Source: Spirochaetia bacterium (GTDB lineage Bacteria > Spirochaetota > Spirochaetia > DSM-2461). From it: 64,000 bases of DNA. The position numbers and the translations under genes were made by a program. The notes beneath the pieces were generated by a model. The model had not been told where the DNA came from, ran no database searches, and worked only from the letters and a program-made list of their open reading frames with translations. The stretch lies in assembly GCA_963668315.1 (NCBI GenBank), contig OY764216.1:3520001-3584000 (forward strand). Direction: 5' to 3'. The first letter of the stretch is position 1. Every line of letters begins with the position of its first letter. Shown here in pieces: positions 1 through 64,000 of this stretch.

Positions 1-1
1 C

Positions 2-754
2 CGGAAGAATATTCAGGAGTGTTTCAACGACGCCGTTTTCTACCGGGATCAGATGCGCCATATGTTCCAGTACGGCCAGGTGACCCTGAGGCAGAGATCG
101 CTGTGCGAAAATCTCTATCTGACGATTATCAGGAGAATCCAGGAACAGATGGACAAGATGAAGAGGATCCCTCCCGGTCTTGAGCAGCTGACCGACAGCC
201 TCTCCGATATCTATTATGCGAACTTCAGCCTTTTCCAGTCACTTCCCGACGTATGGGCCATCGACCAGATTTTTCCGGTCATGCCCCTGACCAGGCTGAA
301 CGAGGAACCGCTCAGAAGGGGGATTATCGCCGATATTACCTGCGACTGCGACGGTCAGATCAATAATTTCATCAGCCAGAAGGATCCGGAAAGGAGCCTG
401 CCCCTTCATGAGCTTCGCGATGATGAGGAGTACTGGCTCGGATTCTTCCTGGTGGGCGCCTATCAGGAGACATTGGGGGATCTTCATAACCTTTTCGGCG
501 ACACCAATGTCGTCAGTATCAGGATACACGGGGATTCCAGCTTTGATATCATAAGGGAACTGGAGGGCGATACGATCGCCGATGTTTTAAACTATGTTGA
601 ATACGACCCGAAGACCGTGCTGGATAATTTCAGGAAGAAAGCGGAACGGGCCGTGAAAGAGGGGAGGATAACCCCTGTTCAGCGTCAGGAAACAGTCAAA
701 GGCTTCGAAAGAAGCCTGCGCGGCTATACCTATTACGAAAGGGAGAATGATTAA
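2..754 (+). CDS. speA: Biosynthetic arginine decarboxylase, C-terminal part (5' truncated by window)
   Basis: Frame is open from base 2. Motifs NFSLFQSLPDVWAIDQIFP, DITCDCDG and GAYQETLGDLHNLFG are typical of SpeA. First gene of a polyamine operon. Confidence 0.93.
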   Translation, partial: RKNIQECFNDAVFYRDQMRHMFQYGQVTLRQRSLCENLYLTIIRRIQEQMDKMKRIPPGLEQLTDSLSDIYYANFSLFQSLPDVWAIDQIFPVMPLTRLNEEPLRRGIIADITCDCDGQINNFISQKDPERSLPLHELRDDEEYWLGFFLVGAYQETLGDLHNLFGDTNVVSIRIHGDSSFDIIRELEGDTIADVLNYVEYDPKTVLDNFRKKAERAVKEGRITPVQRQETVKGFERSLRGYTYYEREND

Positions 755-1939
755 ATGGCGAAAGTAGTGATTATCGGTGCAGGGGGAGTAGGTTCCGTGG
801 TGGCCCAGAAATGCGGTCAGCTGCCGGAAGTATTCGGAGAGATTGTTCTCGCCAGCAGAACGGTCAGTAAATGCGACAAAATCGCCTCTCTCATCAACAG
901 GCCCGTCATTACCGAAGCCGTCGATACGGACAATGTTCCCATGCTTACGGCTCTTCTTGAGAAACACCGGCCCGACCTTGTCATTAATGTCGCCTTGCCC
1001 TACCAGGATCTTCATATTATGGATGCCTGTCTGGCCGCGGGGGTCAACTATCTGGATACGGCCAATTACGAACCGCTGGAAACGGCGAAATTCGAATATA
1101 AATGGCAGTGGGAGTATCAGGAACGCTTCCGGGAAAAGGGACTGATGGCCCTTCTGGGAAGCGGATTTGATCCGGGCGTCACCAATGTCTTCACCGCCTA
1201 TCTGAAAAAGCACTATTTCGATGAGATTCATGAACTGGATATTGTTGATGTGAACGGCGGCGACCACGGTCAGCCTTTCGCCACCAATTTCAATCCGGAA
1301 ATCAATATCAGGGAAGTAACCGCCGCCTGCCGTCACTGGGAAAAAGGCGAGTTTGTGGAAACTCCCGCCATGAGCGAGAGAAAAAGCTTCTCCTGTCCCG
1401 AGGAAGTGGGCACCTACAATATTTACCGTATGTACCACGAAGAGCTGGAATCGCTGACCATGAACTACCCCTCTCTGAAGAGAGCCCAGTTCTGGATGAG
1501 TTTCGGCGATTCCTACCTGAAGCATCTCGAAGTGCTCCAGAATGTGGGCATGACCAGGATCGATCCGGTCATGTTCGAGGGAAGGGAGATCGTTCCCATT
1601 CAGTTCCTCAAGGCCCTTCTTCCCGATCCGGGCAGCCTGGGACCCCTGACCAAGGGCAACACCTGCATCGGATGTATCGTCAAAGGGGTAAAAGACGGGA
1701 AGTCTCTTACCAAGTACTGTTATAATATCTGCAGCCACGAAGAGTCCTATAAGGAAGTAAGCAGCCAGGCCATCAGCTATACCACAGGCGTCCCCGCCAT
1801 GATCGGGGCGAAAATGATGGTGGAAGGGAAATGGACGGGAAAGGGCGTGTTCAATATGGAACAGATGGATCCCGATCCCTTTATGGATGACCTCAACAGG
1901 TACGGACTGCCATGGAAAGTAATCGATTGGCAGGAATAG
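755..1939 (+). CDS. Carboxy(nor)spermidine dehydrogenase (saccharopine dehydrogenase family)
   Basis: Rossmann motif GAGGVG, NVALPYQDL, YLDTANYE, GFDPGVT, HGQPFATNFNPEIN. Lies between speA and nspC. Confidence 0.92.
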   Translation: MAKVVIIGAGGVGSVVAQKCGQLPEVFGEIVLASRTVSKCDKIASLINRPVITEAVDTDNVPMLTALLEKHRPDLVINVALPYQDLHIMDACLAAGVNYLDTANYEPLETAKFEYKWQWEYQERFREKGLMALLGSGFDPGVTNVFTAYLKKHYFDEIHELDIVDVNGGDHGQPFATNFNPEINIREVTAACRHWEKGEFVETPAMSERKSFSCPEEVGTYNIYRMYHEELESLTMNYPSLKRAQFWMSFGDSYLKHLEVLQNVGMTRIDPVMFEGREIVPIQFLKALLPDPGSLGPLTKGNTCIGCIVKGVKDGKSLTKYCYNICSHEESYKEVSSQAISYTTGVPAMIGAKMMVEGKWTGKGVFNMEQMDPDPFMDDLNRYGLPWKVIDWQE

Positions 1940-3069
1940 ATTTTACCCCGATCCAGACACCCGCCTTTGTGGTGGACGCCGCTCTGATAGAAAAGAACGG
2001 CGCCATTATGAAGTCGGTGGCCGAAGAGAGCGGGGCGACCGTGCTGCTGGCCCTGAAAGGGTTTTCCATGTTCTCCCTTTTCGATCTGATGCGCCCCTAT
2101 CTGGGCGGGGTGTGCGCCAGTTCGGTGAACGAAGCCCGTCTGGGCAGAGAGGAGATGGGAAGGGAAGTTCACAGCTACAGCCCCGCCTACAGTGAGGAGA
2201 GCCTGAGGAAACTGATGGAGCTTTCCGATCACGTGGTGTTCAATTCTCCCTCCCAGTGGGAACGGTTCGCTTCCCTGAGAGAGGAGTACGGCGATACCGT
2301 TTCCTACGGTCTGCGCTTCAATCCCTCCCATTCGGAAACGGAAACTCCCATCTATGACCCTTCGGCGCCCCTGTCCCGTCTGGGGACGATAAGGGAAGAG
2401 CTGCCCGATGGTTTCCTCCGGCCGATTGAGGGACTCCATATCCATAACCTCTGTGAGAGGGATGCTCCTGAACTGGTGCGTACCTGGGAAGCCGTGGAGA
2501 AAGCCCTCGGTGACGAACTTGAACATTTCCGCTGGATTAATCTGGGGGGCGGCCATCACATAACCCGTGACGGCTACCAAAGGGATATGCTTGTCGAGCT
2601 GATATGGAAAATACGTTCCCGCTACGGAGCGGATGTTTATCTGGAACCGGGCGAAGCCTGGGCTCTGAATGCGGGATACCTTGTCACAACGGTGCTGGAT
2701 ACCCACCGCAACAGGGGGGATCTGGCCATTCTAGACACGGCCGTTCCCTGCCATATGCCCGATGTGCTGGAAATGCCCTACCGGCCGGAGATTATCGGCG
2801 CGGGACAGCCGGGGGAAAAGGCTCACACCTACCGCCTGGGGGGCGTGTCCTGTCTCGCCGGCGATGTGGCGGGAGATTACAGCTTCGACTCCCCCCTTAA
2901 AAGGGGAGACCGGCTCGTCTTTACCGATATGGCCCATTACACCATGGTCAAAACCAACACATTCAACGGTGTGGAACTGCCTTCCCTCTATATCGCCGAT
3001 TCCCGTGACGGCAGCCTGAGGGCGGTACGTCATTTCGGTTACGAAGACTTTAAAGGACGTCTTTCATGA
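1912..3069 (+). CDS. nspC: Carboxy(nor)spermidine decarboxylase
   Basis: PLP lysine motif LALKGF, INLGGGHHIT, LEPGE, HMPDVLEMPYRP, SCLAGD, HYTMVKTNTFNG. Confidence 0.93.
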   Translation: MESNRLAGIDFTPIQTPAFVVDAALIEKNGAIMKSVAEESGATVLLALKGFSMFSLFDLMRPYLGGVCASSVNEARLGREEMGREVHSYSPAYSEESLRKLMELSDHVVFNSPSQWERFASLREEYGDTVSYGLRFNPSHSETETPIYDPSAPLSRLGTIREELPDGFLRPIEGLHIHNLCERDAPELVRTWEAVEKALGDELEHFRWINLGGGHHITRDGYQRDMLVELIWKIRSRYGADVYLEPGEAWALNAGYLVTTVLDTHRNRGDLAILDTAVPCHMPDVLEMPYRPEIIGAGQPGEKAHTYRLGGVSCLAGDVAGDYSFDSPLKRGDRLVFTDMAHYTMVKTNTFNGVELPSLYIADSRDGSLRAVRHFGYEDFKGRLS

Positions 3070-3932
3070 AACATTTTCTCTCTTCCGAAATGGATAATTC
3101 GCCGGCGGACAAGGCGCTTTTCCATATTATTCCGGCCCCCATGGAGATGAGCGTCTCCTACGGCACGGGAGCCGCCGGGGGACCGGAGGCCATCATAGAG
3201 GCTTCCGATCAGCTGGAGGAGTGGGACGGTGCGTCCTTTCCCTGCCGAGAAGGAATACACACCTGTGGCATGATCAAAGAGGACGAACCGGCCGATTTTA
3301 TCGAATCCATAAGAAAGCAAACCCTTAAGACGCTGGAGGCCGGGGCTGTTCCCGTCCTTCTCGGGGGGGAACATACGGTGACCCTCGGAGCGGCGGAAGC
3401 CTTTTACGAAAAATTCGGAAACCGGGTGGGACTTGTTCAGATCGACGCCCATGCCGATTTGCGGTGGAATTATCAGGGAAATCCCTACAGCCATGCTTCG
3501 GTTATACGGAAAATCCATGAAAAGACCGGATGGTCTGTTTACCAGGTGGGGATAAGAGCTCTCTGTGAAGAGGAGCTGGCTTATCAGAAGGAGCAGGGGA
3601 TTTACTGTCTTACCGGAAAAGAAGCCGCTGCCAAAGGGGTGAAAGAGTTGATCCTGCCCGATGATTTCCCCGAATTCCTCTACCTGACATTTGATATTGA
3701 CGGTCTGGACAGCTCACAGATGCCTGCCACGGGGACACCCGTGCCGGGAGGACTGGACTGGTATCAATCCCTTTCCCTTATCGAATCCCTGGCGGAGCAG
3801 AGAAAAATCATCGGCTTTGACCTGGTGGAACTGGCGCCGTCCCCGGCATTTGAATACTGTAATTTTACCGCCGCCCAGACGGTTTACAATATCATGGGCA
3901 TTATCCAGAGACAGAACCGCTTTTTTTCATAG
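3066..3932 (+). CDS. speB: Agmatinase (ureohydrolase family)
   Basis: GGEHT, DAHADL, TFDIDGLD, ATGTPVPGG. ATGA overlap with nspC. Confidence 0.9.
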   Translation: MKHFLSSEMDNSPADKALFHIIPAPMEMSVSYGTGAAGGPEAIIEASDQLEEWDGASFPCREGIHTCGMIKEDEPADFIESIRKQTLKTLEAGAVPVLLGGEHTVTLGAAEAFYEKFGNRVGLVQIDAHADLRWNYQGNPYSHASVIRKIHEKTGWSVYQVGIRALCEEELAYQKEQGIYCLTGKEAAAKGVKELILPDDFPEFLYLTFDIDGLDSSQMPATGTPVPGGLDWYQSLSLIESLAEQRKIIGFDLVELAPSPAFEYCNFTAAQTVYNIMGIIQRQNRFFS

Positions 3933-3947
3933 AAGATTCAGGCCTGC

Positions 3948-3975
3948 CGGAGGACATGTCCACAGAGGTCCTCCG
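3948..3975. terminator. Hairpin between convergent speB and MCP genes
   Basis: CGGAGGAC...GTCCTCCG 8-bp stem. No strong U-tail. Confidence 0.5.
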
Positions 3976-3986
3976 TCAGAGGTGGA

Positions 3987-5957
3987 TCAGAACTCTTCAA
4001 ACTCGTCCGACTCCTCCCGGGGGGGAAGTTCTATGCCTACCGAAAGGGAAGGCCTCACCGTCCTGTTAGGGACCGGTATTTTCGCTTGTACGGCGGATGA
4101 CGGTGTCTCCCTCATAACTCTTTTTTCGGGAGCTTCTGCATGAGCGGAGGGGGAAGCGGCGTGATTACCATCCAGTTTGAAATAGAGCATCAGCTCCTTC
4201 AGCTGTTTCGCCTGGTCGGCAAGGAGATCGGACGTGGACGCCAGTTCCTCCGACGAGGAGGCATTGCTCTGTATGGTCTGGTCCAGCTGCTGAATGGCCG
4301 TGGTAATCTGATTGACCCCCGCCTGCTGTTCGTGGCTTGATGAACTGATCTCTTTCACAAGGTCGGCGGTCTGTTCAATATTGGGTACCAGTTTCGCCAG
4401 TTTTTCTCCCGATCCCCGGGAGAGGCTGACAGTGGAAGAGGCCAGGTCGGTTATTTCCCCGGCGGCTTTCTGACTTTGCTCGGCCAGCTTCCTTACCTCT
4501 GCGGCAACCACGGCAAAACCTTTCCCATGTTCTCCGGCCCTGGCGGCTTCTATGGCGGCATTCAGAGCCAGCATATTGGTATTTCTGGCGATTTCCTCGA
4601 TGATGCTGATTTTTTCGGCGATATAGTTCATGGCTTCCACCGCCTTTTCCACCGTCTCACCGCTCTCCTTGGCATCGGACGCCGCCTGGGCGGCGATATC
4701 CTCGGTCAATTTGGCATTTTCCGCATTCTGGGAAATATTGGCGTTCATCTCCTCCATGGAACTGGAGACTTCTTCGGCGTTGGCCGCCTGTTCGGTGGCA
4801 CCGGCGGAGAGCATCTGGCTTGACTCGTTGACCTGCATACTGCTGTCCGCAATATTTCCGGCGGAGTCCATCACTTCCTGAACGACCTTCTTGAAATTGG
4901 CCGACATCCGGTCCAATGACTGAGCCAGGAGTCCGATTTCATCCTTTTTTTTCAGAAGACTCTTCTCCACGGCAATTCTCAAATCCCCCGAGGCCATGGT
5001 CTGCAGATCATCGGAAAGGATTTTTATGGGACGGGTAAAATTATTCCCCAGAATCACACCTACCACTACGGCCATGATAAGCCAGAATATCCCCATGATG
5101 ATCATGCTGTTTTTTAATCCGTCAAGCGAGGCCAGGGCGACCCGGGCGGGAATATTAATGGCGATGTTCCAGCCGAAATCGCCTATGGGCGTATAAGCCA
5201 CGTACTTCATGTCGTACCTGCTACCGTAATGATCAACACCCCTATTTCCGTCAAGCATGCTGTCAATGATGGCGGCCAATCCGGTAAAGCTGGGATCATC
5301 TTCTTCCAGCGTGGAGGCGTCTATCTGGTTCTTGACCATTTCCGGGTTGGTGTGGGCGATGGGCCAGGGATTTTCCGAAATAATGAAGTTGGACGATCCT
5401 TCCCCGTTGTCCACCGTCTTGAGGTATTCGCTTAGAAAAACGGCATTCGTCTTGGCCGAAAGCATACTGACCAGCCGGCCTTCACGGATAACCGGGGCCA
5501 CAATCAGTACGGTGAGAATATCCTCTTCGCCCGCTTTCAGACTGTAAAGAGGATCGGACATGACCGCTTTCTTATCCTTAAGAACCGATTGGAAATAGTC
5601 CCGGCTTGAAATATCCACCGTTTCACCGTTGGCATAGGTTTTTATCCCGTCCAGATCGACAGGACCTATGGAGTCGTATCCCAGACGTTTGGATTCCCTT
5701 TCAAGGATTTCATACATTTCGTCCGAATAGTCCACGTCAAGGAACCGGGCGATGCTGTTCAATTCTACAAACTGTGTATTGATCCAGCTCTCATAACCGT
5801 CGGCCAGTTTTTCCGCTTCCGATGTAAGACGGAGATTGACTTCCGAGTGGAGGGCATTGCGGGAACTGAAATAGGAAAAGAGACTCAGGGAAATGATAAT
5901 AACAAAAGACGTGGAAACAAAGGCAAAGATCTGTTTAATTCTTACATTAAAGTTCAT
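3987..5957 (-). CDS. Methyl-accepting chemotaxis protein (Cache sensor, HAMP, signalling domain)
   Basis: Two TM segments and [35 protein letters not shown]-terminal EFEEF pentapeptide-like tether. Start placed at ATG 5957 (AAGGA RBS); ORF extends to 6017. Confidence 0.93.
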
Positions 5958-6121
5958 TCTAGAGGTATCCTTCTCATTAAAAAATAGATTTTTACATAGA
6001 AATTCTATGGTTTTCATAAAAGTTTAGGTCATGGGAAAGGGGAATGCAAGAAAATAATAATCACCGGGGTATTTATGGAATAAAATATCCCTTTCCGAAA
6101 AAGGTAAAAAAGCTCAATTTA

Positions 6122-6167
6122 TTGACTCTGACCGATGAAATGGGATAGGATGTTTAACCAGACTAAA
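6122..6167 (+). promoter_or_regulatory. Putative sigma70 promoter and operator of the dpaL operon
   Basis: TTGACT (6122-6127), N18, TAGGAT (6146-6151), followed by the imperfect palindrome TTTAACCAGACTAAA (6153-6167). Confidence 0.55.
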
Positions 6168-6206
6168 TATATAACATCTGAGTTAACAAAAAAGGGACAT
6201 TCTTTC

Positions 6207-7409
6207 ATGCAAATAAAAGGTATTAAAAATAAAAATCATCACCCCGAATCCTATCTCCCGGAACTTATAAACGCTGATATTCTGAATGAGGTGAAGGCTT
6301 TTCACGAATCTTTCTGGGAATATACCAGGAGTGAAATACATCAGCTCGATGCCCTGGCGGGGCATACCGGTCTCGAAAAATTATTTCTCAAGGACGAATC
6401 GAGCCGTTTCGGTCTCAACTCCTTTAAGGTGCTCGGCGCCGCCTATGCCGTGGGCAAGGCTCTGGCCGAAGAACTGGGAGAATCCATCGGGAATCTTCCC
6501 TTTCCCCTTTTAAAGGAAAGAGTAGCCCGGAAGCTTCCCCATATCAAGCTGGCGGCCACCACCGATGGAAATCATGGCCGGGGAGTCGCCTGGATGGGCC
6601 GTCAGCTGGGCCTGCCCGTCTTTATTTTTATGCCCCGGGGAACGACCCAGGCCCGTTTGAACCATATTAAAAAAGAAGGGGCCCAGGCACAGATCGTCGA
6701 TATGAACTATGATGATACGGTGCGTTATGTGGCGGAAAAAGCCCGGAAAGAGAAATGGCTGGTGATCCAGGATACCGCCTGGGAAGGGTATGAGGATGTC
6801 CCTAAGTGGATTATGCAGGGATACGCCACCATCGCCAGGGAATTCCGGGCCGATCTGGGAGAGACCCTGCCTACCCATGTTTTTATTCAGGCCGGTGTCG
6901 GAGCGTTTGCCGGGGTGATTGCCGAATCCCTCTATGTGATGTATAAGGAGAAATGTCCCCGGATTGTTGTGGTGGAAGCCGAAGCGGCCGACTGTTTTTA
7001 TGAAAGCGCACTTAAGGGACACGACGTCACAAGAGGAGGATATCATAATACGATTATGGCGGGACTTGCCTGCGGCGAACAGAATCCCCTGGGAAACCGG
7101 ATCCTCAAAAAACTGGCCTACGCCTTTGTCAGCACCCCCGACTGGACCTCGGCCAACGGAATGAGAATCCTGGCCAATCCTCTTCCGGGGGATGAGAAGA
7201 TCATCAGCGGAGAATCGGGAGCGGTTTCCATCGGGGCGATTGAGCGTATTATGACCTGTCCGGAATATTCGGAACTGAAGAATATGCTCGGTCTGGATGA
7301 AACGTCCCGCATTCTGGCGTTCAGCACGGAAGGGGACACCGACCCTGAGGTATATCGCAGCGTAGTATGGTATGGCGGTTACAGCGAACCGCAGGAGGAA
7401 AAAATATGA
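6207..7409 (+). CDS. dpaL: Diaminopropionate ammonia-lyase (DpaL/YgeX)
   Basis: KDESSRFGLNSFKVLG (PLP Lys), TTDGNHGRGVAW, QDTAWEGY, TIMAGLACGE, STEGDTDP. Start ATG 6207 chosen; ORF extends to 6135. Confidence 0.93.
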   Translation: MQIKGIKNKNHHPESYLPELINADILNEVKAFHESFWEYTRSEIHQLDALAGHTGLEKLFLKDESSRFGLNSFKVLGAAYAVGKALAEELGESIGNLPFPLLKERVARKLPHIKLAATTDGNHGRGVAWMGRQLGLPVFIFMPRGTTQARLNHIKKEGAQAQIVDMNYDDTVRYVAEKARKEKWLVIQDTAWEGYEDVPKWIMQGYATIAREFRADLGETLPTHVFIQAGVGAFAGVIAESLYVMYKEKCPRIVVVEAEAADCFYESALKGHDVTRGGYHNTIMAGLACGEQNPLGNRILKKLAYAFVSTPDWTSANGMRILANPLPGDEKIISGESGAVSIGAIERIMTCPEYSELKNMLGLDETSRILAFSTEGDTDPEVYRSVVWYGGYSEPQEEKI

Positions 7410-8584
7410 AGCAGAACGGCGACGTGGTAGAGATTTGTCAGAAACTTATCGAAGCGAGAAGTTATTCCGGAGAAGAGTCCGAAGTGGCTTCCGTTTTGAA
7501 GGATATCATGAAAAACCTGGGTTTTGACCGGGTCGATGTGGACAAGTACGGGAATGTCATCGGTACCTTTGAAGGAAGGGAAGAGGGCCCTGTCCAGCTC
7601 TATGACGCCCACATAGACACGGTTCCCGTACCGGACCCGTCAAAATGGACCCATTCTCCCTTTGCCGGAGAGATTGAAGACGGTAAGGTGTACGGGAGGG
7701 GCACGTCGGATATGAAGGGGGCTCTGGCATCCATGCTGGTGGCCGCCGCCTCTTATGCCCGGAAAACGGACCGTCGATTCAAAGGGAAAATCTGCGTCGC
7801 CGGCGTCTGCCACGAAGAGTGCTTCGAGGGAGTGGCCGCCCGGGAAATCAGCAGAAACTATAAGCCCGATTATGTCGTCATTGGAGAGGCTTCCCATCTT
7901 AATCTGAAGCACGGGCAGAGGGGCAGGGCCGAAATCGTCATCGAAACCTTCGGGAAACCCGCCCACAGCGCCAACCCGGAACACGGCATCAATGCGGTTT
8001 ATCAGATGGCCGAGGTGATTAACGCTGTGAAAGTCATCACTCCCGGTGTCGATGAGAATCTGGGGAAAGGAATCCTTGAATTGGTGGACATCATCTCCTC
8101 CCCCTATCCGGGGGCTTCCGTGGTGCCCGATTACTGCCGTACGACCTGGGACAGGAGACTTCTTGTCGGCGAAACCAAAGAGAGCGTACTTGAGCCTCTT
8201 CTCGAAGCCATGGAAAAGCTGAAGTCTACCGTTTCCGGGCTGAACGTCAAAGTATCCCTGGCCGCAGAGGAGCTGACCTGTTACACGGGAGAGAAGATCG
8301 GCGACGAACGTTTTTTTCCCGGCTGGTTCTACGACAGCAGGGAAACCTTTGTCTCCTCCGTCTTCGACGCTCTGAAGAGCGGGGGGATAGAGAGTCGTCT
8401 TACCCATTATGATTTCTGTACCAACGGCAGTCATTATGCCGGCGAGGCAGGGATAAAAACTATCGGCTTCGGACCGTCAGAAGAGTTCCTGGCCCATACC
8501 ATTGATGAGTACATAGAGATTGACCAGCTGGAAAAGGCGGTGAAGGGCTATGAAATCATCATGGAAACACTTGAACAGATATAA
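7406..8584 (+). CDS. ygeY: YgeY-family M20 metallo-hydrolase
   Basis: DAHIDTV, GRGTSDMKG, HEECFEG, IGEAS, GQRGR, FCTNGSHYAG, AHTIDE. ATGA overlap with dpaL and GGAGG RBS. Confidence 0.85.
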   Translation: MKQNGDVVEICQKLIEARSYSGEESEVASVLKDIMKNLGFDRVDVDKYGNVIGTFEGREEGPVQLYDAHIDTVPVPDPSKWTHSPFAGEIEDGKVYGRGTSDMKGALASMLVAAASYARKTDRRFKGKICVAGVCHEECFEGVAAREISRNYKPDYVVIGEASHLNLKHGQRGRAEIVIETFGKPAHSANPEHGINAVYQMAEVINAVKVITPGVDENLGKGILELVDIISSPYPGASVVPDYCRTTWDRRLLVGETKESVLEPLLEAMEKLKSTVSGLNVKVSLAAEELTCYTGEKIGDERFFPGWFYDSRETFVSSVFDALKSGGIESRLTHYDFCTNGSHYAGEAGIKTIGFGPSEEFLAHTIDEYIEIDQLEKAVKGYEIIMETLEQI

Positions 8585-8600
8585 AAAAGGATCCTATAGA

Positions 8601-10205
8601 ATGCAAACGGCCATTATCAACGGGAAAATCGTGGACGGGAAGGGAAATCCCTCATTTTCCGGCGATATTATCATTGAAGGGGACAGAATCGTCCAAATCA
8701 TCCGGGAAGAAGAGAGAGAGAAGAAGAACATCGCCGCCGAAAGGATCATTGATGCCCGGGGCATGGTCGTGGCGCCCGGATTTATCGATTCCCACAGCCA
8801 CAGCGATCTCCAGATTCTCCTGAATCCCCTTCTTGAACCGAAAGTCAGGCAGGGGATTACAACGGAAATCCTGGGGCAGGACGGCGTGGCCATGGCCCCC
8901 CTTCCCCAAGCCTATATAGAGGACTGGCGCAAAAACATTGGCGGACTGGACGGAGACAGTGATGATTTCGACTGGACCTACGAAAGCGTTTCCGCCTATC
9001 TTGAACGGCTCGGAAGCAGTTCCGCCACGAGCAATTCAGCCTATCTCGTTCCCCACGGGAATATCCGTCTGGCCGTTATGGGCTTCTCGGAAGAGAAGGC
9101 CGGACCTTCCCAGATAGAGGCCATGTGCGGCGAAGTCCGCAAAGCCATGGAAGCGGGCTGCGTGGGCCTTTCCTCCGGGCTGATTTATATTCCCTGTGCC
9201 TACGGTTCCACGGAAGAGCTTATCGCCATGTGCAAGGTCGTCGCCGAATACGATGGAATCTTTGTCGTCCATCAGAGAAGCGAAGCCAACAGCATCTTGC
9301 CTTCCATGGATGAAATTATCACCATAGGCAGGGAGAGCGGCGTGAGAATCCACTTCTCCCATATAAAAATCTGCGGCAGGAACAACTGGGACAAGATTGA
9401 CCGGGTTCTGGGAAAAATAGACCGGGCCGGGGAAGAGGGAATCAAAGTTTCCTTCGATATGTATCCCTATACGGCGGGCAGCACCATGCTGAGCGCCCTT
9501 CTGCCTCCCTGGGTTCATGGGGGCGGGACGGCAAAGATGCTGGAACGGCTTAAATCGGAAAGTGAACGGGAAAAAATACGGGCCGCCGTTTCCGAAAAGA
9601 ACGCTTCCTGGGACAACTTTATCGAATTCGCCGGATATGACGGAATTTATATAACGAGCGTTACCACCGAAGGAAATCAGTACACCGTGGGAAAAAACCT
9701 GACGGAAATCGGCGAAATAAGAGAGACGAGTCCCCTGGATGCGGTATTTGATCTTCTGATAGAGGAAGATAACCATGTGGGGATGATCGATTATTACGGC
9801 TACGAGAAGCATCTGGAACTTTTCTGCCGCCGGGATGAGATGTCCGTCTGCACCGACGGTTTGATGGGGGGGAAAGCCCATCCCCGCGCCTATGGGGCTT
9901 TCCCCCGGGTCATTTCCCAGTTTGTCAGGAAAAAGGGGATCCTCACCCTGGAAGAAGCGGTTAAGCGGATGACCTATAATCCGGCCCGCAATTTCCGTCT
10001 TGCCGGAAGAGGATGCCTCGAAGAGAAGGCCTTTGCCGATATTGTCATCTTTGATCCGGACGATTTCCAGGACATCGGGGATTATGTGAATTCCCACCGT
10101 TTTCCCTCGGGACTCTTCCATGTGATGGTAAACGGGGAAACCCTCTATGACGGGCAGGACTATTATCCCGAAGGTCAGGGCCGTGTGCTCCTGCGGGAAA
10201 TGTAA
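8601..10205 (+). CDS. N-acyl-D-amino-acid deacylase family amidohydrolase
   Basis: PGFIDSHSHSD, QGITTEILGQDG, HQRSE, HFSHIK, HPRAYGAFPR, ADIVIFDP. Confidence 0.85.
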   Translation: MQTAIINGKIVDGKGNPSFSGDIIIEGDRIVQIIREEEREKKNIAAERIIDARGMVVAPGFIDSHSHSDLQILLNPLLEPKVRQGITTEILGQDGVAMAPLPQAYIEDWRKNIGGLDGDSDDFDWTYESVSAYLERLGSSSATSNSAYLVPHGNIRLAVMGFSEEKAGPSQIEAMCGEVRKAMEAGCVGLSSGLIYIPCAYGSTEELIAMCKVVAEYDGIFVVHQRSEANSILPSMDEIITIGRESGVRIHFSHIKICGRNNWDKIDRVLGKIDRAGEEGIKVSFDMYPYTAGSTMLSALLPPWVHGGGTAKMLERLKSESEREKIRAAVSEKNASWDNFIEFAGYDGIYITSVTTEGNQYTVGKNLTEIGEIRETSPLDAVFDLLIEEDNHVGMIDYYGYEKHLELFCRRDEMSVCTDGLMGGKAHPRAYGAFPRVISQFVRKKGILTLEEAVKRMTYNPARNFRLAGRGCLEEKAFADIVIFDPDDFQDIGDYVNSHRFPSGLFHVMVNGETLYDGQDYYPEGQGRVLLREM

Positions 10206-10214
10206 TGCTATAAT
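10206..10214 (+). promoter_or_regulatory. Extended -10 element upstream of the PreA-like gene
   Basis: TGCTATAAT about 32 nt before the ATG. Confidence 0.45.
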
Positions 10215-10246
10215 GAAAGAGAAAAAAGACATAAGATAAGGAAAGT

Positions 10247-11335
10247 ATGATGAAATTACACACTACCATAGGCGGAATGGATTTTAAAAACCCCCTTCTG
10301 CCCGCATCCGGTCCGCTGGTCGGAGACAAGGAAAAAATGATGGAATTGTACCGCCTGGGAGTCGGCGGAATGGTCAGCAAAACCATCTCTCTGGAAGCGG
10401 CCCAGGTCCCCCGGCCCTGTATCAGCTCGGGGAAAAACTTCATAACCAATGCCGAACTCTGGTCGGAATACCCCATGGAGATGTGGAAGGACGAAATTCT
10501 TCCCTCCCTCAAGCCGGAACTGGATATTCCCCTCCTGGTCAGTGTGGGCTACACGAAATCGGACATGACAGGACTGATTCCCGCCCTGGAACCTTTCGCC
10601 GACGGGTTTGAAGTCTCCACCCACTATGTGGGCAAGGATCTCTCGGTCATCAGGGAAACGGTCAGAACGATCCGGTCTCTCACGGAGAAGCCCTTTTTTA
10701 TGAAAGTATCCCCCCATATGCCCGATCCGGTGGCCTTCTGCGAAATGGTTATGGAAAACGGCGGGAACGGGATTGTCGCCATCAACTCCCTGGGCCCGGC
10801 CATGTCCATCGACTTGAAGAGCCGTTCCGTGGCCATGGGAAACGGACAGGGGGAATCCTGGATGTCCGGTCCGGCCATCAAACCCATCGCCCTCGCTTTC
10901 ATCTCACGGATTAAAAGGGCCATCCCCGAATGTGAGATCTTCGGTGTGGGGGGGATTGCCTCGGCCGACGACGTCATCGAGTTCCTTCTCGCCGGTGCCA
11001 GCGCCGTACAGATGCTGTCGGGCGCCATGCTTTATGGGGTGGATCTTTACCGTAAGATTATTGAAGCTCTCCCGGGAAGGCTGGAGCATTACGGTTTTTC
11101 CTCCGTAAAGGATGTTGTCGACACCGATCTGATCATTCCGGAAATCGCCTACAAAAAGCATATGCCCGACATTGACGGGGAGAGGTGTCTGCTCTGCAAC
11201 CGATGCGTTAAAGTCTGTCCCTACAGAGCATTAAGCCATCAGGACAGGGGGATTGTTCTTGCCGAAGAGAAATGCTTCGGCTGTACTCTCTGCCAGTCGA
11301 TCTGTCCGGTGAACGCGATAGACTGTAAAGTTTGA
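10247..11335 (+). CDS. Dihydroorotate/dihydropyrimidine dehydrogenase-like FMN protein with C-terminal 2x[4Fe-4S] domain (PreA-like)
   Basis: FKNPLLPASGP, SKT, KVSP, INS, MSGPAIKP, GVGGI, AGASAVQ and two CxxCxxCxxxCP motifs. The canonical NxSCP loop is absent. Confidence 0.8.
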   Translation: MMKLHTTIGGMDFKNPLLPASGPLVGDKEKMMELYRLGVGGMVSKTISLEAAQVPRPCISSGKNFITNAELWSEYPMEMWKDEILPSLKPELDIPLLVSVGYTKSDMTGLIPALEPFADGFEVSTHYVGKDLSVIRETVRTIRSLTEKPFFMKVSPHMPDPVAFCEMVMENGGNGIVAINSLGPAMSIDLKSRSVAMGNGQGESWMSGPAIKPIALAFISRIKRAIPECEIFGVGGIASADDVIEFLLAGASAVQMLSGAMLYGVDLYRKIIEALPGRLEHYGFSSVKDVVDTDLIIPEIAYKKHMPDIDGERCLLCNRCVKVCPYRALSHQDRGIVLAEEKCFGCTLCQSICPVNAIDCKV

Positions 11336-11355
11336 AGAAATATTGCGGCAACCCT

Positions 11356-11404
11356 TTGCCATAAAAAGTGATTAGTGCTATTATACATATTTAATAGCAC
11401 TAAA
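11356..11404 (+). promoter_or_regulatory. Sigma70 promoter of the Mo-hydroxylase genes, overlapped by a 12-bp inverted-repeat operator
   Basis: TTGCCA (11356-61), N17, TATTAT (11379-84) with TG extension. TTAGTGCTATTA-N8-TAATAGCACTAA at 11372-11403. Confidence 0.75.
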
Positions 11405-11421
11405 CAAAAAGGGGAGATGAT

Positions 11422-13584
11422 ATGGGGAAATGCCTGGATATGAAATCCACCGCCGCATCTGTCATAAAAACAGATCATTCAGAAAAATGTGACGGTTCCC
11501 TGGTGTATCTTAATGACAGAAGGGATGAATATCTCTTCGGCAGGCTTTACCGTTCGGGAGAAGCGGCCGCAGAGATTCTCTCCTATACTCTCCCCGAGCT
11601 TCCCGAGGGGTATTATATCATCGGCGCAAAGGATATCCGGGAAAAGAATGTCGTGAAAATCGTCGTGGATGACCAGCCCGTCTTTGCCGATAAACGGGTT
11701 ACCTATATCGGCGAACCTATTTTCCTGATAGCCGGCAAGGACCGGGAAATCATTCAGAAAATCCACGATTCCATCGTTATCGAATATAAAAAAATCCCCC
11801 CCCTGTTCGATTTTGAAAGCCGGTGCGACCGCGGGATCTCCCACATGGTCAGTTATCATCTGGGGGCAAAACGGGAAGACGTCCTGGAGCTGGAAAAGAA
11901 GGCCTTCACGGTTAAAACCGAAGAGTTCCGGACCCCTCTTCAGGAGCATGTCTACCTGGAGCCCCAGGCCGTTATGGGCTATATAGACGGGGAGGGCCGT
12001 GTTACGGTGGAAGGGAGCATGCAGTGCCCCTACTATGTGAAGAACGCCGTCATGGCTATTCTGGGACTGTCGGAGGAAAGGGTACGCGTCATTCAGACTC
12101 CCACGGGGGGAGCCTTCGGAGGCAAGGAGGATTACCCCTCCCTCATCGCCTGCCAGGTCGCCGTCGCCGCTTCGGTTATCGGTAAACCGGTCCTTCTCTC
12201 CTTTGACCGTCATGAGGATATGTCCTATACCACCAAGCGTCATCCGTCCCTTGTCCGTTACCGCACATCCCTCGATGAGGGGGGCAGCATCCTGGGCATG
12301 AGCATCGAGGTGTTTCTGGACGGGGGAGCCAATGAGGGTCTCAGTTCCGTTGTTCTCCAGCGGGCCCTGATCAACTGTATCGGTGTGTACTCCCTTCCTC
12401 TTGTCTATGCCGAGGGACACGTGGTGTTTACCAACAATGTACCCAACGGCGCCTTCCGGGGGTTCGGAGCGCCTCAGACCATTGCCTCCCTGGAAGCCCA
12501 CATGGCCCATATCGCCCGCGATTTTTCCCGGGATCCCCTGGAATACAAAAAGGCTTATGTCGTTTCCCAGGGTGATAGATCGGTAACGGGAGGCATTTTC
12601 CGGGATCCCGTCCTGGTGTCGGAAATGATTAAAGATGTTAAGAGCCGAGTCCGTTACGATGAAAAGAAAAGGGAATTCGCCCTTTTCAACCGGGAGAACC
12701 CCCGTTACAGAAAAGGCATCGGGACCTCGCTTTTTCTTCACGGATGCGGATTCACCGGCAGCGGAGAGAGGGACCACATCAAAGCGGTCGTCCGCCTGGA
12801 AAAGGATGAACGGGACGAAGTGATCATCAGAATCGCCAATGTCGATATGGGGCAGGGGCTTTTCACCACCATGAGTAAAATCGTCGGGGACACCCTGGGT
12901 GTGGATTACAGAACGATCCGCTTTCCCTATCCCGATACACTCTACGCACCCAACTCCGGGCCGACCGTGGCCTCCCGAACCATTATGATCGTGGGAAAAA
13001 TTCTGGAAAGAGCGGCCCTGCGCCTTAAGGACAACTGGAAGTCCGGAGAGAAGCAGGTCATCATCGAGCACTATGTCCACGATGAATCGGCCCTTCCCTG
13101 GGATGAGAAAAGTTTCACCGGCGATGCTTATCCGGCCTACTCCTGGGGGGTTAATATGACCGAGGTGACCGTGGACACCCTGACAGGACATATCGATATA
13201 GACCATATCGATGCCTCCTATGATATTGGAAAAGCCATTGACGAACGGATTATCCGCGGGCAGATTGACGGTGGGGTCGCCCAGAGTACAGCCTACGCTT
13301 ACCTGGAGAATATGGAAAACAGTGAGGGAATCATCCTGCAGAAAAGTATTTCCGATTACGGTCCCCCCACCTCCATGGACGTTTCCCCCATCGAGAGCCA
13401 TCTTTATGACAACCCCTATAAGGACGGCCCCATGGGAGCCAAGGGAGCCGGCGAGCTGACGTTTATCGGGGGAGCGCCCGCCGTTCAGGGAGCCGTGGAG
13501 GATGCCCTGGAAATCCCCCTATACCGTCTGCCCCTGACTCCGGAATACATACTGGACGTTCTCAGCAACCGGGAGGAGAATTAA
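11422..13584 (+). CDS. Xanthine dehydrogenase family molybdopterin-binding subunit
   Basis: QEHVYLEP, GGAFGGKE, GAFRGFGAPQ, DMGQG, TVASR, AKGAGE. Confidence 0.92.
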   Translation: MGKCLDMKSTAASVIKTDHSEKCDGSLVYLNDRRDEYLFGRLYRSGEAAAEILSYTLPELPEGYYIIGAKDIREKNVVKIVVDDQPVFADKRVTYIGEPIFLIAGKDREIIQKIHDSIVIEYKKIPPLFDFESRCDRGISHMVSYHLGAKREDVLELEKKAFTVKTEEFRTPLQEHVYLEPQAVMGYIDGEGRVTVEGSMQCPYYVKNAVMAILGLSEERVRVIQTPTGGAFGGKEDYPSLIACQVAVAASVIGKPVLLSFDRHEDMSYTTKRHPSLVRYRTSLDEGGSILGMSIEVFLDGGANEGLSSVVLQRALINCIGVYSLPLVYAEGHVVFTNNVPNGAFRGFGAPQTIASLEAHMAHIARDFSRDPLEYKKAYVVSQGDRSVTGGIFRDPVLVSEMIKDVKSRVRYDEKKREFALFNRENPRYRKGIGTSLFLHGCGFTGSGERDHIKAVVRLEKDERDEVIIRIANVDMGQGLFTTMSKIVGDTLGVDYRTIRFPYPDTLYAPNSGPTVASRTIMIVGKILERAALRLKDNWKSGEKQVIIEHYVHDESALPWDEKSFTGDAYPAYSWGVNMTEVTVDTLTGHIDIDHIDASYDIGKAIDERIIRGQIDGGVAQSTAYAYLENMENSEGIILQKSISDYGPPTSMDVSPIESHLYDNPYKDGPMGAKGAGELTFIGGAPAVQGAVEDALEIPLYRLPLTPEYILDVLSNREEN

Positions 13585-13585
13585 G

Positions 13586-14053
13586 ATGATATCTTTTATA
13601 TTGAATAACGAGGCTGTCACCGTTGACAAGCCGGCGGCCACGCCGCTCTTGCAGATTCTGCGCAGTGAATTCGCCTTGATGGGATCAAAGGAGGGGTGCG
13701 GTGACGGTGAATGCGGCGCCTGCAGCGTTCTTATCGACAACCGCCTGCATACCAGCTGTATCTATCCCCTGGGCAATGCGTCGGGAAAGAGCATCCTGAC
13801 GATTGAGGGATTCAGCCATACGGATCAGTTCAAATGTCTCGATGACGCCTTCGCCCGGTGCGGGGCGGTGCAGTGCGGATTCTGCACGCCCGGGATGATA
13901 CTGGCCTCCCAGGCCCTGCTGGTAAAGAATCCCGATCCTTCCCTCGATGAAGTGAAAGAGGCCCTATCGGGTAACCTCTGCCGCTGCACCGGTTACAATA
14001 TGATTTTCGAAGCGGTCCTTCTGGCGGCTAAGGAGGGAAAGGGCTTATGGTAG
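13586..14053 (+). CDS. Xanthine dehydrogenase family 2Fe-2S subunit
   Basis: KEGCGDGECGACSV, QCGFCTPG, GNLCRCTGY. Confidence 0.93.
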   Translation: MISFILNNEAVTVDKPAATPLLQILRSEFALMGSKEGCGDGECGACSVLIDNRLHTSCIYPLGNASGKSILTIEGFSHTDQFKCLDDAFARCGAVQCGFCTPGMILASQALLVKNPDPSLDEVKEALSGNLCRCTGYNMIFEAVLLAAKEGKGLW

Positions 14054-14901
14054 AATACAGACCGGCCTCTCTTCAGGAGGCGCTGAAAATCGCTTCCCAA
14101 GAGAAAGTCACCCCCCTGGCGGGAGGAACGGATCTCATGGTCCGGTTCAAGTCTCCCTTCAAGAAAGAGGCGTGTATAGAAAAACCGCTGTTCCTGGGAG
14201 AACTGTCTGAAATGAAGGGGATCTGCAGGGAAAAGGGATTTCTCATGATAGGCGCCGGGGAGACGCTGTCCTGCCTCTCCTCCCGTCCGGAGATACCCCC
14301 CGTTTTCAGAGAGGCCCTCTCCCAGATTGGGTCGCCGGCCATACGGAATCAGGGGACTTTGGGAGGTAACATCTGCAATGCCTCTCCCGCGGGCGATTCT
14401 CTTCCCCTTCTGTATCTGTTTAAAGCCGATATGGTTCTGGTTTCCTCCACCGGGGAACGCATCGTTCCTCTGGCCGATTTTATCACCGGTCCGGGGCGGA
14501 CCGTCAGGGAAGAGGGGGAACTTCTCTGGAAAATAAGAATAGGGGAGGAGTACCTTTCCGATAAATATTTTTATATTTTCGAAAAGATGGGGAACAGAAA
14601 GGCCGATGCCATTTCCAAGGCCTCCTTTGCCCTGAGGCTCTCTCTGGAAAGGGGAAAAATTATTGATATGGACGCGGCTTTCGGAGCCATGGGCCCGAAA
14701 GTGACCCTTCTGAACGATGAAATCAGGCAGCTTTTCCTGGGGCGGGACTATCCTCTTTCCGATCTGGACGGATCGGCCCTCAGGGAAAAGCTCTACCGTC
14801 TGCTGACACCCATAGACGACCAGAGGTCCACGGCGGATTACAGAAGGCGGGTGGCTCTCAATCTTCTCTCCTTCCATATGACTACGGATCAGAAAAAATA
14901 A
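14047..14901 (+). CDS. Xanthine dehydrogenase family FAD-binding subunit
   Basis: LAGGTDL, IRNQGTLGGNICNASPAGD, PIDDQRSTADYRR. Confidence 0.92.
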   Translation: MVEYRPASLQEALKIASQEKVTPLAGGTDLMVRFKSPFKKEACIEKPLFLGELSEMKGICREKGFLMIGAGETLSCLSSRPEIPPVFREALSQIGSPAIRNQGTLGGNICNASPAGDSLPLLYLFKADMVLVSSTGERIVPLADFITGPGRTVREEGELLWKIRIGEEYLSDKYFYIFEKMGNRKADAISKASFALRLSLERGKIIDMDAAFGAMGPKVTLLNDEIRQLFLGRDYPLSDLDGSALREKLYRLLTPIDDQRSTADYRRRVALNLLSFHMTTDQKK

Positions 14902-14920
14902 ACAGGCCAGGTGACAATAT

Positions 14921-17647
14921 ATGAAAACCATTACATGCAGGATTAACGGAAAACAGATAGAAGCTCAGGTTGAACAGAAAGAGAGGCTCCTCAACTATCT
15001 ACGGGAGGAACTCGGCCTCATGGGCAGCAAAAACGGCTGCGGAACCGGCCATTGCGGAACCTGTACCGTCATCATTGACGGTCAGGCCAAACGCTCCTGT
15101 GCGGTCACCATGGCTTCCTGCGAGGGAAAATCCATCGAAACCATTGAATCCCTCGGTTCGGAGGACAAGCTTCACCCCCTGCAGTACGCCTTTATCGAAG
15201 AAGGCGCCGTCCAGTGCGGTTTCTGTACACCGGGGATGATTATGGCATCCAAGGCTCTGCTGGACAGTAATCTTTCCCCCTCAGAAGAGGAGATCCGCCA
15301 TGCCCTGAGGCATAATATATGCCGCTGTACCGGTTACGAGGCCATCTTCCGGGCCGTGAGAAAAGCGGCGGCCATTATGCGCGGCGAAGAGGCCTATGAG
15401 GCGCCCCGTTTTGACCGGGGCAGTTATATCGGTACCAATGTTCCGAAGAAAGACGGTATGGCGAAAGTTCTGGGGGCGCCCATCTTCGCCGACGATCTCA
15501 AGGAACGGGATATGCTCTACGGAGTCCCCCTCTTCAGCGAATATGCCCACGCCGAAATTCTCTCCATCCGAACGGAGGAAGCCGCCGCACAGGAGGGTGT
15601 GGTAAAAGTCGCCACCTATGAAGACGTGCCGGGAATCAACAAGTTCGGTCTCTTTGTTCCCCAGCAGCCCGTTCTCTGCCGTGACAAGGTGAAATATTTT
15701 GGCGATGTGGTCGCCTGCGTCTATGCAAAGACTAAGGAAGCGGCAAGGAAAGCCGCAGCCCTGATCCGTGTTGAATATCGGCCCCTGACTCCCCTTATCG
15801 ATGCGGAGGAGAACATCAAAGACGGGGCGGAACTCATCCATGAGGGAAGCGAGAATAATATCGTCCACCATGTCAGCGTCCGCAAGGGCGACGTGGAGCA
15901 GGGTTTTGCCGAAGCCGATGTGGTCATAGAAAATGTCTACCAGACCCAGGCCGTGGAACATGCCTATCTGGAACCGGAATCCTGCCTGACCAGAATGGAG
16001 GAGGGCGTCCTGACCCTTTATTCGGGGAGCCAGGGTTCTTTCGCCTATAAAAAGATGATTCAGGAGAACCTGAACCTCTCCGACGAAAAGGTCCGGGTCG
16101 TTTTCATGGCGACCGGAGGCGGATTCGGCGGCAAGGAGGAGCCTACCATTCAGATTCTCGCGTCCCTGGGAACCCTACTTACGGGAAAAACGGTGAAAAT
16201 GGTCATGACCAGGGAAGAATCCATCAGGATGAGCACCAAGCGGCATCCCATGAAGATATGGATGAAGCACGGCATCACGAAGGACGGTCGCATTACCGCC
16301 ATGAGTTCCAAAGTGATCGGGGACGCCGGCGCCTACGTCTCTCAGACTAATCCGGTCATTTTCCGTTCCGCCGTCACCGCCTCCGGCCCCTATCGGGTGG
16401 ACAGGGTGAAAGCCGATTCCTACGGCGTCTATACCCATAAGAATCCCCACGGGGCCTTCCGGGGATTCGGAAGCACCCAGGCGAGTTTTGCCTGTGAGAG
16501 CCAGATGGACCAGCTGGCCGCCGCCATCGGTATGGATCCCTATACGCTGCGTGAAATCAACGGTTTCGCCCGGGGGGGGGAGACTAGTACGGGGCAGCTC
16601 CTTAAAGACGGGGTGGGGTACCTGGATACCCTGAAGGATGCCCATCGGGGACTTCTGAAAATGAAGGAGGAATTTACTCCTCTGGATCGGCCGGAACATA
16701 TCAAGCTGGGATTCGGTATAGCCAGCGCCTATAAAAACGTGGGCATCGGTACGGGGCTGGCGGACAAGGCGGGAGCCTATGTGGAGATTACAGACAAGGG
16801 CCGCATACTCGTGAGCATCGGAGCGACCGATATGGGGCAGGGCGTGGATACACTCTGCGCCCAGATTGCCGGAAGCGTCCTTGACGTGCCCTATGGCCTG
16901 ATAGACGTTATCGCCTGCGATACCCTGACCTGTCCCGACGGAGGTATGACCACCGCCTCAAGGCAGACCTATGTCACGGGAAATGCGGTGAAGGAAGCCG
17001 CCATGATGCTCAGGGATAACCTCTCTCCCTACCTTAAGAAACTGGATTCCGTTGGAACGGAAGATCTGGTCCGGATCTACGATCAGGCGGGGAAAGACGG
17101 AATCAAACGGAAAATAGAACACGATTATTACCCCCCGAAGACCTACGCCCACAGAAGCGATGCGAACGTTAAGGAAGGGGAGGACCGTTCCACCTACGAC
17201 ATCCATTACTCCTACTGCTTCGCTTCGGCGGCCGTAGCCCTGGAAGTGAACAAGATGACGGGAGAAGTGAAAGTACTCAAGGTCTATGCCTCCCAGGACG
17301 TGGGCAAAGCGATAAATCCCAAGAACGTCATTGGCCAGATTGAGGGCGCCGTTGCCATGGGTGTCGGCCTGGGGCTGAGTGAGGAATTTGTGGTGGACGG
17401 CGAGAAAATCCACAATAAAAACCTCCGTTCCCTGGGGCTGCTGACAAGCGTGACCATGCCGCCCGTGGTGGCAAGTTACGTGGAGGAGCCCCAGCTGGAA
17501 GGTCCCTTCGGTGCCAAAGGCATGGGGGAAGTCGGACTGAATCCCGTGGCTCCTGCCATAGCCAACGCCATTGACGACGCCATCGGCATACGGTTCACGC
17601 ACCTTCCGATAAAACCGGAGAAAATATTACAGGCCCTGAACGGTTGA
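14921..17647 (+). CDS. Fused 2Fe-2S + molybdopterin-binding hydroxylase (architecture of selenium-dependent xanthine dehydrogenases)
   Basis: N-terminal KNGCGTGHCGTC/QCGFCTPG/NICRCTGY, then GGGFGGKE, GAFRGFG, DMGQG, TTASRQT, AKGMGE. Confidence 0.9.
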   Translation: MKTITCRINGKQIEAQVEQKERLLNYLREELGLMGSKNGCGTGHCGTCTVIIDGQAKRSCAVTMASCEGKSIETIESLGSEDKLHPLQYAFIEEGAVQCGFCTPGMIMASKALLDSNLSPSEEEIRHALRHNICRCTGYEAIFRAVRKAAAIMRGEEAYEAPRFDRGSYIGTNVPKKDGMAKVLGAPIFADDLKERDMLYGVPLFSEYAHAEILSIRTEEAAAQEGVVKVATYEDVPGINKFGLFVPQQPVLCRDKVKYFGDVVACVYAKTKEAARKAAALIRVEYRPLTPLIDAEENIKDGAELIHEGSENNIVHHVSVRKGDVEQGFAEADVVIENVYQTQAVEHAYLEPESCLTRMEEGVLTLYSGSQGSFAYKKMIQENLNLSDEKVRVVFMATGGGFGGKEEPTIQILASLGTLLTGKTVKMVMTREESIRMSTKRHPMKIWMKHGITKDGRITAMSSKVIGDAGAYVSQTNPVIFRSAVTASGPYRVDRVKADSYGVYTHKNPHGAFRGFGSTQASFACESQMDQLAAAIGMDPYTLREINGFARGGETSTGQLLKDGVGYLDTLKDAHRGLLKMKEEFTPLDRPEHIKLGFGIASAYKNVGIGTGLADKAGAYVEITDKGRILVSIGATDMGQGVDTLCAQIAGSVLDVPYGLIDVIACDTLTCPDGGMTTASRQTYVTGNAVKEAAMMLRDNLSPYLKKLDSVGTEDLVRIYDQAGKDGIKRKIEHDYYPPKTYAHRSDANVKEGEDRSTYDIHYSYCFASAAVALEVNKMTGEVKVLKVYASQDVGKAINPKNVIGQIEGAVAMGVGLGLSEEFVVDGEKIHNKNLRSLGLLTSVTMPPVVASYVEEPQLEGPFGAKGMGEVGLNPVAPAIANAIDDAIGIRFTHLPIKPEKILQALNG

Positions 17648-17675
17648 TAACCGGAAGGCAGACAGGATAAGGACA

Positions 17676-18212
17676 ATGCTGGGAAAAAAGATCAAAGAAA
17701 AGAGAATGGAACTCGGAATGAGCCAGAGACAGCTGGCGGAAATGACCGATCTGACGCCGGGCTTTCTCAGCCAGATTGAAAGGGATCTGGCCGAGCCCTC
17801 CATCACGTCACTGCGGAAAATCGCGAAAGCCCTGAATGTGGCGGTTTTCTACTTTCTCATGAATGACGACGAAAAGAAGATCGTGGTGAAGAAAGACGAG
17901 AGGCAGAAACTGAATTTCCATAACTCCCACATGACCTATGAGCTGCTTTCCCCCGATCTTAACCGGCAGATGGAAATGTTCATGGGCGAACTTGAACCGG
18001 GCGCCATGACCTGTGAGGAGCCCCTGACCCATCCCGGCGAAGAGGTAACCCACGTATTGCAGGGAGAGATGTGGATCAAGGTGGGGGATGACGAATATTC
18101 CCTGGAACAGGGGGATACCATCTATTACCAGGGGAATATCCCCCATCAGATAAAGAATACCGGTTCCGGCATGATGGTCTTTATCTCAACCATCACCCCT
18201 CCCTTATTCTAG
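17676..18212 (+). CDS. XRE-family HTH-cupin transcriptional regulator
   Basis: N-terminal HTH_3 (SQRQLAEMTDLTPGFLSQIER..AEPS) and C-terminal cupin (HPGEE...PH). Confidence 0.92.
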   Translation: MLGKKIKEKRMELGMSQRQLAEMTDLTPGFLSQIERDLAEPSITSLRKIAKALNVAVFYFLMNDDEKKIVVKKDERQKLNFHNSHMTYELLSPDLNRQMEMFMGELEPGAMTCEEPLTHPGEEVTHVLQGEMWIKVGDDEYSLEQGDTIYYQGNIPHQIKNTGSGMMVFISTITPPLF

Positions 18213-18278
18213 GGCAGACAGGCCGCTGCCCCTATTAACAAGAAGTCATTTAATAGCAATATAAAAGGAGAAAGTATT

Positions 18279-19676
18279 ATGACTAAAACTCAACAGAACG
18301 GAGGGGATCTGATCTTCAGACTGGAAGACCGGCCCTCCGCAGGAAAGGCGTTTTTTGCCTCTCTGCAGCATCTGATGGCTATCTTCATCGGAATTGTCAC
18401 CCCCGCCATCGTTATTTCCGGCGCCCTGGGATTCAGTACGGAAACCTCTTCCTATCTGATCAGCATGTCCCTCTTCGTCTCCGGCGTGGCCACCTTTATC
18501 CAGTGCCGCAAGTTCGGCATCGTCGGATCGGGACTTCTGAGCATTCAGGGAACAAGTTTCACCTTCCTGTCCCTCTGCATCAGCATCGGTTTTTCCGTGA
18601 AGGGAGCCGGCGGATCGGAAAGGGAAATCCTGGCGGCCATATTCGGCACCTGTCTCATCGCTTCCCCCGTGGAGATGATATTCAGCCGCTTTATCCCCAT
18701 GCTCAAGAAAATCATCACCCCCCTTGTCAGCGGTATCGTGGTAACCCTTATCGGTATGTCCCTGATCAAAGTGGGCCTGACCGATGTGGGCGGCGGCAGC
18801 TGGCTTCTTTCCAACAAGCCGGAACTCTTCGCCAGTCCCCGCAACCTGATGCTGGCCGGTATCGTTCTTGTCGTGGTGATTCTTTTCAACCGGAGCCGGA
18901 ACAAGTGGCTTCGCATGGGAGCCATCGTTTTCGGTCTGGTGGCCGGTTACGCGGTGGCCGCTTTCCTCGGCCAGGTCAACTTCGGCAACATATCCAGCCT
19001 CAAAATCGTGGCCCTTCCCATCCCCTTCCGCTTCGGACTGGCCGTCAGCTGGCCCCATGTCATCCCCATGGCCCTTCTGTTCCTCGTGACCACCGTGGAA
19101 TCCATGGGAGACCTGACGGCTACCTCCATGATCTCCGGCGAACCGGTGGAAGGCGACGTGTACATGAAACGCATTTCCGGCGGCATTCTGGGTGACGGTA
19201 TCAATTCCGCCCTCGCCGCGATATTCAACACCTTCCCCAACACGACATTCAGCCAGAACAACGGCGTCATCCAGATGACCGGTGTCGCCAGCCGCTACGT
19301 GGGCTACTGGATCTCCGGCCTGCTCGTTATTTTCGGCCTGTTCCCCATCGTGGGCGGACTCTTCTCCATTATTCCCAACTCCGTTCTCGGAGGGGCCACC
19401 ATTATCATGTTCGGTACGGTGGCGGCTTCGGGTATCAGAATCATTGCCACCAGCATCATCGACAGAAGAGGTGTCCTTATCATGGCCCTCTCCTTTTCCA
19501 TGGGACTGGGAGTGGTATTCGTTCCCGAGATTCTGCAGGCTCTGCCTCCCTTCTTCAAGGGCGTTCTCGGTTCCGCCATCACTACCGGCGGTCTGACGGC
19601 TATTCTTTTGAACATCGTGCTTCCCCGCAGTTTTCATGAACAGCCCGTGGACGAACCCATGAAGGACATGATCTGA
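18279..19676 (+). CDS. NCS2 nucleobase:cation symporter (XanP/xanthine-urate permease-like)
   Basis: QH motif in TM1, VESMGD and NCS2 signature TFSQNNGVIQMTGVASR. AAGGAG RBS. Confidence 0.92.
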   Translation: MTKTQQNGGDLIFRLEDRPSAGKAFFASLQHLMAIFIGIVTPAIVISGALGFSTETSSYLISMSLFVSGVATFIQCRKFGIVGSGLLSIQGTSFTFLSLCISIGFSVKGAGGSEREILAAIFGTCLIASPVEMIFSRFIPMLKKIITPLVSGIVVTLIGMSLIKVGLTDVGGGSWLLSNKPELFASPRNLMLAGIVLVVVILFNRSRNKWLRMGAIVFGLVAGYAVAAFLGQVNFGNISSLKIVALPIPFRFGLAVSWPHVIPMALLFLVTTVESMGDLTATSMISGEPVEGDVYMKRISGGILGDGINSALAAIFNTFPNTTFSQNNGVIQMTGVASRYVGYWISGLLVIFGLFPIVGGLFSIIPNSVLGGATIIMFGTVAASGIRIIATSIIDRRGVLIMALSFSMGLGVVFVPEILQALPPFFKGVLGSAITTGGLTAILLNIVLPRSFHEQPVDEPMKDMI

Positions 19677-19702
19677 TTCTGACGGCGCCGTTCCTATAAA
19701 AG

Positions 19703-19736
19703 AGGCTGTCCCATAAGTCATGGGGCAGCCTTTTTC
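19703..19736 (+). terminator. Rho-independent terminator after the permease
   Basis: AGGCTGTCCCAT-aagtc-ATGGGGCAGCCT followed by a T run. Confidence 0.8.
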
Positions 19737-19824
19737 TGGGGAAAACTTTGTGCTGATTGCCCTCAGAATGGCCTGGCATGGTGAAGTCTGTGTTTCCATA
19801 CACAGACCGTTTCTGAAGAAAACC

Positions 19825-19847
19825 TGCCGGGGCAATTCACCCCGGCA
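19825..19847 (-). terminator. Hairpin downstream of the DUF285 lipoprotein gene
   Basis: TGCCGGGG-N7-CCCCGGCA about 20 nt after the stop codon. Confidence 0.55.
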
Positions 19848-19866
19848 TGATCATTAAACTAAAGGC

Positions 19867-21513
19867 TTATTCAGCGTCAGTATCATCAGCCCAACTGTCC
19901 CAAGGGTGATGAGATTTGGTTAAGGCACAGGTTTCCCCACTGAAGTGGTCATGGACAATATCTTCTGCCACTTTACCGCCCCAGGAAGAGAGGTCCTGAT
20001 TGAAGACCCACGCAGCATTGAACATGTAATCCATATTCGTGACCTTCCTGACATCCCACTCTGAAATATCCTGATTGAAGGAATGGGCAGACCGGAACAT
20101 CCATGGCATTGCAGTGACGTTACTGACATCCCAGCCGGAAATATCCTGATTGAAGGCTCGTGCATAATAGAACATATAACTCATATCAGTGACACTGCTG
20201 ACATCCCAGCCTGAAATATCCTGATTAAACATCCCGCAGTAATAGAACATTCCGTACATTGTTGTGATACTGCTGACATCCCAATGGGAAATATCCTGAT
20301 TTAAGGCTCGTGCCTCATTGAACATATCACTCATATTAGTAACATTGCTGACATCCCACCGGGAAATATCCTGATTGAAATTCCATGCTATGCTATGGTT
20401 TGAATCATAAATGTCCTTAAACAGATTTGACATGTCTGTAATGCCCGAAGTATCCACATGGGTGACATCTTTTTCTGCCAGAATCATGGTTTTCAGTTCA
20501 TCTTTAGTGACGGTTATGAGCACACAGACCGTATAGGTCCGGCTGCTGCCGTCTTCTGCGGTCACCGTGTAAGTCACATCACCCGTAAAGTCGTTAGGGG
20601 TCGAGGCCGAGGTCTGTGCGGTACCATTTACACTGACCGTATCACCGGTGGTAGAGAACGTGGGGATAAGAGTCGTCACATCAGTGCCGTAAGGCACTAT
20701 TACTTTAATGTAGCTCTGGTCTTCGGTAATGACGCCGGTGACATCAGCCGTGAGGGAGCTGTTCAGGGCCGAAGTGAAACCGAAAGCGGTGATGGCTTTA
20801 TAGGGTGTGGGCTCAAAAGTAATCGATACAGTATAGTCTGCCGTTGAACCGTCCTCTGCTGTGACGGTGTAGGTGACAGCATGGGAAAAGTCGTTGGACG
20901 AAACACCGGAAGTCTGGACAGTATCTCCCACAGAAACCGAAACTCCGGTGGTTGAGAAAGTGGGTACCAGATTTGTCAGAACGGTTTCGCTCAACGAGAA
21001 AGGCAGGACGGCTGTAATGGTCCGGTTATTTTCCGAAACCGTGGCGGTGATGTCTTGTTTAAGGGAGCTGTTCGAGCTGGAGGTTAAACTGAAGGAGGTG
21101 ATTTCTTTGGCTGAGTTAAGAGCCTGAGTCACTGTAACGGTGTATTCCGCTGTGGAACCATCCGCAGCCGTAACTGTGTAGACCACACTGCCGGAAAAGT
21201 CGTTGGCGGTGGTTCCGGAAGTCTGGACGGTACCGACTATCGAAAGGGAAACTCCGGAGGTGGTGAAGGTGGCAACCAGTGCCGTAAGGTCGGTGCCGTA
21301 GGGCACGGTCGCGGTAAGAACGGTTCCTGAAATAGTGGCTATAATGTCCGTGGACAAGGCTGTGTTTGTATCAGCGGTAAAAGAAAAGGCTGTGATGCTT
21401 TTTTCCCTTGATTTTACTTCATCTGCTGTATCCAGAAGATTACAGCCCGTGAGGAACAGTGCCAGAACGGCCACTGCCATTAATGCTTTCATGGAAAAGA
21501 AACCCTTACACAT
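19867..21513 (-). CDS. Surface lipoprotein: three ~100-aa Ig-like (DUF5018-like) repeats plus DUF285/BspA-like 25-aa repeats
   Basis: Lipobox LTGC (Cys24). Repeats K.IT.F.F...VPYGTD.T.L..TF.T.G...NDF...V.YTVTA.DGS. C-terminal FNQDISxWDVSxVTxMxxMF repeats. AGGAG RBS. Confidence 0.85.
   Translation of the reverse strand: MCKGFFSMKALMAVAVLALFLTGCNLLDTADEVKSREKSITAFSFTADTNTALSTDIIATISGTVLTATVPYGTDLTALVATFTTSGVSLSIVGTVQTSGTTANDFSGSVVYTVTAADGSTAEYTVTVTQALNSAKEITSFSLTSSSNSSLKQDITATVSENNRTITAVLPFSLSETVLTNLVPTFSTTGVSVSVGDTVQTSGVSSNDFSHAVTYTVTAEDGSTADYTVSITFEPTPYKAITAFGFTSALNSSLTADVTGVITEDQSYIKVIVPYGTDVTTLIPTFSTTGDTVSVNGTAQTSASTPNDFTGDVTYTVTAEDGSSRTYTVCVLITVTKDELKTMILAEKDVTHVDTSGITDMSNLFKDIYDSNHSIAWNFNQDISRWDVSNVTNMSDMFNEARALNQDISHWDVSSITTMYGMFYYCGMFNQDISGWDVSSVTDMSYMFYYARAFNQDISGWDVSNVTAMPWMFRSAHSFNQDISEWDVRKVTNMDYMFNAAWVFNQDLSSWGGKVAEDIVHDHFSGETCALTKSHHPWDSWADDTDAE
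19981..20385 (-). repeat. 75-bp coding tandem repeat (5 full units plus 1 partial)
   Basis: GAAATATCCTGATT recurs at 20063, 20138, 20213, 20288 and 20363 (75-nt period). Confidence 0.9.
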
Positions 21514-21603
21514 AGGATCTCCTTAAGCGGGAATGTTTTCTGGAGAGATTTATAGCAGAGTGGAGAAAAGAAATCGTCCGGGTTTATCATTTGGGACGTT
21601 TTT

Positions 21604-22794
21604 TTATTGACGGGTCAGCAGTACGCAGCTTTCTATATGGCCTGTCCAGGGGAACATGTCCACCGGCTGAATCTCCCGCACTCCGTAACCCTCTTTCCCG
21701 AACCTTTCCAGGTCGACGGCCAGACTCTCGGGGCCGCAGGAAATATACACCACTTTTTCCGGCTTGAGCTTTCCCACGGAAGAGATGAACGCCTGGGACG
21801 ATCCGCTCCGGGGAGGATCCAGAAAAACCACATCCAGGGTCTCTCCCTCCCGGGCCATTTCCGTGATGAACTTTCCCGCATCCCCCTTGAAAAAACGGGC
21901 GTTGGAAATCTCGTTTCTTCTGGCGTTCTGCACGGCGTTCTGCACGGCGTCACCGTTCAGTTCCACGCCGATAACCGACCGTGCTTCCCGGCTGGCGATG
22001 AGACCGATGGTCCCTATGCCCGAATAGGCGTCGAGCACCGTTTCTTTTCCGGTCAGGCCGGCCATTTCGATAGCCTTTTTATAGAGCTTTTCGGTCTGTA
22101 CCGGATTTATCTGATAGAAAGATCCGGGGGATATCTGAAACTTCATTCCGCATAGGGTATCCACGATAAAACCTTTGCCGTAAAGAATGATATCCCGCTG
22201 GCCCAGAACCATGGTGGTGTCCTCGTCATTGATATTCTGGACAATGGTGGTAATTTCCGGATGCTTCTCCCTCAGAACACGGATATAGTTTTTCTTCCCC
22301 GGGAAGAGGGGAGAGGTAACCACAAGGACCACCATGATCTGACCGCTCTGAAATCCCACTTTTATCAGGACATGGCGGAGAAATCCCTGTCCCGTCTTCT
22401 CGTTATAGGCGGTCATCTTGAAGGATTTCATCAGGGATTTGATCGTCATCACGATACTGTCGGCCCGCTCATCCTGAATCAGGCAGCGGTCAATGGGGAC
22501 CAGCCGGTGGCTGTGCTCCGCGTATAATCCGTTTTTCACGCCCTTCCGGGGATCGAAGAGAAAGGTGGAATGGGACTTGTTCCGGTATCCCCAGGGCTCG
22601 TCCATTCCCAGAATCGGGTTGATCCTGCCGAATTTTCCGAGGAGTTTACCCAGCATCTCCTCCTTGAAACGCAGGGTTTCCCCGTAGCTGCGGTCCTGCA
22701 GCTGGCAGCCCCCGCACTGGGCAAAGTGAGGACAGGGTGTTTTATCCGATTTATTTCCGCCGCTGCGGTAACTGGTAGGTTTTGTTCTTTTCAT
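21604..22794 (-). CDS. rlmD: 23S rRNA (uracil1939-C5)-methyltransferase RlmD family (no TRAM domain)
   Basis: CPHFAQCGGCQLQ, YRNK, SFYQIN, DAYSGIG, LDPPRSG, YISC, VDMFPWTGHIE. Start at ATG 22794. Confidence 0.88.
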   Translation of the reverse strand: MKRTKPTSYRSGGNKSDKTPCPHFAQCGGCQLQDRSYGETLRFKEEMLGKLLGKFGRINPILGMDEPWGYRNKSHSTFLFDPRKGVKNGLYAEHSHRLVPIDRCLIQDERADSIVMTIKSLMKSFKMTAYNEKTGQGFLRHVLIKVGFQSGQIMVVLVVTSPLFPGKKNYIRVLREKHPEITTIVQNINDEDTTMVLGQRDIILYGKGFIVDTLCGMKFQISPGSFYQINPVQTEKLYKKAIEMAGLTGKETVLDAYSGIGTIGLIASREARSVIGVELNGDAVQNAVQNARRNEISNARFFKGDAGKFITEMAREGETLDVVFLDPPRSGSSQAFISSVGKLKPEKVVYISCGPESLAVDLERFGKEGYGVREIQPVDMFPWTGHIESCVLLTRQ

Positions 22795-22838
22795 ATGAAT
22801 TACGCTATATTTCCTGCTCAATCTATCATCTATAGGGC

Positions 22839-24128
22839 TCAGAGTTCAAGGTCCACCGACTGGTCGCCGGGGGCCCCGTCATCCAGAATGGAGTCTAGAT
22901 AGGCGTAAAGGAAAGGGTGGGGGTCCTTCCGAAAAAGGTTCAGCCCCTCTTCTCTGAAATCCTCCCGGCTCTCCCGGCCGGAGAAAAAGTTAAGATTCGC
23001 CAGACTGAGGATCCGGGACATTTCATCGATCTCATCCTGTGAATAGGAACTCTCCTCCAGGGCCTTTCTTACCATGCTGTCCGAAGTGCCGATAAAGAAA
23101 TCCCTTAAGGCCCGGGACTGTTTTTCACTGAAAAGAGTCCCCTCATCGGCGAGGCTCACAGCCCTGTAGTTCCACCGATCATTTTCCCGGGAAATGACTC
23201 CGTAATTGTGGGGATAAACGGAGAGGGAATTGGTCGTGATATCCACGATTTTCCCGCCGGGAACAGTCTCTTCCATGATATCCTGAATATGAATATGTCC
23301 CGTGAGTATGGTATAGACGTGAAGGGACGAGAAGAAATCAACAAGCGCCCTGTTGTCGTCTATGGTAAAACCGTCGCTGACCATGATATTGTGTTCCAAG
23401 AGGGGGTGGTGCATGGCTGCCATCATCTCTTTACCCTCAGCCTTTCCTTCCCGCACCGTCTGTTCAATCCACGCCCGTGTTTCCTGTGAAATAACGCCGT
23501 TGCTCACGGGAAAATCATAGGTGAGATTGTTTTCATAGCGGCAGGTATCCAGCATGAGAATCTGAATTCCTTCCACAGGCTCAATCAGATAACTGAGGGA
23601 ATTTTCATCTCGGGAAAGGGCTTCTCCGTATCCGAAGTCACCGTAGAAGGAGGTAAATTCATCGGGTGTCACCGACTCAACCCTGCCGATCCTCTTTTCG
23701 GTGATTTTTCTCGCCCAGGGATTCAGAATATCGTGGTTTCCCGGAATGACATAAACTTCGGTCCCCAGAGATTCTATTTTTTTGAAAAAATCAGCCAGTT
23801 CAAGGTGACTCAGTTTCTCTCCGTTAAAGGTAAGGTCCCCCGTTACCAGAAGAGCGACGGGCCTCCCGCCTTTGACCTTTTTGTAGAAGGCCGAAAGAAT
23901 CCTGTCTATCTGAAGGGTATTTTTTCCATCCCCCTCCTCAATCATCCGGGTAAAGATTTCCCCCCTGTCCCGCAGTTTCCCCGAAAGGAAATGGACGTCG
24001 GTAATGACCCAGATTTCCCGGGAAACCTGAATTTCTTTACTATTCCAGCCCTTTGAACAACCGGTCATGGAAAGAGACAATGAGATGAGAAGAGAAAGAA
24101 GTAAGATGGGAAAAGCCTGTTTTTTCAT
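22839..24128 (-). CDS. Calcineurin-like metallophosphoesterase, predicted lipoprotein
   Basis: TDVH, TGDLT, PGNHD, MHHP, TGHIH. Lipobox MTGC. Confidence 0.85.
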   Translation of the reverse strand: MKKQAFPILLLSLLISLSLSMTGCSKGWNSKEIQVSREIWVITDVHFLSGKLRDRGEIFTRMIEEGDGKNTLQIDRILSAFYKKVKGGRPVALLVTGDLTFNGEKLSHLELADFFKKIESLGTEVYVIPGNHDILNPWARKITEKRIGRVESVTPDEFTSFYGDFGYGEALSRDENSLSYLIEPVEGIQILMLDTCRYENNLTYDFPVSNGVISQETRAWIEQTVREGKAEGKEMMAAMHHPLLEHNIMVSDGFTIDDNRALVDFFSSLHVYTILTGHIHIQDIMEETVPGGKIVDITTNSLSVYPHNYGVISRENDRWNYRAVSLADEGTLFSEKQSRALRDFFIGTSDSMVRKALEESSYSQDEIDEMSRILSLANLNFFSGRESREDFREEGLNLFRKDPHPFLYAYLDSILDDGAPGDQSVDLEL

Positions 24129-24182
24129 GGGAAGATCATATAATACACCGGCAGGGCCGGGCAATAACACAGCCTATCGGAA

Positions 24183-24968
24183 TTATGCTTTTAGCAGGGG
24201 TTTTATCTGATTTATGTAGAAGGACGATCTTTCCAGTTCCAGAGTAATGAAGTGGACATCGGCAATTTCCGCGGATTTTGAATGGTCGATGAGACGGGCA
24301 TTCAGCGTGATGACCCCGTCGGAAGTGCTTATCTCTGCCTGTAAATCATTCGAATCGAGCAAAGGCTGCAGGACGGGCAGATCGACGTATATCATGATTC
24401 TGTTGACAGAGGAACTCATAATACGGCCGGTCACTTTTTCCCCCGTGGAAAGGGAGAGCTGGAGATGTTTGGAAAAACCGATTTCCGCCAGATCCCGATA
24501 GGGATATTTTTTATTCGCGTAAAGGGGCGATTCATAAATTTCCGCCGATTTCATCTCCCATAGAAAATAATATTCAATAAGTTGCAGGTAATCCTGGGGG
24601 GCATACTGATAGCTCAGCGTGATGAGGCATTGGTTATGCCTTTTATTCAATTCCTGAAATTCCTCAATCTTCGCCCTGAAAAAAAGGGGAATCGGTTTGT
24701 CGTATTCGGGGTTGAAAATTTCCAGATGAAAGGTGATGCTGGAAAACTCTTCGCCTTGCAGAAATTCCTGTTCTTTCCTGCTGAGTATCAGCAGAACTTT
24801 GCATCCCTTATCTGAAATCCGGCAGGGAACGCAGGAAAGTTTGATCTGGTCCAGACGGAGAATACAGCGGCTTCTGTTTATACCGAGGATTTTCAATATA
24901 TAGGGATTAATGGTGATAGATCTTTCCCCGAAGATCTGGGGCATTTTTTTTGTACTGTATTTCTCCAT
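24183..24968 (-). CDS. Spirochaete PlzA-like (PilZN3 + degenerate PilZ) protein
   Basis: 261 aa with a two-barrel-like pattern resembling Borrelia PlzA as recalled. Adjacent to diguanylate cyclases. Lacks RxxxR and DxSxxG. Confidence 0.5.
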   Translation of the reverse strand: MEKYSTKKMPQIFGERSITINPYILKILGINRSRCILRLDQIKLSCVPCRISDKGCKVLLILSRKEQEFLQGEEFSSITFHLEIFNPEYDKPIPLFFRAKIEEFQELNKRHNQCLITLSYQYAPQDYLQLIEYYFLWEMKSAEIYESPLYANKKYPYRDLAEIGFSKHLQLSLSTGEKVTGRIMSSSVNRIMIYVDLPVLQPLLDSNDLQAEISTSDGVITLNARLIDHSKSAEIADVHFITLELERSSFYINQIKPLLKA

Positions 24969-25059
24969 GGTTCTATTGTAAACTTTTGCAGGGTAAAATC
25001 AATAAGACCTTCTCTTTTCCTTTGTAAAAAAAATCAGTTTTAAAGGGGGGGAGGGGTGG

Positions 25060-25980
25060 CTAACCTATGGAATAACGGTTCCTGCCGCTGTTCTTGCTTT
25101 GATAAAGAAGGGAATCGATTCTTGTAAAAAGAGACTCTTCGCCGTCATCCCTTTTCATAAGGGTAATGCCGAAGGACGCCGTCACGCTGACCTTATCCTC
25201 CCCGGCCAATAGGAATGACTCCCCGATCATGATGAGGACTCTGTCAAATACGGCGCGAATCTGCTGCTCTTCTGACACACCGGGGAGCAGCAGCATGAAC
25301 TCTTCTCCTCCCCAGCGGCAGACAATATCCTCGTCTCTGAGAGCCTTAACCAGTGTTCCCGCCGTCATTTTAAGAATCCGGTCGCCGAATTCATGGCCGT
25401 AGGTATCGTTGATATGTTTGAAATGGTCCAGGTCACAGATGGCCGCTGCAAAGGGAATTTGTTTATTTCGGTAATCATCCAGAAAATGTTCCAGCTCTTT
25501 GTCGCAGTAACGCCGGTTTCCCACCCTTGTCAGGGTATCCTTATACAGCTCTTCATGGAGAAGGTCGATTTTCCGGCGGGCCATTCTGATTTCCGAAGTA
25601 TCGGTGAAAAGTTCCAGTACCCCTTCCAGTTTACCCGAATCATAGGACCAGGGAACCCCATGCACTTTCACGGGAATACGGTAGCCTTCCTTATGGTGGA
25701 GAAAGACACAGGCTGTCTGCTCCTCCTTTGTATTCATTACATCCATGAGGGGACAGCGTTCACCGCAGAGAAGATGTCCCTCCCGGTCCACATGGTTAAG
25801 AATGTTGTCGGAACACGTCCGGCCCAGAACATCTTCTGCGGAGAAACCGGTTATTCTCTCGGCACTGCGGTTCCAGAAAATGATTTTCCGTTCCAGGTCT
25901 ATCAGGTACGCGCCCTCTTCCAGATTGTTGAGAATCCTCATCATAAAACCGGAGAAAACTTTCTTCGCCATAATTTCCAT
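25060..25980 (-). CDS. PAS-GGDEF diguanylate cyclase
   Basis: PAS (WNRSAERITGF), DTLTRVGNR, DLDHFKHINDTYGHEFGD, RDED I-site, GGEEF. Confidence 0.93.
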   Translation of the reverse strand: MEIMAKKVFSGFMMRILNNLEEGAYLIDLERKIIFWNRSAERITGFSAEDVLGRTCSDNILNHVDREGHLLCGERCPLMDVMNTKEEQTACVFLHHKEGYRIPVKVHGVPWSYDSGKLEGVLELFTDTSEIRMARRKIDLLHEELYKDTLTRVGNRRYCDKELEHFLDDYRNKQIPFAAAICDLDHFKHINDTYGHEFGDRILKMTAGTLVKALRDEDIVCRWGGEEFMLLLPGVSEEQQIRAVFDRVLIMIGESFLLAGEDKVSVTASFGITLMKRDDGEESLFTRIDSLLYQSKNSGRNRYSIG

Positions 25981-25997
25981 TCCCCTTCAAAGAGCAA

Positions 25998-26522
25998 TCA
26001 GGCAAAAATATCGATCTTCCCCCGGGACTGTTCCTGAATCAGCTGCTCCTGAGCTTTGCTTGCCAGACGATAGGCCTGTGCGGCCGTTCTCATATCCCCT
26101 CCCGAAGGGCTGGCTGCGGCATTGGCCGCACTGATAATCGTGCGGGCCTTACTGAGCGTGGCCGCCGGGTCACCGGGAATCTCGGACAGGTCGACGGCGA
26201 TTTTTCCCCCGACGGCAATGGTCTCCCCGCCGGGACCTTTCATGGTATTATAAAGAATTCCCGAATCGGCCGCCGAACCGAGGGCTGCCATATGGGCGTT
26301 TTCATGCCTCCGGACTTCCCCGTTTCTCTCAAGGGCTTCCCGGGAAATCTCCACATCATAATCCCTGTCGGAAAGGGAGAATCCTTCTATTGCTCCGGAT
26401 GAGCCCGTATCGGACGTTTTTTCCGCAGAAACGACGAGAACCTGTTCTCTCTGGCCTTTCCCGGCTCCGAGGGCGGGAGAAGGGGAGGAATAGTTACCGG
26501 AAAAATTATATACGACACGCAT
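25998..26522 (-). CDS. SprA-related/CJM1_0395-family putative metalloprotease
   Basis: EVRRHENAH (HExxH), GPGG...AVGG, GDPAATLSKA, SPSGGD..AAQA. Confidence 0.7.
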   Translation of the reverse strand: MRVVYNFSGNYSSPSPALGAGKGQREQVLVVSAEKTSDTGSSGAIEGFSLSDRDYDVEISREALERNGEVRRHENAHMAALGSAADSGILYNTMKGPGGETIAVGGKIAVDLSEIPGDPAATLSKARTIISAANAAASPSGGDMRTAAQAYRLASKAQEQLIQEQSRGKIDIFA

Positions 26523-26677
26523 AGAGTAGTTTAACTATAATGTAAAAAGAAAGAGAAGAAAAGCAATTTTTATAAAAGATGATTTTCTGATGTCTGGTCC
26601 TGTATCATCAGGCTGTATTTGTAAAAAAAATCTTAAATATTCTTTACAATTACATATTTTTCTATATAAATATTATT

Positions 26678-28393
26678 ATGCCTTATATATGTAAAAAAAT
26701 GATTTTCCTTTCCTGCTTTTTTATTCTGATGAATCAGATTTACTCCATTTCTCAAATTGATTCGGAAGACAGTAATTTCAGTACTTTGACTGCCATGAAC
26801 GATGAGGAGTGGAATTCCCTTATACCCGAAGAAGTGCATTTGTTGTATCAGAACGGTTTGACAGAAGATCCCCCCTTTCGCACAAGCCAGTTTTTTACCG
26901 TGGATTTGATAAATACCGATTTGTCATCCCGTCTGATCCTGGAATTTCAGCCCCAGGTGGAATGGCTTTCCCTTTACTACTATTCACCGTCCTCCCATAG
27001 GTGGGTGGAAGAGATTTCCGGCGATCAGATAGCCATGAATCATAGGTCGATGCCCTACATCTCCGTAATAATTCCCGTGGAGACAGAAAAAAGAGAAGAT
27101 CTCCCCCTATACATATGCGTCAGGGACTTTCAGGAGAAACATGTTAAAATAAGAGTGTTAACTCCCCGGATTTTTTTACTGAACATAGGCCGTCACAATG
27201 CCTTCTATTATTTTGCCTACAGTTTCATTCTCATTATAGCTCTCTATCATCTTTTCCTTTATTTCACCGGTAAAAAGAGGTTCTTTCTTTACTACGCCTT
27301 AATTATGATATGTCTGGTCATGACCCGGATGGGAAAAAACAGAGACTTAACTTATCTCTTTCTCCGGGATTCACCCTACGGGTATTTTGTCTATATCTTT
27401 TTTACTTCCCTCATTGTTATTTTCAGTCTGCTTTTCCTAAAATCCTATTTCAGTCTGTCATGGAAGAGCAGGGAAGGGAAAATCATGGCCATAATGGCTC
27501 TCCTTTTCGCCGCGGCCGCCTCCTTTTCCCTTGTAAATCCCGCCCCTTTCCTGGGGCGGATCATCAATCTGATGATTCTCCCCGTTCTCCTATTCTGCCT
27601 CTTTCTGATCATTCGGGAAAGTGTAGAAAAAAAACTGTCCTCCCGCCTCTTTCTCTTAAGTTTTATTCCCCTGATTGGCGGAGCCATACTGGAGAATCTC
27701 TTTATGTATCTTGACGCCTTACCCATGTACAGGCAGGGTGCCATCACCCTGACGGGTACTGTAATCCATACGATAATGATGAGCTACAGTCTGGCAAAAC
27801 AGCAGTCCGATCTGGACAGGCTTTATGAAGATCTGCGATATTCCTTTAACAATAAGCTGGATTATCATGTGAGGGAACGAACCCGTGAATTGGAAAAAAG
27901 CGCAACCCATGACGGCCTGACAGGCTTATATAATCGTATCAGTCTGGAAAGAACAATTAAGGATTTGGAAAAGAACGCCGTCGGTAAGCTGGGAATTCTC
28001 TTTGCCGATCTTGATAATTTCAAATATTACAATGATGTCTTCGGGCATGATGCGGGGGACCGTATTCTTGTGAAGGTTGCCGTCCATATCAGGAATCAGT
28101 TTCGCCAGCAGGATATGATTTTCCGATTCGGCGGGGATGAATTTCTCATATTGATGCCCGATACAGACTTAGTGCAGGGCGAGAAATTAAGCACCCGTCT
28201 CCATCGGGCGTTTCAGGATCTCATAGAAGAGATTCATAATGAACTGGATGAAGCCGAAGGCTGTCTGGGGATTTCCATGGGGCTGGCATGCTGGCAGCCG
28301 GGAACCTCGCTCAGGGAATCGATTTCCCTGGCAGATCAGAAGCTTCTCTCCGCCAAGGCTGAAGGTAAAAACCGGCTTATGATACATGGGTAA
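26678..28393 (+). CDS. 7TM-DISM-type membrane diguanylate cyclase
   Basis: Extracellular domain, about 7 TM helices, HDGLTGLYNR, DLDNFK..ND..GH..GD, RQQD I-site, GGDEF. Confidence 0.9.
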   Translation: MPYICKKMIFLSCFFILMNQIYSISQIDSEDSNFSTLTAMNDEEWNSLIPEEVHLLYQNGLTEDPPFRTSQFFTVDLINTDLSSRLILEFQPQVEWLSLYYYSPSSHRWVEEISGDQIAMNHRSMPYISVIIPVETEKREDLPLYICVRDFQEKHVKIRVLTPRIFLLNIGRHNAFYYFAYSFILIIALYHLFLYFTGKKRFFLYYALIMICLVMTRMGKNRDLTYLFLRDSPYGYFVYIFFTSLIVIFSLLFLKSYFSLSWKSREGKIMAIMALLFAAAASFSLVNPAPFLGRIINLMILPVLLFCLFLIIRESVEKKLSSRLFLLSFIPLIGGAILENLFMYLDALPMYRQGAITLTGTVIHTIMMSYSLAKQQSDLDRLYEDLRYSFNNKLDYHVRERTRELEKSATHDGLTGLYNRISLERTIKDLEKNAVGKLGILFADLDNFKYYNDVFGHDAGDRILVKVAVHIRNQFRQQDMIFRFGGDEFLILMPDTDLVQGEKLSTRLHRAFQDLIEEIHNELDEAEGCLGISMGLACWQPGTSLRESISLADQKLLSAKAEGKNRLMIHG

Positions 28394-28416
28394 GAAGATA
28401 CACCCCATGCTCGCGG

Positions 28417-29685
28417 TTAAACCGCATCTTTAATGATTCTCTTCACATGGCGCCTCGGTTCCTTCATCCGGGCAAAGAAGAAGAGGGAACAGAGAGAGCA
28501 CACCAGGCAAATGAGAAAAACAGGTCTGTAGCCCCATGTTCTGGCCATCATGGCAAAGACAATGATCAGAAGGGAAGCTCCCCCGACAAATAAACCCACA
28601 AGACCCATATAAACGGGGATCTCATGCTCTTCACCGAATTCCATGGGCAGCGCCTGGGTGCTCACGCTCTGAATGCACAATACCAGCGCTCCCAGGATGA
28701 TCGTGGACAGGGAGATCATATAGCTATCAGAAAAGACGATGACCCCCGTGCTCACCACCAGGGCGGCGGCGGCGATATAGTGGTTGAAGAGATGTCCCTT
28801 TTTGTCGGCGATCAGTCCCAGAAGGGGATTGGCCACGAGAAAAGTCGCCGCCGTGAGAACCGTGAATAACCCTACCGTGCTCCCGGGAAGATCATATTTC
28901 TTCATGATATAAACGGCATAGTAGTTAATGGAAGCGTAGGCCAGGGTATAGAAAACCCGCCCGATGATATAACGGCGCAGATTCTTATTTTCCCGGAGCA
29001 GGAGAACAAGACTCCGGCAGAAATCCTTACGGTTCTGCAGCCGGGGATCCTTCACCTCTTTGCCGTCCGGTTCAATCATATAGTGAAAGACGGGTAGATA
29101 AATCATCAGGATGGCGAAACCGATGAGCATCAGGACAGCGTAATTCCGGGGGGAGGGAACCGTTTCCAGGAGAAGTTTTATCGAGGCGCCGCAGAAAAAG
29201 CCGATGAGGTAACTTAAAAGATTCCTCAGGGCAAATAGTCGCCCCCTCATGGTCACGGGAATAGTCTTCGCCGTGTAGTACAGATAGGAAGGAAGAGACA
29301 TCCCTGAACCCAGATTAACAAGGAATACGGCTATCAGCAGGGAGGCCACCGCCATGCGGGGATACTGTCCGGCCCAGATGAAGCATAGCAGGCCGGAAAG
29401 TCCCCAGGGGATCCTCTGGATAAGCCCTATCTGCACAAGCCAGGGCTTCTGCCTGACAAAGCCCTGAATCCGCCGGGCGACGAAAATGGAAGGAAAAAAG
29501 GCTCCGATATTTTTTAACGCCGGGATAAGGGATATCCAGAAGGAGGAAGCTCCCAGTTCATCCATATAGACGGGAATGATATTTTCCTGGGACAGAAAAA
29601 ACATTCCCAGAAAGAAGGTAATTCCATCGACTGCATTCAAGGCAAAATTACGTTTTACATGTGATTTTTCTTCCATGATCTTCAT
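28417..29685 (-). CDS. MFS transporter
   Basis: About 12 hydrophobic segments, RGRLFA and GLIADKKGH loop motifs. Confidence 0.85.
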   Translation of the reverse strand: MKIMEEKSHVKRNFALNAVDGITFFLGMFFLSQENIIPVYMDELGASSFWISLIPALKNIGAFFPSIFVARRIQGFVRQKPWLVQIGLIQRIPWGLSGLLCFIWAGQYPRMAVASLLIAVFLVNLGSGMSLPSYLYYTAKTIPVTMRGRLFALRNLLSYLIGFFCGASIKLLLETVPSPRNYAVLMLIGFAILMIYLPVFHYMIEPDGKEVKDPRLQNRKDFCRSLVLLLRENKNLRRYIIGRVFYTLAYASINYYAVYIMKKYDLPGSTVGLFTVLTAATFLVANPLLGLIADKKGHLFNHYIAAAALVVSTGVIVFSDSYMISLSTIILGALVLCIQSVSTQALPMEFGEEHEIPVYMGLVGLFVGGASLLIIVFAMMARTWGYRPVFLICLVCSLCSLFFFARMKEPRRHVKRIIKDAV

Positions 29686-29836
29686 GTACTCCTATGTATC
29701 GAAGGACGATTATAGAGTATTTCCCCCTCTTAGAACAGCTCATTGCGCTCTCTAGGCCGACAGTCCCTGCAGATTTATCCGCCCCCAGAAGTTCAAAATC
29801 AGTTGCCCGGCCTGCCGGTTCGATATATAATGGGCC

Positions 29837-30718
29837 ATGACATATTTTTTCTTGTTTCTGACGACATCTATCTGGGGTAGTTTATATGTCGTGACCAAAA
29901 TAGCCCTGGAAGAGATTCCCCCGGTAACTCTTCTTTTTTTCCGTTATATCATCGCTTCCCTGACACTGTTTACAACCATCAAAGTCTCCGGAAAAAATCT
30001 GAAAATATCTCCCTCCGATATTCCCCGGATCCTATTTATCGGTGTAATCGGCTGTTTTGTCGGGGTCGGGCTTCAGATATGGGGAACAAAATTCTGCGGA
30101 TCCTCACTGGCGTCCCTGGTGAATAGCTTGAATCCCGTCTTCATCAGCTTGTTCGCCTCCCTCTATTTGTCTGAGAAAATTACCCTCAGAAAAATGATTT
30201 CCATAGCCATGGGTCTGACCGGAGTCTACCTGATTGTGTTCAATCAGAAAAATTTCGAGATCAAAGTGGGGGTGATTTTCTCCCTCCTTTCCATTCTCTC
30301 CTGGTCGGCTTCGTCGGTGGCCACGAAAAAACTGACCGAAAAGAAAGACTCCATGGTCGTAACGGCCTGGGGAATCTGGGTTGCCACACTGTTCTGTTTT
30401 CCCGCCAGTCTCATTGAGCTGAATATTACCCGGGGATATACCCTGTTTTCCCCGTCATCCCTGGGGTGCGTGCTTTATCTCGGAACCATAGGCACCGCTC
30501 TGCCCAATATTCTGTGGAACAGAAGCCTCTCCCGGATTGACGCCAGTATCTGTTCCCTTTTTTATCCGGTGCAGCCCCTGGTCTCTATTTTTCTGGGGAT
30601 CCTGATTTTTAAAGAGAGTGTAAGCACCCAGTTCCTGCTGGGCACCCTGATTATCATCTCCGGTCTGTTTATCGGCCTGACAAAGAAAAAAATGCAGCTG
30701 GTAAAAAGTCCACTTTGA
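29837..30718 (+). CDS. DMT/EamA family transporter
   Basis: IWGS..V.K, PP.TL.FFR, duplicated 5-TM halves. Confidence 0.88.
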   Translation: MTYFFLFLTTSIWGSLYVVTKIALEEIPPVTLLFFRYIIASLTLFTTIKVSGKNLKISPSDIPRILFIGVIGCFVGVGLQIWGTKFCGSSLASLVNSLNPVFISLFASLYLSEKITLRKMISIAMGLTGVYLIVFNQKNFEIKVGVIFSLLSILSWSASSVATKKLTEKKDSMVVTAWGIWVATLFCFPASLIELNITRGYTLFSPSSLGCVLYLGTIGTALPNILWNRSLSRIDASICSLFYPVQPLVSIFLGILIFKESVSTQFLLGTLIIISGLFIGLTKKKMQLVKSPL

Positions 30719-30786
30719 CTGAATGGTCTGATCATAAAAAAGAGACTTTTTACCCGAAGAGACGTTTTTTTTATGATATAATACAC

Positions 30787-32532
30787 ATGGATATGGCTAA
30801 ACAGCTACGCTATTTCACAAAACTTTTTATTGCCTTCCTGCTCACAGGTATCATTCCCGTGGCCCTGATGAGTACGGTCTTCGCCTTTCTATCGGGAAAT
30901 ATCATGAAGGGCTCCTATAAACAGCAGGCGCAGATTTCGATTAAAAGGATCAGCGAAGATCTCGACGAACAGCTGGAACGGCTCAGGCATACGGTCTATC
31001 AGCTGAGCGCGGACAGACTCATACTTGATTCGGTGGAAGGAGACAGAAGCCCGGACAAACCGGAACTTCTTCTGCTGTATCAGAAAATGTACCAGTCCCT
31101 TACCGGACATATCGACCACGCGTCCCTTCATATCATCAGCCTCACATCCTTTCCCTCCATTTCGACACAGCAAATTCCCGATTCCTACCGGGGGGCCGGC
31201 AGTGAAGCGGCGGGGGGACTTTTTGATCAGGCCAGATCCCGTCCGGAGAAAACCTTCGCCCGGTTCAACAGTCTGATTAACAGTCGGGGCGATGCGGTGA
31301 TGATGACCTTCTGCAAAGCCCTGACTGGATCTTCCGGCCGTCTGATCGGCTTCATTGTCCTGGATATCAATAAGAAATATCTGGCGGAAGCGGCGGAAAG
31401 GGCCAACGGGGAGTTTTTTTCCCAGATCCTTTTCGTGGATCCCCTCAACAATCTGATGGTGGATCTGAATCATGACCAGAACGACGGAAATTTCAGTAGC
31501 ATGCCCGACCTGGCGTTTATTCCCCTGGATAATCCCGGTTTCGTGACCAGAGAGAACAGGATGATTGTCCACCATCCCCTGGAGATTTCCCCCTTTCAGA
31601 TAGCCGGCTCCGTTCCCATGAGTGTCGTCATGTCCAATCTCGCCTATCTGATCAGGATCACGCTCTGGATTTTCCTTCTCTGCCTGATCCTGGCGGTGAC
31701 CCTGGCCTACCTGATCTCCCGCTCCATCTCCCGCCCGGTTCACAGCCTTTCCCTTGCGATGGAAAGTGTTGAATCGGGCGATCTGACGGTGAGGATGGTT
31801 CCGGACCGGGGTGACGAGATCGGAATTCTCTACAGAAGATTCAATATGATGACCAGCCGGATCGAAAGCCTTGTCCGCGAGACAAAGGATGAGCAGGAAC
31901 AGTTGCGAATCGCCGAAAGGAGAGCTCTTCAGGCCCAGATAAATCCCCATTTTCTCTATAATACGCTCAATACCATCAAATCCCTCGCCAAGCTGAATGA
32001 AGCGGAGCAGGTCACGAAAATCGTCACCGAATTCAGCCGCCTCCTGAGGCACAGCATTGACAGCAAGGCCGATACGGTCACCATAAGGGAGAGCTTTGAA
32101 CTGGTGGAGAGCTATCTGGTCATTCAGAAAATCCGATACGGCGGCAGGCTCAGCTACAGCGTCCGATGCGAACCGGAAATTCTTTCCTTTCCCATCCCCA
32201 AACTTATCGTCCAGCCCCTGGTGGAAAATGCGGTGGTTCACGGGATCGAGAAGAAAATCGCCCCCGGCAGGATCGATGTATCGGCCTGGAAGGAGGGGGA
32301 GCAGATCTTTATAGAAATCCTCGATGACGGACCCGGCCTTGAGCGGGAAATGGCGGATAGGGACCATGGGGAGAATTGCGGGGTCGGTTTGGATAATGTG
32401 TCCCGAAGACTCATGCTTACCTACGGGGAGAAGAGCCGGTTCACCATGGAAGAGAGGGAAAATACCGGAGGGACGAGGGTTATTCTCTCCATTCCTCTGA
32501 CGGAATTTATCAAGGAAGGAGTCGCTCCGTGA
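30787..32532 (+). CDS. YesM-like sensor histidine kinase
   Basis: Two TMs, HAMP, ALQAQINPHFLYNTLN, QPLVENAVVHG, DDGPG, GVGLDNV. Confidence 0.92.
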   Translation: MDMAKQLRYFTKLFIAFLLTGIIPVALMSTVFAFLSGNIMKGSYKQQAQISIKRISEDLDEQLERLRHTVYQLSADRLILDSVEGDRSPDKPELLLLYQKMYQSLTGHIDHASLHIISLTSFPSISTQQIPDSYRGAGSEAAGGLFDQARSRPEKTFARFNSLINSRGDAVMMTFCKALTGSSGRLIGFIVLDINKKYLAEAAERANGEFFSQILFVDPLNNLMVDLNHDQNDGNFSSMPDLAFIPLDNPGFVTRENRMIVHHPLEISPFQIAGSVPMSVVMSNLAYLIRITLWIFLLCLILAVTLAYLISRSISRPVHSLSLAMESVESGDLTVRMVPDRGDEIGILYRRFNMMTSRIESLVRETKDEQEQLRIAERRALQAQINPHFLYNTLNTIKSLAKLNEAEQVTKIVTEFSRLLRHSIDSKADTVTIRESFELVESYLVIQKIRYGGRLSYSVRCEPEILSFPIPKLIVQPLVENAVVHGIEKKIAPGRIDVSAWKEGEQIFIEILDDGPGLEREMADRDHGENCGVGLDNVSRRLMLTYGEKSRFTMEERENTGGTRVILSIPLTEFIKEGVAP

Positions 32533-33314
32533 TCAAAACGGTTCTTGTGGAGGATGAAGAGACGGTACGTCGGGAAATCTCCCTGACAACCCCCTGGCAT
32601 GATCTGGGCTGCCTGCTTATCGGGGAAGCCGCCAATGGCATAGACGGCCTTGAATTGATCATGAAGGTCAGGCCTGATCTGATTATAACCGATATTCGCA
32701 TGCCCGGCCTTGACGGTCTTGCCATGCTGGAGGAGGTGGAGGAGCTGCTGGGCGACGAAAAACCCAAGGCCATCCTTCTCACGGGCCATTCGGATTTCGA
32801 GTACGCCCGCAAAGGGATTCGTCTGGGAGTCTGTGAATACCTTCTGAAACCCATTGACGATGATGAATTCCACAGTCTTCTCAAAAATATAGCCGATGAA
32901 CTGAATTCGGAGAGCACGGGTCCCCTTGAAGGGAGCCCCATTCTGCTGGATTTCAAAGAGTATGACATGAATTCCGCCGGGGACAGTAAGGATTATTACG
33001 TGCGGAAAGCCGTGAATATTATCGGGGAGAATTACAGCCGTGACGTCTCTATGGCCGATGTGGCCGAGCAGATGAGAATTACTCAGGGGTATCTCTCCCG
33101 TGTTTTCAAAGAAAGGACCGGTTATACCTTTCTGGAATATCTCACCCTTTTCAGACTGAGGAAGGCGTTGGAACTTCTTCGCGACCGCTCTCTCCTAATC
33201 AGTGAAGCGGCCTACCGCTCAGGTTTTCATGACAACGGATACTTTACCCAGCTTTTTAAGAAATATACCGGCATCACTCCGGGCCAATACAGAAAGTGCG
33301 GCTTCCTGAATTGA
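32529..33314 (+). CDS. YesN-like response regulator (receiver + AraC HTH)
   Basis: VEDE, ITDIRMPGLDG, YLLKP and a C-terminal AraC HTH. GTGA overlap with the kinase. Confidence 0.92.
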   Translation: MIKTVLVEDEETVRREISLTTPWHDLGCLLIGEAANGIDGLELIMKVRPDLIITDIRMPGLDGLAMLEEVEELLGDEKPKAILLTGHSDFEYARKGIRLGVCEYLLKPIDDDEFHSLLKNIADELNSESTGPLEGSPILLDFKEYDMNSAGDSKDYYVRKAVNIIGENYSRDVSMADVAEQMRITQGYLSRVFKERTGYTFLEYLTLFRLRKALELLRDRSLLISEAAYRSGFHDNGYFTQLFKKYTGITPGQYRKCGFLN

Positions 33315-33334
33315 GCCCGGAGAGTGATTTTCTG

Positions 33335-34180
33335 TCATCCCTTCCTTGAGGAAAAAACAGAGGCTCCGGAAACGAAATATTTGCTCATGGAAAAGAAAAG
33401 GACCAGCATAGGTATGCTGCCCAGCACGGCGACAGCCATCATGGCTCCTTCATCGGTATATTTCTCCGCCGCGAATTTGACGATATACAGGGGCAATGTT
33501 TTCATTTTTTCGCTCTGGGCGACAAGAAGAGGCCAGAGCAGATTGTCCCACTGGCTTCGGAACGTCAGAATCGAAAGGGTTGCTATGGCGGGAGCGCAGT
33601 TGGGGAGGACGATATGCCAGAAGATTTTCGGTTCCGAGGCTCCGTCTATCCTGGTGGCATCGAGGAATTCGTCGGGAAAAGGGAGAAGATACTGGCGCAT
33701 CATGAAAACCCCGAAGGCATTCACCAGAAAGGGGATGATCAGTCCGGCGTAACTGTTCTGGAGATGCAGTTTCGTCGCCACCAGATAGAGGGGGATCATG
33801 ATCGCTTCAAAGGGTATCATCATTGTGGCCATTATGGCCAGAAAAACGAAATTCCGCCCCTTGAACCGGAATTTGGCGAGGCCGTATCCGGTGAGGCATG
33901 AAAGAAGCACCGTAGTGACGGTCACGACAGATGAGACGAGAAGCGAATTGCCTATGTTTCTTATGAATATGTAGCTTCCGTCGTTTCCCGCCACGGCCTT
34001 TGTGAAATTCTGCCAGTGGAATCCCCGGGGAATCCATCGGAAGGGCATCTTCAGTATATCCTTGGCGGGCATCATGGACGCGGAGAACATAAAGAGAATG
34101 GGAATGAGGGTAAAGACGAGGGCGGCCAGAAGAATCAGGAAGGTCAGGATATTCAGAGGGGATAATTTAAGTTTATACAT
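33335..34180 (-). CDS. Carbohydrate ABC transporter permease
   Basis: EAA loop variant DATRIDGAS, six TMs. Confidence 0.92.
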   Translation of the reverse strand: MYKLKLSPLNILTFLILLAALVFTLIPILFMFSASMMPAKDILKMPFRWIPRGFHWQNFTKAVAGNDGSYIFIRNIGNSLLVSSVVTVTTVLLSCLTGYGLAKFRFKGRNFVFLAIMATMMIPFEAIMIPLYLVATKLHLQNSYAGLIIPFLVNAFGVFMMRQYLLPFPDEFLDATRIDGASEPKIFWHIVLPNCAPAIATLSILTFRSQWDNLLWPLLVAQSEKMKTLPLYIVKFAAEKYTDEGAMMAVAVLGSIPMLVLFFSMSKYFVSGASVFSSRKG

Positions 34181-34189
34181 ACCGGTCTC

Positions 34190-35095
34190 CTAATAGCTCA
34201 CTTCATCGGCTTTTGTCGTTTTGAATTGAAGCCAGGTAAAGAAAAGCATAATGATGAAAAGAAGGATGCTCATGGCGCTGGATCGGCCTATCATATGATC
34301 CCTGATACCCGTATTGTAAATATTCAGGGTAATGACATTGATAGGCGCCTGGGGTGAGCCCGATTGGACAAAAAGGTACTGGGTACTGAATGTCTTGAGA
34401 CACTGGAGCATGGCCATGACGGAAACCAGTACGACCGTGGGTTTCAGGAGGGGGAAGGTAATGCGCCAGAAGCTCTGCCAGCGGTCGGCGCCGTCGATAA
34501 GGGCCGCTTCATAAAGGGTTCCCGGTATGGCGGCCAGTCCGGCGATGAAGATAACCACGAAGTAGCCGATATATTTCCAGAAATAGACCATTATGGTCGA
34601 AAGCTGGACCATGAAGGAATCGGCCAGCCATTTATGATCGATACCCGGTGTATTAAGCAGAAAATTAAGCCACTGATTTCCCAGCCCCCTCGGATCGAAT
34701 ATGGACATCCAGATAACGGCGGCGACCACCGAGGAGAGTACGGCGGGAGCGTAGTAGGCCAGCTGCAGAAATTTCTGCCCCCTGTTCAGGGACAGGATGA
34801 GAACGGCCAGAAGAAGACTGACCACGAGAAGGGGAATAAAGGCCCCGATGGTAAAGACGAACGTCGCCCGTATGGAGTTCCAGAAATCATCGGACTGCAA
34901 AAGATAGATATAGTTCTTCAGGCCGATAAAGGTGGGTGCTTTAAGGGAGAGTATTTTTTTTCGGAAAAGACTGGTATAGGCCGCATTCACTATGGGGTAA
35001 AAGCTGAAAAGGGAAAAAAACAGCAGGGAGGGGGAAACAAAGATCCAGCCCCACCGGGAAAGTTTTTTTTCTATTCCTGAGTATTTTTTTTTCAT
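34190..35095 (-). CDS. Carbohydrate ABC transporter permease
   Basis: LYEAALIDGA...ITFPLLKP. Confidence 0.92.
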   Translation of the reverse strand: MKKKYSGIEKKLSRWGWIFVSPSLLFFSLFSFYPIVNAAYTSLFRKKILSLKAPTFIGLKNYIYLLQSDDFWNSIRATFVFTIGAFIPLLVVSLLLAVLILSLNRGQKFLQLAYYAPAVLSSVVAAVIWMSIFDPRGLGNQWLNFLLNTPGIDHKWLADSFMVQLSTIMVYFWKYIGYFVVIFIAGLAAIPGTLYEAALIDGADRWQSFWRITFPLLKPTVVLVSVMAMLQCLKTFSTQYLFVQSGSPQAPINVITLNIYNTGIRDHMIGRSSAMSILLFIIMLFFTWLQFKTTKADEVSY

Positions 35096-35107
35096 TGAAT
35101 TTCCTTG

Positions 35108-35134
35108 AAAAAAGGGCGGTTGATACCGCCCTTT
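35108..35134 (-). terminator. Intercistronic terminator/stabilising hairpin after the solute-binding protein gene
   Basis: AAAGGGCGGT-tgat-ACCGCCCTTT with a T run on the minus strand. Confidence 0.7.
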
Positions 35135-35165
35135 GATATGACATTACACCAATTCGGGAGGAACG

Positions 35166-36458
35166 TTATTCCTGGTCCAGAACTTCCTGTGCTTTGACTT
35201 TCAGAGAGGCAAGAGCCTTTTCCGGTTCTATGCCGCTGAGCATAACGCCTTCGATGGCTTCTTTGATAAGTTCCTGAATTTTGGCGCTGTTTTCACCGTA
35301 ATAGACCATATTACCCCGGGCCATATCATCGGCAAATACCTGGGCATAGGGCATATCGGAGAATGTTTTTGATGACATGAGCGCTTTCGTCGGCTGGATA
35401 AGCCCCACTTCGGTCAGATATTCCTCGGAATGGGATAGCATGTACGAGATGAATTCCCAGGATACGTTCTGCTCCCGTTCGGACTTCTGGCTGTTGACCA
35501 TATAGAAGTGGCCGTAATAAGCGCAGGCGACTTCCTTGACGGCATTCTTGAACTGGGGGAACGGAATGACCATCCAGTCTCCGCTTTCATAGAATTCGGG
35601 GTTATCTGCGCGTATTCGTCCTTCCTGGTAAAGGCCGCTCATGGCCATGGCCATGTCATTATTGTCCGCATTGAACAGTTTTCTGGCATTGGTATAGGTG
35701 GGAGAGCCGAGGTTCTTACCCGAGGGGCCCCAGTCCGCCATGAAGCGGAGGAATTCCAGCCATGCCTCATCTCCGACAATGGCTTTCCTGCCGTCATCGC
35801 TGATCAGCTGCCCACCCAGCTGTTCCACCATGGGAACAACGGAAACCAGATAATAGGGATAACGGAAGTCAAATCCACGCCGTGTAATGATCTGTCCCTC
35901 ACGGAGAACGATCTTCTCGGAAACGGCGGCCACATCCTCCCAGGTCCGGGGATAATCCTTTTCCGGATCGAGGCCGGCTGAGCGGAACACTCTTTTATTG
36001 AGGTAGGGAGCCCAGTTCGTCAGTTCCAGGGGGAGTCCGTATATATCTCCGTCCATGGTGACGGCATCAAGCACCCCGTCTATATAGGCATCTTTGATCC
36101 CTCCGGCCGTCTTATATCCTACCGATTCGGGGTTTACCGCAGCCACCCGTCCATTGACGATATAGGCATAGGCATCTTCGATCTGGGTATTGAAGATATG
36201 GGGTCCTTCATTGGCGGCAAAGGCCGTGAGCAAAAGCTCGGGCATTTTTGAACTTGAATTCGTCACCCGCTCTATGGTGACATCGGGACGGTTAGAGGTA
36301 AACTCTTCCATATACCGCTCTTCCAGGTTTGTTCTGTTGGGATCTTCATGGGTCCAGAAGGTAATGGTAACCGGTCCCTCTTCTTCCTGTCCTCCTCCCG
36401 CGACAAGGGGCAGGGTGAATAACAGAAGGGAAAGGGTAATTACTAAACTCTTTTTCAT
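35166..36458 (-). CDS. Sugar ABC transporter solute-binding protein
   Basis: Signal peptide followed by AGGGQEE, TITFW, IYGLP, PRTWED. Confidence 0.9.
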   Translation of the reverse strand: MKKSLVITLSLLLFTLPLVAGGGQEEEGPVTITFWTHEDPNRTNLEERYMEEFTSNRPDVTIERVTNSSSKMPELLLTAFAANEGPHIFNTQIEDAYAYIVNGRVAAVNPESVGYKTAGGIKDAYIDGVLDAVTMDGDIYGLPLELTNWAPYLNKRVFRSAGLDPEKDYPRTWEDVAAVSEKIVLREGQIITRRGFDFRYPYYLVSVVPMVEQLGGQLISDDGRKAIVGDEAWLEFLRFMADWGPSGKNLGSPTYTNARKLFNADNNDMAMAMSGLYQEGRIRADNPEFYESGDWMVIPFPQFKNAVKEVACAYYGHFYMVNSQKSEREQNVSWEFISYMLSHSEEYLTEVGLIQPTKALMSSKTFSDMPYAQVFADDMARGNMVYYGENSAKIQELIKEAIEGVMLSGIEPEKALASLKVKAQEVLDQE

Positions 36459-36512
36459 AAAATTCTTCTCCTTGTATTTACTGTACTAATTTTATTACAC
36501 ATGAAAAAATCG

Positions 36513-36556
36513 GACAATGTGACATTTTTCCACTTTATATGACAATCCTGACATTT
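36513..36556 (-). promoter_or_regulatory. Direct-repeat candidate activator site upstream of the ABC operon
   Basis: GACAATGTGACATTT (36513-27) and GACAATCCTGACATTT (36541-56). Confidence 0.5.
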
Positions 36557-36660
36557 GTGCGCAAAACCGGTGGGCCTGCAGCAAAATCGAAAGCATAATG
36601 GGAAGGGAGGAGAGAACACTGATAGGGGCATTCGCATAACGAAGGCCCCCTCGAGTCGCC

Positions 36661-37473
36661 CTACGGCAAGGATTTTCTCAGCCGGGAGGGAGTCGTATGG
36701 TAATGCTCCCTGAACATCCGGCTGAAAACTTTATAATTGGTAAAGCCGTGGCGATCCAGAATCTCCGTCAGAGTTTCATTCGTCGCCAGCAGATCGTGAT
36801 GCACATGATACAGTTTAATGAGATTCAGATACTCCAGAAAGGTGGAGCCGGTCTGTTTTTTAAAGTAACGGCAGAAGTAATCCTTATGAAGCCCCAGAAA
36901 ATCAGCCCCGCTCTGAACGGTCAGGGGAATGTTATAGTTCTCATCGATATAGCTGAGCAGATTCTGCATCTTTGTCCTGTCCCGTCTGGCTGACCGGCTG
37001 AGGGGGAGCCGGTTCGAACAGTCCGCGACCAGTATATACAACAGTTTCTGAAGAAGGGAATTGAAGAGAAAGACATAGCCCCTTTCCCTGGCCCGATTCA
37101 CTGAGAGCAGTTCCTTCAGGAGGGATCTCAGTTCATTCCGTACCGGTTCCGCCGCAGGGGAAATATCAAAGAGGATATGCTCCCTTTCCGGTAATGAGCG
37201 GCTTACCAGGAAAAAGGGGACCTGAAGAAGAAGGGTATCCGTTTCCCCGTAGACCCGGGTCTGGTGAATCTCTCCGGAGTTGATGATATGGATGTCCCCT
37301 TTCCCTAATGTGCGGATATGACCGTCCCACTGTACTTCCATTTTTCCCTTCTCGATAAGAAGGATTTCCACATGGCTGTGCCAGTGGCCGGGAATGAGAT
37401 GGTCGAAGGCGGTATAGGATCTGATATTGACAGGCAGGGTATTTTCATGGAGAACGATTTCATGCTTAAGCAT
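36661..37473 (-). CDS. AraC-family regulator (cupin + HTH)
   Basis: HWHSHVE cupin, YFCRYFKKQTG, GFTNY..F.RMF. Divergent from the GH3 gene. Confidence 0.92.
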   Translation of the reverse strand: MLKHEIVLHENTLPVNIRSYTAFDHLIPGHWHSHVEILLIEKGKMEVQWDGHIRTLGKGDIHIINSGEIHQTRVYGETDTLLLQVPFFLVSRSLPEREHILFDISPAAEPVRNELRSLLKELLSVNRARERGYVFLFNSLLQKLLYILVADCSNRLPLSRSARRDRTKMQNLLSYIDENYNIPLTVQSGADFLGLHKDYFCRYFKKQTGSTFLEYLNLIKLYHVHHDLLATNETLTEILDRHGFTNYKVFSRMFREHYHTTPSRLRKSLP

Positions 37474-37586
37474 TTAATCATTATAGCAGAATTATCCAAA
37501 ATGTCAGTATCAACCTAATCAATAGTCAAAAAAGGCATAGATAAGGGAATAAAATATCAGGATACTACCTATGGAGGATTTCTATT

Positions 37587-39998
37587 ATGAAAAAATGGCA
37601 GAGAATCAACTATCAGCCCAATTTACCCCTGGGGGCAAAGGGAGAGCGGATAACCGCCTCGGAGGCCCACCTGGATCTCTCTAAAAAAGCAGCCAAAGAG
37701 GGAATGGTCCTTCTGAAGAATGATGAAGGAGCCCTTCCCCTGGAAAAGGGCTGTAAAGTGGCGCTTTTCGGTAAAGCCACCATTGATTTCGTGAAAGGAG
37801 GGGGCGGTTCGGGCGACGTTACCGTATCCCACATTACCAATATTTTCGACGGCTTCCGTCAGCTCCCCGGGAATGTCACTCTCTTCGGTGAGTTGTGTGA
37901 ATTCTATCAGACCTATGTAGACCGGCAGTACAGGGAGGGAAGAAAACCGGGGCTTATGGCCGAGCCCGAACTGCCCGAAGATCTTCTGAAAAAAGCGGCC
38001 GCCTTCACCGATACCGCCGTTGTCTCCCTCTGTCGTTTTTCCGGAGAGGGATGGGACAGAAAGGCTTCCGCCGATCAGGATGAGATATTCTGCGAACCCT
38101 GGGTCGGAGAAACGGCGCGCCAGTCTCAGGAGCTGTTCGAGCGGGGAGACTTCTACCTCAGCCGGGCCGAGGAAAATCTGATTGAGACGGTCAAATCCCG
38201 TTTCAGCCGGGTCATCATCAATATGAATGTGGGCGGCATGGTGGACAGTTGCTGGTTCGCCGATGACGAAAAAATACAGGCGGTTCTCATGTCCTGGCAG
38301 GGAGGAATGGAAGGGGGGCTTGCCACGGCCGAACTTCTGTGCGGCCTGGGAAATCCCTCGGGAAAACTGGTCGATACCTACGCCCGGGAGCTGAGCGATT
38401 ATCCCTCCACGGCAAACTTCCACGAATCCAGGGATTATGTCGATTATACCGACGATATTTACGTCGGCTACCGCTATTTTGGAACGATACCCGGAGCGAT
38501 GGCCAAGGTGAACTATCCCTTTGGATTCGGTCTTTCCTATACCCGCTTCACCTATGAGCTGCTTTCCGCCGTGGAAAACAACGGTACAATCGACTTTGCG
38601 GTCAATCTCTGCAACCGGGGCGACTGCGAGGGCCGGGAGGTGCTGCAGCTCTATTCCCAGGCTCCCCAGGGAAAACTGGGAAAGCCGGCCCGGGAGCTCA
38701 AAGCCTTCAGGAAAAGCCGTCTCCTGAAGCAGGGGGAGTCGGAAATAGTAACCCTGACGATTCCCGTCAGTTCCCTGGCCTCCTACGACGACCTGGGAAA
38801 AATTGCCCCCTCAGCCTATGTCCTCGAAAAGGGGGAGTACACCTTTTTTCTGGGAAATTCCATGAGGGACGGTTTTGTGCCGGACTTCACCTATGTCGTC
38901 ACCGAAAACCGGGTGGTGGAACAGCTGACCCCCCGGCTGGTTCCGTCGGATTTGAAGAAAAGACTCCTTTACGACGGGAGTTATGAAGAGCTTCCCGCGG
39001 GTCCGGCCAATGATCCCCGTGAGACCGGACTGGAGCCGCAGGATTTTTCCCAGTGGGAAGGAATGGCCCCCCAGAACCGTTTCGAAGATTACCGGCGGGT
39101 CAATCATGTTGATGATGGTCCCGGGCTGATCGATGTCTGGGAGGGCCGTGAGAGTCTTGATGATTTCATGAACCGTCTCGATGAGGACGATTTGATTCAT
39201 CTCCTAGGAGGTCAGCCCAACCGGGGCGTGGCCAATACGTACGGCTGGGGAAATATTCCCCGCCTGGGAATCCCCAATGCCATGACGGCGGACGGACCGG
39301 CCGGTGTGAGAATTGCAGAGAAATGCGGTGTGGCCACTACGGCCTGGCCCTGCGCCACCCTGCTGGCTTCTTCCTGGGATCCGGATATTCTCTTCGCCGT
39401 GGGAGAAGCCGGAGCCCGGGAGATGGAGGAGAACAATCTGGCCGTATGGCTGACTCCCGCCGTGAACATTCACAGAAGTCCGCTCTGCGGCCGTAATTTC
39501 GAATATTATTCTGAGGATCCCCTGCTGGCGGGCAAGCTCGCCGCCGCCATGGTCAGGGGAATCCAGTCCCGCGGCATCGCGGCTACGGTCAAGCATTTCG
39601 CTTTTAACAATAAAGAGACGAACCGCAAGGAGAGCGACTCCCGTCTTTCCGAGAGGGCTGCCCGGGAAATTTACCTCAAAGCCTTTGAAATTATTGTGAA
39701 AGAGGCCGATCCCTGGGCCCTCATGTCCGCTTACAATATGGTCAACGGACACAGAACTTCGGAGTGCAGAGAGCTGCTGGAAGACATTCTCCGCGGGGAG
39801 TGGGGTTTTACCGGTGTGGTGACAACCGACTGGTGGACCAGGGGAGAGCATTACAAGGAAGTAAAAGCCGGCAATGACATCAAAATGGCCTGTGGAATCA
39901 ATGCGCGCCTCAAGGAAGCCCTTGCCAAGGGACTTCTTTCGCGGGATGACCTCATAAAATCCGCCCGGAGAGTCCTTGAACTTCTTCTGCGCGTTTAG
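37587..39998 (+). CDS. GH3 beta-glycosidase with reversed domain order (sandwich, Fn3, then TIM barrel)
   Basis: EGMVLLKN at the N-terminus, YPFGFGLSYT in the middle, and DGPAG, GRNFEYYSEDP, KHF, VVTTDW (nucleophile) at the C-terminus. Confidence 0.92.
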   Translation: MKKWQRINYQPNLPLGAKGERITASEAHLDLSKKAAKEGMVLLKNDEGALPLEKGCKVALFGKATIDFVKGGGGSGDVTVSHITNIFDGFRQLPGNVTLFGELCEFYQTYVDRQYREGRKPGLMAEPELPEDLLKKAAAFTDTAVVSLCRFSGEGWDRKASADQDEIFCEPWVGETARQSQELFERGDFYLSRAEENLIETVKSRFSRVIINMNVGGMVDSCWFADDEKIQAVLMSWQGGMEGGLATAELLCGLGNPSGKLVDTYARELSDYPSTANFHESRDYVDYTDDIYVGYRYFGTIPGAMAKVNYPFGFGLSYTRFTYELLSAVENNGTIDFAVNLCNRGDCEGREVLQLYSQAPQGKLGKPARELKAFRKSRLLKQGESEIVTLTIPVSSLASYDDLGKIAPSAYVLEKGEYTFFLGNSMRDGFVPDFTYVVTENRVVEQLTPRLVPSDLKKRLLYDGSYEELPAGPANDPRETGLEPQDFSQWEGMAPQNRFEDYRRVNHVDDGPGLIDVWEGRESLDDFMNRLDEDDLIHLLGGQPNRGVANTYGWGNIPRLGIPNAMTADGPAGVRIAEKCGVATTAWPCATLLASSWDPDILFAVGEAGAREMEENNLAVWLTPAVNIHRSPLCGRNFEYYSEDPLLAGKLAAAMVRGIQSRGIAATVKHFAFNNKETNRKESDSRLSERAAREIYLKAFEIIVKEADPWALMSAYNMVNGHRTSECRELLEDILRGEWGFTGVVTTDWWTRGEHYKEVKAGNDIKMACGINARLKEALAKGLLSRDDLIKSARRVLELLLRV

Positions 39999-40004
39999 AA
40001 AGTG

Positions 40005-40030
40005 GGGGCAGGGGATCCTGCCCCTTCTTC
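40005..40030 (+). terminator. Terminator after the GH3 gene
   Basis: GGGGCAGG-ggat-CCTGCCCC followed by TTCTTC. Confidence 0.65.
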
Positions 40031-40049
40031 AGCTGCGGTATCTGAATAG

Positions 40050-40697
40050 ATGAAAACCGATCGCATGATATATCTGGTTGATGAAACCCGCGATAAGATT
40101 CTGCATGAAGCGAAAATCATGTTCTTCGAGAAGGGCATAGAAGCGACCCGAATGACCGAACTAGCCGAAAAGACACACATGAGCCGGACTTCGCTTTACC
40201 GTTATTTTCTCGATAAGGAGTTCCTTTGCCTGGCCGTTTTTCAGATACTTATGGAGGACATCCGCAATCTGGACGATCGAATCAAAGACACATGCCGGGG
40301 GCTTAACTGCGGCCTTGATAGGGTGGAAACCCTTTTGAAACTGCGATGGCTTTCACCGGATATGATCTCTATCTATCGATTCTTTTCTGAATTTGATACG
40401 ATCTTTTCCGAATCACGGATATCCGAGGAGTTCAGAAAAGAATTCACCCTGATAATCAATAAAAGAGGGGCTGCCGATCCCCTGCTCCTTGACTATATTA
40501 AGGAAGGGCAGAAAGACGGTTCCATACGTGCTGACTTGGACCCGCCTTTATTCGGAGATATCATTAATAACGGAGTAAGGGCCATGCACCACAGACTTCT
40601 TTTAAGGGGAAGCCTTCTCCTGGAATTTTCAGGACAGGATATCAATCGGATCATGGAAGATTATTTGAATATCCTGATTTTCGGAGTGAAGAAATAA
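40050..40697 (+). CDS. TetR/AcrR family regulator
   Basis: N-terminal HTH: FFEKGIEATRMTELAE..MSRTSLYRYF.DKE. Confidence 0.9.
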   Translation: MKTDRMIYLVDETRDKILHEAKIMFFEKGIEATRMTELAEKTHMSRTSLYRYFLDKEFLCLAVFQILMEDIRNLDDRIKDTCRGLNCGLDRVETLLKLRWLSPDMISIYRFFSEFDTIFSESRISEEFRKEFTLIINKRGAADPLLLDYIKEGQKDGSIRADLDPPLFGDIINNGVRAMHHRLLLRGSLLLEFSGQDINRIMEDYLNILIFGVKK

Positions 40698-40713
40698 TCC
40701 TTTCCCCCTGGCC

Positions 40714-40830
40714 GCAGAACGCTGTCCTCCAGAGTTGAACCGCCATCCTGATAATCACATCCGCTTCAGCAGGTAGCCCAGGGCGGAGTGTTTCTCCACT
40801 CCGTCGTAACCAGCGTCCTTTTTTTTATTC
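40714..40830 (-). pseudogene. Short remnant of an NADH:flavin oxidoreductase (Old Yellow Enzyme family)
   Basis: Minus-strand translation gives KDAGYDGVEKHSALGYLL (cf. AGFDGVEIHxAHGYL), then after a stop GGSTLEDSVLR (cf. YGGSLENRxR). Confidence 0.6.
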
Positions 40831-40850
40831 GTCAGTTTCCAAGGGTAATG

Positions 40851-41537
40851 TCAAAAACCCTGTACGTTATTTGAACAACGGGAAAAGAGGCTTTCCACGT
40901 CGTGTATGATGATTTTATTCCGGGCCGTCTCGATGATCCTGGTCGTTCTCAGCTCCTTTAACGCCCGTTCCGTGTTCGGCTGAGAGGCGCCGATGAAATT
41001 TGCCAGGGATTTCTGGGAGAAGGGCACTTCGTTATTATGAATCTGTCTGTTTTTCATATAAAGATAAAGCACATCGCAAATTCTCGTAACACAGCGGTCA
41101 TAGGCCTGACTTACCGAATCGTGGAGAAGATACCTGATAAATTCGCAGTCCGACTCCAGGAGCGCCGTCGCCAGATCGGGGTTCTTAGATGCCATCCGCC
41201 GTAAATCGGCATAGGAAAACTTCAGGACCTCCAGATCAGTAAAAGCCCTCAGAATCAGCTCATAATCCATCTTGTTGTTATGGGAGGACACGCCGATGGG
41301 AAAAACCGATCCCGGACCGAAAAGAACAAGGGATTTTTCGTTACCGTTCTCATGACCGACGGCAAGATGCATGATCCCGTTAAGGATGTAATAGGATGTA
41401 TCATTGATCTTTCCGTATTTTGTGAGCAGCGAATCTTTTTCGTACCTGGCATAGAGGGTATTTTCGTTTCTTATATATGACTCGAATCGGCTGGCCTTGT
41501 TGGAAAAATAGATACTGGGCGTAATTGTCCTTTCCAA
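40851..41537 (-). CDS. Crp/Fnr family transcriptional regulator
   Basis: cNMP-like beta roll (YYILNG, FGPG) and C-terminal HTH SQKSLANFIGAS..NTERALKEL. TTG start with GGAGG RBS. Confidence 0.85.
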   Translation of the reverse strand: MERTITPSIYFSNKASRFESYIRNENTLYARYEKDSLLTKYGKINDTSYYILNGIMHLAVGHENGNEKSLVLFGPGSVFPIGVSSHNNKMDYELILRAFTDLEVLKFSYADLRRMASKNPDLATALLESDCEFIRYLLHDSVSQAYDRCVTRICDVLYLYMKNRQIHNNEVPFSQKSLANFIGASQPNTERALKELRTTRIIETARNKIIIHDVESLFSRCSNNVQGF

Positions 41538-41664
41538 AGTGTCCTCCCTCTTCTTTGCTTGATATTTTAATAATTAAGCGGGAATACGGCAAGGCCGGTA
41601 CTTCTCCGCTGAGGAAAGTACGGCACATATTACCTTATATTTATAGGGAAAATTAAATGCGCCG

Positions 41665-41684
41665 TAACCATCAAATGAGGGTTA
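41665..41684. promoter_or_regulatory. Palindromic candidate operator between the Crp gene and the flavoprotein gene
   Basis: TAACCATCA-AA-TGAGGGTTA (8 of 9 pairs symmetric). Confidence 0.5.
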
Positions 41685-41754
41685 ATCAGAACGGTTACTG
41701 CTGTATGATCTGAAATCAATATTTTTTTACCCATTTATGGGACGGAGGATTAAC

Positions 41755-42905
41755 ATGAAAAAAAGAGTCTGGCACCGGGGAATTATTATGATGATGGTCA
41801 TCATAACCCTGGCTTCCTGCACAAAAGAGTCCGGGAAAAGCGCCGGTTCGGGAAGAATTTCCTATACGCCGGGAACCTATTCGGCCACTGTGGCCAGTAT
41901 GAAAGGTGATCTCACAGTTGCCGTCGAAGTGGATGACTCAAAAATCCTGTCCGTTGCTGTTACGGATATTATCGATACCCATGGAATCGCCGATAAGGCC
42001 GTCGGGACAATCCCCGGGGAAATTGTATCCCGTCAGACATTGACCGTGGATACGGTAAGCGGAGCGACGGTGACATCCATGGCCATTCTTCGCGGGGCAG
42101 AGCTTGCCCTGGAGAAATCGGGTGCCGATACGGACCTTTTAAGGACAGAGGCGAAAAAGGCGGCCAAACCTTCGGGAGACGATGAGATATACGATGTCGT
42201 CATAGTCGGATCCGGTGCTTCGGGATTATCCGCCGCGGTCAGAATCGCAGCGGAGAGCGATCTAAAGGTACTGGTACTGGAAAAACTGGCCTACTACGGA
42301 GGATCCGCCCGGGTCTGCGGGGGAGGCATCTGGGCCATGGGATCTGAAATGAACAGAAATGTGGGCATCGATTCCACGGCGGACGAATACATTTCCTTTA
42401 TGGAAAATCGTTCCGGCAAAACCCTGAACAGATCTCTCCTGACAAATATTCATGACATTTCCGGTTCAACCTTTGATTATCTGGTCAAAAACGGATTGCC
42501 CGTCGATACCCATACCCCGGGCGTGGGCCATGAAGATTCCCGACTTGCCATTGCGTGGGCCTTAAGCAATTCGGATGAACCCTATGAAACGGGCTACGGC
42601 GGAAAGGATAGGACCTATAACGTCCTTGCCGGGAAAGTCATCCTCGCCACCGGCGGTTTTACCAGAAACCGGGAATTAGTCAAAGAATTCTCCCCGGAAT
42701 ACGAAAATGTCATGCCCTTTACGGGAGCGGGCAGCACGGGGGACGGCATAGAGATGACTCGGGCTCTGGAAAACCCAATTATCGGATCCATTCCGGGGTT
42801 CAAGGTTTCGGAAAACTGCCAGGTCCTCAATGATCGGGGAGGGGTGATTCCGTTTACAGCGGAGCCCTTGCGGGTGAACATATTGTAAAAGAGATGTCAA
42901 ATAAT
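41755..42905 (+). pseudogene. Flavinylated FMN-binding/FAD-dependent reductase lipoprotein (flavocytochrome c/urocanate reductase-like) with internal deletions and a frameshift
   Basis: Lipobox LASC, DTVSGAT flavinylation motif, GSGASG, VILATGGF, STGDG. The cap domain and LYAAGE segment are missing. The family-type C-terminus VYSGALAGEHIVKE lies in another frame. The open frame ends at 42888. Confidence 0.7.
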
Positions 42906-42933
42906 CATTTCACCGATCCTTGCGATCTTCTTA

Positions 42934-42965
42934 CCGGCACAGGCTGAATCATGTTCCTGTGCCGG
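42934..42965. terminator. Hairpin between convergent genes
   Basis: CCGGCACAGG-N12-CCTGTGCCGG 10-bp stem. Confidence 0.65.
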
Positions 42966-42976
42966 CAAGGGTGTGC

Positions 42977-45900
42977 TTAATAGAATCCGGCATACATCCG
43001 GTAGACCAGATTCTTGAATAATACCTTGCCCGTATAGGGCCGGTCCGCCAGAATCGGGAACCCATACTGCAGGAACCTCCCCTGCTGTGCGATGGGAAAG
43101 TAATGGGCATAGGCCGTATCGCCGCAGAGGAGATAACCGTTCGCCGGATTCGTATCGCTGCTTCGGTATACCATGGCCCTATAGTCGTAACTGTTGACCG
43201 AGCCACCCAGCGCCGTATAGGACAATTGAGTGGTCGCCCCGTGGACCGGCGTGGTTCCGCCGCTGAATAGAGTACTGGTCAGAGGATAATTCCAGACATT
43301 CGTGCTGGCCGTCCACTGGAGCATAGTAAGATCAGCAGAGGTCGTGTACATTACATGGCCGGCTCCTATCTCCGTCGGATATTGGGTCTGGTAACTCAGT
43401 GAGCCTGAGTAATGCCAGCTGGGATTATTCTCCAGCAGCTGCAGAAAACGGGCTCCCGAGTATCCCATGGCTATGACGCCGCTTCTGTTATTTGTCGTCG
43501 AGGGAGAAAGGCCGGTGTTGTAGCTCCTGTGGGCGATATTCCGTGCGATATTGGGCGTATTGTAGGTATAGTAAGCTCCCGGAGTAATGATGACCGGATC
43601 GCCGTAGATGATATAGCGGTCATCCAGAGTGGTCCAGCTGTTCGTAATTAAGTTCTGAGGCAGCATGGTAACCGTCCAAACCGGTTCGGATCCGCTGATA
43701 TAGGAGCTGTAGGTCGTGGTCAGACTCTCGTTCTCAAAAAGGCTCTTAATCTTGCCGGCTATGGACGTATCGTCCGTATCGCTGCTGTTGTAGACCACGG
43801 TGATATCCGAACTGAACGATATGATGTAATTGCTGTAACGGTCACTCCAGCCGGCGCTGTTGTTATACATGCGTATATATACATAATACACCGTTCCTTC
43901 GGAAATGGTACCCGACACATTTCCCGTATAATAGGTAGGCACGGTGGATGTGCTGCTGCCTGTGGCAACGGCTCCTACGCTGGGATTTGAAGTGGGTGAT
44001 GTGTGAAAATAGGCATAATACGTGTTTGTTCCATATTCCGAGCCATAGGAATTATAATACAGAGTGACATAACCATTGCTGGTTTCGCCCTTGGTAGAGT
44101 TGTACAGCGCCGTATTCCCGTAATGAATAAGGTCCGTACGGGGCGAAACGGAAGAATAGGTTGTATTCCCCGCGGCATCGGCAAAGTAAACCTGAACGGC
44201 CTTGGTTCCGTAGCCTGACGAAAGTGTCCATGATCGGGAATCGGAATAGGAGTATGCCGTGAACCCTCCGGATGTTCCGTTTCGCAGATACATGGTAGTC
44301 GCGCCGGAAACACTGCTGTTCAGAGTAACCGACGTACTGCCCGTGGAGGTGGCATTACTGTTGATAGTAAAGGAACTGAATGAGGGCGGCGTTGTATCGA
44401 GAACGATAATGTCGTATATATATCCCGAGACATTTCCTGCTTCATCCCTGAATTTGACAAGGGCGTACTTTGTTTCATCGCCGGATGTCAGGGAGAATGA
44501 TTTGCCTGTGGAATAGTTTTCCCAGCTGCTCCAGGTTCCCCATCCGTACAGTGAACTGTAGTTGGCGAACTGCATCTGATCCGCTCCGGTAGCGCTGACC
44601 GTCAGAGTAACCGATGTGGATGTGGCATAGGCGGCTCCGCTGTTGATTGAGATGGCTCCGGGGACCGGCAGAGTGGTATCGATGGTTATCGTTCTTGTTC
44701 CGGCGGCAGACCAGTTGCCGGCCAGGTCACGTTCCATGACCTCCAGCGAGGCAGAAACCGTATCTCCCAAAGCCGTTGTATGGGTATAGCTTGTCGCCGT
44801 GGTTTCTTCGGACCAGGCACTCCAGCCGGAACCGTTGTTGAAACGGTACATGTACACGCCCATGCCGCCCCCGCCGGAGTTCCAGGTCAGGGTCGGAGTC
44901 GTGTCATTGGTTTCGGTTTCACTTGTGCCGGTTTGAATCATGCTGACAGTGGGACTGTTCGGTGCCGCCGTATCGATTTGGACACTGCTTGAGGCAATTT
45001 TTCCTACCCAGTCGGTACCGTTTATTCTCTCTTCTATCTGAAAAGTGGTAATCCCGTTGCTCAGGGAGGAAAGGGTTATCGTGTTGTTGGCGGTTACCGT
45101 CCAGTTCGACCCGTCCGTCGAGTACCTGTAGTAATCCGAGGCCGTATCAACTCCGGCGCCCGATTCCCAGGACCAGGTGACGCTGTTTACGTTCCGCAGA
45201 TAGTCTCCGTCGCGGATGAGGTTCGGTTCGGAAGTATAGTCGCTGTCAATCCAAATGGCATGGGAGGATTCGGCAGACCAGTTACCCGCCTCATCCCTTT
45301 CCTGGACGTAAAGGGTGTATTCATACATATCCTCAATGGAAACTCCCATGTAGGAGGTATTTCCCGTTTCCGTCTGCCAATCGAATACGACGACAGTTTC
45401 AGCTGTGTAAGCTCCGCCATTGGATTCCCAGTTCCTTGCTCTTCTGTCAAGACGGTAGCGGTAGACTCCGTTTCCGCCCCCGCCGCTTGTCCAGTTCCAC
45501 GAAGGGGTCGTGCTCGGAGTATGGGTCAGCCCGGCGATCTGGGGGACTGCTGGTGCTGTGGTATCCCATTCCAGGGTATAATAGGCGACTGTCTCGTTGC
45601 CGGCATAATCGGTAACCGTAAGGGAAAGGGTATAGGTGGCGTCCGTGTCGGCCGAAACCGTAGTGGATGATGCCGCGGGTGTTCCGAATGTGACGACTCC
45701 CGTGCCGGAAAGCTGTTCCCACAACCTGGTTTCAACCCCGGTACCCTGATCGGTGACGGTCGCACTGTTATCTATGGTGATCTGGCTGTTGACGGTAAAA
45801 AAGGCCCCGTCGTTATTGATCACGGGATAGATCGTGTCAATATTAACTGAGGCCGATCCCGTTTCCGTATGGTTCCCCGCGTTATCATAGGCTCTGACCT

Positions 45901-48223
45901 TGAGATTTTTCACTCCTTCCGACAGACCTTCCGCAGGGGCGAAACTGGCAATTTCAGTAATGATATACCCGGTCTGTCCCGTAGCGTCGGGAATTTCCCA
46001 ATCGGGAGTCTCGGCGAAACTGACCTTGTAGTAATCACTGCCGGAAACGTCGTCCCAATGCCATTCCGGCTGATTGGTGGAACTGTAGGCGGTGACCGTA
46101 ACATTCGGAGACGGACCGTTGCCTGCTGTCCCCGCCGTATTTCCCGGGGCCGTGACATCCCATACAAGGGGCACCGTTCCGAAGGCTTCATTTCCCGCGG
46201 CATCTGTCACGGTCACTTTGAGTACATATTCGCCCTCCGCATCGGCTTCTACGTCCGGCGCTTCGGCCGCGGTATCGGAAAATGTCAGAACGCCCGGACC
46301 GCTCACCTGTTCCCAGAGATAGGATGAAATGGGATTGGCATCGGTATAAGATCCTGTCTGCGTGGTTGTCTTGTTGATAATCAGCTGATCATCCAGACCA
46401 AAAACGATTCCCGGCTTCGTGGTATCGAGAATAATCGTATCAGAACCGGCCGCAGTCAGATCCACGTTATCGATCACTTCGATCTCCACCGTCTTTATTC
46501 CGTCTCCCGCCGGAAGGGTAATTGTCTGAGTCGGGATCCACTCAATTTCAGGTGCCCCACTAAGATTCCCGTCAGTGGAAATGCGCATTCTGCTGATCCC
46601 GCTGGTGACATCATTCGCATCGACAGTCAATTCAACCGATAAATCCTGATTATTTGTATATTCCGCTTCTCCGTTCAGGGATACGTTGTTGATCACCGGG
46701 GCCGTGGTATCAAGACTGATTTTCAGACGTTCCGGCTCTTCCGTTTCGTTTGAGTCCGTATCCATGAACTTATAGTAGATGTATTTAAAACCGTCCCCCG
46801 AAGGAAGGGTCCAGGGATAGGGATTACCGTTGCTTCCGTAGGGATCGCCGTTTACGTCATAATAGGGCTCCCACTGGGCATCACCTTCAAACAGGGGGAG
46901 GCTACCGTCGTTGTATCCCCAGATTTTCATTCCGTAAATATCGTTATAAGAATCACTGGCGTTTATTACCAGATTGAGGGACGTGGAATTTGTCGCCGTC
47001 GCCGTCGGATGGTCGGCACTGTAATTCTGCGTATCCAGTAGTACCGTCCCGACGGGCGGTTCATTATCAATGGCGTCACCGGTACGGAAAAACCAGCTGT
47101 ATTCCGACTCTATCGGATTTCCCGCGACATCCGTTGCGCTATCTTCCAGATAAACCATGTAATCACCGCCCTGATCCAGATCAAGGCCCGTCAGAAGAAT
47201 CGTATTGTTGGGGTAGATCTCGTTAGGATCGGCTTCTATGTAGCGAAGATCCTCACCTTCTATCCGGGTGTCGCCCTTCATCAGATAGAAATTGCCTTCC
47301 GTCTCTATCAGCCCGTCGATATCATAGGTAGAGATGGTGATACTGTTCGGATCAATCGCTTCTGAAAAGGAGAGGGATATAACCCCGGAATTGGCGGGAT
47401 AATCACTGGAATTCGCCTCGGGAGAAGTCACCGTCACAGCGGGGGCCACCTGATCATACTCAATCAGGGCCGTAGCCAGATCCGAGACATATCGGCTTTC
47501 GTTCCGCACCTGGGCCTCGAAATTGAAAGTCTCCGAGGAAACTCCGCTCAGGGGAAGGGAGACGTCAGTCAGGGACACGGCGTTATCCGTAAGCAGAGCC
47601 CATTCCGGCCACTCACCCGTGGAGAGACGGTAGCGGTACTCCAGATCACCCGTCTCACCTTCCACATTGGATGCCAGGAGATCCACGCGGACCGTATCCT
47701 GATTTGTTGCCGTCCTGCCGTAATCGATTCTGAAATCGCTGATCACCGGCAGAACAGAGGAAGGGGTGCTTTTGGTCGTGAATTCCCATATGAATTCCTC
47801 GGTAAAGTTATTGCCGTCCACATCTTTTATCATGCTGGTGACCGTAACGGAGTAGGTGGTCATGTATTTCAATTCTGTGCTGGGATTAAAATTCGCCGTA
47901 CGGTTCGATACGGAATAGGTGCCCTGAACGGCGGTGTCGTCGGACGTATCCTCCGTATTCGCCGTATTTTTAATAATCAGACTTCCGCTGTTCACACTGT
48001 CTGAATCAATACCCTTCGTAAAGGTGATATAGATGTTATCTATCCCGATATCGATATTCGCTGCGTCCGTATCGGGAAATATGGACTCAATCGACGGGGG
48101 AGTCACAATGATTTCCACTTCTTCATCGATCGTATCGAGCAGATTATTCGGACATCCCGCAGAAATTACGGCCAGGATTACCCCGTAAATAAGAATTCGG
48201 CGCCGGTTACGGTTTTTTAACAT
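42977..48223 (-). CDS. Giant (1748 aa) Ig-like/PKD-like repeat surface lipoprotein, putative adhesin
   Basis: Basic N-terminus, hydrophobic stretch and SAGC lipobox. Two Big_5-like domains (I.ITF...ID..S; KDVDGN/TDVAGN...W.F.T), recurrent DTTxP linkers and DxAGN motifs, two LWEQ.SG.G..TF repeats. Confidence 0.8.
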   Translation of the reverse strand: MLKNRNRRRILIYGVILAVISAGCPNNLLDTIDEEVEIIVTPPSIESIFPDTDAANIDIGIDNIYITFTKGIDSDSVNSGSLIIKNTANTEDTSDDTAVQGTYSVSNRTANFNPSTELKYMTTYSVTVTSMIKDVDGNNFTEEFIWEFTTKSTPSSVLPVISDFRIDYGRTATNQDTVRVDLLASNVEGETGDLEYRYRLSTGEWPEWALLTDNAVSLTDVSLPLSGVSSETFNFEAQVRNESRYVSDLATALIEYDQVAPAVTVTSPEANSSDYPANSGVISLSFSEAIDPNSITISTYDIDGLIETEGNFYLMKGDTRIEGEDLRYIEADPNEIYPNNTILLTGLDLDQGGDYMVYLEDSATDVAGNPIESEYSWFFRTGDAIDNEPPVGTVLLDTQNYSADHPTATATNSTSLNLVINASDSYNDIYGMKIWGYNDGSLPLFEGDAQWEPYYDVNGDPYGSNGNPYPWTLPSGDGFKYIYYKFMDTDSNETEEPERLKISLDTTAPVINNVSLNGEAEYTNNQDLSVELTVDANDVTSGISRMRISTDGNLSGAPEIEWIPTQTITLPAGDGIKTVEIEVIDNVDLTAAGSDTIILDTTKPGIVFGLDDQLIINKTTTQTGSYTDANPISSYLWEQVSGPGVLTFSDTAAEAPDVEADAEGEYVLKVTVTDAAGNEAFGTVPLVWDVTAPGNTAGTAGNGPSPNVTVTAYSSTNQPEWHWDDVSGSDYYKVSFAETPDWEIPDATGQTGYIITEIASFAPAEGLSEGVKNLKVRAYDNAGNHTETGSASVNIDTIYPVINNDGAFFTVNSQITIDNSATVTDQGTGVETRLWEQLSGTGVVTFGTPAASSTTVSADTDATYTLSLTVTDYAGNETVAYYTLEWDTTAPAVPQIAGLTHTPSTTPSWNWTSGGGGNGVYRYRLDRRARNWESNGGAYTAETVVVFDWQTETGNTSYMGVSIEDMYEYTLYVQERDEAGNWSAESSHAIWIDSDYTSEPNLIRDGDYLRNVNSVTWSWESGAGVDTASDYYRYSTDGSNWTVTANNTITLSSLSNGITTFQIEERINGTDWVGKIASSSVQIDTAAPNSPTVSMIQTGTSETETNDTTPTLTWNSGGGGMGVYMYRFNNGSGWSAWSEETTATSYTHTTALGDTVSASLEVMERDLAGNWSAAGTRTITIDTTLPVPGAISINSGAAYATSTSVTLTVSATGADQMQFANYSSLYGWGTWSSWENYSTGKSFSLTSGDETKYALVKFRDEAGNVSGYIYDIIVLDTTPPSFSSFTINSNATSTGSTSVTLNSSVSGATTMYLRNGTSGGFTAYSYSDSRSWTLSSGYGTKAVQVYFADAAGNTTYSSVSPRTDLIHYGNTALYNSTKGETSNGYVTLYYNSYGSEYGTNTYYAYFHTSPTSNPSVGAVATGSSTSTVPTYYTGNVSGTISEGTVYYVYIRMYNNSAGWSDRYSNYIISFSSDITVVYNSSDTDDTSIAGKIKSLFENESLTTTYSSYISGSEPVWTVTMLPQNLITNSWTTLDDRYIIYGDPVIITPGAYYTYNTPNIARNIAHRSYNTGLSPSTTNNRSGVIAMGYSGARFLQLLENNPSWHYSGSLSYQTQYPTEIGAGHVMYTTSADLTMLQWTASTNVWNYPLTSTLFSGGTTPVHGATTQLSYTALGGSVNSYDYRAMVYRSSDTNPANGYLLCGDTAYAHYFPIAQQGRFLQYGFPILADRPYTGKVLFKNLVYRMYAGFY

Positions 48224-48237
48224 CTCCTCTCCCTCCC

Positions 48238-50325
48238 TTACTCTTCAGACCAGAATATGATATCCCTGTCGTCAGCCGCGGCAGCCCTGCCTTGATAGTT
48301 GGATTCATTGCTCATATAGGCGTATTTCACCGCGCGTTCGGGATCAATATCCTTAAGCCTGAAGTAGGATTCCTCCGCCTGTTCGAAATTTTCCAGCTCA
48401 TACTGGGCCCGGGCTATGGAAGCGATGACCAGAGAGTTCTCCGGACTGATCTCTTCGGCTCTCTTATACCAGCTGAGGGCATTCCGGATATCCTCATTAA
48501 GTGAGTAGAGATTCCCCATATTTATCAGGGAAGAAATAAAACGTGAATCCAGCTGTATAGCCCGGTTGAACTGGTTTCTTGCCTCATCATATTTCCCGAA
48601 ACGGGCATACAAAACACCGAAGCTGTTCCTTATCCGGGCATTGTCGCCTCTGGACGATATCAACTCCTGATAGTCCTGTACTTTGGGCTGAATCTCCCGG
48701 TCGATGAAAATTGCCAGATTCTCCTCATAACTTTCAATGATCATCTCCCTTTCGGGAAAAACCAAGGAAAGAGCCGCCCCCGGTATGGCCACCGGTTCAT
48801 AGGTCTGCCAGGCATCATGAATCGGATAGATGGCGGCGCTGTTGTGTATGGTATTATTACGCCACTCCTTGGCTCCGATTTTCCAGGATTTGAGAAACCC
48901 CTCCGGTATCATGGTGATTTCCACAGGAACCCAGGTGTTGCCGTCCAGAAAAAGAAAATCCTCCGTATTGGAAAAAAGACTCTTTGCCTGGTCTTCGCTC
49001 ATATCCAGAGAGAACGCCATATAAATATGTCCGGGAATGGTAATAAAGGCCGTAGAAATTCCTACGGATTCAAGAAGGGACGAGTAAAGAATGGAAAGAT
49101 CATCACAATCTCCCGCGCGATAGGTCAGAGTCTGGGCCGGGAACTGCAGATAATCGATAAAGAGAGAATTTTTTATGGCTTCCACATAGGAGGACTGGGG
49201 ATCCACCACGTAATTCATGCCGTAAAGACGGAGTGTTTCATATATTCCCATGGCAATCCGGAAGTTCAGATTGATGGAATTGGTTCCCTGCTCGCGGATA
49301 ATTCCGGCGGTATTTTTGGCAAAAAGCAGAACCGTTGAGTCCTTGGCGTTCACAAAGGAAGCCGCCTTGCGGTCGTCATCCCACATCATGGAGTTGCGGT
49401 CATAGATTCTCAGGGTATAGGGGGTGGTGGATGTGAATCGTTCTCCCAGGTAGGTATATTCGGTTATGATGCTGGCGGATACCTTGGTGCTTTCGGTCAG
49501 CTGCATCACACTGTTGGTAAAGAGGGCTTTCAGTTCAATTTCCACGCTCTCTCCGTGTTTTAAACTGGAAATCTCGGCGCTCAGTTTCGGCTCTTCCATA
49601 TACTGATTCACGTTGAAATAGACCTTAATATCCGAAATGGAGCTGTTCTCGCCGTTCGTGACGGAGACTTTTCCCACGGCGTTATTATCATAGAAGCCGT
49701 AGAATACGGGGAAAACCGGATCGAACTGAATATCCTCGACCTTAATCCTGCTCCTGTTCTTTTTCGTATTCAGGTGAAACACCGTCCCCAGGGTTATTCG
49801 CGCTCCCTGGTACAGATCGGTATAGGATGAAGCGGCCGTATCATAACCGAGGTAATAGCGGTATCCGCCCCCGGCGGAGAGGGTAAATCCCGGGGTGAAA
49901 TCCCAGGAGAGATAAACATTGCCCCCCCCGTAGGGGTTCGATCCGCCGTCGGCGTCGGGGTACATCCCCAGATACCAGCCCACTTCTCCTCCGGCCGAGA
50001 GGCTCAGGGCATTTCCCATGCGAAGGCTCAAGCCTCCCTCAAACCCGGCAGAGAGAATAGACAGGTTTTCCGCCTGGGTCGGTAATATACTGTACCCTAA
50101 ATTCCCGCCATAATAGAAACTGGTAAAATCCGGGGGAGTGAAGTGCAGACTAAAAGTGGCCGAACCACCGGGGGTATAGAGGGAATCCTCATGGAAAACG
50201 GCGCTGTTTTCTCCAAGGGGAAGTTCAAAGGCCGGTCTCACAATAAGGCTGGCATTCTCCATCTGTCCGAATACCGCTGTTGCTGTGACGAGAAATATTA
50301 TAATAACAAGGATTATTTTTCGCAC
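48238..50325 (-). CDS. Secreted protein: putative outer-membrane beta-barrel + Ig-like + transglutaminase-like (GDCDD/GH) + TPR domains
   Basis: Signal peptide and Gly/aromatic alternating strands (aa ~25-185). GDCDDLSILYSSLLESVG..PGHIY..WVPVE. C-terminal TPRs (NSFGVLYARFG, INMGNLY). GTG start with GGGAGG RBS. Confidence 0.75.
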   Translation of the reverse strand: MRKIILVIIIFLVTATAVFGQMENASLIVRPAFELPLGENSAVFHEDSLYTPGGSATFSLHFTPPDFTSFYYGGNLGYSILPTQAENLSILSAGFEGGLSLRMGNALSLSAGGEVGWYLGMYPDADGGSNPYGGGNVYLSWDFTPGFTLSAGGGYRYYLGYDTAASSYTDLYQGARITLGTVFHLNTKKNRSRIKVEDIQFDPVFPVFYGFYDNNAVGKVSVTNGENSSISDIKVYFNVNQYMEEPKLSAEISSLKHGESVEIELKALFTNSVMQLTESTKVSASIITEYTYLGERFTSTTPYTLRIYDRNSMMWDDDRKAASFVNAKDSTVLLFAKNTAGIIREQGTNSINLNFRIAMGIYETLRLYGMNYVVDPQSSYVEAIKNSLFIDYLQFPAQTLTYRAGDCDDLSILYSSLLESVGISTAFITIPGHIYMAFSLDMSEDQAKSLFSNTEDFLFLDGNTWVPVEITMIPEGFLKSWKIGAKEWRNNTIHNSAAIYPIHDAWQTYEPVAIPGAALSLVFPEREMIIESYEENLAIFIDREIQPKVQDYQELISSRGDNARIRNSFGVLYARFGKYDEARNQFNRAIQLDSRFISSLINMGNLYSLNEDIRNALSWYKRAEEISPENSLVIASIARAQYELENFEQAEESYFRLKDIDPERAVKYAYMSNESNYQGRAAAADDRDIIFWSEE

Positions 50326-50838
50326 CTGAATCCTCCCATATACTGTTCCAGGAAAAACTTTAACAGATAATTGAAGCTACTCTTAATGCCGATCAGATAA
50401 AATGAATAATTCTATCGTTCTTATAATTTGTTAAATCCTAATGCTTTGTCATTTTAATTATAAGTGAGAGATCCACGGCTTTCAAGGATTCTCCTGCAGA
50501 TTACATTACTATTTCACTAGTATATAATTTCTCCTGGTAAGATCAGGCTGATTCTTCTCCTGCTGCGGGTCTAAAGGGGCCATAGCCGTTTCATACCCTT
50601 TGTTTTTCTACCAAAGGGTGATGTGCCGAGAGGAGCCTTTTTTAAAAACCGACCGCCAACATGGACGTTATCTCTTTACATTAGACACTGTCTATTGTAA
50701 AATGAATAGGAGTTTCTATACTGTTATTTTATGAATTCCGATTCAAAAACCCGAAGAAATCCAGAGAGAATTAACGCCTCACTCGGCGGCTCATTTTGGG
50801 AAATGCAGGTCATAATCGGTATTCATCAGGAGTTAAAA

Positions 50839-52932
50839 ATGAAATCAAAAGGTCTGGCGTTCCGTCTCGTTTTGTCGATGGGAATACTCGTCATGGTTAT
50901 CCTCGGTGCCGTCATCGTGTTCGTAGGAGTCAGGTTAAGATCCGACCTTTCAAAGGTCATGGAAAATGACTATGAATCCATCGTTGAGGCGCGGGCCGCC
51001 GAGGTGGGGGAAATTATCGCCGGTCACTGGGATCAACTGGTCCTGCTTTCCTCCCTTGAAGACCTGACTGTCGGAGATCTGGAGAGGGCGAAAGCTGAAA
51101 TAGGGCCGATGCGTCGAACGGGCCTCGTCAAGGATATTATCTCGATTTCGGTTTTCGATGATACCGGAAAAGTAAAGCTTTCCAACGGAGGGTTCGGGGA
51201 CATCAGCGACCGGGACTACTTCAGAGCCATTTTCAATGAAGGACGCGACCGCTTTATAAGCCAAGTGCTTATCCCTCAAACCTTCACCAAACCTACGGTG
51301 ATGTTCGCCCTGGCCGTCCCTCAGCAGAACGGGAAGAGATTCGCCATCGTGATGCAGATATCCCTCGACTATCTTTCCGAAATCGTGAAGAGCATGACTC
51401 TTCTGGAAGGTTCCTACGGATGGATTACCGATGAGAATACCACGGTCATCGCCCATCCCTCGACCGATCTGATCATGAACTATAATCTGGCGGCTGTAAA
51501 GGAAGAGGGGGAGTCGGGTAATTCGGTTCGAGCCCTGGCCAGGAAATTCCAGTCGGAGGATCAAGGCATAGGGAACTATAAAAATGAGTCCGGCAGGGAC
51601 ATGACCGTGTGTTTCGCGACTATTCCGAATTCGCCCGACTGGAAAATAGCCATCGACACGCCCACCGTAGCTTTCTATGCCGCCAGCAACCAGCTGATGG
51701 AAACACTGCTGATTGTCTTCGCCATTGCCATGACTGTGACAATCTGCTTGGCAATCGTTCTTGCCCGTTCCATCACAAAGCCCGTCAAGCAGGTAGCGTC
51801 GGAGTTCAGAAACCTCGCCGAAGGAGACGCCGACCTGTCCCGATCATTGAAAATCAAAGCAAAGGATGAGGTCGGAGATCTTGTGGAAGACTTCAACCGT
51901 TTCATAGAAAACCTGCGATCCATGATCGTCAACCTGAAGGGGACCCAGACATCCCTCGGGGGAATAGTAGAGGAACTTCGGTCCAGTGTCTTGGGCAGTG
52001 TAAGCGCGGTTTCCCAGATAGACCAGCGCTCAGACCGGATGATGACCCTGGCTCAGGAGCAGGGTGACGGCGTGACACAATCCTCCAGCGCCGTAGAAGA
52101 GGTCGCCAGGAATATTGAAAACCTTGATGCACTGATCCAGAATCAGGCGGCGGCGATAACGCAGGCATCAGCATCGATTGAAGAGATGGTGGGGAATACG
52201 CTATCCGTCTCCAAATCCATGGGCATTATTGCCTCAAACTTCCACGAGATCAACGTGGCGACGGAAAAGGGCGTAGCCCTTCAGGAGCAGGCCGGCATAC
52301 AGGTCAAAATCATATCGGACCTGTCCAACACATTGATTGAAGCGAACGAAGTAATATCCGGTATCGCAGCCCAGACAAACCTCCTGGCCATGAATGCCGC
52401 CATTGAAGCGGCTCATGCGGGCGCTGCGGGAAAAGGATTTTCCGTAGTGGCAGATGAAATACGCCGGCTTGCTGAGACTTCCACGGTCCAGTCATCATCC
52501 ATAGGTAAGGACCTTATGAAAGTGCAGGATGGGATCTCGACTGTCGTGACGAATACCGGAGCCACGGGAGAGGCCTTTACCCTTCTGGCACAGCTCATAC
52601 ACGCCACAGGACGCCTTGTAAAAGAAGTAGGATCGGCTGTGGATGAACAGAGTGAGGGCTCGAATCAGGTATTGGAAGCCCTGAAAACCATGAATGAAAT
52701 CAGTGCCGAGGTCAGAGGCGGGTCAGCGGAAATGAGCAGCGGAAACAGGATGATTCTGGGTTCCGTATCCCGCATCATGGTAAGCGCCAGGGAAATTGAA
52801 ACCAGCACCAGAGAAGTCAGCCAGGGTGTGAGGGGTGTACAGGAGAGCTTCGGAACCATAGAGAACCTGAGCGGTAAGACCGAAGAGCTGATAACTCATA
52901 TGGAAGAGGCGATAGGCCGGTTCAAAGCTTAA
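50839..52932 (+). CDS. Methyl-accepting chemotaxis protein
   Basis: Two TMs, Cache, HAMP, QTNLLAMNAAIEAAHAGAAGKGFSVVADEIRRLAE. ATG 50839 with AGGAG RBS. Confidence 0.93.
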   Translation: MKSKGLAFRLVLSMGILVMVILGAVIVFVGVRLRSDLSKVMENDYESIVEARAAEVGEIIAGHWDQLVLLSSLEDLTVGDLERAKAEIGPMRRTGLVKDIISISVFDDTGKVKLSNGGFGDISDRDYFRAIFNEGRDRFISQVLIPQTFTKPTVMFALAVPQQNGKRFAIVMQISLDYLSEIVKSMTLLEGSYGWITDENTTVIAHPSTDLIMNYNLAAVKEEGESGNSVRALARKFQSEDQGIGNYKNESGRDMTVCFATIPNSPDWKIAIDTPTVAFYAASNQLMETLLIVFAIAMTVTICLAIVLARSITKPVKQVASEFRNLAEGDADLSRSLKIKAKDEVGDLVEDFNRFIENLRSMIVNLKGTQTSLGGIVEELRSSVLGSVSAVSQIDQRSDRMMTLAQEQGDGVTQSSSAVEEVARNIENLDALIQNQAAAITQASASIEEMVGNTLSVSKSMGIIASNFHEINVATEKGVALQEQAGIQVKIISDLSNTLIEANEVISGIAAQTNLLAMNAAIEAAHAGAAGKGFSVVADEIRRLAETSTVQSSSIGKDLMKVQDGISTVVTNTGATGEAFTLLAQLIHATGRLVKEVGSAVDEQSEGSNQVLEALKTMNEISAEVRGGSAEMSSGNRMILGSVSRIMVSAREIETSTREVSQGVRGVQESFGTIENLSGKTEELITHMEEAIGRFKA

Positions 52933-53033
52933 GCTGGGGCAACTGTCGGCTCATTACCGACAGTCTGCGCCATAGGTTTATTCAGAGCACGGGAACCGCG
53001 ATCAAACCACGGTCGGACTGAACGTACTTCTGC

Positions 53034-53747
53034 TTAGTTTCCGATAATCCGGATTCTCTCCCCGTTAGGAGACAAAATCTCCCTGCCTTTCCCCTCCATT
53101 CCCTCAATGATGATGGAATCAAAAGCTTTGCCTTCATATTTCTTATGGGTTATTCCCGCTATCTCATACAGTTCCACGATGTTGTCCCCCAGGCCCATCA
53201 TGGAGCAGTAGACATAGCTGCCCTCGTCTCCCAGCCTTTCGCTCATAAGGTCTGTAAAACCCAGGCCCAGGTAAAACGACTTCATTTCCTTCATATCGTA
53301 TACGGGGCAGCCGTAATGATCCAGTCCGAAGGCGAGCTGATTGAACTCCACGGGCGGTTTGTCCAGTCTCTGGGAAAGCTCCAGCTTAATGCCAAAATCG
53401 GTAAACACATTAAAAAACCACATGCCCGTACCCCAGACTTTGGGATTATAAAAGGGTTTTCCATCGCAGAGTTCCAGTCGGAACCCTTTTACCTTACAGT
53501 ATTCAAAAGCCTTATCTATATCCGCCGTTTCCAGGGCAATATGCTCCCAGCCCGTACAGGCCCCCCCGTCGCCGTAGAAGGGTTCGCAGGGTTGGTCCGC
53601 TTTGTAGACCCGGATACGGCAATTGCCGTTCGTTATATACCTGTACTCTCCTGTCGGGACGGGCCGCTCTGTAAAGCAAAAATTCTCACACATCCAGGAA
53701 ATAAAAGCCAGAGTATCATGAATCTTCAAAACTGATGTTATTTGCAT
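53034..53747 (-). CDS. VOC/glyoxalase superfamily protein
   Basis: GWEHIALET.DID.A, LELSQ, GLDHYGCPV.D....FY..LGF, VELYE. Confidence 0.75.
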   Translation of the reverse strand: MQITSVLKIHDTLAFISWMCENFCFTERPVPTGEYRYITNGNCRIRVYKADQPCEPFYGDGGACTGWEHIALETADIDKAFEYCKVKGFRLELCDGKPFYNPKVWGTGMWFFNVFTDFGIKLELSQRLDKPPVEFNQLAFGLDHYGCPVYDMKEMKSFYLGLGFTDLMSERLGDEGSYVYCSMMGLGDNIVELYEIAGITHKKYEGKAFDSIIIEGMEGKGREILSPNGERIRIIGN

Positions 53748-53855
53748 GGCTTCACTCTATCTATATTCCCATCCCATGTCTATATGCTCAGGGAAATAAA
53801 GGGATAATGCGAAGGGCCCATTGAACGGGGAGTGTCCTTGGCCTATCATTAAGTT

Positions 53856-54278
53856 ATGGACAACATTCAGAAATTTCGAGACGCCCAGTCGGGGATATAC
53901 GAAACGGCTCTGCAGGAGATCCGGAACGGCAGGAAAAGGAGCCACTGGATATGGTATTTCTTCCCCCAGATCGTCGGACTGGGACACAGCTCCATCAGCC
54001 GGGCCTATGGGGTAAAATCCCCCGGAGAAGTACGTGAATATCTTGCGGATGAGATTTTGAGCCAGAGGCTCATCTCCATGACACAGGCTGTTATTGACAA
54101 TCCCCGTAGCATTGATGAGATCTTCGGCTATCCGGATAACCTGAAGTTCGTCTCCTCCATGACCCTGTTCGCCCGGTTCTCAAAGGAAGATTCTCTCTTC
54201 CGTAAAGCTCTGAAGGTAAAAAACGGGGGCAGAGAAGACGAACTTACCCTGGAAATTATGAACAGGAAAAACTGGTAG
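53856..54278 (+). CDS. DUF1810 family protein
   Basis: F.DAQ...YETAL.EI.NGRKRSHWIWYFFPQI.GLG.S, IFGYPD.LKF.SSMTLF. Confidence 0.88.
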   Translation: MDNIQKFRDAQSGIYETALQEIRNGRKRSHWIWYFFPQIVGLGHSSISRAYGVKSPGEVREYLADEILSQRLISMTQAVIDNPRSIDEIFGYPDNLKFVSSMTLFARFSKEDSLFRKALKVKNGGREDELTLEIMNRKNW

Positions 54279-54389
54279 GTCCTAAAACTCCTTCATTCAA
54301 TGCCAGTGCACAAGCAATGTCGCTAAATACGGGAAGAATGGGATTGAAAACAACTTCACCGATGGAAGCAAGAGCTATTACGCAACTGC

Positions 54390-54415
54390 CAGAATGGCAG
54401 AATGGCAGAATGGCA
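54390..54415 (+). repeat. 8-bp tandem repeat (CAGAATGG)x3
   Basis: Read directly in non-coding DNA downstream of the tRNA 3' end. Confidence 0.8.
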
Positions 54416-54640
54416 ACTAAAATTCCGCTGTGAAGATCAATGCCAGGGGCCTTAGCTGTGACTCTAACTTCTGGATTATATCAGCTCTTATTCGGTGGTG
54501 AACTTCTTATAAAGAAGAACGGCCCATCACAAAACTACTTCTTCCCGAGTTAAATTCTCGTTTTACAGTAGTAATGCTTGGTCCGATATTACGGCAGCCA
54601 TTACGGCTTTAAATATTTGCTTTGAAAAGCAATTGTAAAG

Positions 54641-54712
54641 AGCCAACGGTCGGAATTGAACCGACGACCTACGCTTTACGAGAGCGTTGCTCTACCCCTG
54701 AGCTACGTTGGC
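54641..54712 (-). tRNA. tRNA-Thr(CGT)
   Basis: Reverse complement GCCAACGTAGCTCAGGGGTAGAGCAACGCTCTCGTAAAGCGTAGGTCGTCGGTTCAATTCCGACCGTTGGCT folds as a cloverleaf. Anticodon CGT; CCA not encoded. Confidence 0.96.
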
Positions 54713-54867
54713 TTGCAGGTAGGCACTATATCAGAAGAGCGGTATTTTGGCAAGACGTATAAAAATATATCTTCCAAAAAGTTCTCTTTTGAATTTTTTC
54801 CCATTCTAACTATATAACCAAATGTTCTGTTTGTCTGCCTTAAATGATCGGCGATTCCTATTTTTTA

Positions 54868-54896
54868 TTGACAACCGAAAGGGGATGCTCTACCTT
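54868..54896 (+). promoter_or_regulatory. Putative sigma70 promoter of ppdK
   Basis: TTGACA-N17-TACCTT. Confidence 0.55.
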
Positions 54897-54947
54897 TAAT
54901 AGCGAAGTTCAGTACGTTGTTAACGTAAAAAAAGTAAGGAAGATGAA

Positions 54948-57611
54948 ATGGAAAAAAAGCACGTATATTTCTTCGGAAACGGAAAAGCTGAAGGAAAAGC
55001 CGAAATGAAGGAGTTCCTTGGAGGAAAAGGAGCTAATCTGGCAGAAATGACAAATCTCGGCATACCCGTTCCTCCCGGATTTACCATCAGTACCGAAGCT
55101 TGTGATATTTATTATAGAAACAACCAATCCTATCCCCAGGACATCATCGATCAGGTGGAAGCAAACCTCGCGAAACTGGAGAAAACCATGGGTAAAACCC
55201 TGGGCGACGCCAATGATCCTCTTCTGGTTTCCGTCCGTTCTGGAGCTGCCATTTCCATGCCCGGCATGATGGATACGGTCCTCAATCTGGGGCTGAATGA
55301 AAAAGCCGTTGCCGGTATTGCCAGGAACACGGGGAATGACCGTTTTGCCTGGGACGCCTACCGCCGTTTTATCCAGATGTTCGGAGACGTGGTTAAGGGC
55401 GTACCCCATCATGATTTCGAAGAAGCCCTGGATAATGTAAAAAAATCCAAAGGGGTGGAGAACGACATAGACCTGACGGCTGAAGACCTTCAGGAAGTGG
55501 TTAAAAAATATTTAGTGGTATATAAAAATGCGGTCAAAGAAGACTTCCCCCAGGATCCCAAAGTTCAGCTTTGGGGTGCCATTGATGCCGTTTTCGGTTC
55601 CTGGCACAATGAAAGAGCCCTCAAGTATATGGAGATCAACAAGATCACCGGTCTTCTGGGGACGGCGGTAAATGTCCAGTCCATGGTATTCGGAAACTGG
55701 TCTGAAGATTCCGGTACGGGCGTCTGTTTTTCCCGGGATCCCTCCACGGGGGAACGGTACTTCTACGGCGAATACCTTATGAACGCCCAGGGAGAAGATG
55801 TGGTGGCCGGAATCAGGACGCCCGAGTCCATCACCGACCTGGAAAACAAAAATCCCGTTGTTTACAAGCAGCTGGTCGATATCAAGGACAGGCTGGAAAA
55901 TCATTATCACGACATGCAGGATATGGAATTTACCATTCAGGAAGGTTCACTGTATCTTCTGCAGACGAGAAACGGCAAAAGGACAGGACCGGCTGCGGTG
56001 CGCATGGCCGTGGAAATGGTGGCCGAGGGACTGATCGATAGGGAAACAGCCCTCCAGAGGGTCACCCCCGAACAGTTGGATCAGCTGCTCCATCCCATGA
56101 TCGATTCTTCTGTCAAGAAAACCCTCAATTCCATAGCCGTCGGGCTGAATGCTTCCCCCGGCGCCGCCTGCGGTCAGATTGTCTTTACCGCCGATGAAGC
56201 GGAAAAATGGGCCTCCGACGGAAAGAAGGTTCTTCTTGTCAGAAAAGATACGAGCCCCGAGGATATCGGAGGAATGCATGTTTCCGAAGGAATCCTCACA
56301 AGCACGGGCGGTATGACCAGTCACGCCGCCGTTGTGGCCAGAGGAATGGGAACTCCCTGCGTGGCGGGATGCAAGGAACTTTCCATCAGCGAAAGCGGTA
56401 AAACCCTTACGGTGAAGGGGAAAACATATAAAGAGGGCGATTTCATCTCCATAGACGGATCGGACGGATCTGTCTATGAAGGGGCCATCGAACTTGTCGC
56501 GCCCGAACTGTCGGGTACCCTGAATTCCCTTCTGGCCTGGGCCGATGAGATCGCCGCGGGAGCAAAACGGGAAGGAGTGGTGGACGGCTTCAAAGTCCGG
56601 GCCAATGCGGATCAGCCGGTGGATGCGGCAAAAGCCATTGAGTTCGGTGCCACGGGTATAGGTCTGTGCCGTACGGAGCACATGTTTTTCGATGAAGAAA
56701 AACTGGAAAAATTCCGTATCATGATTGTGGCTGACAGTCTTGAAGAGAGAATCGAATCCCTGCAGGAGATCCTCAAGCATCAGATTGGTGACTTCGTGGA
56801 GATTTTTCGCATTATGGACGGTTTGCCCGTCAATGTCCGCCTTCTTGATCCGCCCCTCCATGAATTTGTCCCCCATACGGACCGGGAAATCGAAGCTCTG
56901 GCCAAGGCCACGGGCAAGGATATCAACCTGCTTAAGAACAAGATCAGCTCCCTGCACGAATTGAATCCCATGCTGGGCCATCGGGGATGCCGCCTTGGTA
57001 TCACCTATCCCGAGATTTACGACATGCAGGTGGAAGCCATTATGAAGGCCGCAGTGAAAGTTGCCGGAGAGGGAGTGAAAGTGCTTCCCGAAATAATGAT
57101 TCCCCTGGTAGGAACGGTGAACGAACTGGAACCGCTCAGAGCCAATGCGGAAAAAGTCATAAAGAGAGTCCTTGACGAGGCCGGGGTCTCCATTGATTAC
57201 CAGCTCGGGACAATGATCGAAATCCCCCGGGCGGCTCTTACCGCCGAGGATGTGGCAAAGCACGCCGATTACTTCTCCTTCGGAACCAATGACCTGACCC
57301 AGATGACCTTCGGCTATTCACGGGATGACATAAACGGATTTCTCCCTGATTATCTGAAGCAGAAGATTCTCCATGCCGATCCTTTCCAGACGATTGATCA
57401 GCATGGGGTGGGACTGCTGGTGAAAATGGCTGTGGAAAAGGGAAGGACAACCAAACCCAAACTGAAGACCAGTATCTGCGGTGAGCACGGAGGAGATCCC
57501 GCATCCATTGATTTCTGCTACAGAGCAGGTCTGAATGTCGTCTCCTGTTCGCCCTACCGGGTTCCCATCGCCCGGCTGGCAGCCGCACAGGCCGTTCTTA
57601 ATAATAAATAG
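54948..57611 (+). CDS. ppdK: Pyruvate, phosphate dikinase
   Basis: LGGKGANLAEM, LVSVRSGA..SMPGMMDT, GGMTSHAAVVARG (phospho-His), GLCRTEHMF, SFGTNDLTQ, CGEHGGDP. Confidence 0.97.
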   Translation: MEKKHVYFFGNGKAEGKAEMKEFLGGKGANLAEMTNLGIPVPPGFTISTEACDIYYRNNQSYPQDIIDQVEANLAKLEKTMGKTLGDANDPLLVSVRSGAAISMPGMMDTVLNLGLNEKAVAGIARNTGNDRFAWDAYRRFIQMFGDVVKGVPHHDFEEALDNVKKSKGVENDIDLTAEDLQEVVKKYLVVYKNAVKEDFPQDPKVQLWGAIDAVFGSWHNERALKYMEINKITGLLGTAVNVQSMVFGNWSEDSGTGVCFSRDPSTGERYFYGEYLMNAQGEDVVAGIRTPESITDLENKNPVVYKQLVDIKDRLENHYHDMQDMEFTIQEGSLYLLQTRNGKRTGPAAVRMAVEMVAEGLIDRETALQRVTPEQLDQLLHPMIDSSVKKTLNSIAVGLNASPGAACGQIVFTADEAEKWASDGKKVLLVRKDTSPEDIGGMHVSEGILTSTGGMTSHAAVVARGMGTPCVAGCKELSISESGKTLTVKGKTYKEGDFISIDGSDGSVYEGAIELVAPELSGTLNSLLAWADEIAAGAKREGVVDGFKVRANADQPVDAAKAIEFGATGIGLCRTEHMFFDEEKLEKFRIMIVADSLEERIESLQEILKHQIGDFVEIFRIMDGLPVNVRLLDPPLHEFVPHTDREIEALAKATGKDINLLKNKISSLHELNPMLGHRGCRLGITYPEIYDMQVEAIMKAAVKVAGEGVKVLPEIMIPLVGTVNELEPLRANAEKVIKRVLDEAGVSIDYQLGTMIEIPRAALTAEDVAKHADYFSFGTNDLTQMTFGYSRDDINGFLPDYLKQKILHADPFQTIDQHGVGLLVKMAVEKGRTTKPKLKTSICGEHGGDPASIDFCYRAGLNVVSCSPYRVPIARLAAAQAVLNNK

Positions 57612-57628
57612 TTTCTATTATTAAGAAG

Positions 57629-57662
57629 AAAAGCCTCTATCCGCAAGGTAGGGGCTTTTTTT
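57629..57662 (+). terminator. Rho-independent terminator after ppdK
   Basis: AAAAGCCTCTA..CC-GCAA-GG..TAGGGGCTTTTTTT. Confidence 0.85.
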
Positions 57663-57714
57663 ATGAAAATAAGAAATAAATATACCAAATGGCACCTACC
57701 TGGAAAATGAAATG

Positions 57715-57723
57715 TGCTATAAT
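57715..57723 (+). promoter_or_regulatory. Extended -10 promoter of the kinase operon
   Basis: TGCTATAAT 35 nt upstream of an ATG preceded by TAAGGAG. Confidence 0.6.
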
Positions 57724-57758
57724 TTTAGTAAACAGTTAGACGAATAAGGAGTTCTATC

Positions 57759-58289
57759 ATGAAATTTTCAGAAATGGATGAACGTATTCAGAATCACATA
57801 ATTAAAAATGTACTTACCCCTTCCGGACTGGAAGACAATGAAATCAATAAAGAGATGATGGCGACCGCCTGGTTTAACAAGGAAGAAGCCTTTACGACAC
57901 AGTTGGCCAACCTGGGAATGGAAGAGGTCGATTCCCTGTCTGAGAACGAAGAAAAAGCCGCCCTGGCGCTGACTTTTTCCGGTTCCCTTATCGGGATCGG
58001 ACCGATGGAAGGCGAACACCGCCAGGTGATTTACTCCAGTATCGGGATGAGAAGGGATGTTCCCAATCAGGCAGTGTCCGACAACTCTTCCATTAAGGGT
58101 GATTTGAAGATAGGGGAGGAAGCCCATTTCGCAGGCGGCCCCATTGTCAAGAGTTCCCCTTTGTACAAAATTGCCCTGATTAAGGATGAAGTACTTCCCA
58201 TAGAGGATCAGCGCCATACGATCAGCGAAGCAACAAGGATCATCACCGAGGAATTCGTGGATGTGAACAAAACGGTCATTGTTGAATAA
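57759..58289 (+). CDS. Hypothetical acidic cytoplasmic protein, first gene of the kinase operon
   Basis: 176-aa ORF with a strong RBS, 2 nt from the next gene. No motif recognised. Confidence 0.8.
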   Translation: MKFSEMDERIQNHIIKNVLTPSGLEDNEINKEMMATAWFNKEEAFTTQLANLGMEEVDSLSENEEKAALALTFSGSLIGIGPMEGEHRQVIYSSIGMRRDVPNQAVSDNSSIKGDLKIGEEAHFAGGPIVKSSPLYKIALIKDEVLPIEDQRHTISEATRIITEEFVDVNKTVIVE

Positions 58290-58291
58290 AT

Positions 58292-59299
58292 ATGCCGGAA
58301 GATTTTGCGGGGCTGATCAGAACCCTAGAAAGATTTGCTAATTTGAAAACCACCCCCCCCCGGGAACAGCTGGAGGATCTTCTCTCCTCTGTGACCTTTC
58401 TCCTGAATCAGGAAAATCCTCTGGTCCGTCCCCTGGACAGGGAAGGACTCTCGGGAGGATTGATCTTACTCCGTGATGATATCCCCACCCTTATCATTCC
58501 CGATATACACGGGAGAAGGGATTTTATGATGGATTTTCTTAACTGGAACTACGGTCCCGGTCCTGTCCTGGAAGGACTCTATAAGGAAGAGATCCAGGTG
58601 GTATGCGTCGGAGACGGTTTTCACACGGAAAAACGGGGGGCCCTGCGCTGGCAGGAAGCCTTTCAGGAGTACGCCCAGGGTTTCAAGAAACATAAGAATA
58701 TGGATCGCGAAATGGCGGACAGCATGGGCGTCATGGCTATGGTCATGCTTCTGAAGAGAGCATTTCCCGATAATTTTCATTTCCTCAAGGGAAACCATGA
58801 AAACATAAAGAACGAAAATAACGAATCGGACCGCTCTTTCGGTAAATACGCCTACGAGGGCGCCATGGTCAGGGAATGGGTGGAACTGTTTCTGGGCGAG
58901 GATTTTCTGGATTCCTGGAGCGCCTTTGAGCAATCCCTGCCCATTTTTGTGGTGGGCAGACATTTTCTGATCTCCCATGCGGAACCTTTATGCTTCCACG
59001 GAAGGGAAGAGATCATTAATTACCGGGATGACCGGACGATTGTATTCGACTTCAGCTGGACAGGAAATGATCAGTCCGAACCGGGATCCGTGGCCGCCAT
59101 GCTGCGGAGTTTTCTGCCCGAAGTTGAGAATCCCTACTACTTCGGAGGACACCGGCCGGTACCGAATCTCTATCAGACAAGGGCCGAAGGGAAATACGTT
59201 CAGATTCATAATCCGGAAAAAGAGATCGTCGCTCTGATTCATCCGGAGGAACTGATAGATTTGGATATAGTTATTAAAGAAATAAAGCGAGAGGGTTAA
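58292..59299 (+). CDS. Calcineurin-like metallophosphoesterase (putative Ser/Thr phosphatase)
   Basis: PDIHG, VGDGFH, KGNHE, ISHA, GGH. Directly upstream of the kinase. Confidence 0.8.
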   Translation: MPEDFAGLIRTLERFANLKTTPPREQLEDLLSSVTFLLNQENPLVRPLDREGLSGGLILLRDDIPTLIIPDIHGRRDFMMDFLNWNYGPGPVLEGLYKEEIQVVCVGDGFHTEKRGALRWQEAFQEYAQGFKKHKNMDREMADSMGVMAMVMLLKRAFPDNFHFLKGNHENIKNENNESDRSFGKYAYEGAMVREWVELFLGEDFLDSWSAFEQSLPIFVVGRHFLISHAEPLCFHGREEIINYRDDRTIVFDFSWTGNDQSEPGSVAAMLRSFLPEVENPYYFGGHRPVPNLYQTRAEGKYVQIHNPEKEIVALIHPEELIDLDIVIKEIKREG

Positions 59300-59300
59300 G

Positions 59301-61172
59301 GTGGCAAAAGTACCAGCGAAAATCGGAAAATACCCCATCGAGGAATTGGTGGCGGAAGGAGGCATGGGTGCCGTCTATAAAGGGATGCATCCGACTCTGA
59401 ACAGACCGGTAATTCTCAAACGACTGACCTTGAAAAACAGCGAGCACCTGACGGAGCGATTCCGCAGGGAAGCCCGGATGATGATGAATTTCAAAAATGA
59501 GAACATTGTCAATTTCTATGACCATTTCAAGGCGGGGGACTCTTACTATATTGTTCTGGAGTATATTGACGGTTCGGACTTAAACAATCTCCTTACCAAA
59601 GAGCGTTATCTGAACTGCGATCTGGCTCTCTATATCTTCAGGGAAAGCTGTAAGGCTCTCAAATATGCCCACAAGCATCAGGTCATTCACAGGGATATCA
59701 AACCGGCCAATATCATGTTCAATACCTCCGGGGAGGTTAAGCTTGTTGATTTCGGCGTCGCCCACGAGGGAACCGAGGAAGAGGCCGGACTCACTACCGA
59801 CGGAATGACTGTGGGGACACCATCCTACATGGCGCCCGAGCAGTTTCAAAGCTCGAAGAGCGTTGATGCCCGGGCCGATATCTACTCCATGGGCGTTATG
59901 CTCTACCAGATGGTAACGGGCAAAAAGCCTTTTCCCGGCGGTTATTCCCCCGAGCTGATAGCAGCCATCCAGAAGAACAAATACATCCCCCCCAGAAAAC
60001 TGAACCCCGATATTAACCGGATCACCGCTAAGATTATCCGCAAATGCATGAAGGCCAAGGCGGATAAGCGCTATAGAAGCGTTGACGAGATCCTCTTTAT
60101 ACTCGACCGCTACTTCAGAAAGCTGGATGAATCGAGTCTGGTGGAAGAGCTTAAGGCCCGCATCGCCGGAGAAGAAATCCCCGAGAAGAAAAAGCGTAAA
60201 CTTCGCCTATCCCGTATATTCTGGGCTCTCGGTCTTGTTCTGTTTCTCGGAGCCGCCGGAAGTGTGGCCTACTGGCTGGGCCTTTTCCATGAGTATGTTT
60301 TCACCGACAAATGGAGCCGCCTCAATCTGGAGATAGAAGTACCCAGTGCCTACAAGCGGGCTGAACAGATCTATACCAACGTTGAGATCTTCCAGGATGA
60401 CGATCAAAGCATCCCCGAGGTGGATCACAAAGTCTTCCTGCGAAACACCAGTTCCGATGAGGACACCTATCATTTCCAGAGTCTGCCCGTCTACCTGGAG
60501 ACCGGACGATACCGGCTCAAGATTCAGGTGGAGGACATTCTCTACTGGTATACCCTCTATCTGCCGCCCCGCTCGGAACAGAAACAGGATCCCTCGACGG
60601 AGAAGGGGGAAACCCTTTCCCTCTCCATTACCGACCTTCCCGTATCCGATGTGGAGGTAAGCTGGAGGGTCAGGGACTGCTTCAGTAAAGCGGCTCTGGA
60701 TAGGGATCTTTCCATCAAAATCTTCAGCGGGGGTGATTGGATCCCCTTCGATAAAGAGGAAGAGACCCTTCTCTCCGGCCGTGTCCATAAGTTCAGATTC
60801 GAAAAGGATGGCTACTATCCCAAGGAATACTCCCTGAGGCTCTATCCTTTCCAGAAAAGACTGACGATAGAAGTGGAAATGACTCCCCTGGCGACGAAAC
60901 TGGTCATAGACAGCTCCCTTGAAAAAGCGTCCATGACGCTTAACGGCAGGCAATGGTACATTGAAGGGACCTCTGTTGGTATGATGAAGGATATTCCCCT
61001 TCTTACCAAAGGGGAAAATTCCCTGGACCTTGTCCCCGGGATTTACCTGATAGAATTGAAAAGCGGAAGGAAAACCGCTTCTATGGAACTTAATCTTGAA
61101 AGGGGTCAATCATATAACATGGCCCTGGACTTGAATGAAGACAAATCTGATCTGCTTTTAACTGAGGAGTAA
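59301..61172 (+). CDS. Membrane Hanks-type Ser/Thr protein kinase with extracytoplasmic beta-rich domain
   Basis: EGGMGAVY, ILK, HRDIKPAN, DFG, GTPSYMAPE, ADIYSMG. Single TM at about aa 305-330. GTG start. Confidence 0.93.
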   Translation: MAKVPAKIGKYPIEELVAEGGMGAVYKGMHPTLNRPVILKRLTLKNSEHLTERFRREARMMMNFKNENIVNFYDHFKAGDSYYIVLEYIDGSDLNNLLTKERYLNCDLALYIFRESCKALKYAHKHQVIHRDIKPANIMFNTSGEVKLVDFGVAHEGTEEEAGLTTDGMTVGTPSYMAPEQFQSSKSVDARADIYSMGVMLYQMVTGKKPFPGGYSPELIAAIQKNKYIPPRKLNPDINRITAKIIRKCMKAKADKRYRSVDEILFILDRYFRKLDESSLVEELKARIAGEEIPEKKKRKLRLSRIFWALGLVLFLGAAGSVAYWLGLFHEYVFTDKWSRLNLEIEVPSAYKRAEQIYTNVEIFQDDDQSIPEVDHKVFLRNTSSDEDTYHFQSLPVYLETGRYRLKIQVEDILYWYTLYLPPRSEQKQDPSTEKGETLSLSITDLPVSDVEVSWRVRDCFSKAALDRDLSIKIFSGGDWIPFDKEEETLLSGRVHKFRFEKDGYYPKEYSLRLYPFQKRLTIEVEMTPLATKLVIDSSLEKASMTLNGRQWYIEGTSVGMMKDIPLLTKGENSLDLVPGIYLIELKSGRKTASMELNLERGQSYNMALDLNEDKSDLLLTEE

Positions 61173-61177
61173 GAACG

Positions 61178-62035
61178 ATGACAGAAAGCGGCAAAATAGG
61201 TTTATATACAGCCATCGGGGCAATCGGAGGATTATGCGCCTTCGCACTTGTCAGCCTGATATCCCTGATGAAAGAGAGCTTCGGAAGCTACCTGATATTC
61301 AATATAGTCATGGGGGCCTGTTTCGGTCTTGCCATCGGCGCCGTCCTGGGCAGTGCCGAAGGAATCGTCCACGGCAACCGGCAGAAAATACTTTCCGGCC
61401 TTCTCTACGGGACCCTCACGGGTATCGCCGGCGGAATTGTCGGCGTGTTTCTGGGCCAGTCCCTCCTTCTCCGTTTCGATAGGGCCATGGGTGATGCGCC
61501 CCTCATCATATCCGCCCTTATCCAGGCCCTCTGCTGGATGATCATGGGAATGTTCGTGTCCCTGGGCGAAGGGCTCCGCTCCCGTTCGGGACTGAAACTG
61601 ACCTACGGCCTTCTGGGCGGGCTGACGGGCGGTCTGCTGGGGGGATTCCTTCTGGAGATCCTGACATCCCGTCTGGCCGGTCTTGTCATTCTGGGAGCGG
61701 CGATTACCTTCTTCTATGCCCTGATGGAGAAAAACTTCTCCCGCGGCGTGCTTCGGGTACTCAACGGCCCGTTGAAGGGCAAGAAACTGGCACTGAACCA
61801 GAGGAAGCTTACCCTTGGTCAGGGACAGGGCAACGATTTTGCCCTGATCGGTTATGACGGAGTGGAAGAGAAATGCCATGCGGTCATATCGGTGAGAAGC
61901 GACGGAGCCGTTCTGGAGCCGTTCAGCCACCGTTATGACGTTTACGTCAATGACGAAAAAACACAGAAAGCGGTTCTGAAATACGAAGATGTCATCCGTA
62001 TCGGGGAAGCCCGCTTTTTATATGAGGTGAAATAA
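61178..62035 (+). CDS. Gly-rich multi-TM membrane protein with C-terminal FHA-like domain
   Basis: About 6 TMs with GxxxG tracts, then LRVLNGPLKG...LG...ND...HA.I...YVND....LKYEDVIRIG. Confidence 0.8.
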   Translation: MTESGKIGLYTAIGAIGGLCAFALVSLISLMKESFGSYLIFNIVMGACFGLAIGAVLGSAEGIVHGNRQKILSGLLYGTLTGIAGGIVGVFLGQSLLLRFDRAMGDAPLIISALIQALCWMIMGMFVSLGEGLRSRSGLKLTYGLLGGLTGGLLGGFLLEILTSRLAGLVILGAAITFFYALMEKNFSRGVLRVLNGPLKGKKLALNQRKLTLGQGQGNDFALIGYDGVEEKCHAVISVRSDGAVLEPFSHRYDVYVNDEKTQKAVLKYEDVIRIGEARFLYEVK

Positions 62036-63447
62036 TGAAAGACAAACTGTTTAATATAAAGACGCTGTTTTTTCTTTTGGCGGCCTTTTCCCTGCAGGCC
62101 GAGAACATGGTCATAACAGGGATTGATTCCACCGGGATGCTGAGTACGCAGAAAGTGGACCTTTACGTGACTCAGACCGATGAAACGGGCAAAGCCCTTG
62201 ACGAGAGCGGCGAACTGACCGTTTATGAATCTCCCGACGGGGAAAAGTGGATTCCCGTCAGCTCCGAACTGTCCATTGACAGGGAGGCAAACCGCAGAGA
62301 GGGAATCGCCTTTCTCATGCTGATGGACAATTCGGGCAGTATGTACGACGACTTGAACGGAAGGGCCACGGAGAATTACGCCGATCAGAGGATGACCCAT
62401 GCCAAGGAAGCCATGCGTACCTTTCTCGGCTCCATAGAAGACAGCCGGGACCGGGTGGCTCTGGTGGCGTTTAATACGGATTACAGGATCCTTTCGGAAA
62501 GTACCGGTAACAGAAGCGTTCTCCTCGATCAGCTTGAGTACATAAGCAAACCCGAACCGGCAAAGGCCTACACAGAACTTTACTCCTCCCTTGACAGGAG
62601 TTCCCAGTTCTTCGAGGACCAGGAAGAGAAGGGGAGGAAAATCATCATTGTCCTCTCCGATGGAGAGAATTATCCCTACTTTGCCATAAAGGGTGAACCC
62701 CATCCCGAGTACGGCGAACGTCTTTATACGCCCGAAGAGGCGGCGGAAAGCCTGAACAAGGAAGGGATAACCCTTTACGCCATTCACTTCGGTCTGAAGC
62801 AGGATCCCTATCTCGGAGAGATTGCCACCGAGACGGGCGGCAGGGTTTTCGATGCCCGCAACGGGGAAGAGCTTGCCATGATCTATGACAGCATCAGAAA
62901 ATCTGTGATGGATGAATATAAGGTCACGTATAAAGCCGGAGTTTTTCATTCTCCCCGCGTATTTGTGAAAATTGCCTCTTCCTCTATTGAATCGGAAGCC
63001 CGTTATTACTATAATTCATCTCTATTTGGTGAATCGGGGGCTCTCCCCCTGCTGGTCCTGCTGCTGTTTTTACTTCTTTCAATAGGCCTATGGCTGCTGT
63101 TGACAAAAATTCGTCTTGAAAGGGTCAACAAGGCGCCCCATATCGAACTTATCGGTCCCGGGGGCTTGAGAAACCGTGTTCTTGAACTGAATGAAGGAAA
63201 AACCGTCATAGGAACCAGCGAAAACCATGATATGACAATTGCGGGCAAAGGTGCCCCTTCTGAGAAGGAATCGGCCACTATCATCTACGATGAGAAGAAG
63301 CAGGCCTTTACGCTGGTTGCGGGAGAAGGGGAAGCCACGATGGTAAATAACCGGGAGGTTTCCCGAAAAGACCTGAAGGCCGGCGATGTCATCAAGGTGG
63401 GAGACAACCTGATAATTTTTGATGACGAAGGAACGCAGGTAAGATAG
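62035..63447 (+). CDS. Exported vWA domain + TM + C-terminal FHA-like domain protein
   Basis: Signal peptide, MIDAS DNSGSM, YTELY, IIVLSDGEN, ETGG; TM; then VIG...VNN....LKAGDVIKVG. Confidence 0.85.
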   Translation: MKDKLFNIKTLFFLLAAFSLQAENMVITGIDSTGMLSTQKVDLYVTQTDETGKALDESGELTVYESPDGEKWIPVSSELSIDREANRREGIAFLMLMDNSGSMYDDLNGRATENYADQRMTHAKEAMRTFLGSIEDSRDRVALVAFNTDYRILSESTGNRSVLLDQLEYISKPEPAKAYTELYSSLDRSSQFFEDQEEKGRKIIIVLSDGENYPYFAIKGEPHPEYGERLYTPEEAAESLNKEGITLYAIHFGLKQDPYLGEIATETGGRVFDARNGEELAMIYDSIRKSVMDEYKVTYKAGVFHSPRVFVKIASSSIESEARYYYNSSLFGESGALPLLVLLLFLLLSIGLWLLLTKIRLERVNKAPHIELIGPGGLRNRVLELNEGKTVIGTSENHDMTIAGKGAPSEKESATIIYDEKKQAFTLVAGEGEATMVNNREVSRKDLKAGDVIKVGDNLIIFDDEGTQVR

Positions 63448-64000
63448 ATGGGACACAGAGGAGAAATCTTCACAAGAAAGATATTTGTTAAGGACGGGGA
63501 AAAAACCTATTTTTTCAATATCAAGGAAAACCGTTACGGCAACAAATTTTTAAATCTGGTGGAAAGCAGCAAAAGAGAGGGAGGCCCTTTCAAACGGAAT
63601 TCCATCATGGTTTACAGGGAAGATTTACCCTCTTTCATGGAAGGTTTCTCCGAAGCCTGTGAACATCTCAATAAAAAAGAAAAAACCCAGCTCTCCCTCT
63701 CCAAGGGGGAGGAATCGGGTCGAAGAACCTTCCATTTCTCCGTAAAATGGAACAAATTCGGCTGGGGATCGATCTTTATTTCCGAAGAAAGGTCCGATTA
63801 TACCTCTGAGCTGCATAACGAAATGATTCTGATTGATGAAAGGGACATGGAAGACTTTCTCAAAGGCTACGAACCCGCCATGGCTAAGCTCAGGCAGGAA
63901 AAACAGTCCGAACCTCCCCAAACACCCCCGAAAGCACCCGAGAAGAAACCTGGTAAAAAGGTGAAAATCTCTCTTCCCGCCGCCCCCGGGAACAAGAAGG
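63448..64000 (+). CDS. PUR-family (BpuR/DUF3276-like) DNA/RNA-binding protein with two tandem PUR repeats; 3' truncated by window and absent from the ORF track
   Basis: ATG immediately follows the previous TAG. MGHRGEIFTRKIF...KTYFFNIKENRYGNKFLNLVES...RNSIMVYREDL..F, then a second repeat RTFHFSVKWNKFG..IFISEER...ILIDERDMEDF. Confidence 0.85.
   Translation, partial: MGHRGEIFTRKIFVKDGEKTYFFNIKENRYGNKFLNLVESSKREGGPFKRNSIMVYREDLPSFMEGFSEACEHLNKKEKTQLSLSKGEESGRRTFHFSVKWNKFGWGSIFISEERSDYTSELHNEMILIDERDMEDFLKGYEPAMAKLRQEKQSEPPQTPPKAPEKKPGKKVKISLPAAPGNKK

Follow-up and report, generated by a model that had tools for sequence, protein, structure and literature searches.

A barrel-borne cysteine-enzyme-like protein encoded beside a helix-tagged Ig-repeat lipoprotein: a candidate envelope system of spirochaetes

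Analysis of the window, i.e., the whole stretch of 64,000 nucleotides of DNA, revealed a pair of genes on the minus strand, encoding a 695-amino-acid (aa) multidomain protein and a 1748-aa lipoprotein (Table 1). The co-orientation of the two genes and their 14-nt spacing, both noted in the preliminary description, were confirmed from the open reading frame (ORF) coordinates. The Trp-Glu-Glu-stop codons of the enzyme gene also provide the ATG and the ribosome-binding bases of the next gene, a double use that may add to their conservation. The flanking hairpin reported earlier proved real in a shuffle test (z -6.4; equal stability in 0 of 200 shuffles), though it has no U tract and was not among the sites listed by a terminator scan. 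The AT richness of the region upstream of the 695-aa gene was also borne out (36.5% GC versus 49 to 52% in the genes); promoter-like sites in this region were not above chance (10 found, 10.2 expected).

Table 1. Features of the gene pair and its flanks (positions within the window)
Feature	Position	Strand	Basis or remark
Promoter-like site, 11/12 sigma-70-like	50457..50485	-	Within AT-rich gap
Gene for 695-aa barrel/Ig/transglutaminase-like/TPR protein	48238..50325	-	GTG start; model pLDDT 88.4
Sec signal peptide, residues 1-20	50266..50325	-	Sequence; model helix 2-20; putative cleavage
8-stranded OmpA/NspA-type outer-membrane barrel, residues 25-184	49774..50253	-	Structure model and fold matches
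Ig-like beta sandwich, residues 194-307	49405..49746	-	Structure model and fold search
Transglutaminase-like catalytic domain, residues 312-506	48808..49392	-	Fold and PDB-sequence searches
GDCDD motif with Cys407 and flanking acids, aligned with LapG GDCED	49099..49113	-	Alignment
His433, triad	49027..49029	-	Invariant in 103/103
Glu469, third triad residue (Asp in LapG)	48919..48921	-	Invariant in 103/103
TPR repeats, residues 563-666	48328..48639	-	Model; TPR family profiles match 552-667
C-terminal tail with Arg680-Ala681 and Trp692	48241..48291	-	Motif common to FecR-like/TPR neighbors of other homologues
Intergenic gap, 14 nt, purine-rich, ribosome-binding-like GGAG	48224..48237	-	Probable translational coupling
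Gene for 1748-aa Ig-repeat lipoprotein	42977..48223	-	ATG start
Lipoprotein signal peptide and lipobox Cys24 (ISAG-C24)	48152..48223	-	Sequence; putative lipidation
Amphipathic helix tag directly after lipid cysteine	48101..48154	-	Hydrophobic at +5, +6, +9, +13
First Big_5 Ig domain, immediately past tag	47774..48103	-	Profile match
Distal Ser/Thr/Tyr-rich region	42980..44116	-	fn3-like lead only
Hairpin, stable, between convergent genes, no U tract	42930..42969	-	Inner 14-bp stem

Foldseek with the whole model of the 695-aa protein and a PDB-sequence profile search were swamped by TPR matches; the domains were therefore searched one by one. The N-terminal part, which had been suspected to be barrel-like, was modeled as a barrel of eight strands, with NspA (Z 18.8; rmsd 2.3, 150 aligned), OmpA (Z 16.4), and PagL (Z 16.4) as fold matches. 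The model thus predicts eight antiparallel amphipathic strands after the signal peptide, as in barrels of the OmpA/NspA type. The hydrophobic faces of the strands alternate (0.73 to 0.83 versus 0.15 to 0.31), insertions among homologues are confined to loops 1, 3, and 4, and matches to PF13505 were found in homologues P0098, P0162, P0261, and P0266. Gly makes up 28% of the lumen-facing positions, and a Gly-lined lumen can be regarded as a lead. Splitting barrel conservation by the presence of a partner gave modest, phylogeny-confounded differences (lumen side-chain volume, 113 versus 119). The signal peptide and the TPRs described earlier were supported by the sequence, the model, and TPR family matches, and the catalytic core is predicted to be periplasmic. 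The tail is a region of low confidence in the model, and a coupling analysis (456 sequences, Neff 350) neither placed it nor gave a clear contact between core and TPRs.

Fold matches of the catalytic domain included 3kd4 (Z 10.8), PNGase (Z 9.4), and LapG (4fgo, Z 8.9; rmsd 3.3, 140 aligned), which stands among other members of the transglutaminase-like fold at Z 8.6 to 10.8; transglutaminases and TglA were also among the matches. The best PDB sequence match of this part was LapG (4u65_E, E 0.014), aligned over DY..P..L..AGDC, and the link to LapG drawn previously is thus real but distant. The LapG/BTLCP profile NF045674 scored 13.8 bits, below its cut-off of 320, PF01841 (Transglut_core) scored 16.8 bits (E 0.008), under its cut-off of 23, and PF06035 had no match in the genome, its control having matched in Caulobacter. 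Cys407, His433, and Glu469 were lost together in 13 of 13 dead (Cys-less) paralogues, a count that overstates independence because 11 of them come from one clade. Judged from this co-loss and from strand couplings, the three residues probably act as one unit, in agreement with the intact triad proposed in the preliminary description. The triad in LapG and DvhG is described as C-H-D (PMC13090378); with Glu469 as its third residue, the spirochaete protein departs from the Cys-His-Asp pattern of LapG/BTLCP. Acids near Cys407 are conserved (D406 in 169/171, D408 in 168/171, and D391 in 171/171 sequences), and a D375-D408 coupling was detected. Given a calcium-site mapping based on the DvhG paper and on the LapG alignment of the catalytic part, the enzyme may use calcium.

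Enrichment of large lipoproteins beside homologues, on which the earlier proposal depended, was observed. All 4 enzyme copies of this genome directly precede a large lipoprotein gene, such a gene follows the enzyme gene in 60 of 62 close relatives, and an even phylum-wide sample revealed an adjacent lipoprotein in only 22 of 40 barrel forms, a point against the explanation proposed below. The control neighbor rule gave 33 of 300 random genes, 6 of the 300 being tag positive. The pairing of enzyme and lipoprotein is far above chance. Tandem enzyme-lipoprotein pairs occur in loci L001, L003, and L135, and in 74 of 81 cases no more than 120 nt separate the enzyme stop from the partner Cys codon. 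Partner presence tracks the 8-strand barrel, since a lipoprotein partner was found for 85 of 105 scorable barrel forms versus 4 of 46 others, one of these 4 being a truncated barrel form and the barrel-less forms being largely one family, so that independence is overstated; a held-out metagenome set gave 50 of 55 versus 2 of 9 (one of the 2 truncated). One Cys-less copy in this genome retains a lipoprotein of 1685 aa.

The lipidated Ig/PKD-repeat character of the 1748-aa protein was upheld by the lipobox and by domain matches comprising two Big_5 stretches, a K319L-like PKD, Big_13, and Big_3_2. An Atlas search with the cargo tip gave only unnamed or DUF4960/fn3 leads. The tag of 15 residues is maintained across the partners (88 entries, 87 distinct) while the domain that follows it falls into 28 clusters; these cargo domains are of surface type and unrelated to one another. 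The distance from the lipid cysteine to the helix is fixed, with an offset of 4 in 59 of 88 partners. Co-folding of the enzyme with the lipoprotein N terminus, a check already suggested with the first description, scored 0.57 versus 0.00 for the best control and weakly favors binding of the tag by the barrel protein, although one of the three runs scored only 0.04.

The Arg...Trp motif of the C-terminal tail is present in most active enzymes (89/100 barrel forms; 28/31 non-barrel forms with TPRs) and in 0 of 12 dead forms (null, 393/3460). The motif also occurs in a third family, which consists of secreted proteins of the FecR-like/TPR type and is found together with the enzyme. Among 25 such neighbor proteins, near-invariance is restricted to Val-Arg, a Trp about 11 residues later, and one Gly, and the Val-Arg...Trp spacing equals that in the enzyme tail. 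FecR-like/TPR neighbors lie inside the examined loci of 6 of 14 tail-less enzymes with larger barrels. This class is presumably PorV-like, judging from a motif; of 15 cases compared with Pfam, two matched UPF0164 and one matched TraF_2. Up to G[VI]RG, the third family is similar to FecR-like proteins in their N-terminal half, and Pfam FecR had no match in 10 of 10 proteins scanned. FecR is described as cleaving itself at Gly181-Thr182 (PMC12036975); in contrast, the third family lacks this Thr and has a linker, the Trp, and often TPRs instead. LapD is reported to dock on LapG by a Trp (PMC4359373), and by analogy an inhibitory role of the Arg...Trp motif would be an alternative to that of a substrate. 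The preliminary description mentioned neither the helix tag nor the Arg...Trp tail nor the third family of proteins.

Our tentative explanation is that the barrel enzyme grips the tag and holds one surface lipoprotein each, its protease acting on the Arg motif and not on the lipoprotein. The 695-aa protein would be anchored in the outer membrane by its 8-stranded barrel, with the cysteine-enzyme core and the TPRs in the periplasm, and would bind the co-translated lipoprotein one-to-one via the helix beside the lipid anchor. This binding would hold or display the Ig-stalk lipoprotein at the outer membrane. The substrate of the catalytic site would be an Arg-Ala/Gly motif, either in the enzyme's own tail or in a FecR-like/TPR partner protein, and cleavage after Arg would be a maturation or anchoring step. 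Both the surface exposure of the cargo and the part of the barrel protein that grips the tag are what we infer. It counts against a holder that a periplasmic core is out of reach of a tag at the outer leaflet and that an 8-strand barrel is not known as a protein channel. One-to-one holding is favored because there is one enzyme gene per cargo and because a dead copy has retained its cargo; one LapG is described as serving several adhesins (PMC13090378).

The preliminary description had considered processing, cross-linking, or surface exposure of an adhesin. None of the three refutations set out there was borne out, and its proposal is supported in part. Surface exposure or holding fits the data best; release and cross-linking have lost ground. 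Release would correspond to a LapG-like shedding, in which the enzyme cuts just past the tag so that the Ig stalk is detached from the lipid anchor, the tag being the counterpart of the LapG targeting helix and Arg...Trp, in the enzyme's tail or in the neighbor protein, a brake like the LapD Trp. This reading is doubtful. The sequence and fold matches to LapG and the Trp docking of LapD speak for it, as do the helix with hydrophobic residues four apart that is described before the cut site of LapG substrates (PMC13090378) and a weak preference for small residues 11 to 13 residues past the helix start (Ala in 27/88). However, the cut site [T/A/P]AAG occurs in only 1 of 88 partners, which cost the release branch its ground, and Ala-Ala is not enriched (16/88 versus 46/226). 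The sole TAAG of the window cargo (residue 590) is not conserved among 16 long partners that were aligned; the cargo also has Ile at the position of the Ala of others, and its first Ig domain begins at residue 41. The Glu of the triad, the single enzyme gene per cargo, and the cargo retained by the dead copy likewise argue against shedding. Cross-linking of the adhesin via Gln-Lys bonds by a transglutaminase fared worse: transglutaminases and TglA among the fold matches and the weak Transglut_core match are consistent with it, but Gln near the anchor is not in excess (30/88 versus 92/226). This reading and that of a gene pairing without any physical link, against which the coupling and the tag far above control argue, are together highly improbable.

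The tail, the triad, and the one-to-one coupling would also suit a sortase-like ligase that cuts after the tail Arg, and forms an acyl-enzyme on Cys407, with an amine of the lipoprotein or of peptidoglycan as the acceptor, resulting in covalent joining of the barrel with cargo or cell wall. Two of 7 long homologues examined (P0205 and P0265) run past the tail motif with a long linker, a hydrophobic helix, and a Lys-rich end, an arrangement that resembles a sorting signal, and acyl transfer is common in the transglutaminase-like fold. We consider such a ligase unlikely. A full Lnt is encoded in the genome (288 bits versus a cut-off of 132.9), so that the N terminus of the lipoprotein is probably blocked; Lys is missing from the first 21 residues of 31 of 88 tags; and barrel-less forms without a lipoprotein neighbor have the tail as well. 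There is a similarly slim chance of a diderm outer-membrane sortase-like system in which Arg-Ala/Gly...Trp in the enzyme's own tail or in the FecR-derived partner is cut and the product is ligated to the tagged lipoprotein or peptidoglycan, each of the interchangeable surface adhesins being covalently pinned by its own barrel. Tailoring of the lipid anchor, in which the tag would bring the lipid cysteine into position for transfer or removal of an N-acyl group and the barrel would hold an acyl chain, is improbable. It would account for the fixed Cys-helix distance, the Gly of the lumen, and PagL among the barrel matches, and the papain-like Cys enzyme LnsA is described as N-acylating lipoproteins (PMC7387801). 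However, Lnt is present, LnsA is of the NlpC/P60 type, of which none was among the listed fold matches of the catalytic domain, and the Arg motif and the one enzyme gene per cargo would be left unexplained.

As described, LapG-LapA-LapD and DvhG-DvhA-DvhD (BTLCP, Peptidase C93) share with the module a periplasmic transglutaminase-like Cys enzyme with acids beside the Cys, a giant Ig-repeat partner with an N-terminal amphipathic helix, and an enzyme-associated element that bears a Trp (PMC13090378, PMC4359373). In contrast to these, the spirochaete enzyme has an outer-membrane barrel anchor, Ig, TPRs, a tail, and Cys-His-Glu; its partner, which lacks the [T/A/P]AAG site, is a lipoprotein of the Sec pathway instead of a substrate of type I secretion; each cargo has an enzyme gene of its own; and no c-di-GMP receptor was recognized at the locus in the window. 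Inspection by eye of the ORFs at 36 to 58 kb recognized no type I secretion gene, TolC-like genes being located elsewhere in the genome, and PF16448 (LapD-type receptor) matched neither this genome nor any control genome. If LapG-like shedding were true, the module would be a variant of the Lap system. For a distant relative of LapG, the Arg...Trp motif is a specific candidate as substrate, either in cis or in trans.

With OmpA, NspA, and PagL the module shares the 8-stranded barrel fold. OmpA carries a C-terminal periplasmic domain; here, the periplasmic part is the enzyme with TPRs instead of a peptidoglycan-binding domain, and the enzyme gene is coupled to that of a tagged lipoprotein. In type XI secretion, the outer-membrane protein Slam, composed of a barrel and TPRs, is encoded beside its own surface lipoprotein and moves it to the surface. 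The TPRs of Slam are N-terminal, its barrel is C-terminal and larger, and it lacks a catalytic domain, whereas here the barrel is N-terminal and 8-stranded and the TPRs are C-terminal, and TPR_Slam matched only with E 0.08. The Ig and transglutaminase-like stretch matches positions 10 to 273 of the 1903 in the Prometheus ProA profile NF058533 (E 6e-11), also in the three paralogues, but with 40.5 bits versus a cut-off of 1500. A defense-system reading was dropped, since there was no PADLOC match and the ProA match reflects a shared domain only.

A full-text search, with most subscription papers and supplements outside its scope, found no paper on the module, consistent with the earlier statement that no characterized system has such an architecture. 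The module appears to be an undescribed envelope system; its parts are known folds, and the whole is outside every known kind tested. How spirochaete lipoproteins are placed and held at the outer surface is described as an open question (PMC11784454). For environmental spirochaetes, the module would suggest a modular answer, consisting of a cargo that can be exchanged, its tag of 15 residues, and a barrel partner of its own. Of the 401 genomes sampled in the phylum, 54 encode the barrel-enzyme family, and at 50% identity its members fall into 2663 protein clusters. The 10 homologues in the cluster look-up were all metagenome-assembled records.

Analysis of the window revealed the two-gene module on the minus strand, with a gap of 14 nt, exactly where the preliminary description had placed it. 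The features that it ascribed to the 695-aa product of the first gene (the enzyme), i.e., a signal peptide, a GDCDD motif, and TPRs, were recovered, as was the lipidated Ig/PKD character of the 1748-aa partner (lipobox Cys24; Big_5, PKD, Big_13, and Big_3_2 matches). The hairpin bounding the pair is stable (z -6.4) but lacks a U tract. The upstream gap is indeed AT rich (36.5% GC) and is common to the pair and a divergent methyl-accepting chemotaxis protein gene. A lipoprotein encoded on the plus strand beyond the partner covers only positions 1-105 of a 414-position profile and looks shortened. The genome is a single contig of 5.62 Mb, whose nearest labelled relatives are nearly all Spirochaetota assemblies.

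Features of the module and related loci (G000:C1, contig of the window's genome; L numbers, homologue loci)
Feature	Position	Strand	Details
Enzyme gene	window 48238-50325	-	695 aa
GDCDD motif	window 49099-49113	-	
Partner lipoprotein gene	window 42977-48223	-	1748 aa
Lipoprotein	window 41737-42888	+	FMN-binding, FAD_binding_2
Chemotaxis protein	window 50731-52932	+	dCache, HAMP, MCP signal
Further pair 1	G000:C1:5135652-5140330		
Further pair 2	G000:C1:1617942-1622940		
Further pair 3	G000:C1:512699-519800		enzyme lacks Cys, His, Glu, and tail Arg
Arg-motif FecR-like/TPR protein	G000:C1:1689032-1689847 (L291:3033-3848)	-	271 aa
Separate PF13568 barrel genes	L034:8694-9407; L037:8802-9515; L046:1952-2641		
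Eight strands	residues 25-184		AlphaFold2 model
Beta sandwich	residues 194-307		AlphaFold2 model
Alpha/beta domain, then long helix	residues 312-506 (domain)		AlphaFold2 model
TPRs	residues 563-666		AlphaFold2 model; profile matches 552-667
Tail	after TPRs		AlphaFold2 model; low confidence

The pair represents a real and widespread envelope module. It is apparently undescribed; full-text searches covering the main texts of openly accessible papers yielded no account of it. The window's genome encodes four enzyme copies, one of them dead (without the catalytic Cys), and each immediately precedes a lipoprotein of 856-1748 aa; the cargoes of the three further pairs carry BspA LRR, LVIVD, and Big_13 domains. 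Among 190 distinct homologues at 182 loci, the anticipated adjacent co-oriented lipoprotein was found for 85 of 105 scorable active 8-strand-barrel forms (10 further barrel forms were unscorable, their loci being cut at contig ends) and for 4 of 46 forms of other build, a truncated barrel form being among these 4. The same neighbor rule applied to 33 of 300 random genes of the window's genome. Pairing was strongest close to the window's clade, amounting to 60/62 in top-scoring loci but to 22/40 in an even sample of the phylum. Held-out loci from metagenomes (80, partially overlapping the first set) gave 50/55 barrel forms versus 2/9 others, one of the 2 truncated. The Cys codon of the partner lies within 120 nt of the enzyme stop codon in 74/81 cases. 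Of 401 genomes sampled across the phylum, 54 encode the core. In the core tree, barrel-less forms without a tagged partner are nested within the barrel-plus-partner clade in several lineages; they are not independent because most belong to one family.

The AlphaFold2 model of the enzyme, built with 103 sequences, reached pLDDT 88.4 and pTM 0.73. The barrel proposed for the N terminus was supported by a match to NspA (Z 18.8, rmsd 2.3, 150 aligned) and by matches to OmpA and PagL (Z 16.4). Its strands show clean hydrophobicity alternation, and insertions among homologues fall in loops 1, 3, and 4. Both ends of a barrel of such build are normally periplasmic. Two of seven long homologues examined close with a hydrophobic helix followed by a Lys-rich stretch, from which we infer that the C-terminal part is periplasmic. 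The core modelled alone (pLDDT 93.1) matches the transglutaminase-like structures 3kd4 (Z 10.8), PNGase (Z 9.4), LapG 4fgo (Z 8.9), and TglA (Z 8.6), and LapG is the top PDB sequence match of the catalytic part (E 0.014). These matches identify the fold and say nothing of the reaction.

Cys407, His433, and Glu469 are invariant in 103/103 close homologues. All 13 full homologues without the Cys have also lost His and Glu while retaining Gly405, Asp409, Pro396, and Gln394; 11 of them form a single clade in the core tree, which therefore indicates about three loss events. Couplings (S415-M436, S439-T464, F438-V466, and D375-D408) imply that the His strand has the Cys helix packed against it and the Glu strand as its neighbor. 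Dead-then-active barrel paralogues occur in tandem at L126, L133, L134, L137, L139, L140, L141, L143, L144, L149, and L150. At five such loci TPRs are present in the dead copy and absent from the active copy, suggesting that the two may form a heterodimer.

Active enzymes end in [Arg/Lys]-Ala, followed by Trp 10-15 residues later and then by acids. This motif was found in 89/100 active barrel forms, in 28/31 active non-barrel forms with TPRs, and in 70/72 of the held-out set, but in 0/12 dead and 0/14 larger-barrel forms (null rate, 393/3460). Its conservation carries a caveat, as the Trp-Glu-Glu codons double as start and ribosome-binding bases of the next gene; the Trp is nonetheless retained within long forms and in a third protein family. 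The Arg...Trp motif thus tracks the active site, and the tagged lipoprotein the 8-strand barrel. At L149, a 132-aa ORF after the dead paralogue encodes a small secreted protein whose terminal Arg-Ala-Ser-Asp stretch resembles the enzyme tail.

The third family comprises secreted proteins encoded downstream of partner-less homologues. In these, a FecR-like domain reduced to its first half is followed by G-V-R-[G/A], Trp, and often TPRs, in this order. Searching 1.93 Mb of loci with a profile built from 10 members gave 34 ORFs, of which 30 are of Arg-motif type, and held-out loci added 5 more; in the 5.62-Mb genome the profile detected one of Arg-motif type, unlinked to the four enzyme genes. 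One Gly, Val-Arg, and Trp are the only residues reaching 90% in 25 aligned members, and the Arg-Trp spacing overlaps that of the enzyme tail. FecR cleaves itself at Gly-Thr (excerpt of PMC12036975); this Thr is missing from the third family, whereas six other FecR-like ORFs of the window's genome retain Gly-Thr. Among the best 150 matches listed, near-full-length ones occurred in 39/401 genomes, with the enzyme in 36/39. Without the 21 profile-source genomes, again among the best 150 listed, the enzyme occurred in 15/18 versus a base of 33/380 (all hand counts); 8 of these 15 are one family, and weaker matches may lie beyond those listed.

The amphipathic helix following the lipid Cys (the tag) is hydrophobic at +5, +6, +9, and +13 in 83-90% of 59 partners, compared with 27-34% of 226 lipoprotein-like ORFs of the window's genome. 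It starts four residues past the Cys in 59/88. Beyond it the partners are unrelated (28 clusters by first domain); the 47 scanned carry Big_5, InlB-like, HYDIN-like Ig, RCC1, FG-GAP, beta-helix, LVIVD, cadherin-like, LamG, Lcl, Kelch, and BspA domains. Such domains are common in surface and secreted proteins. Co-folding of enzyme residues 21-695 with the 34-residue tag weakly favors binding: it scored 0.57 (runs 0.04, 0.58, and 0.57; best control, 0.00), with contact agreement of at least 0% and partner pLDDT of at least 32, against a mark reached by 116/157 solved complexes and 2/215 mismatches. At scores of ≤0.60, those reaching the mark were no more than 18 of the solved complexes, together with both mismatches.

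We tentatively prefer, at somewhat less than even confidence, a reading in which the barrel protein would grip its co-translated cargo 1:1 via the tag, thereby retaining it at the outer membrane. On this reading, the Cys-His-Glu site would separately cut after the Arg of the Arg...Trp motif, probably in a calcium-dependent manner by analogy with LapG. One gene per cargo and the tight coupling argue for such a holder, as do the retention of a cargo by the dead copy and the lack of a cut site in the cargo. LapG-like shedding of the cargo, a rather unlikely alternative, agrees with the homology and the helix, as well as with a Trp-anchored brake resembling that of LapD (excerpt of PMC4359373). 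LapG cuts at [T/A/P]AAG downstream of a targeting helix, and a single LapG acts on several adhesins (excerpt of PMC13090378). This site is present in only 1/88 partners, Ala-Ala is not enriched in them (16/88 versus 46/226), and the sole TAAG of the window's cargo is not conserved. The module may work similarly to the Lap system but is no member of it: the two differ in triad, anchor, cargo route, and cut site, and the profile score falls short. The LapD profile PF16448 had no match in the window's genome, nor in any control genome. The module is also distinct from ProA and, judged by architecture, from Slam.

Sortase-like ligation would explain the 1:1 rule outright; it is nevertheless improbable, as Lnt is present in the genome and 31/88 tags contain no Lys. 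Lipid tailoring, as by LnsA (excerpt of PMC7387801), has a still smaller chance, and Gln-Lys cross-linking, or no link, is the least probable; Gln is not enriched near the anchor of the partners (30/88 versus 92/226). The module offers a testable candidate substrate for the enzyme.

Several homologues depart from the arrangement in the window. Long forms (P0205, P0265, P0128, P0139, P0147, and P0202) have a Pro/Glu/Ala-rich linker past the tail, leading either to a small unnamed beta domain or to a hydrophobic helix that finishes in a Lys-rich stretch; those with the helix could span the periplasm. At L157, L173, L175, L177-L179, L182-L185, L188, L192, L198, L200, and L205, the core is joined to a UPF0164/FadL-like barrel of larger size, and both the tail and the tagged lipoprotein are absent. 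Just upstream of three barrel-less enzymes, a separate PF13568 barrel gene is found in divergent orientation.
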